NCBI RefSeq assembly: GCF_001194135.2
Contig: NC_068983.1
Coordinates: 30,631,837 to 30,665,559, forward strand
From: Octopus bimaculoides
Taxonomy: Eukaryota
Direction of reading: 5' to 3'
DNA: 33,723 nt
In this document: positions 1-33,723 of the stretch, in pieces
Layout of the letters: the number at the start of each line of letters is the position of its first letter
How positions within the stretch are numbered: position 1 is the first letter of the stretch
Program-made: the position numbers and the translations under genes
The notes under the pieces: generated by a model
Seen by the model: only the letters and a program-made list of their open reading frames with translations
Told to the model about the DNA's origin: nothing
Databases searched by the model: none

Positions 1-445
1 ATATATATATATATTGTAATGTTTGCTTGATGTAAAGTTACCTACATTCCGGAAAAAAAAAAAAAAAAATTGAATTCTCTATGACTCATGACAGCATATA
101 ACCATAGAGTGCCCCACGAAACTAGGAGTGAGGGAGACAGAGTTTGGTTAATGATATGGAGCACTTGATAGTAAGGAGATACATGAAGTGGATTTCACAT
201 TGAATATCAGATGGTGTGGAGAGTAAGAGATAAATAGAAGAGTGGATGAATGAATGGATGGATAGACATAGATAAATAGCTAGATAAGTAGACAAACAAA
301 TAACATGTCCAGTGGAAACTTTTTTCTGTCTTATAAGGGTAAAACACCCAATCTTTCTCTGCTGTTCTCACAGCTATACTGCATTTGAAATTCGTTTTCT
401 TGTCTGTGAAATACGAACACATTCAACACTTCCAAAGTTTGTTTA

Positions 446-478
<33 letters not shown>

Positions 479-717
479 NNNNNNNNNNNNNNNNNNNNNN
501 NNNNNNNNNNNNNNNNNNNNNNNNNNNNNNNNNNNNNNNNNNNNNNNNNNNNNNNNNNNNNNNNNNNNNNNNNNNNNNNNNNNNNNNNNNNNNNNNNNNN
601 NNNNNNNNNNNNNNNNNNNNNNNNNNNNNNNNNNNNNNNNNNNNNNNNNNNNNNNNNNNNNNNNNNNNNNNNNNNNNNNNNNNNNNNNNNNNNNNNNNNN
701 NNNNNNNNNNNNNNNNN
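479..717. other. Assembly gap (N run)
   Basis: Run of N following an (AT)n tract. Confidence 0.99.
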
Positions 718-1067
718 TACAAATAATAAATGAGTATATGCATATATACGTACATGTATGTACATACCTACATCTACCTGTATATATAGATGCATATCTG
801 GGTACAGGATGTTGCAAACAAAACAGACAAAATGAGGAACAGAGTACAGAAAACACACAGACCACATAGAGAACATTTCCTTCATCAGCTGCCACCATTC
901 TAACACTGGCGTTTCAAAGAGTTAGAGCAGGACGCATCGTTAAAATGGCTCTTCCCACAGACCACAAATTAAATTTGTACCATTGAGGAATGTAGTGGCG
1001 GACAGAAAACAAGACAGGAAAACAAAACAGTAAAATAAACAGAAAAGGCTATACGGCCAGACGTGAG

Positions 1068-1120
1068 AGAAAGATAGATAGATAAATAGATAGATAGATA
1101 GGTAGATAGATAGATAGACT
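1068..1120 (+). repeat. (GATA)n microsatellite
   Basis: Imperfect gata/taga tetranucleotide run. Confidence 0.85.
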
Positions 1121-1861
1121 GACAAAATGACTCATAAAGATGGAGGGGATATAGACTTAAAGAGAAATATACAGATAGATTGACTGAAGTAGAGGGACAG
1201 AAAGATGTATATAGAGATACAGTGAGCTATCAAGAGATGTACATAGAGGCATATGGACAGATAAAGAGAATGAAATGGGGGTGGAAAGACAAACTATACA
1301 GCTTGAGAGGGATCCTTGATTCTGTGTTTACTACAAGAGAGGAACTAGTAAAAGCAAAAGAAAATAAAAACAAAAATAACAGGGTAGATAACTCGAGTAA
1401 AGCTTATAGAACTTAAGAAATTTAAAAAACCCCCAACAAAATGCTAATTTACTCTAAAAGATAAATGCATATGTGACTAATATTTTCTTTTTGTTTTTTT
1501 TTGTTTTTTTTAAATTTTAATGTCACTAAGGGTGAAAAGTGGTAGAATGAAAAGAAAAGGATGTTGGAATTTTTGATGGATTTTTTTTTTAAAGTATTTT
1601 TATGAAAAATAAAGATTCCTTTCAGATTTGTGCCAGGATAAAACGTCCTTGGAATAAAGGTCCTTGATGCTTTTTTTTTTTGATGGATTTAAAGGAAAAG
1701 CAGAAGATGAAAGAGAGAAAACAGTAGGGATGTTAGAAAACAAATGAGAAGAATGAATGAGAGAGAGCGAGAGAGAGAGGAAGAAGAAAGAGAATTATAG
1801 AAAGAGGGATAATGATATAAATTTAGATAAAATTAAGAAAAATGGAAGATTGCGAACTTTG

Positions 1862-1924
1862 TGTATACACACACACACATATACACACACATGCACACAC
1901 ACATATATGCATGTTTATATATTA

Positions 1925-1971
<47 letters not shown>

Positions 1972-2210
1972 CTTTGTGTATGTATATATTGTAATACACA
2001 CACACACATATATATGTACACTTGTGCATATATGTATACATCTATATACACATCTATTTATATATGCACATATATATGATATATGTCATATATGATATGT
2101 GTATGTGCGTTTGTGTTTGTGTGTGTGTTGCATATAAATATATATGCATGTATGCTTTGCATTATATATTTGTTACATAATTCTTATATATATATATATA
2201 TATATATACA

Positions 2211-2253
<43 letters not shown>

Positions 2254-2310
2254 GTGTTATATATATGTGTGTGTGTATACATATATATGATGTATATATG
2301 TTATAATATA
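1862..2310. repeat. Compound (CA)n/(TA)n/(TG)n microsatellite
   Basis: Dinucleotide mosaics that explain the HT/YI/CV-repeat ORFs in the track. Confidence 0.9.
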
Positions 2311-2469
2311 TGTACATCATCATAATCATCATCATCATCTTTCTACATCTGTTTTTTTTCCATATTTGCATGGGTTAAACTAGAATAAATAAACATTACA
2401 CCTAGAAAAATTAAAGACTAATTCTTTTTTTTTTTTTTTAATTTCCCATAATGTTGAATTAATTATTTC

Positions 2470-3200
2470 NNNNNNNNNNNNNNNNNNNNNNNNNNNNNNN
2501 NNNNNNNNNNNNNNNNNNNNNNNNNNNNNNNNNNNNNNNNNNNNNNNNNNNNNNNNNNNNNNNNNNNNNNNNNNNNNNNNNNNNNNNNNNNNNNNNNNNN
2601 NNNNNNNNNNNNNNNNNNNNNNNNNNNNNNNNNNNNNNNNNNNNNNNNNNNNNNNNNNNNNNNNNNNNNNNNNNNNNNNNNNNNNNNNNNNNNNNNNNNN
2701 NNNNNNNNNNNNNNNNNNNNNNNNNNNNNNNNNNNNNNNNNNNNNNNNNNNNNNNNNNNNNNNNNNNNNNNNNNNNNNNNNNNNNNNNNNNNNNNNNNNN
2801 NNNNNNNNNNNNNNNNNNNNNNNNNNNNNNNNNNNNNNNNNNNNNNNNNNNNNNNNNNNNNNNNNNNNNNNNNNNNNNNNNNNNNNNNNNNNNNNNNNNN
2901 NNNNNNNNNNNNNNNNNNNNNNNNNNNNNNNNNNNNNNNNNNNNNNNNNNNNNNNNNNNNNNNNNNNNNNNNNNNNNNNNNNNNNNNNNNNNNNNNNNNN
3001 NNNNNNNNNNNNNNNNNNNNNNNNNNNNNNNNNNNNNNNNNNNNNNNNNNNNNNNNNNNNNNNNNNNNNNNNNNNNNNNNNNNNNNNNNNNNNNNNNNNN
3101 NNNNNNNNNNNNNNNNNNNNNNNNNNNNNNNNNNNNNNNNNNNNNNNNNNNNNNNNNNNNNNNNNNNNNNNNNNNNNNNNNNNNNNNNNNNNNNNNNNNN
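2470..3200. other. Assembly gap (N run)
   Basis: Run of N. Confidence 0.99.
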
Positions 3201-3240
<40 letters not shown>

Positions 3241-3250
3241 TATATATATG

Positions 3251-3287
<37 letters not shown>

Positions 3288-3395
3288 ATATATGTAAATA
3301 TATATGTATGTATATATACACATACATACATATGTATGTATACATGCATGCATGCTTACACACACACACATACATATATACATACATATATATAT
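3201..3395. repeat. (TA)n/(CA)n compound microsatellite
   Basis: Dinucleotide runs next to the gap. Confidence 0.9.
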
Positions 3396-4046
3396 AATTT
3401 CAGTAACCTTTCTCTCTTTTCATCCTTTATTTGCTTCAAAGAATTTTGTTGTTGTTTTTCTTCCTTTTTCAAATTTCTCTTACTGGAGCACACCTAAGAA
3501 TTTGCCATCAACCATAATTTTAATACTTAACCAAAACATCAAATGCCTTGATAAAACATTTTTTTGTTTGATTTTGTTTTTTTTTTCTGTTTTTCTTTTT
3601 GTATATATATAACCACAAACACTATTATTATTATTAAAAGAATTTTTTTTTTCCTCTCTTTTCAGAAAATCAAAAAGGACAGAAAATTTACTGCCAGAAA
3701 ATTGAAAGAGATATATTTTTCTTTTTCCTATCTTTTTATCTTGGCAACTTCTATTTTTAATGTAAGTGTGTCTATAAACTAAACACACATTTTTCTGTTC
3801 TGTGTATATGTCATCTTTTGTATTTTAATTTGAGTGGAAGTAGTTATAACAACCCCAGCTATGGACACAAACAATTTAGGACAGATGAAGCATAAGGGAA
3901 AGAATTCTAAAATCAATTCTAGGTGAGTCCAGCAGACAAATATTGATATAAAGTCTGCGAAAGCCAAAATATATGTACATATTTAACTAAATTACACCAA
4001 AAGCTGCTTGATGATTTAAAAGTTAACAGGAGGTGGCTAGAACCAC

Positions 4047-4271
4047 CTGCCATGACAGCCGAATGATTGCCAAACAGTTGCAACTCTCGACATTTAGTTA
4101 CATTTTGGGAAGGGGTGCTGTCACAGCCTGTTGTAGATTGGGAAGCTGCAAGCTGTGATTCCAAGTGACAACGTTCGTAGCAGTCTTGCGATACATTATT
4201 GTCATCATCTGACTTATTTTCACCATCATATAGACCCTCAATGTAATTTTTATGACTTGCAATGAAGGGAT
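4047..4271 (-). CDS. Candidate internal coding exon of an unidentified host gene (225 nt, phase 1-1)
   Basis: Minus strand has a long pyrimidine tract TCTTTTCTTCCTCTTTGCATCTTCTTTTTCAG, then an open frame DPFIASHKNYIEGLYDGENKSDDDNNVSQDCYERCHLESQ...NHSAVMA, ending at CAG|GTGGTT. Non-repetitive with several retained CpGs. The donor is weak and the peptide is not recognised. Confidence 0.4.
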
Positions 4272-4536
4272 CTGAAAAAGAAGATGCAAAGAGGAAGAAA
4301 AGATATATTAGATTATATGATAAGTTCAACATTTTGATTATTACTTTTCAAAAGACATTGGATGTTATGAAAATTATAAATAGGTGTTAAAAAAGATTGT
4401 AATATTCTGTTGCATTAACATTTCTTTGCCAACTGATATCTAAATTAGGCTATTTTGGACTAATAAAATCTATTGATAATGTTACATAATAAAATTATGT
4501 ATGTATGTATAATAATAATGTATGTATGTATGTATG

Positions 4537-4662
4537 TATAGTAATAATGACAATAATCCTTGGATGGAATTTATAAATATGAATATTTATCAACTCATTA
4601 AAATATTAAATGCATTAAAATATTTATAAATTCCATCCAGGATTCTTGCTATTATTACTATA
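4537..4662. repeat. Long inverted repeat / MITE-like palindrome
   Basis: Perfect 20-bp inverted arms 4561-4580 (TGGATGGAATTTATAAATAT) and 4620-4639. They extend imperfectly to ~43 bp each around a 39-nt spacer. Confidence 0.85.
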
Positions 4663-4799
4663 TTTATCCTACATTATATTGGTACAGCTTGATGCAATCC
4701 CCAAAAACTGATTCACCAGTCAGTATCACTAGACTATAGCCGGCATAATGTAATAGAAGCTTTATTTGCATATACATTTCCTGTAAACAAATTTAAAAG

Positions 4800-5129
4800 A
4801 CCGCCTTTCTGGTACTTGTGCCGGTGGCACGTGTAAAGACATTTGAGCGAGTTCGTTGCCAGTGCCGCTGGACTGGCCCTTGTGCAGGTGGCACGTAAAA
4901 TACACCATTTCGAACGTGGCTGTTGCCAGTACCTCCTGACTGGCCTTCGTGCCGGTGGCACGTAAAAACACCCACTACAGTCTCGGAGTGGTTGGTGTTA
5001 GGGAGGGCATCCAGCTGTAGAAACTCTGCCAAATCAGATTGGAGCCTGGTGTAGCCATCTGGTTCACTAGTCCTCAGTCAAATCGTCCAGCCCATGCTAG
5101 CATGGAAAGTGGACGTTAAGCGATGATGA

Positions 5130-5133
<4 letters not shown>
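4800..5133 (+). mobile_element. 3' UTR/tail of an RTE-type LINE (5'-truncated)
   Basis: Three internal GCCGGTGGCACGTAAA-type subrepeats, then GGAGTGGTTGGTGTTAGG..GGGCATCCAGCTGTAGAAAC and CCCATGCTAGCATGGAAAG..GGACGTTAA(GAT)n. The same tail follows the RTE ORF fragment at 19621-20517. Confidence 0.8.
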
Positions 5134-5173
<40 letters not shown>

Positions 5174-5310
5174 CATGTAAATATTAAGTTAAAAAAATAG
5201 TCATTGCTTTATCTGTTTCGAGTTTCATTGTTCCAAAAGAAAAACAATATTTCATTTTCTCTCAATGTTTATGAATTCTTATATAATTCATTTCATATTC
5301 TTTTGTCTTC

Positions 5311-5505
5311 TATCTTTTACTTGCATCAGTCATTGGACTGCAACCATGCTGGGTCACCACCTTTAAGGGCTTAGCCGAGCAAATTGACCTTACTTTTTAA
5401 ACCTGGTATTTATTCTGTTGGTCTCTTTTGCCAAACCACTAAGTTATGGAGATGTAAACAAACCAACACCAGTTGTCAAGCAGTGTGTGTGGGGGACAAA
5501 CAACA
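5311..5505 (-). mobile_element. Diverged tRNA-SINE fragment (3' half)
   Basis: Reverse complement matches the body and tail of the full SINE at 16171-16581 (GGTCTCTTTTGCCAAACC.CTAAGTTA; CCATGCTGG..CACC.CC). Confidence 0.75.
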
Positions 5506-5639
5506 TATTTATAATACTTTGTCTCTACACTATGTTGTTACTGGTTCAAACTTTTCTGGTTAGCAGGTGTCTCATTACAACATGGACACCTTAACTGGAT
5601 TTTAGCTACTGACTTTTATTTCTAAACTCATCAGCTTTA

Positions 5640-5745
5640 TCATTGTTTTAACATCTAGATGGGTCAGATGAGAGTCTGTAGGAGCAGAGTTTTTTTACAG
5701 CTAGACGCCCTTCATGTTACCACTCTCATCCTCTTGCTTCCAAAC
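5640..5745 (-). mobile_element. Degenerate RTE-tailed SINE/LINE 3' fragment
   Basis: Reverse complement resembles the GGGCATCCAGCTGTAGAAA..CTGACCCAT tail seen at 17020-17100. Confidence 0.45.
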
Positions 5746-6134
5746 ATAGTCATAATCTCGCAGACGCTTGAACAATTAACAACTCAGACTTGTTTTTTGT
5801 GGAAAGCTGGAAATAAATGATGCTATATAAATGAGCCCTTTGTTTACTAAGATAAAATAACATGTCAAGATATGTCAAGAAGTTAGGACATGCTTTTGTG
5901 GTTGACTGTAAGTAAATGACATTGTCAGGAAGACATTGTTTATAAACCAGCAAATGCAAGACAAATATGAATGCATTCACACAAACATAAGCACACCTAG
6001 ATACACATACATACATATGTACACACACACACACTCACACACACTCACACACATACATACATGTATGAATGTATGTACATATATATATATACATATATAT
6101 ATTTATATATATATATATATATATACAATTGCAG

Positions 6135-6275
6135 CGTAGAAGGTGTTTATAAGCCATTTAAGAAACACACAAAAACCGTTAGATTCATTTCAACATTTAA
6201 ATTTAATTTGCCAAAATATTTTCATCGCTTTGAGACCGCGACCTATTCACTGACAAAATTCCATGCACGGAATTT
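6135..6275 (-). mobile_element. Short repeat fragment, probably a Penelope-like terminal region
   Basis: Non-microsatellite segment holding a minimal hammerhead-like fold (6207-6257), cut off by the mariner TIR. The PLE assignment is inference. Confidence 0.4.
6207..6257 (-). ncRNA. Atypical minimal type I hammerhead-like motif
   Basis: Minus strand TTTGTCA-GTGAATA-G-GTCGC-GGTCTCAAA-GCGAT-GAAA-ATAT-TT-TGGCAAA. Stem I (7 bp), stem II (5 bp), GAAA and palindromic AATATT helix III are correctly placed. The core reads GUGAAUA rather than CUGANGA. Confidence 0.45.
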
Positions 6276-6277
6276 TA

Positions 6278-6900
6278 TCAGGTTGAGTAAAAAGTAAGCA
6301 ACGTTTTGAAACATGAAAGTCATCACAATATATTTCAACAATGTGGAAATTTTATTCATCAAAATAAACACCATTATAATCAAGATATTTTTGCCAACGA
6401 GTTACAAGTTTGTTTATTCCAGTAACATAAAAATCTGGTGTCTCGGAGCTGATGAACCCTTTGAATACACTTTCAGCATCGGTTTGATTTTTTAACTCTT
6501 TCTCTCACACGAAACCATCAACGTGCTTGAAAAAGTGGTAGTCGGTATGATTACCATTAGTGAAACGTCTGGTTGAGCATTGTCATAAAGAATGAGTGGT
6601 CCTCTTTTGTTGATCAGTCTGGAATGGAGGAATAGCAGTTTTTCGTTCATTTTGGCAATTTCATGGCAATATGTTTCTGTAGTAATAATTTTTCCTGGTT
6701 TAAAGAAGTTATAGTGAATGAGTCCAGAAGTACACCACCAAACAGTCACCATAACATATACTGACAATACTGTGTGTAGATTTCAACAGAATGCAACAAA
6801 CATTTGTTAAATGTTGCAGTTTTTTGACAGTTTTATGTGACACTGTTTCCACAACTGATCGTTGAGGTTCCTGAAGAACCACTACGAACAGCCAACTATA
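6278..6900 (-). mobile_element. Mariner (Hsmar1/Mos1-like) DNA transposon relic with 3' TIR, internally deleted
   Basis: Minus-strand peptides VMVTVWW..GLIHY.F.KPG..IT, LINKRGPLILYDNA, PTDYHFFKH and FY.TGINKLVTRWQKYLDYNGVYFDE* (stop 6352-6354). TA at 6276-6277 is followed by TIR TCAGGTTGAGTAAAAAGTAAGCAACG (6278-6303). Confidence 0.9.
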
Positions 6901-7061
6901 TGTAGTGGTTCACCTCCCCAACCAAGTTTCTCTCAACAGAGATCATGTAGCCAAAGAGATTGCAAAATATGTTTGAGCAAATTCTTCCTGAAAGCCTGTG
7001 GGTTCCATATAAATTTTATCCAAAGTTAAATCCAAGAAAAACTTATAGAACATGTTCCATT

Positions 7062-7095
<34 letters not shown>

Positions 7096-7556
7096 TCACA
7101 CACACACACACACACTCACACATGTATATGTATATATACATATACATGCAAATGCATTCACACATACTCAATTTATAATGCTCTAAATCTGGCTTTATTG
7201 AGATAGATTCCTCCATTTAAGATACATTACTGATGCATTTTGAAATAATTATATACTTAATACTCTGGGTACAGATTGTTCTGCATCTCTTGATGCACTC
7301 TAATATTCATCTGCACATGTATATGGGAGACTGAAATCAGTCATGTGACAACAAAGTATTGACACCTTGCACATTATGGTTTAGTTTGCATGAGTGCACT
7401 TATATTCTGGTTAAATTCTCTCTCTTTGTGTTTATGCCTGGCTGACAAAGGTTCCAATTAATTTTCTCAGAGATGAGTTGGTTCCCAGAGACATGCATAT
7501 GCTCTGGTAATTAATATATATTTTATTTTAGTATTTATATATCTATATTTATTTAT

Positions 7557-7619
7557 ATGTATGCATGTATTTATGTATGCATGTATATATATGTGTGTGT
7601 GTGTGTGTGTGTATGTATG

Positions 7620-7654
<35 letters not shown>

Positions 7655-7776
7655 ATGTATGTGTGTGTGTATGTATGTGTGTGTGTATGTATGTGTGTGT
7701 GTATGTATGTGTGTGTGTATGTATGTGTGTGTGTATGTATGTGTGTGTATGTATGTGTGTGTGTATGTATGTGTGT
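7557..7776 (+). repeat. (TG)n/(TGTA)n/(TA)n compound microsatellite
   Basis: Direct inspection. Confidence 0.9.
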
Positions 7777-7783
7777 TATGATC

Positions 7784-7969
7784 TGTTATAATTACTATAA
7801 CACTCACTTCGGTATACAGTATACTTAATAAAACTAGTACAGACACAACCATCTCTGACCGCCTACTACGTACTCTGGTACTTCATGTACTTCTCTTTAC
7901 TTATGGTGACTAAATTATTCCATTCGTCATGTGGGAGGGATGTACTATTATTACTAATTCCCTACAACA
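7784..7969 (-). mobile_element. 3' LTR of Gypsy element
   Basis: Starts TGTTGTAGG directly after polypurine tract AAAAGGGGAGA (7970-7980) and ends ...TATAACA. Confidence 0.7.
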
Positions 7970-10310
7970 TCTCCCCTTTTATGCTTTTCTTAGGTAGTGT
8001 CATTTTATTTAGCAATAATTCTTTTTTATTCCCCCCACCTCCCATTTGTGAGTCTTTTTTTTTTCCATACAATTTTAGTAATTTTTGCACTTGGCATTTA
8101 TATTCAGGAACTCTGTCTGTTTTCTTTTCCTCTCACTTGTACACCTGGGTTCAATCACCTGCAGTGGCATTGGTACTTGGAACATTTCACACACCCATTC
8201 CATCGGTTTCTCCAACTTCTTTGGTTCGCTTTCCACAAATCTCTTTTTCAGCTGGTTCCTGTATCTCTTTTGTATACTTTTTCGACTTTTTATCCAATGC
8301 ATCATTTTACCTATGCATTTGGTAATTACACCATCTTCCCAACTCTGCTTTGCATTCTTGTATGCCCTCATATACACCTTTTCACCAACTTAAAAGAATC
8401 ATACTATGTCTTCCCTGGCATTTTTTCTTTTCTTGCTAGATAGTAATTTATCAAAGACTGATTTTACTTTCCTTGCAAACATCAGCTCTGTTGGTGATCT
8501 ACCTGCTGGTGTATTCAGATTTGGTGTCACACAGTACACTCTTAAGAATTGTTGTAGAGCTACTTCATCTGGAACTTCCTTATTTGATTTTCTAAGGGCT
8601 CTTTTGAAGGTATTGACAAAGCATTCTGCCTGTCCATTAGATCTGGGATGGTATGGCACTGTAGTTCTACCATGTTCTACCATGAATGTTTCACAATATT
8701 TTTTTAATTCACTAGACACAAATTGTGTTCCATTGTCAGACACTATTTTGTCTGAGATGCCAAAACCTTGCAAACAAGTCATGTTAAAAAATTCATGTTA
8801 AAAGAGGTCAGTTTTTTTACACTTTCAGATTTCTGGCCATTTTGAGAAACTATCGATTACCACTAAGTAGTAATAGTTGTTTAAAGGACAAGTGAAATTG
8901 ATGTGTAGTCTGGACAACAGAACATCTACTTTTGGACAATGTTTACTTTTTATCATGGGCAATTTTTCATTTCATTTTAGCTGACATACAGATATTCCAC
9001 TCTGTTTTACTGCAATGTTTTGTTTCAGTCTCTCAGTCACATTCGAACCTTTAACTGAATCGACTATATTTCTGTACAAAACACTTATGGCTGTATTCCA
9101 TACTTTGAATAGTTCCATGCATTCTGTGCCGAATAGATTCAGTGAACTTTTTAACACAAATATCTTAGCCTTTTTGTTTGACCTTGAAATGTTACATTCC
9201 ATATGAATTCACCAAAAAAATATAATCTTTTTCCTGTAACACCATGTGCTACCTTTTGGCTTGCTGACATATTTCCACATTTTTTTCATTTATAATGTTG
9301 ATATTGTCCAACTGCATTTTAACACTTGTATTTATGATTTTCACCTTCACAAATTTTCTCATCATTATATTGCCAATTTCTTCCAATCACATACTATTTA
9401 TTCTTTTGCCATTGTTCTGGCATTTTTCATCTTTGTTCTACACTGCGCTTTTATATGTCCTATATTTCTACAATGAAAGCATTCTGCTCTTTTAAATGGA
9501 CAATTTTCCCTCAGGTGTATACCTCCACATGCAAAATATGGATTTATTTCTTGATTTTTGTCATGATTTTAGAAAACACTTTATCTCTGTTCTGACTATT
9601 TTGCACTTGCTTTACTTGGAAACAATCTTTACTTTCAATTTCCTCTGTGTTGTGTCTAAATTTGACTATCCTTTCACATTCTTCTGACACTTGCTGTAGG
9701 GTTACATCCTCATTTTATTTCAGCTTTGCGAGGATTCTAGTTCTAAATTCTGCGTCCTTTTCAGCAGTAAGTCCCTGTGTAAAAATCAGGCATTTGAACA
9801 TATGGGGTGTTAATTCATCCATCTTAAACTTCTCGCATTTCCTGTTAAATCTACCAGCATGTGATGTAGTCCTTGTTGTTTTTCTCTATGTTCAGATACT
9901 TCCAGCATGTATTGAACAATGAGCTTTTTTTCACTGAAAGTTTTATACAACATATCTATTGTGTCATTAAAGTTTATGTCCAAAGGTCTTCTTGGGAGTA
10001 TATAATTACTGAACCGTTCGTGTTTTGTTGCCGTCAGTTTTCATCTCATCTTCCCAATCTTTACATTCTTTCTCAAAGATTTGCTCATATCTTCTGTAGT
10101 ATGCTTCAAAGTTAACTCCTTCGTCAGGTTCATATTTGAACTCTGTTATGGAGTTCACAACATGGTGAGTGCATCTACTAAAATCTTCAAACTTTGTGCT
10201 TAACAGAGTCAAGGCCATGAAGATATTTATCACATTCGTTTTCAATCTTTACTTAGCATCATCACTATTTCTTCTGTCAGATGACTGAAAATGCTCCCAG
10301 TCTGCTACCA
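7970..10310 (-). mobile_element. Gypsy/Ty3 (K02A2.6-like) LTR retrotransposon internal region: gag, protease and integrase, with RT/RNase H absent
   Basis: PBS TGGTAGCAGA (10301-10310, initiator tRNA-Met type). Gag NSITEFKYEPDEGVNFEAYYRRYE and FKCLIFTQGL..DAEFRTRIL. Zinc knuckle CFHCRNIGHIKAQC (9440-9481). Degenerate protease VKLQLD.. region. Integrase SRLHINF..P...YYLVVIDSFSKWPE, IVSDNGTQF and PYHPRSNGQAE. Multiple stops and frameshifts. Confidence 0.92.
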
Positions 10311-11248
10311 GTTGCAGCAGATAGCTGCTAAGACAGTAGCAAACAAATCTAACATGTAGCAATAAACCTCATAGAGCAGATTATTGTTCATAGAAGAGAT
10401 CAGTTACATGTGGTGATTCATCTCCTCACATGGTGGCTCAACACATCTGTCATTTTGTCTGCTGAAATCATAGTAACCTGCATCTTCACTTATTTTATTC
10501 AATGTTCTTTGGATTCTGCTGTTATAACTATAACAAAGAACTGGATATGTATATCTGCATATGTATGTGTTTGTCAGTTGATATGTGTTTGTGTAGGGCA
10601 TACATGCACGTGTGTGTTGTCTATGTATGTGAATGTATTATGTATATTATGTGTATATTGTATGCATGTATTTTCAATATGAGTGTATCTGCGTTTATCT
10701 TCTGTATTATGTATATGCTTGTGTACATGTTAAGTATTTTGGAAGTGTGTGTGTGTATGTGTGTTATACATGTTTGTAACTGTTTAACACCAAATCAGCT
10801 GTGATCCAGCAAACACATGATCAAATACATGACATTCCAGTCATACGTGGCCTGTTATCTATTCTGTTATGTTGTCTTAGTATATCTAGGACTATATAAG
10901 CTAATGTGTACTTTTTTTAAAGACATCTCGGTGTAACCTGAAAAAGGTTTTGGTGGTTCTTTGATGTCGGTTTTGTTATTGATATTTGCACTCAGCTCAC
11001 CTCTGGTCCATCAGATCAATCAATGATCAATGGTGTTTTGGCAATAGCCAATCAGTATTTTATTGAAACATAATCTATTTTGGACAACATTATCTAATAT
11101 GTCCTGTTTTCTTTTTAAATGATTAGGATATATTTTTCTGCATATTTGTAATCTCCAACATCTATAATGTAGGAATCCGAAAATTTTTTTTCAAAAAATG
11201 CATTTTTCAAGGAGAGGTGTGAAACTACATTAGCCCTACCGCATCCCC

Positions 11249-11890
11249 ATCACATTTTGTATATGACTGTGTATCTGTCTGAGAATGTATGTGTGTGAGT
11301 GTATGAGTGTGTATATGTCTAACAGTGTGTGTCTTTCCTTGTTAGGCATGTTATTAAATGCACTATATGTATGTGAGGGCTGGTCAGTGCCAACACAAAC
11401 TTTTATTTTCATTTCGATTAAAACAATATTTCATAGAGATTATCTTTCTATTGTCAACAGGACATTTTATACCACAACAAAAACATCACATTTTGTATAT
11501 GACTGAGTATCTGTTTGTGAGTGTTATGTATGTAAGTGTATGAGTGTGTATATGTCTCACAGTCTGTGTGTCTTTCTGTGTTAGGTGCGTTATTAAACAT
11601 ACACACATCTACACATACTTATACATATATAATGACTGACATGCATGAATGTATGTCTCTGTGTGGCTATCTTAGTATATGTATGTGAGTGTATGTCAGG
11701 AACATTTTATACCACGATGTCACATTTTGTATATGAGTGTATATCTATCTATAAGTGTATGAGTGTGTTTGTGTCTGTGAGTGTGTGTGTGTTTCCACGT
11801 CACGTATGTAATTAAATACACACACATATCTACACATGCATATACATATGTGACAACTGACATGCCTGAATGTATGTATGTGAGTGCTAG
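11249..11890 (+). repeat. Degenerate tandem triplication, ~235-bp unit
   Basis: Anchor CACATTTTGTATATGA recurs at 11251, 11487 and 11721. GACATTTTATACCAC and GACATGC.TGAATGTATGT also recur. Confidence 0.8.
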
Positions 11891-12774
11891 AGGTGAAACT
11901 CTTGAAAAAATACAATGAGGTGACAAGGTCCAATGTATATATAAAAATACACATTTACTGTTCCATTACCAGTTAATAATTATTTCAACAGTTGCAAGGT
12001 TACAAGGTGTTTACAATCACATACTTATCCTTACATTAAGAAATTTATCCTATATATATATATATATATATAATTCTTTGTTTTTCTGTAATAATTATTG
12101 TGGCATTTACTGTTAAATTAGCAGTTCCATACATGTACTTCTATTTCATTCATTTGCTTACATTTTGTTAATTTACACTGCATACAAAAATAGAGACATA
12201 CTATATACATTCCACGCGGGAAGCAATTATGCCTTATTTTTTCAAGTAATTCATTACTACATATTCTCATGTGACTGCATAGGCTCACTTCCTGTTCCTT
12301 ATTCTACAGCCACACCAGCAATCCAATATCAACATTTTGCCCTCTGCAACATTTCAACAGCTCACTTCCCTGTTGCCATCACCCATTGCCATCCCATTCT
12401 GGAATATACCCATTTACGTACAATATCTCCATTACACCACCAGCCATGTGACTGTCAACCACATGATGAGTTGTGTTAGACACAGTGCTGACCACCTCAA
12501 AGGCGAGTATATCCAATGATAGCTTTTCTGTGGGTTCAAAAATTACATACCCTGTCACTCCCAATTTTCTATGATAGATTAGGGCCTGGAATCCTCCAAA
12601 TGGATGTATTACATGTCGCTTAGCTGAATTAGACCATCATTTACTCCACAATGTTTTGTCATCAACACTGCACTTTCCTGTACCACCTGTTTCAACATAA
12701 CATTAATATATATATATATATATAATATATATAAAAGGCAGGTTAACTAGCAAGTTAGTTTTTGTTTGTGGCAG

Positions 12775-13526
12775 NNNNNNNNNNNNNNNNNNNNNNNNNN
12801 NNNNNNNNNNNNNNNNNNNNNNNNNNNNNNNNNNNNNNNNNNNNNNNNNNNNNNNNNNNNNNNNNNNNNNNNNNNNNNNNNNNNNNNNNNNNNNNNNNNN
12901 NNNNNNNNNNNNNNNNNNNNNNNNNNNNNNNNNNNNNNNNNNNNNNNNNNNNNNNNNNNNNNNNNNNNNNNNNNNNNNNNNNNNNNNNNNNNNNNNNNNN
13001 NNNNNNNNNNNNNNNNNNNNNNNNNNNNNNNNNNNNNNNNNNNNNNNNNNNNNNNNNNNNNNNNNNNNNNNNNNNNNNNNNNNNNNNNNNNNNNNNNNNN
13101 NNNNNNNNNNNNNNNNNNNNNNNNNNNNNNNNNNNNNNNNNNNNNNNNNNNNNNNNNNNNNNNNNNNNNNNNNNNNNNNNNNNNNNNNNNNNNNNNNNNN
13201 NNNNNNNNNNNNNNNNNNNNNNNNNNNNNNNNNNNNNNNNNNNNNNNNNNNNNNNNNNNNNNNNNNNNNNNNNNNNNNNNNNNNNNNNNNNNNNNNNNNN
13301 NNNNNNNNNNNNNNNNNNNNNNNNNNNNNNNNNNNNNNNNNNNNNNNNNNNNNNNNNNNNNNNNNNNNNNNNNNNNNNNNNNNNNNNNNNNNNNNNNNNN
13401 NNNNNNNNNNNNNNNNNNNNNNNNNNNNNNNNNNNNNNNNNNNNNNNNNNNNNNNNNNNNNNNNNNNNNNNNNNNNNNNNNNNNNNNNNNNNNNNNNNNN
13501 NNNNNNNNNNNNNNNNNNNNNNNNNN
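12775..13526. other. Assembly gap (N run)
   Basis: Run of N. The right edge CGTTAAACGATGATGAT is an RTE-type tail, so the gap probably hides such an element. Confidence 0.99.
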
Positions 13527-13710
13527 CGTTAAACGATGATGATGATGATGATGATATATATATATATATATACAAACTATATCATTTTAATCCCGAGCAA
13601 TGCTGGGTATCTCTGCTAGTATACAGACACACACACACACACACATATATAAATATTTATATATCTTCTATTCTCAGATCTATTGGCTTTATATTCTTAC
13701 ATACAAAAAG

Positions 13711-14050
13711 TAAAGGATAAAGACCCCACTTTATTTATGAATGACCATAGGATTGCACCTAGGAAGTTCTCTCCGAGACACAAAGTCCAAGCAAGATTGT
13801 TTATGGAAGACCAGCAGTTACCCATGCATACCAGCCTCCCCTCTCCATACCATTGATGTTATCCAAGAGAAAGGTAAAAGCTGATACAGTTTGGCATCAG
13901 TGACATCGCAACTCATTTCTACAGCTGAGTGAACTGGAGCAATGTGAAATAAGTGTCTTGCTCAAGAACACAATGCAGAGCCCGCCGGTCTGGGAATGAA
14001 ACTCAAAGCCTCATAATTGTGAGACTGATGCTCTAACCACTGAGCAATGT
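13711..14050 (-). mobile_element. tRNA-derived SINE (second family)
   Basis: Minus strand has A-box-like TGCTCAGTGGTTAGAGC and B-box-like GAGTTTCATTCCC, then CTTGAGCAAGACACTT...TTGCTCCAGTTCACTCAGCTG. Homologous to 18166-18420. Confidence 0.8.
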
Positions 14051-14090
14051 CCTGGTGCCATGTAAAAAGCACCCAACTCTCTTTGTAAAG

Positions 14091-14907
14091 NNNNNNNNNN
14101 NNNNNNNNNNNNNNNNNNNNNNNNNNNNNNNNNNNNNNNNNNNNNNNNNNNNNNNNNNNNNNNNNNNNNNNNNNNNNNNNNNNNNNNNNNNNNNNNNNNN
14201 NNNNNNNNNNNNNNNNNNNNNNNNNNNNNNNNNNNNNNNNNNNNNNNNNNNNNNNNNNNNNNNNNNNNNNNNNNNNNNNNNNNNNNNNNNNNNNNNNNNN
14301 NNNNNNNNNNNNNNNNNNNNNNNNNNNNNNNNNNNNNNNNNNNNNNNNNNNNNNNNNNNNNNNNNNNNNNNNNNNNNNNNNNNNNNNNNNNNNNNNNNNN
14401 NNNNNNNNNNNNNNNNNNNNNNNNNNNNNNNNNNNNNNNNNNNNNNNNNNNNNNNNNNNNNNNNNNNNNNNNNNNNNNNNNNNNNNNNNNNNNNNNNNNN
14501 NNNNNNNNNNNNNNNNNNNNNNNNNNNNNNNNNNNNNNNNNNNNNNNNNNNNNNNNNNNNNNNNNNNNNNNNNNNNNNNNNNNNNNNNNNNNNNNNNNNN
14601 NNNNNNNNNNNNNNNNNNNNNNNNNNNNNNNNNNNNNNNNNNNNNNNNNNNNNNNNNNNNNNNNNNNNNNNNNNNNNNNNNNNNNNNNNNNNNNNNNNNN
14701 NNNNNNNNNNNNNNNNNNNNNNNNNNNNNNNNNNNNNNNNNNNNNNNNNNNNNNNNNNNNNNNNNNNNNNNNNNNNNNNNNNNNNNNNNNNNNNNNNNNN
14801 NNNNNNNNNNNNNNNNNNNNNNNNNNNNNNNNNNNNNNNNNNNNNNNNNNNNNNNNNNNNNNNNNNNNNNNNNNNNNNNNNNNNNNNNNNNNNNNNNNNN
14901 NNNNNNN
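14091..14907. other. Assembly gap (N run)
   Basis: Run of N. Confidence 0.99.
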
Positions 14908-14955
<48 letters not shown>

Positions 14956-15168
14956 TGTCTATTTATAAACCTAACAAAAGAGGTTTGAAATATTTTAGAA
15001 GAATAAAAATAAAGACAACCATGTGGAGAAAGAGAGTGCAAATCAGCTGCACAATCAGTACAGCACTATAACTCTTTGACTGTGTAAACACTGGATGATA
15101 AATGTAATTGATCTCATTGAATACATGGTTAATGTACAAATAACACAGTATATGGTTTCTTTTGATAG

Positions 15169-15275
15169 AAATTGGATAAATGGAAGATGGAATCAGAATG
15201 AGAACAATAGGTTGAGGGTTTTATTTATTGTTGTTGTTTTTTTAAATGGCATAACGAGTTTCTTTGTGACGACTG
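15169..15275 (+). CDS. Candidate small exon (107 nt) with strong donor
   Basis: TTTCTTTTGATAG acceptor, open frame NWINGRWNQNENNRLRVLFIVVVFLNGITSFFVTT and ACTG|GTAAGT donor. Peptide not recognised. Confidence 0.25.
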
Positions 15276-15452
15276 GTAAGTACAAGATTAACCTCATTGA
15301 GTGTGTATGCATGTCTACAATACTCTCTCTCTCTCTCGCTTTTTTTTTTACACACACACACGCATGTGCGCACACACACACACATATGCATATCTCATCA
15401 TATATCATATATACATACATATATGCATATACATACATACACACACGCATAT

Positions 15453-15494
<42 letters not shown>

Positions 15495-15524
15495 GTATGA
15501 ATAATTATTTGCTTACACACAAAC

Positions 15525-15589
<65 letters not shown>

Positions 15590-15599
15590 NNNNNNNNNN

Positions 15600-15660
<61 letters not shown>
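15453..15660. repeat. (CA)n / (TG)n / 10-N gap / (CA)n microsatellite cluster
   Basis: Direct inspection. N at 15590-15599. Confidence 0.9.
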
Positions 15661-15661
<1 letters not shown>

Positions 15662-15677
15662 CACAGATGCACACACA

Positions 15678-15865
15678 TGTGACTGGGTAGTCTAAAGCTT
15701 GCTTCCTAACCATGCAGTCGTGGGTTCAGCCCCACTGCAAGAGTAAAAGTCTTTTGCTATAGCCCTAAGCTGACCAAAGCCTGGTCAGAGGATTTGATAG
15801 ATGAAAACTGAAAGAAGCCAATCATGTGTGTGTGTGTACCTTTGCTTTGCCATCATGTGATGATT
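15678..15865 (+). mobile_element. tRNA-headed SINE, 5' part (continues at 16906-17115)
   Basis: Head GTGACTGGGTAG..AAGCTTGCTTCCTAACC..GGGTTCAG.CCCACTG...GAAAACTGAAAGAAGCC+(TG)n, homologous to the head of 16171-16581. It breaks off at ATGATT. Confidence 0.7.
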
Positions 15866-16008
15866 AATTATTCCCACTTAAATATGGATGTTCTCTTAGA
15901 ATAAACTATACTATGGTAGATACCACGAGAGAAACTCTCATTCTGGCTTTTGGTGCAAAATGCATTGTTGCTTACATTGCTAGTGGGGAGACAAATCCCC
16001 ACCACCTC

Positions 16009-16077
16009 CAGTACTGAGACTACCAGATCACATGATTTCAACCTTCTTTGGTCTTGTCAATGATGTATGCTTGACTG
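16009..16077 (-). ncRNA. Type I hammerhead ribozyme, degenerate copy
   Basis: CAGTCAAGCATACATCA-TTGACAA-GACC-AAAGAA-GGTT-GAAA-TCATGTGA-TC|TGGTAG. Same architecture as 16765-16833, but the core carries C3U and G8A changes. Confidence 0.7.
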
Positions 16078-16170
16078 CTAGCGATTGCAGCGACTCATCT
16101 CCCTGCCAGCGATATATAGTAAAGCAGTGCCAGAACAGGTGCTGGAGTTGCAATTAAAAATATATATATA

Positions 16171-16581
16171 GGCGTAGGAGTGGCTGTGTGGTAAGTAGCT
16201 TGTTTACCAACCACATGGTTCCGGGTTCAGTCCCACTGTGTGGCACCCTGGGCAAGTGTCTTCTACTATAGCCTCAGGCTGACCAAAGCCTTGTGAGTGG
16301 ATTTGGTAGAAGGAAACTGAAAGAAGCCCGTCGTATATATGTATATATATATGTATGTGTGTGTGCATATGTTTGTGTGTCTGTATTTGTCCCCCCCAAC
16401 ATCACTTGACAACCGATGCTGGTGTGTCTACGTCCCTGTAACTTAGTGGTTCAGCAAAAGAAACCTATAGAATAAGTACTAGGCTTACAAAGAATAAGTC
16501 CTGGAGTCGATTTGCTTGACTAAAGGCGGTGCTTCAGCATGGCCACAGTCAAATGACTGAAACAAGTAAAAGACTAAAAGA
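16171..16581 (+). mobile_element. Full-length tRNA-derived SINE with central microsatellite
   Basis: GGCGTAGGAGTGGCTGTGTGGTAAG (A box), CCGGGTTCAGTCCC (B box), central (TA/TG)n, conserved body and tail CAGCATGGCCACAGTCAAATGACTGAAACAAGTAAAAGA. Multiple copies in the window. Confidence 0.92.
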
Positions 16582-16764
16582 ATATTAGCAACAGAGGCAG
16601 GATTAATACCAAGAGGTGAGATTTATTGCCACTTAAATGTGGATGTTCTGTTAGAACAAACTATACTGCAGTAGATACCATGAGAGGAACTCTCAAATTG
16701 GCTTTTGGTGCAAAAATGTTCTCTTGTTTGTATCACTAGTGGGGAGATAAATCACCACCTTCTC

Positions 16765-16833
16765 CAGCCTTGAGACCATCAGATCACGTGATTTCAACCT
16801 TCCTTGGTCTCATCAGTGATAGGTACTTGACTG
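16765..16833 (-). ncRNA. Type I hammerhead ribozyme, near-intact copy
   Basis: CAGTC-AAGTAC-CTATCA-CTGATGA-GACC-AAGGAA-GGTT-GAAA-TCACGTGA-TC|TGATGG-TCTCAA-GGCTG. It has the CUGAUGA and GAAA cores, stem II GACC/GGUU, palindromic helix III AUCACGUGAU and an AUC cleavage triplet (cut between 16782 and 16781). Stem I CUAUCA/UGAUGG has an internal loop and a distal CAGUC/GGCUG helix. Confidence 0.88.
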
Positions 16834-16905
16834 CTAGAGATACCAGTGACTCATTTCTCTGCTGGTGATATAGAGGAAAACAGTGCCAGAAAAGGTACTG
16901 GTGTT

Positions 16906-17115
16906 ATGATTGTAAACAAGAATCCCTGTCATATGAGCAATGCTGTTCATTTCCAGTCTTCCATGATAAAATGTCTGGCCAAAGGGAAATATTACCTCAC
17001 TTGGAAACAGTTGAGTGTTAGCGACAGGAAGTGCATCTTGCCATAAAAACCTCTGCTTCAACAAATTCATCTGACCCATGCAAGCATAGAAAAGTGAATA
17101 GTAAATAATGATGAT
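16906..17115 (+). mobile_element. 3' part of RTE-tailed SINE (continuation of 15678-15865)
   Basis: TTGTAAACAAG...GGGAAATATTACCT.ACTTGGAAACAG..ACAGGAAG.GCATC..CTGACCCATGCAAGCAT.GAAAAGTG..(GAT)n tail. Continuity with the upstream head is inferred from recollection of this SINE family. Confidence 0.65.
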
Positions 17116-17200
17116 ATGTATGTATTTAAACATTACGGAAGTGCATGAGTATGTGTGTATGTATTTATGTATGTATGTATGTATGCATGCATGCATCACC

Positions 17201-17266
17201 ACCATCACTACCACCACCAGCACCAGCACAACCGCCACTGCTGCCACCATCACTACCATCATCATT
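17201..17266 (+). repeat. (CAC/CAT)n trinucleotide-rich low-complexity tract
   Basis: Direct inspection. Explains the MMMVVMVAAV start of ORF 16834-17265. Confidence 0.8.
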
Positions 17267-17636
17267 TAACGTCCTTTTTCCATGGTTTAGCATGGGTTGG
17301 ACGGCTTGACAAGAGCTGACATACAATATTTATACACATACATGTATTTTATTTACACTGAAACATTTTACACACATACACACACGCATATATATATGCT
17401 TTATGTATGTATATCTATGTCTATATGTCTTGAGCATAAACATGCATATTTTGTGTATGAACATATGGAATATTCTCATATACTATAAGCACTTTTACCA
17501 TTAAGTTATTTAAAACAGTGTCATTGTTTTTAAACCTGATGACCTCTAAGGCCTATATATAATTAATTAATCCTGCATTAACTAATTAGAAGGAAACTGG
17601 ACTCCTGACAAATTATAAATAATACAAAGAAACGGT

Positions 17637-17898
17637 TGTATTTCCCTCGGGAGACTCGCAGAGATAACACAACGAGTTGTACAATTTAATTATTACATTT
17701 ATTATTCAATTACATACAAAGAACGCACTCACCCAATGTTCGTTATGAATAAACAAGAATCATGTCCGCCATATATCTATCAATGACATTTTACTACGAC
17801 AATCACACAAGACAACAACAATGAAACAATGAACTCAGACGAACCACAGTGACACACGGAACGTCAGACAAATAACATATCCAACAGTCCATATAACA
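17637..17898 (-). mobile_element. 3' LTR of a second Gypsy element (262 bp)
   Basis: TGTTATAT...AAATACA termini. Preceded by PPT GGGGAGG (17899-17905), with AATAAA about 60 nt from its 3' end. Confidence 0.75.
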
Positions 17899-18165
17899 CC
17901 TCCCCACTGAAATTGATGCTACACAAGAAGTATCAACAGCAAAGTCTCTCTTGGGTTTTACGGGTTCTCTTGGATATGGACTGCATCAGGGCTATCTTTT
18001 GGTGTTTGCAGATCCAAGTACCGCATAACGGAAGTGAGCGCTTCGTCAACATCTGGTTGGTGACTTGTCCCGACCAATAAGCCTGAACCAACTTTTGATA
18101 GTTTGATATCCATCTGCATGCACCACAGCTACAGATGATTGATAGATGCTTCTGCTCTGGGTCAG
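17899..18165 (-). mobile_element. Gypsy pol C-terminal remnant
   Basis: Peptide ...TNQMLTKRSLPL...SISKRTRKTQERL resembles the post-integrase RRSxRxRKPPxRL tail and lies just upstream of the PPT and LTR. Truncated by a SINE. Confidence 0.6.
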
Positions 18166-18420
18166 AATAAAAAGTTAACCTTCTTGAGTTATGCCGGCTC
18201 ATAAGGGCTGGTTTCCTGGTTTCCATGACATATAAATTCTTCACCAGGATGGGATGCCAGTCCATCACAGGATTACTCATTTTTGTCAGCTGAGTGAACT
18301 GGAGCAATGTGAAATGAAGTGTTTTGCTCAAGAACACAGCACATCGCCCAGTCCAGGAATCAAAATCACAATCTTATAATCATGAGTCTAACACTCTAAC
18401 CACTGAGCCAAACACCTCCA
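18166..18420 (-). mobile_element. tRNA-derived SINE (same family as 13711-14050)
   Basis: TGGCTCAGTGGTTAGAG A box, GATTCCTGG B-box region, CTTGAGCAAAACACTT..TTGCTCCAGTTCACTCAGCTG. Confidence 0.8.
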
Positions 18421-18595
18421 CATGGGTCTGAATAGACCTGGGAATAATAGTGGCTAAAGAGGCGGTTCCATGCTTCACAAAATCCTGCAACTCCTGAGCC
18501 AGAACCCCACAACTGGATGCAGTTTAAAGTCATCCCCAGGACAAGTAGGCACTTACTCCAATCAAATCAAAATGTGATAAAATTATGTTATTGAT

Positions 18596-18956
18596 GGCCA
18601 CCACAGAGTGCAGTCCTTCTTACCATGTGGTGGCTTGTAAGCTGCAATGACCCTGAGAGCTATGCCAGCAGAGCACAAGCTCTTGATAGGGCCTCCCAGG
18701 CTGGACAGATCAAAGGACAGAGGCCAGGGTAATATGGACCACCTCTTCCGAAAGGTAAAACTGAGGTAGCATCAGGCCAACAACTTTCCCTAGAAAAAAA
18801 ATCCCAACTTGATATTTTTATCAATGACAATTTAAAACTGAGAGAGGAAGACCTTCTTTCAGAGAGATGGACTGACCACAAAAAGACAGCTCAGAGTCAA
18901 GAACAGTGAAGAAAAGTTGTTGATACCCTCTGCTCCATAGGGAGTGAAGGGCTTAA
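18596..18956 (+). mobile_element. Short internally deleted RTE-like element (5' UTR joined to 3' terminus)
   Basis: The 5' part CAATGACCCTGAGAGCTATGCC..GAGC..GCTC.TG.TAGGG.CTCCCA..GGACAG.TCAAAGG..AGAGGCCAG..GGCCAACAAC resembles RTE/Expander-type 5' UTRs. The 3' part encodes KKTAQSQEQ*RKVVDTLCSIGSEG, like an RTE ORF C-terminus. Confidence 0.5.
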
Positions 18957-19620
18957 CCAGCACCAGGGTCAAGGAAGCCAAGCCTATCAATAGCAATATG
19001 TTATCAATGGACTTGGCCCCCTGGACCCTGGTTCTGTAGCACCTGTTGCACCTATCTTAAAATTGCATTGACTATAAGTGTATCTTTGTACAAAATTAGC
19101 ATAGAATATATATATATATATGTTTTATTTCAACTAAATTAGCTCTCTTCAATCATCAACATATGTAATTTATCTTAATATCTGAGACATTGTGATAATT
19201 AAAGTCAGTTTTGGTAGCAGCAATGGGTCACAATATAGGGAAACAATTGACAGCTTTGTTATAATTCTGACAATTAACACCAAAGTTCTGTACAGGCAAG
19301 TTATCAAGTAAAAACTCATAAATTATTCACCAAGAAACAGCTGGACTTAATTAATTTGATTGCAGATGTATCTGTATAATTTCTCAAACATTTTGTTTAG
19401 ATGAGAACTTTAAACATTAGAATCTATTTTAAAGGATAATTAATGATACTTAATGAGGTATATTAATTCAGAATGATGAGAAATGAGTTTGATTTTTTAC
19501 TTTCCATATGATTATAAACCATCAAAATGGAAGCCTAAGCAAACGAGCAAGGCCTCAGCACAGTCATTTGGCCTTTTCAAATGAGCAGCCAAATCTCTTT
19601 CATATCATACTCAACCATTT

Positions 19621-20517
19621 TAGGTTGGGCAAAGCTCAGAGAGCTCCTACCTTTGGGTGAAAGGTAGATTGTATGATGCCTGTGCATGAAAAGCCATGCT
19701 ACATAGGGCTGTGACTGAGGACATGTGCAGGCCTGAAAGAAATGATGCTAGTATGCTTTGCTGGATGTGCAACGTTAGTGTGCATGTATGACAATGTAAA
19801 CGTCTTGAGAGAAAAGTTGGGCATAAGAGGCATAAGATGTGGTGTGCAAGAGAGACGACTGCACTAGTATGGTCATGTGATGCGTATGGATGTGGACAGC
19901 CGTTTGAAGAAGTGCTGATCTCTACCAGTGGAAGGGAGCTGTGGAAGAAGGAAATCCAGGAAGACAGGGGACAAGGTGGTGAAGCATGATCTGCTAACGT
20001 TGGGTCTCATGGAAGCAATGACTAGTGGCTGAGACCCTTGGTGATATACTGTGCTTGAGAAGACCCGGCAAGCCAAATGAAATCATAGTTGTGGCCATTA
20101 TCGGTGTCATGTAACTGGCACCAATGCCAGAGGCATGTAAAAATCACCCTGTGAGCACTGGGCCTCACAGAGGCAATGTGGCTGATCCCAGTGTCATGTA
20201 ACTAGCACCGATGCCAGTGGCTCTTAAAAAGCACCTTTTGAGCACTGGGCCTCACAGAGGCAATGACAAATGACCAAGACCTTTAGCAGTATACTGTGCT
20301 TAAGAAGAAGATCCCTCAAGCCAAGTGAAATCGTAGTTGTGGTAGATAATGGTGGCACGTAAAAGCACCCATTACATTCTTGGAGTGGTTGGTGTTAGGA
20401 AGGGCACTCAACTGTAGAAACCATGCCAAATCAGACTGGAGTCAGGTGCTTACCAGCTCTGCTCAAAGTACCCAACCCATGCCAGCAGGGACAACAGACA
20501 CTAAATGATGATGATGA
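19621..20517 (+). mobile_element. RTE-clade LINE, 5'-truncated 3' fragment
   Basis: Degenerate VKGRLYDAC..AMLH, ERNDASML.WMCNVSV, LREKLGIRGI..VQERRL..YGHVMRM, G..GR...RKT..VVK.DL. Followed by a 3' UTR with tandem subrepeats and a (GAT)n tail. Confidence 0.88.
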
Positions 20518-21226
20518 CTAATTGGTTGATGTAATTCTAAATGTTCTAAAAGACAGGAGAGTCATGGCTGGAATACATATTATCATAGTTCTACTCATTC
20601 AGAGCTGGACCAAGGCTAAATAATGACAGCAGTTCTAAAGCTGTCGTTCAGCCTTCATGTTTTAATGTTTCCAACATTCACTTTATAATGACCTTTCACT
20701 TTTAAAACATGTCTGTTCCATAAATTAATCACTGAGGAGGTTCTCACGTGAAGTTTTAAAATGGAAATTAATGGAAAAAATGGACGCTATAAAAAAAAAA
20801 AATGAAAATGTAAAAATATTCCATTTTGAAGCAAAAAATAATACAATGTTCTAAAAAATTTATCAAATGAACATTTACTTCACAAAATGATTTTATGAGT
20901 AAAACTGTATTTAAAAAAAGAGATTTTGGCTCATATGATCACAGATATAGTTGGGAGGTTGCAGAATTAACTTTGTAATCCCATGGTACCTAAGGCTGTA
21001 TAAACAACAAGTAAAAAAATGGTTCAAAGTGAGACATATAAAGATGTATAGAGAGAGAGAAAGAGAGAAAAACACACACACACACACGCACGCACACAAG
21101 CAGAAACAAATAGATGCACACACACACATACACACACACACACAAGCATGTCTACACGCACATACACACATGCAGAGACAAATAAGAACAAGCATCAAAA
21201 GACAAGTACACAGACACATGCATGCG

Positions 21227-21257
<31 letters not shown>

Positions 21258-21321
21258 TCATGCAAAGACAGGCTTGTACACACACACACTCATATAGAGA
21301 CAGGCAAATTTAGACAGAGAA

Positions 21322-21545
21322 CTCTTTTACTTGTTTCAGCCATTTGCTGGAGCACCGCCTTTAGTCGAGCAAATCGACCCCAGGATTTATTCCTTGTAAG
21401 CCTAGTACTTCTTCTATCGGTTTCTTTTGCTGAACCGCTAAGTTACGGGGACGTAAACACACCAGCATCGGTTGTCAAACGATGTTGGGGGGACAAACAC
21501 AGACACACAAACATACACACACACACACACACACGCACACACACG

Positions 21546-21579
<34 letters not shown>

Positions 21580-21752
21580 CACACATATACGACAGGCTTC
21601 TTTCAGTTTCCATCTACCAAATCCACTCACAAGGCTTTGGTTGGCCCGAGGCTATAGTAGAAGACACTTGCCCAAGGTTCCACACAGTGGGACTGAATCC
21701 TGAGCCATGTGGTTGGTAAGCAAGCTACTTTCCACACAGTCACTCCTGCGCC
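21322..21752 (-). mobile_element. Full-length tRNA-derived SINE
   Basis: Reverse complement is colinear with 16171-16581, with a small deletion in the tail. Confidence 0.92.
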
Positions 21753-21936
21753 TAGAGAGACCTTCAACATTTATAAGCTTTTTACATGTAGTTTTTTGCT
21801 GTCAAAGATCAGGTCTAATTGAGCAAACTTATATAACACAAATGAGTTGATAGCTTGGCTGAAAGGCTCAGTGTGGCCCAAAATTAATTGCTTTAGATTT
21901 ACTATGCTCTGATTTACTGAAAACCATATTACAACT

Positions 21937-22275
21937 TTTCATTTTTTCATTTTCATTTTATCTAGTTTCAGCGCATGAGCTGTGGCCATGCTGGGGCACC
22001 GCCATTTGGTGTTGCTACACAATTTTACTTCACGAATTTTACTTCACGAATTTTACTTCAGGGATTGATATTTGGTGCATGAGAGAGTTTGATACCGCTG
22101 CCCTCATCTGCACCAGTTGGTTCAACTGGGACACCTGACAGGAAGAGGTCCAGCCTCATCTTGAAGACACCTACATCCACCCCATCCAGGTCTCGCAGGT
22201 CCTTCGGGAGGATATTGAAGGGCTGTGGACCTCTGAAGCCCAGGCTATTGCAGTATCTTGTCCTACATCTTGATG
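21937..22275 (-). mobile_element. CR1/L2-type LINE 3' end
   Basis: Minus peptide CNSLGFRGPQPFNILPKDLRDL.GVDVGVFKMRLDLFLSGVP.EP. Then 3 x 14-bp CGTGAAGTAAAATT (22021-22060), GGCGGTGCCCCAGCATGGCCACAG..CTGAAACTAGATAAAA and an (ATGAAA)n-like tail. Confidence 0.8.
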
Positions 22276-22614
22276 TTTACATTTCTGTACGTCACCATTA
22301 TCAATCAAGTGGAGTACTGTGGTGCAGTTTGAGTATGGCACTTTATTCACTCATCAGTGTATTGTTGTAGATCTGCAGATTCTGATTGTGATTACACACA
22401 CACACACACACACACAAATGGATACAGTGGACTGTGTGAGAAAGCAGAGAGCTACCATTTCTGTACGCTACTTAATATTGGCAATATGTGTTTCCCTGTA
22501 CAATGTTTGGGTCTAATAATGTTATTGATGATACAGCAATACATTAGTGTTTCTTTTTCTTTTTTGAATCTGGGTTGAATGGGTATGATGGTGTCGTTAG
22601 ATTATGCAACTCTA

Positions 22615-23070
22615 GTATTTTGTATGTATGAATCTGTACAACAGTTTAGATTTTGTGAATGTAAGTCTATATATAATTTCTATAGTTGGCTGTGTTTCAG
22701 TATAGACTATATGACTGTAAGTCTACGTCTTATACATATATATATGTGTATTTTTGGATAGGTTACATGACCATAGTATATTTTGTATGACTGTGTCAGT
22801 ATTTCACTAAAGACTACATGACCATAGAATATATTATATGTTTGTGTCTGTGTTTCAACACAGATTATGTGACTGCGAATATATATTTTCTATGTATGTA
22901 TTTCTAATTCAATAAAGACTATGTGATTGTAAGTCTTTATTTTGTATGTGTTTTTATTTTAATACATATTATGTGAGTGTAGTTATGGTTTGTATGTATG
23001 CCTGTATTTCATTACAGATTACGTAGCTGTAAGAATATGTTTTGTTTTTGTTTGTATTTCAGCATAAATC
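22615..23070 (+). repeat. Degenerate minisatellite (~50-60-bp unit), left segment
   Basis: Recurring GTATTTCA.TA.AGACTA.ATGAC.GT/ATA.. motif. Confidence 0.65.
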
Positions 23071-23077
23071 ATATGGT

Positions 23078-23310
23078 ATCTTCTACATGTTTCAATCATT
23101 GGACTGCAGTCATGCTGGGGCACCATCTTGAAAGATTTAGCCAGACAAATTAATCTCAGTGCTTTTATTTTTTGCTTTTTTTTTATGAGTCTAGCACATC
23201 TTCTATTAGTCTCTATTGCCAAACTGCTAAGTTATGGTGATATAAACAAACCAACACAAGTTGTCTAGTGGTGGAGGACAAACACAAAGCCACAAACACA
23301 CACACACTCA
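23078..23310 (-). mobile_element. Diverged SINE 3' half
   Basis: Similar to 5311-5505 and to the SINE tail. Confidence 0.7.
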
Positions 23311-23329
23311 TACTCTTTCACTCTTTACC

Positions 23330-23631
23330 CTTTTACTTGTTTCAGTCATTTGACTGTGGCCATGCTGGAGCACCGCCTTTAGACCAAAACACACCAGCAT
23401 CGGTTGTCAAGTGATGTTGGGGAGAACAAACACAGACACACAAACATACATACACACATACATATATACGACGGGCTTCTTTTAGTTTCCGTCTACCAAA
23501 TCCACTCACAAGGCTTTGGTCGGCCCGAGGCTATAGTAGAAAACACTTGCCCAAGGTGCCATGCAGTTGTACTGAACCCGGAACCATGTGGTTCGTAAGC
23601 AAGCTACTTACCACACAGCCACTCCTACGCC
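23330..23631 (-). mobile_element. tRNA-derived SINE with ~100-bp internal deletion
   Basis: Head and tail are intact versus 21322-21752, but CCTTTAG is joined directly to ..AAACACACCAGCATCGG. Confidence 0.9.
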
Positions 23632-23682
23632 TATATACATACATACATACATATCTACATGCATACGTACATATGTATAAAT

Positions 23683-23838
23683 AACAGGCTTTCACAAGTT
23701 TCTGTCTACCAAATCAATTCACAAGGCATTAGTTGGCCTAGGGCTATAGTAGAAGACACTTGTCCAAGGTGCCACCCAGTGAGACTGAACACAAAACTAC
23801 ATGGTTGCAAAGCGTGCTCCTTAACTTCACAGCTATGT
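23683..23838 (-). mobile_element. Diverged SINE 5' (tRNA) head
   Basis: GGCTATAGTAGAAGACACTTG.CCAAGGTGCC..CAGTG.GACTGAAC. Confidence 0.75.
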
Positions 23839-23844
23839 CTGGTA

Positions 23845-23970
23845 GTCGTATATCTATGTGTATGTTTGTATTTCGGTGTAGACGATATGACCATAATATA
23901 TTTTGTATGTATGTTCCTGTATTTCATTATAGAATTATATGATTGTAAGCATACATAAGTGATTACATGA
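23845..23970 (+). repeat. Degenerate minisatellite, right segment
   Basis: Same motif as 22615-23070 (GTATTTC..GTAGAC.ATATGACCATA; GTATTTCATTA.AGA.TT.TATGATTGTAAG). Confidence 0.6.
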
Positions 23971-24429
23971 GTTTACAATAGAAGAAATTTGCTAAAGCTG
24001 CCATATTGTGTGATCAAACACATAAGAATGAAGCTGAAAAGCAAATCTTTTCAGCAACCACATAGTGATGCTTGTGCTGATGTTAAAATTGCAATCCAAG
24101 ACTACTTGAGACAAAACCAAAGGAAACTCTGGTTCAAAGCCCCTAAATCTAGTGCACATATTTCCTACAGGTATTAATACAAAGAAGTTCAAACTAGATA
24201 TCAGGAACTTCAACCTCAGAAGGCTGAGCTTCTTCATGGCTGCTTGGTCTGTTAGAAATAATAGCAATTTCCCTTAAATCCCACCTTGATACCTTTAAAA
24301 AAATGAAGAACATGTTCAATGTAGCTCTAGATATCCATAACGATAGAATGGTCATAAGTGGAGCACCTCTGATAATAGATCTGTTTAATCAGGGTTGATT
24401 TGTAGCTAAGCAACAGCCTCAAGTCAGTG

Positions 24430-24490
24430 CTCAATGAGTACTTATTTTACCGACCCTGAAAGGATGAAAGGCAAAATCAACCTTGCTAGT
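24430..24490 (-). mobile_element. SINE central conserved-domain remnant
   Basis: GCCTTTCATCCTTTCAGGGTCGGTAAAATAAGTAC on the minus strand, a widely shared SINE core-type motif. Confidence 0.6.
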
Positions 24491-24529
24491 GTCAGTTAGG
24501 AGTGAGGGAGTATTGAAAGCAGAGTAAAA

Positions 24530-25150
24530 AGAAAAAAACAAAGGAAGAAGCACAAAAGGGACATGAAAAAGCGTTACACAATAAGGGACTTCACAATCAA
24601 TTCCATGTAGCCACAAAAAGTTTCTGGAAAACATAGGTGGAATTGGCTGAAGAAAGAAACACTGGAAAAAGAGACTGGAAGCACTATAATGGCAGCACAA
24701 GACCAATCTGTGGCCATGAATTGATGAGTCAACCTGAGGAATAAGCAAGTGTCTCCGCTGTGCTGCATCTGTAACAGACTGGATGATACCATTGCCCGTA
24801 TCATGTAAGAAAGCCCTAGACTTGCCCAAAACTACTTTAAGTTGTGGTGTCATGATAAGGTAGAGAAAGTGCTACATTGGAAACTGTGTAAAAAGTGGGG
24901 GCTAGAGAGAGGCAAGACATGGTATGAGCACAAACCGCAGAGAGTGACAGAGTCAGAGACTTGTAAAATACTCTGGGATTTCCCAATCCAAACAGATCAA
25001 GTGTTAGAGCTAGTGGTGGTTGACAAGATATACCACATGTGCTATATAGTTGGGTTGCATTTTGCTTTGGTCCATGAATAGTCAAGAAGAAGGGTGAAAA
25101 AATAGATAAATACAACTGTCTTAAATACAAAATGACCCAGCTATGGAAAA
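24530..25150 (+). mobile_element. R4/Dong-like non-LTR retrotransposon fragment (CCHC finger plus restriction-like endonuclease)
   Basis: WLKKETLEKETGSTIMAAQDQ, C.ICN..DDTI..I, HDKVEKVLHWKLC, PQRVTESETCKILWDFPIQTD, LVVVDK and EKIDKY. Contains stops, and the RPD motif is lost. Confidence 0.85.
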
Positions 25151-25189
25151 TGGCGAGCGAGCCCCAACCCATCACTTGAGAACCAATGT

Positions 25190-25335
25190 TAGCTTGTTTA
25201 CATCTCTGTAACTTAGCAGTTTGACAAAAGAGACTGCTAGAGTAAGTACCAAACTGTAAAAAAAGCTAAGTAGTGTGATTTGTTAAACTGAAACCCAGCA
25301 TGGTTGCAGTCCAATGACTGATTCAAGTGCAAGAA
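25190..25335 (+). mobile_element. Diverged SINE 3' half
   Basis: GTAACTTAGCAGTT.G.CAAAAGAGAC...CCAGCATGG.TGCAGTC.AATGACTGA. Confidence 0.65.
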
Positions 25336-25879
25336 CTTTTTCCTGACTTGGATTCCACTTGAGAAAATTTCAGCAGTGTCCTTACCAGAGATTCTCAACA
25401 AAGACGATGCTAATTAAAGAGTATAACATCATGAAACATTTAAATTGGTATGGAATGTTATTGCTGTTATTTCCCCACCCATATCTGAAATGTTGGTGAA
25501 ACATTCCTTCTTTACCTCCACTTTCTTATCAGCACATAATTTAAGGTACATAATGTTTGATTAATTATTTAAGAACAAGCAGAAATGCAACACGCACAAC
25601 GAGAGGATTGAGATATACTACTATGCCAACAGGATGCATAACATCACTGAAAGAATTCTAAGGAATTATCTGGACTTAATTTATTCAATCCCAACCCTCC
25701 TGAGATTGATATGATACAAATTCCCTGTTTCAAAGTGACCTAAATTGAAACCTTCCATCAAAATTCTATATTTATCTACATTCCAAACACCAGTTTTACT
25801 AAATTTTCCATTATTTTCAAAATTAACTGGAACAATAGCTGTGTATTTCAGCAGCTGTTTGGTAACAAAAGGGTAAACT

Positions 25880-26039
25880 GGCTGTGTGGTAAGTAGCTTG
25901 CTTACCAACCGCATGGTTGTGGGTTTAGTCCCACTGTGTGACACCTTGGACAAGTGTCTTCTTCTATAGCCTCGGGCTGACCAAAGCCTTGTGAGTGGAT
26001 ATGGTAGATGGAAACTGGAAGAAGACCGTCGTATATATG

Positions 26040-26070
<31 letters not shown>

Positions 26071-26280
26071 ATATGTTTGCCTGTCTGTGTTTGTCCCCCC
26101 AACATCGCTTGACAACTGATGGTGGTGTGTTTACGTCTCCGTAACTTAGCAGTTCGGCAAAAGAGACCAATAGAATAAGTACTAGGCTTCCAAAGAATAA
26201 GTCCTGGGGTCGATTTGCTCGACTAAAGGCGGTGCTCCAGCATAGCCACAGTCAAATGACTGAAACAAGTAAAACAGTAA
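25880..26280 (+). mobile_element. Near full-length tRNA-derived SINE
   Basis: Colinear with 16171-16581. Confidence 0.92.
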
Positions 26281-26589
26281 ATAGAAACAATGAGATGATG
26301 TATAGACTGAAAAGCAATCACAATGGATATTTTATTTATTTTATAAGACTTAATCAGAAGAGGAATGTCAGGACCTATGAATTTTTTTTTTTTCTTTCAG
26401 CAGGGCTAGGCTTGTGACTGGTGGGAAAAATAAAAGAACATTTTGATATTGTCAAACCAGACACCTCATCTGATTGCTCTCAAAAGTTGAACTCAGAGGT
26501 ATAAGAGGTGGTGTTTAAGTCCACCAGGTGGCAGTTTAAGTTTACAACTCACGAGCAAGTCCAAGACATCTGTCAAACTGCCCCATAGT

Positions 26590-26720
26590 TTCTATCTACC
26601 CACTTTCTCTTGCAAATTATTAATCCAAAACAATGGTAAAGGACACTTGCAGTGTTGCAGAATGAGATTTAAAACATGACCTACAGTTTGTGAAGTAAAC
26701 ATCTTCAGCACATGCACAGT
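26590..26720 (-). mobile_element. Highly diverged SINE head remnant
   Basis: AGTTTC.ATCTACC..TT..CT..CAA..ATT..T..CCAA..C.ATGGTAAAGGACACTTG pattern. Confidence 0.45.
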
Positions 26721-26785
26721 TATAGTAGTTATGAAGTTAATGAGTATTTCATTAATTAATCAAAATTATCTGCTCACTGTATTGG

Positions 26786-27247
<462 letters not shown>

Positions 27248-27446
27248 TCTATGCCTAGATGTGTGTACTCTTAAGATGATTCTTGAGCAGTATCAGCATG
27301 ACACAATGTGTGAGACAAGACCAGAGCTTTAATTTACAAGAACAATCCATCCAAAAGGCTTTGCACAGTTTTCACTTTCTCACAAGGTTTGAGTCAACAT
27401 GAAGTTATGGTAAAAAAAAAACACTTGCTTAAGATGTCATGTTTAA

Positions 27447-27723
27447 CCCATTACCTCCCATAATTCTATTAACTGGAATTTTTTTTATGAAACTTTGATT
27501 TCTAGCATAAAACAACCTTAGAAACACGCTGGAATGATCAAAATAACATTTTAAATAGCAATAATCAAGATATTGGGTGAAAAATTAGCAAACCTCATTT
27601 GAATATCAGAGAAATATACCTAGTAGATATAGCAAAAGGTTAGATATGTGTAAATATTGACAGATAATTATGAAATTTGTAATTTTTAAGTGATCTCAAA
27701 TGAGATCACTGGTAGGTAATGAG
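27447..27723. mobile_element. piggyBac-like MITE (277 bp) with TTAA target duplications
   Basis: TTAA (27443-27446) + CCCATTACCTCCC ... GGTAGGTAATGAG + TTAA (27724-27727): imperfect TIRs and no ORF. Confidence 0.7.
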
Positions 27724-27928
27724 TTAAGACCTCATAATTGAAAAGTGAACTTCTTAAACATTTGGTCATGTGTTCATATTTATGAGATTAGTTAAGCAAT
27801 CAATGGATCACAAATGAAACACCAGATAACTCAAGATTTTACTTGGGTGGAAAAGTCATGTCCTTACAATGATACCAAGCTTAGTGAGGAAAACTAAGTA
27901 GACTAAAGATCACATTCTTTATTCCACT

Positions 27929-27967
<39 letters not shown>

Positions 27968-29075
27968 CAACATATACATACAGCACAATCAATACATTCA
28001 TACATTAGTAAAACGATTAAAAATGAATATTTATAAATACATGTCTATTTCTGTAGACAATATCTTAGATTCAAGGAAACAGTCTGGTGTTGTATGTAAA
28101 ATAATTAAAAGTAGCTGAAGGACAAGAACACCAGATGATAAAAAAAAATCTATTTATCTCAACATAAACTCATGTTTGTTTATATCACTACATGATATCA
28201 TCAATGAAAGATTAACAGTTTAATATCATATTTTCTTCCCTACCAGCTAACTCACATAACGATAACAACCAAGTCTTTGCACCTTCTACACACATCTTTC
28301 TTCACAAAGCATATTAATCTGGAACAAATCCCAAACAAATGTTATGTTATCCAACACACTTCTATGCTTCATACGGAAACAGTTACACATCCTTTAGCTA
28401 CTTCTAACCTTAAGTATTCATTTTGCTTTGAAAATACCTTCACAATTTGATAATCCTCTACAGATATAATCGGCTATTCTACATGGTTTCTAATTCTCTT
28501 GCTGATTAGAATATTTCAACAATTTTTTTTTTTTATCTGACAGCACCAGATTTTTTCCCCCATTTCCTCTATTTTCTTCGCTGCTTCTTTATCCTCCATT
28601 TTTTTTTTTTTTTATATTCAAGCCTGCTGTTTTACGGGGATTCTCTGACTAGTAATGCATGCAGATTCATACCAATTTCTCATCTAACAAATGCTCATAG
28701 ATTTTCTAGCGTTCATTGTATCCTCTATAATCAATATTTGTTGATACAGTTTCGTTTCTATTCAGTACAGTTTGAGATATGAGAATATTGAGATAAAAAA
28801 AAAATAATAATAATGATAATAATAATAAAAGAGAGAGACAGAAAGGAAGAGAAATCTAATTGTCTATTCCCCAAGCTGACTTCATCTTTACAGACAAAAA
28901 TCATTCATTTAACTAGCTGAATAGAATTACTACTAACTAATTAATTATTTTCTATAAAGCAAGACTTCTTTAAAGATTTACATCTTTGAGTAGCTAACAT
29001 TGTCAGGACAAATATCTAATTTCATTGAACATCTATCTTTCTCATAACTCATTTTTCTTTTCGTTTTTTTTTTTA

Positions 29076-29381
29076 NNNNNNNNNNNNNNNNNNNNNNNNN
29101 NNNNNNNNNNNNNNNNNNNNNNNNNNNNNNNNNNNNNNNNNNNNNNNNNNNNNNNNNNNNNNNNNNNNNNNNNNNNNNNNNNNNNNNNNNNNNNNNNNNN
29201 NNNNNNNNNNNNNNNNNNNNNNNNNNNNNNNNNNNNNNNNNNNNNNNNNNNNNNNNNNNNNNNNNNNNNNNNNNNNNNNNNNNNNNNNNNNNNNNNNNNN
29301 NNNNNNNNNNNNNNNNNNNNNNNNNNNNNNNNNNNNNNNNNNNNNNNNNNNNNNNNNNNNNNNNNNNNNNNNNNNNNNNNN
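29076..29381. other. Assembly gap (N run)
   Basis: Run of N. Confidence 0.99.
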
Positions 29382-29849
29382 GAGATTATGATTGAGAAAT
29401 TGAACTAGAAGTAAATGACTAATATCATTCTTGATTAGAATCTGAGTTAAACTCATCTGTTTGTCAAGCAGCCAAACTAGAAGGAAGTTACTATATAGAC
29501 AAGTTAACTGCCTCCTTACCATAAAAACTGAACCAGCATAAAAAAAAAAATAATAAAGTGGAGTCTTGCCATATGCAATTAGTTATAATTACATATAATT
29601 AATTTCCATGAAAATATTAACCTCTACTCCACCAAAAGGAAAAAGAAAAGAAAGTAAAAACCTGAAACAAAACTAAAAATACATGAATGTCTTTATGGAT
29701 TGCTATTTGTTTATGATAAAAATGAATGTGGATATGAATGCTCCTAATATCACAGTTTTTTAGGGATCAGAAAAGAGGAGGCAATAGCTATGAAATATAA
29801 GTGTTATAGGTTTCAGGTTCAGTCACGATAGTAGGAAGTTAAATCATCA

Positions 29850-29900
29850 TCATTCTTATTTTACATTCATTTTCCATGCTAGAATGGGCTGGACGGCAAT
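29850..29900 (-). mobile_element. RTE-type tail remnant
   Basis: CCGTCCAGCCCAT.CTAGCATGGAAA...ATGATGATGA on the minus strand. Confidence 0.55.
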
Positions 29901-29994
29901 GTATTATAATATTTTGAGATTTATCATTGATTTCTTTTTAAGTATACTTGCTTGGGTCAGATGGAATTCATTAAAGTGGACTTTTTTATAGAGA

Positions 29995-30300
29995 AAGGTC
30001 AACAAATAGGTGCCCAAACATCAGAGAGAATAAACCCTATCATCATGAATACAAAAATAATTTCAGACAGAACGAAAGCAACTTTATAAAAAACAACTAC
30101 AATGGACATAATGAAATATAGAATATCAAAATACAAGCTAACTACAAAAACAACAACAAGAGTTACTAATAACAAGAATAATATAAAGAATTCTCATTCC
30201 TATAGTGATTCAGACAAAATCCAGAAATAGCGGAACATGAGATGAATTCCAATTGAGAAAACTCGAAAATAATCCATCACAGAAATTATCAACATCTTTA
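29995..30300 (+). mobile_element. Heavily degraded Penelope-like post-RT fragment
   Basis: Frame-shifted traces (CPNIRENKPY, KIISD, QQQELLIT..RILIP) parallel the region after the RT at 32280-32500. Confidence 0.35.
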
Positions 30301-30372
30301 CAAGTAGATACACATACATCTATCCTATTTATCATAAGGATTTGGTTCCAAAAAAGAATTTTAAAAATCACT

Positions 30373-30447
30373 GTGATAAATGAATCAGTGCAGTGATAAA
30401 TGAATTAGTGCAGTGATAAATGAACCAGTGCAGTGATAAATGAATCA
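30373..30447 (+). repeat. 20-bp tandem repeat x ~3.8
   Basis: GTGATAAATGAA(T/C)(C/T)AGTGCA repeated. Confidence 0.9.
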
Positions 30448-30454
30448 GCTTCAT

Positions 30455-30640
30455 GGACTTTGTCAGTGGAACAAATGGTAGATTCATTGACACCAAACTC
30501 ATGGCCTACAGCATTGAAACTTCCACCATCACATAGTTTCTTGATCATTTCTAGCCTTTCCTATAGAGACTATACTTGTCTTGGCATTTGTTAGGATCAA
30601 GCACCTTCATATTCTTTTCTATTCACTTGTCCCATGTTGA
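30455..30640 (-). mobile_element. Tigger/pogo transposase N-terminal HTH remnant
   Basis: Minus peptide RQV*SL*ERLEMIKKLCDGGSFNAVGHEFGVNESTIC, a CENP-B/psq-type HTH pattern. Confidence 0.6.
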
Positions 30641-30869
30641 TGGGTATTAGAATGTAAATTTTGCAACATGGTCATGCAAACACAAGTGATTATCAGTGCA
30701 TTCTGAGTAACTCAGCATTATGGATGGTTGATTGAGTGTGTTTTTGTAGAAGAAGAAGAATCTTTGACTGATCAACGATCCATGTTATCAAAGATTAATC
30801 TGTGATAAGCATAACATGGTCCACAATTAAGTGTACCATGTCATCACAGATCAGTGATGAATTAATGAT

Positions 30870-32500
30870 AAACAAGGATGGATGTACTTAATAAAGGATT
30901 AAAATTTACACTGACTCTTCAAAACAAATCATCCATGTCGGAAATCAAGGGTGGTACTTTAAAATTCTGCAGAAAACATAGACTAGCAAAACAGTTTTAT
31001 TTTTTTGAGGAAGAAAACAAAAATGAAACCTTAATTAAAAAACCAAAAAATTAATAACACCCTATAAAGAAATGCAAATATAGCTGTTGATGAATTGTAT
31101 GAATATATCTCAAACTTTCCAGTAGAAAACTGAAAACAAAGTAAATAGAATCTAACTTTAGCAGACAACAATGGAACCATCTGACCAATTTAAAATTAGA
31201 CAAAAACATAATTATAAAAGAAGCCAACAAAGGAGACTCTGTTGTTATGGATACAGAATACTACACAAGTATTGTACTGAATATACTACAAGACAATATA
31301 TACCATAGAAATAAAAAAAATTACAAAGCTGTTAAAATTGTAAAATAACTGATCATTTTACTACAGTCATATAGAAATTGTTTAATAGATGAAGGACTGA
31401 ATTACCTCACAAATTTCAAATATAAAACAAATAACAGCTATGGGCTACCAAGAATACATAAAAATAAAACCAATCAATGAAGCACATGAAAGAGCAAAGA
31501 CTACTAACTATGTGAATATATCCTCCCTGATTGATTTAAAACTGAGACTGATTGTAGCAAGCTTGACTAGCAAGATACATCACTTAAGTGATTTTCTAGA
31601 CATCTTGCTTAAATCTTTCTTCAGACACATAAAGTGCTTTGTATGAGATGATATCGAAATGCTCAGCCATATACTCAATACAGTAAACAAAAAATACCTT
31701 CATTATTACATTTGATGTTTGTGAAGTAATATAATGGTTTCAGATTTTGCCACAAGGGCAGTGTTGTGAAGTTATATAATAATATTCCACAGAGTTAGAG
31801 AATCAACGTTATTAAATATTGGCTGGAGACTTACTTATGAAATACTAAAATAAACTGATAAAATTTTTTAGTAAATGGTCTGTTTATTTTAGGAAATAAT
31901 TACTTCACATTTGATGAAATTGCTAACCAGTAAAAATCAGGGGCAACTATGGGAACCAAGGTTGCGTCAACCTAGTTATGGAATACCATAAATTGAAGAT
32001 TTTTTAATCCTCCCTGAGATAAATTCAGCTATTATTTGAATGAAAACTGAAAAAGATTCTTAGATAACTGTTTTATTCTAGGGGTGGAAAAACATCACTT
32101 TATTGAACAAATTTCAAAATCTCATCAATAATATAATCCCTAACATCCAATTCCCTATGAAGTTCAGTAATGATAAACTCCCCTTCCTAGATATACTAAT
32201 AACAAAAAGAAACATCATACAAGAAGCTGATATACATTTTAAATCCATCAACTCTCAATGGTATCTTCTATTTATATTGAGTCATCTGAAACACACTCAG
32301 ATTAACATTCCATGGACTAGAAGAAATGAGAAATATACTTATCAAAGGAAAATCCCATCTAAATTTAATCATTTTTAGGATTGAAAAAGCAAAGCAAGTT
32401 AATGTCTTGAAATATCAAGAAATAAAAAGGAAAATGAGAAAATGTTATATCATATACTTTGACTTTTAAGCCAAAGAATATCAAATTCTTTACTGAAGAT
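30870..32500 (+). mobile_element. Penelope-like element (Neptune-type) RT pseudogene
   Basis: DVLNKGLKFT, FCRKHRL, IIIKEANKGDSVV.MD, YGLPRIHK, LRLIVA, GATMGTKVA, KRFLDNCF, NIQF...DKLPFLDILI and SHLKHTQINIP. Many stops and frameshifts. Confidence 0.88.
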
Positions 32501-33332
32501 CTGTCTAAATCATTCAGATAATTTAAGATGCATTAAAAAGTGCAAAAGTTGCCATGAACACTGCACTGAATAAACAGGTACAATATTCATAAAAAAGATG
32601 ACAGCTCATTACCAATAGATCAGGGAATCATATACAAGGAAAATTTTCTTGAATCAACATCGAGAAAATTGTTGGTGATACAGTTTATTCAACTACTCCA
32701 TCTTCTCATTCTACCGGTGCAGTAGTGACTCAACAATGGGACAGTGACATGCCAAGAAAGAAATACATTTTATCAACAAATACCAATCAAAAATTAAATG
32801 CATTATGCTTTGAATAATATATGCCCTCATTATGATTTCAAAAACTTTGAAGAAATTACTTTTTTTTAAACCATAGAATCACTGGTTATGTCTAGTAGCA
32901 TTCAAAAACATAAATAACATTAACCACACAACAGCTCTATCCCTTGTCATTGAAACGACTTAAGTAACATACATTTTCAAATCTAACAAGACCACATATG
33001 AAATAAACATGAGGACAGAAAGATGGTTTAGAAGAATCTTAGGAAAACACTACACATTTAGATGAGTGCCAATATTATTCTTTGATAAGCCCAAAACAAT
33101 GAAAAGCAGTTAGTGAATTCCTATTTTTATTGAAGCAATCTTGTACTTTAAATTTGTATATACGATAAAAAAATTCCATTATCTTTTGTGTGAAAAAAGA
33201 AACTGTAATTTATCCTGTAAAATTTTCTCTACCTGAATTATAAGAATTAGAATAACCCTACTTGGCACCTTTTCAAATTTTTGTTATTTCTTCCTCCTCT
33301 CTCTCTCTGTATGTGTGTGTGCATGTATATAT

Positions 33333-33723
33333 ATGGGTAGTTCAGATTCAGCCCAGGTTGCTGATGTGGTTTGTGCTTTTATACTTTATGAATTAGCTGA
33401 TCAATTCCCAAATATTAGAGGGGGTTTTTATAGAGATGATTGTCTCTTATTTCTCAGAGATAGTTCGAAACAACAGGTACAAAGGGTAAAAAATAGATTA
33501 GCTAGATTTTTTCGTAGAATAGGAATGAATATTATTTTTGAGGATAATATATCTGTAGCTAATTTTTTAGATGTTACACTTGATCTACATAATAATTCAT
33601 ATAGGCCGTATCATAAACCTTCAACTAACCTTAGGTATATTAGTAAATTTAGTAATCATCCAAAAGCAATAATAGATAATTTAGTTCACAGTATATCATT
33701 AAGATTGTCTAACCTATCCGCTA
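33333..33723 (+). mobile_element. Penelope-like RT (YRDD type, Naiad-like), 5'-truncated, frame open to the window end
   Basis: Uninterrupted 130 codons MGSSDSAQVADVVCAFILYEL...GGFYRDDCL...NFLDVTLDL..NSYRPYHKP...YISKFSNHP...ISLRLSNLSA. It is missing from the ORF track, presumably because it runs off the window without a stop. Confidence 0.85.

What the first reader, a model, noticed from the sequence alone, without database searches (positions are those of the whole stretch)
15866..16905. Tandem hammerhead-ribozyme repeat: candidate octopus retrozyme (circRNA-forming non-autonomous retroelement)
Seen in sequence: two head-to-tail diverged copies of an ~340-nt unit (756 nt between predicted cleavage sites minus the ~411-nt SINE). 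Each has a type I hammerhead on the minus strand and no convincing ORF. Copy 2 (16765-16833) has intact CUGAUGA/GAAA cores, an AUC site and a stem I internal loop placed to contact loop II. Established: animal non-LTR retrozymes are tandem repeats of a few hundred nt with one type I hammerhead per unit; they self-cleave into monomers, circularise, and are thought to be moved by Penelope-like elements. Inference: this is such a family, and I do not know of one described from octopus.
Basis: partly seen in the sequence, partly recalled or inferred. Interest (0 to 1): 0.88.

Follow-up and report, generated by a model that had tools for sequence, protein, structure and literature searches.

The report
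Decayed hammerhead-ribozyme repeat pair in octopus
Two old, diverged head-to-tail copies of a ~340-base non-coding unit carry a self-cleaving hammerhead ribozyme motif, most likely the dead remnant of a circular-RNA "retrozyme" retroelement of a kind already known from other animals, including molluscs.

Summary
Two direct copies (15868-16150 and 16623-16906, 283 nt, 80.6% identical) are separated by a 415-nt tRNA-derived SINE and about 57 nt of unit sequence. That gives 1.83 units of about 341 nt.

On the minus strand, copy 2 carries a canonical metazoan type I hammerhead: CUGAUGA/GAAA/C17 core, helix I 6 bp plus an internal loop, helix II 4 bp with a 6-nt loop, and a short palindromic helix III. 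A strict descriptor finds only this site in the window and none in 30 Mb of random sequence of the same composition. Rfam scores it only 26 bits (HH9), below the gathering score of 52.

Copy 1 has U3/A8 in place of C3/G8 and a weakened helix I. The ribozyme region is no better conserved than the rest of the unit, and both copies have G10.1-U11.1.

The best reading is a roughly 30-My-old, inactive relic of a non-LTR retrozyme, that is, a non-autonomous element dependent on Penelope-like elements (PLEs). No PLE reading frame is attached.

The family-level tests could not be done: copy number, longer arrays, consensus and circRNA. The 228 kb of Octopus sinensis and O. bimaculoides DNA I could fetch holds no other copy.

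This would be a new member of a known kind, of modest interest.

The parts
16623..16906 (-). Repeat copy 2. This is the 5' unit on the ribozyme strand and carries the intact-core hammerhead.
   Evidence: 283-nt alignment to copy 1 at 80.6% identity. GC 41%.
16757..16835 (-). Type I hammerhead of copy 2. Outer helix I is CAGUC/GGCUG. The internal loop is AAGUAC / UCUCAA. Inner helix I is CUAUCA/UGAUGG (6 bp). The core is CUGAUGA. Helix II is GACC-AAGGAA-GGUU. GAAA follows, then helix III AUC-ACGU-GAU and C17. Predicted cleavage is 3' of the complement of G16782.
   Evidence: Rfam HH9 26.1 bits, E 7e-4. Only descriptor hit in the window. 0 hits in 30 Mb of random sequence. All 18 modelled pairs form.
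16586..16622 (-). Unit-specific spacer, part 1. It is present once and lies between the SINE and copy 2.
   Evidence: Not part of the SINE. Not repeated at either end of the array.
16171..16585 (+). A tRNA-derived octopus SINE inserted secondarily into the unit. It is not part of the element. It stretches the distance between cleavage sites from about 341 to 756 nt.
   Evidence: Full-length alignment at 88% to an O. sinensis copy, L004. Further copies at 88-93% identity in L008 and L010 and elsewhere in the window.
16151..16170 (-). Unit-specific spacer, part 2. It is A/T-rich and directly abuts the SINE insertion point.
15868..16150 (-). Repeat copy 1. This is the 3' unit on the ribozyme strand.
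   Evidence: GC 43%.
16001..16083 (-). Degenerate hammerhead of copy 1. The core is UUGACAA (U3...A8 in place of C3...G8). Helices II and III are intact, 2 of 6 inner helix I pairs and 1 of 5 outer pairs are broken, and the homologous site is after the complement of G16026.
   Evidence: Alignment A3 and pair check. Not reported by Rfam even at E<=10. Hammerhead-fold energy only -4.5 kcal/mol.
15679..15860 (+). Left flank: a truncated copy of the same SINE family, ending just before the array. This is context and not part of the element.
   Evidence: Local alignment to the inserted SINE and repeat family D9.

Best explanation
The locus is the inactive relic of a non-LTR retrozyme insertion in an Octopus genome. 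A retrozyme is a short non-coding retroelement, non-autonomous and thought to depend on Penelope-like elements (PLEs). Its ~341-nt unit carries one canonical type I hammerhead on the minus strand.

**Inferred life cycle of the parent family.**
1. A multimeric minus-strand transcript folds its hammerheads. Because helix III (AUCACGUGAU) is short and palindromic, two neighbouring ribozymes may pair through it as a double hammerhead.
2. The transcript cleaves after C17 of each unit, releasing a ~341-nt monomer with 5'-OH and 2',3'-cyclic phosphate ends.
3. The monomer is ligated into a highly base-paired circle, by a tRNA ligase of the RtcB type or by the ribozyme itself.
4. A PLE reverse transcriptase copies the circle by rolling circle into tandem cDNA, which integrates. 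Here it left 1.83 units.

**What is shown here.** The repeat, the ribozyme motif and its architecture, the low GC, the absence of coding, the above-random self-pairing of the unit, and the absence of an adjoining PLE gene.

**What is inferred.** Transcription, cleavage, circularisation, mobilisation by PLEs, and the existence of sister copies.

**After insertion.** The two units drifted neutrally (JC distance 0.22 between them) and a SINE landed inside the unit. The locus itself is therefore very unlikely to make circles today.
For: **The repeat is real.** 283 nt, 80.6% identity, E 1e-71.

**The hammerhead in copy 2 is unlikely to be chance.** It has a full core, and its architecture is the one Cervera & de la Pena describe for canonical metazoan type I hammerheads: helix I 6 bp, helix II 4 bp, helix III short and palindromic (PMC4209133). 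It also has a 6-nt loop 2, and a UAC in the helix I internal loop that aligns with the HH9 consensus. The descriptor finds 1 site in the window, 0 in 187 kb of other DNA and 0 in 30 Mb of random sequence.

**The unit fits the published retrozyme description.** It measures 341 nt, within the 150-450 bp range, with 'dimers to large multimers', GC below 45% and no ORF, LTR, PBS or PPT (PMC7229834). GC here is 41-43% and the longest ORF is 57 aa.

**The unit is self-paired.** The SINE-free monomer folds as a circle at -94.8 kcal/mol, against -75.9 +/- 5.2 for 200 dinucleotide shuffles (z = -3.7, none as stable).

**A double hammerhead is possible.** The helix III segments of the two copies can form a 10-bp duplex at -12.5 kcal/mol.

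**PLEs coexist in octopus genomes.** PMC13282606 and PMC8967140 report them, and a decayed RT-bearing remnant lies at 30878-32800.

**Nothing PLE-like is attached.** There is no RT/EN coding sequence within several kb, and the unit has no similarity to anything else in the window.
Against: - Only one locus is known. There is no other copy in the 33.7-kb window or in 228 kb of O. sinensis and O. bimaculoides DNA. There are also no hits in the metagenome or viral collections or among predicted proteins.
- The Rfam score is less than half the gathering score.
- Both copies have G10.1-U11.1 in place of the highly conserved G-C.
- The second ribozyme is non-canonical, so the 'two consecutive complete hammerheads' criterion of Li et al. 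2026 is not met.
- The hammerhead region is no more conserved than the rest of the unit (80% against 78-82%).
- The monomeric hammerhead fold (-11.7 kcal/mol) is far from the minimum free energy fold of that segment (-26.8).
- No clear target-site duplication is present.
Confidence: 0.62

Rival explanations
1. The locus is the remnant of a Penelope-like element itself. The two 283-nt repeats would be its pseudo-LTRs, left after internal deletion or extreme 5' truncation of the RT-EN reading frame. The hammerhead would then be the PLE's own terminal ribozyme and not that of a separate non-autonomous family.
For: - PLEs carry hammerheads in both flanking repeats and insert as partial tandems (PMC4209133; PMC8557442).
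- The repeat / 57 nt / repeat layout looks like pLTR / stub / pLTR.
- Li et al. 2026 find retrozyme consensus sequences nested among PLE pLTRs, so the two categories grade into one another.
- PLEs expanded in octopus at JC ~0.2, the same order as the divergence seen here.
Against: - No RT or GIY-YIG coding sequence adjoins the repeats. The nearest RT-bearing remnant is 14 kb away on the opposite strand and shares no sequence with the unit.
- Metazoan PLE hammerheads are 'minimal': helix II 7-8 bp, helix I 4-5 bp, an extra nucleotide before helix II, and almost no helix III. This one has the canonical 6/4 architecture with an internal loop.
Confidence: 0.15
2. The locus is a solitary genomic hammerhead in otherwise unique DNA, like the isolated HH9/HH10-type motifs of amniotes. 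It would have been duplicated locally by an ordinary tandem duplication. On this reading it is not mobile and not a family.
For: - The best Rfam match is HH9, a family of isolated conserved hammerheads.
- No second locus was found in any searchable sequence.
- There are only 1.83 units and no clear target-site duplication.
Against: - Nothing suggests conservation. The ribozyme drifts at the same rate as its flanks.
- Unit size, GC content and the strong self-pairing of the unit are retrozyme-like.
- The surroundings are transposon debris.
- The 228 kb sampled only excludes more than about 36,000 copies per 2.7 Gb.
Confidence: 0.13
3. The hammerhead is a chance motif inside an unrelated duplicated sequence and was never a ribozyme.
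For: - Rfam gives only 26 bits against a gathering score of 52, and nothing at curated thresholds.
- G-U at 10.1-11.1.
- The minimum free energy fold is not the hammerhead fold.
- A relaxed descriptor would give a few hundred chance sites in a 2.7-Gb genome (3 per 30 Mb).
Against: - The strict descriptor that the site satisfies gave 0 hits in 30 Mb of random sequence.
- Several features that the descriptor did not require match the canonical metazoan architecture: exact helix lengths, a 6-nt loop 2, UAC in loop 1, an outer closing stem, a palindromic helix III, and a location in a ~340-nt tandem unit.
Confidence: 0.07

Closest known systems
Metazoan non-LTR retrozymes (Cervera & de la Pena 2020, NAR; e.g. 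Mytilus galloprovincialis 350-390-bp repeats, Acropora 220-240 bp, axolotl 330/350 bp)
   Same: - One canonical type I hammerhead per ~340-nt non-coding, low-GC unit.
- Head-to-tail arrangement ('from dimers to large multimers').
- A predicted highly self-paired circular monomer.
- Coexistence with PLEs in the host genome.
   Different: - Only 1.83 units at a single known locus.
- The units are 19% diverged and interrupted by a SINE.
- The second ribozyme has a U3/A8 core and a weakened helix I.
- Both copies have G10.1-U11.1.
- No expression, circularity or copy-number data.
- No cephalopod example is described in the papers searched.
Penelope-like element pseudo-LTRs with minimal hammerheads (Cervera & de la Pena 2014; Lunse et al. 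2017 from memory; Li, Clavereau & Pollet 2026 preprint)
   Same: - Direct terminal repeats that each carry a type I hammerhead.
- A palindromic helix III that suggests action as a dimer.
- The U3-A8 core covariation seen in copy 1 is a documented natural variant in Schistosoma PLE hammerheads.
- Retrozymes are argued to derive from pLTRs.
   Different: - No RT/GIY-YIG reading frame between or beside the repeats.
- The hammerhead has canonical architecture (helix I 6 bp plus internal loop, helix II 4 bp, no extra nucleotide before 10.1), not the minimal architecture.
Rfam Hammerhead_HH9 (RF02275) / Hammerhead_1 (RF00163)
   Same: HH9 is the best-scoring covariance model. The core, both loop sizes and the UAC of the helix I bulge all align.
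   Different: - 26.1 bits against a gathering score of 52, so this is not a member by Rfam's criterion.
- HH9 is an isolated, conserved amniote intronic ribozyme, not a repeat.
- 235 Hammerhead_1 loci have been reported in the giant squid genome without further characterisation (PMC6962438).
Newt/salamander satellite 2 and Schistosoma Sm-alpha hammerhead repeats
   Same: - A ~330-nt tandem unit with one type I hammerhead.
- A short helix III that favours double-hammerhead cleavage of multimeric transcripts.
   Different: Those are families of thousands to more than 100,000 copies with demonstrated transcripts and cleavage. Here there is one decayed pair.

Membership tests
Canonical metazoan type I hammerhead ribozyme | Conserved catalytic core: C3 U4 G5 A6 N7 G8 A9, G12 A13 A14, A15.1-U16.1, H17 | tested here: met
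   Copy 2 has CUGAUGA ... GAAA ... U-C17. Copy 1 has U3 and A8 instead, which is a paired change.
Canonical metazoan type I hammerhead ribozyme | Helix I 6 bp and helix II 4 bp, helix III short with a palindromic loop, open end at helix I (PMC4209133) | tested here: met
   Copy 2 has helix I 6 bp, an internal loop and a 5-bp outer stem. Helix II is 4 bp with a 6-nt loop. Helix III is AUC-ACGU-GAU, a 10-nt palindrome.
Canonical metazoan type I hammerhead ribozyme | G10.1-C11.1 pair at the base of helix II | tested here: not met
Both copies read GACC...GGUU, giving G10.1-U11.1. It cannot be checked with two copies.
Canonical metazoan type I hammerhead ribozyme | Loop 1 / loop 2 nucleotides that make the tertiary contact | tested here: inconclusive
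   The UAC 5' of inner helix I aligns with the HH9 consensus UAC, and loop 2 has the same length (6 nt) but a different sequence, AAGGAA.
Canonical metazoan type I hammerhead ribozyme | Score at or above the Rfam gathering threshold | tested here: not met
   26.1 bits against 52 for RF02275. No hit at gathering thresholds.
Canonical metazoan type I hammerhead ribozyme | Site-specific self-cleavage | not testable with these tools
   Needs in vitro transcription of monomer and dimer.
Non-LTR retrozyme | Short (150-450 bp) head-to-tail tandem units, dimer or longer, one type I hammerhead per unit | tested here: met
   341-nt unit, 1.83 copies, a hammerhead or its remnant at the same position in each.
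Non-LTR retrozyme | [quoted passage not shown] 2026) | tested here: not met
   Copy 1 fails the canonical core and has only 4 of 6 inner helix I pairs. It is not found by the descriptor or by Rfam at E<=10.
Non-LTR retrozyme | Low GC (<45-50%), non-coding, no LTR/PBS/PPT | tested here: met
   GC 41-43%. The longest ORF is 57 aa. By reading the sequence there are no TG...CA termini and no convincing PBS.
Non-LTR retrozyme | Multi-copy dispersed family in the host genome | tested here: inconclusive
   No other copy in the window or in 228 kb from two Octopus assemblies. That sample only excludes more than about 1 copy per 76 kb. No whole cephalopod genome could be searched.
Non-LTR retrozyme | Monomer predicted or observed as a highly self-paired circular RNA | tested here: met
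   This covers the prediction only. The circular fold is -94.8 kcal/mol, z = -3.7 against shuffles. Observing circles is not testable here.
Non-LTR retrozyme | Coexistence with autonomous PLEs | tested here: inconclusive
   The literature reports PLEs in Octopus. The RT-bearing remnant at 30878-32800 looks PLE-like from memory of the motifs only, and Pfam is silent.
PLE pseudo-LTR | Repeats flank, or adjoin, an RT + GIY-YIG reading frame | tested here: not met
   Only 57 nt plus a SINE lie between the repeats, and there is no RT/EN coding sequence in the flanks.
PLE pseudo-LTR | Minimal hammerhead architecture: long helix II, short helix I, bulged nucleotide before helix II, almost no helix III | tested here: not met
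   The architecture is canonical.

The most novel reading that the evidence does not exclude
This relic would point to a still-active cephalopod retrozyme family. Elsewhere in octopus genomes there would be longer arrays of an intact ~340-nt unit. These would be transcribed and processed into abundant small circular RNAs, for example in neural tissue. Both C3-G8 and U3-A8 core variants would be maintained by selection on the ribozyme. That would be the first retrozyme system in cephalopods.
Probability: 0.25. Interest if true: 0.5.

Novelty: new member of a known kind. Interest (0 to 1): 0.3.

Why it matters
If a family stands behind this relic, it would extend ribozyme-processed circular-RNA retroelements to cephalopods. 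Their genomes are unusually repeat-rich, and their RNA biology (editing, brain-expressed retroelements) is under active study. It would also give a concrete ~340-nt query for finding such circles in octopus RNA-seq data.

As it stands, the locus is a single decayed copy pair of a kind of element already documented in molluscs and many other animals. It adds a data point rather than a concept.

Tried and rejected
1. **Rfam.** Nothing at gathering thresholds over the whole window or over 140 kb of octopus loci.
2. **Exact-pattern scans.** Two scans of the hammerhead core in the metagenome collection and two in the viral collection gave 0 hits. These collections are unlikely to hold cephalopod DNA.
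3. **Six-frame translation.** I searched the translated frames of both units, joined into one query, against 5.8 billion predicted proteins to catch spurious ORFs from sister copies. Nothing scored at E<=10.
4. **Route through the RT fragment.** I used the fragment at the window's end to reach octopus PLE loci. There was one hit at 42% identity, on an unrelated ENA contig that shares no DNA with the window.
5. **Same-locus look-up.** I looked up the window's own integrase ORF to find the same locus in another assembly. It is not on record.
6. **Own covariance model.** Model R1 was built from the two hammerheads. Its only weak hits (E ~0.4, in L002 and L007) are the coding 3' ends of a LINE family, so they are chance.
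7. **Extending the array.** A search for a third unit or a longer repeat showed that the flanks are unrelated to the spacer.
8. **TRIM or LTR-retrozyme reading.** Rejected by reading the sequence. There are no TG...CA termini. The only PBS-like string is a 6-nt TGGTAT. The only purine-rich run is on the strand opposite the ribozyme.
9. **Selection on the ribozyme.** None detected. Identity is 80% in the hammerhead against 78-82% elsewhere. The helices show 2 compatible one-sided changes and 3 broken pairs.
10. **Minimum free energy folding.** Folding each hammerhead segment alone does not reproduce the active fold. This is expected for a weak helix III and is not informative.
Full report
**1. 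What is in the sequence**

The window is a draft eukaryotic scaffold. It has six runs of N, many microsatellites and 35% GC.

Two direct copies lie at 15868-16150 and 16623-16906. They align over 283 nt at 80.6% identity with blastn E 1e-71.

The sequence between them has three parts:
- 20 A/T-rich nt (16151-16170);
- a 415-nt tRNA-derived SINE (16171-16585);
- 37 nt of further unique sequence (16586-16622).

The SINE ends were fixed by aligning it to a full-length 88% copy from the Octopus sinensis chromosome record CM016866.1.

Neither flank of the array resembles the 57-nt spacer. The array is therefore 283 + 57 + 283 nt, or 1.83 units of about 341 nt, and the SINE is a later insertion.

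**2. The ribozyme**

On the minus strand, copy 2 reads:

5'-CAGUC AAGUAC CUAUCA CUGAUGA GACC AAGGAA GGUU GAAA UCACGUGAU C | UGAUGG UCUCAA GGCUG-3'

Every invariant hammerhead position is present, including C17.
- Inner helix I has 6 bp. A 6+6-nt internal loop and a 5-bp closing stem follow.
- Helix II has 4 bp and a 6-nt loop.
- Helix III is AUC-ACGU-GAU, a perfect 10-nt palindrome.

All 18 modelled pairs form. Cervera & de la Pena give exactly this architecture for 'canonical' metazoan type I hammerheads: helix I 6 bp, helix II 4 bp, helix III short with a palindromic loop (PMC4209133).

Rfam's best model is HH9, at 26.1 bits and E 7e-4 for the 1.4 kb searched. The UAC of the helix I bulge aligns to the consensus. 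The score is far below the gathering score of 52, and nothing is listed at curated thresholds.

I measured the chance rate with a descriptor: CUGANGA, GAAA, U16.1-H17, helix I >=5 bp, helix II >=4 bp, helix III >=3 bp.
- It finds this site only in the window, and nothing in 187 kb of fetched loci.
- It finds nothing in 30 Mb of first-order Markov sequence trained on octopus DNA.
- A relaxed version gives 3 hits per 30 Mb, about 0.006 expected per window.

I take the motif as real, with two blemishes:
- Both copies have G10.1-U11.1 where G-C is nearly universal.
- The monomeric hammerhead fold (-11.7 kcal/mol) is not the minimum free energy fold of the segment (-26.8). This is usual for hammerheads with a weak helix III.

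**3. Copy 1**

The homologous segment (16083-16001) reads UUGACAA in place of CUGAUGA.
- Position 7 is free to vary.
- The two changes that matter are C3->U and G8->A.
- C3 and G8 pair in the active ribozyme. U3-A8 is a natural covariation, reported in about 1,300 Schistosoma PLE hammerheads (PMC4209133).

The core of copy 1 is therefore changed in a compensated way and not simply destroyed. But copy 1 has also lost 2 of 6 inner and 1 of 5 outer helix I pairs. Its hammerhead fold is worth only -4.5 kcal/mol.

With 19% divergence and a transition bias (38 transitions to 17 transversions), two such transitions could coincide by chance at roughly the few-percent level. I record this as suggestive only.

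**4. No sign of present function at this locus**

- Identity between the copies is 80% in the hammerhead and 78-82% in the rest of the unit.
- In the helices there are 2 compatible one-sided changes and 3 broken pairs. Together these look like neutral drift.
- The JC distance between the units is 0.22. If they were identical at insertion, that is 0.11 per copy.
- On the O. vulgaris repeat timescale (JC 0.2 is about 56 My; PMC13282606), this is of the order of 30 My.
- The SINE now splits the unit.

**5. Features of the unit as a whole**

- GC is 41-43%.
- The longest ORF inside a unit is 57 aa.
- The SINE-free 341-nt monomer, taken from cleavage site to cleavage site, folds as a circle at -94.8 kcal/mol. 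Two hundred dinucleotide shuffles give -75.9 +/- 5.2 (z = -3.7), and none is as stable.
- The helix III palindromes of the two copies can pair as a 10-bp duplex at -12.5 kcal/mol. This is the geometry of a double hammerhead in a multimeric transcript.

These match the published description of animal non-LTR retrozymes: units of 150-450 bp, dimers to large multimers, GC below 45-50%, no LTR/PBS/PPT, highly self-paired circRNAs of 170-400 nt (PMC7229834).

**6. Host and surroundings**

A Ty3-like integrase fragment at 8399-8782(-) has its closest named homologues (66-79% identity) in O. sinensis and O. bimaculoides. The retroelement around it is 80-86% identical in DNA to copies in both species, and the SINE has 88-93% copies mostly in O. 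sinensis loci. The window is therefore from an Octopus-lineage genome.

The array sits in transposon debris. A truncated SINE of the same family ends just left of it. To the right there are about 300 nt with no repeat match, followed by microsatellite and another common repeat.

No RT or endonuclease coding sequence lies next to the array. The nearest RT-bearing remnant (30878-32800, + strand) is 14 kb away on the other strand and shares no sequence with the unit. From memory its motifs look PLE-like, but Pfam does not confirm this.

**7. Search for sister copies**

No tool here searches a cephalopod genome.
- Pattern scans of the metagenome and viral collections were empty.
- A six-frame protein search was empty.
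- Through paralogues of the integrase I fetched ten loci, 228 kb in all, from GCA_006345805.1 and GCA_001194135.2.
- blastn, my descriptor and a covariance model built from the two hammerheads (R1) found no further copy.
- The two weak R1 hits are LINE coding sequence.

This bounds the density only at less than about 1 copy per 76 kb. The question 'family or single locus' stays open.

**8. Interpretation**

| Reading | Probability |
|---|---|
| Dead relic of a non-LTR retrozyme (non-autonomous, PLE-dependent element) | ~0.6 |
| PLE pseudo-LTR pair after loss of the coding region | ~0.15 |
| Solitary ribozyme duplicated locally | ~0.13 |
| Chance motif | ~0.07 |

- The retrozyme mechanism (multimeric transcript, hammerhead or double-hammerhead cleavage, ligation to a circle, rolling-circle reverse transcription by a PLE, tandem integration) is taken from the literature. 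None of it is shown here.
- The pseudo-LTR reading is disfavoured by the canonical rather than minimal ribozyme and by the absence of any ORF. Li et al. 2026 argue that the two categories are evolutionarily continuous.
- The local-duplication reading cannot be excluded without genome-wide copy counts.

**9. Novelty**

Papers in the library that hold 'retrozyme' and 'octopus', or 'hammerhead' with 'cephalopod' or 'octopus', do not describe such an element. The recent O. vulgaris repeat annotation mentions no hammerhead, ribozyme or retrozyme.

However, 235 Rfam Hammerhead_1 loci were listed for the giant squid (PMC6962438). Retrozymes are established in mussels and said to occur in many invertebrate phyla.

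This is at most a new member of a known kind, seen as one decayed locus. I score interest at 0.3.

Noticed in passing
window 16001-16083 (-), core at about 16050-16056: The two functionally important core differences of copy 1 (C3->U and G8->A) preserve the C3-G8 Watson-Crick pair as U3-A8. The same covariation is reported as a natural variant in Schistosoma PLE hammerheads (PMC4209133). It could be chance, since both are transitions, or a trace of selection while the units were still replicating.
   Followed up: partly
window 16782-16791 and 16026-16035 (-): Helix III is a perfect 10-nt palindrome in copy 2 (AUCACGUGAU). In copy 1 (AUCAUGUGAU) it is off by one CpG-type transition. The two segments can form a 10-bp intermolecular helix at -12.5 kcal/mol, the geometry of a double hammerhead.
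   Followed up: partly
window 15859-15864 and 16908-16913: The hexamer ATGATT occurs just outside both ends of the array and could be a target-site duplication. It could equally be the degenerate edge of the unit.
   Followed up: partly
window 15679-15860, 16171-16585, ~21345-21750, ~23387-23633, ~25879-26295, ~27081-27171: There are at least six full or partial copies of one tRNA-derived SINE family. Copies at 88-93% identity occur in the O. sinensis loci. Rfam does not call its tRNA-like head.
   Followed up: partly
window ~7796-10170 (-): An internally deleted Ty3/gypsy-like retroelement. It has a gag zinc knuckle (zf-CCHC) and an intact 127-aa integrase ORF (8399-8782). It is 80-86% identical in DNA to copies in both O. 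sinensis and O. bimaculoides.
   Followed up: partly
window 6492-6767 (-): A mariner-type transposase fragment (Pfam PF01359, E 3e-12).
   Followed up: yes
window 30878-32800 (+) and 33402-33723 (+): Frameshifted remnants of an RT-bearing retroelement. Its motif order (PKIHK-like, RPIVS-like, YRDD, FLD, SNHP, then CxxC and a GIY-YIG-like stretch) looks Penelope-like from memory. Pfam gives nothing. The only database relative is a 42%-identical ORF on an unrelated ENA contig.
   Followed up: partly
L002 4355-4422 (-), L007 21231-21298 (+): The weak matches to my hammerhead model are the conserved C-terminal coding end of a LINE family shared by the two loci. They are unrelated to the finding.
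   Followed up: yes
window 20104-20265, 4815-4972, 30373-30448: Short tandem repeats: 87 nt (x1.9), 67 nt (x2.4) and 20 nt (x3.8). I did not examine them.
   Followed up: no
window 15528-15677: A (TG)31 run and a (CA)39 run face each other across a 10-N assembly gap and form a near-perfect inverted repeat. This may be an assembly artefact at the gap.
   Followed up: no
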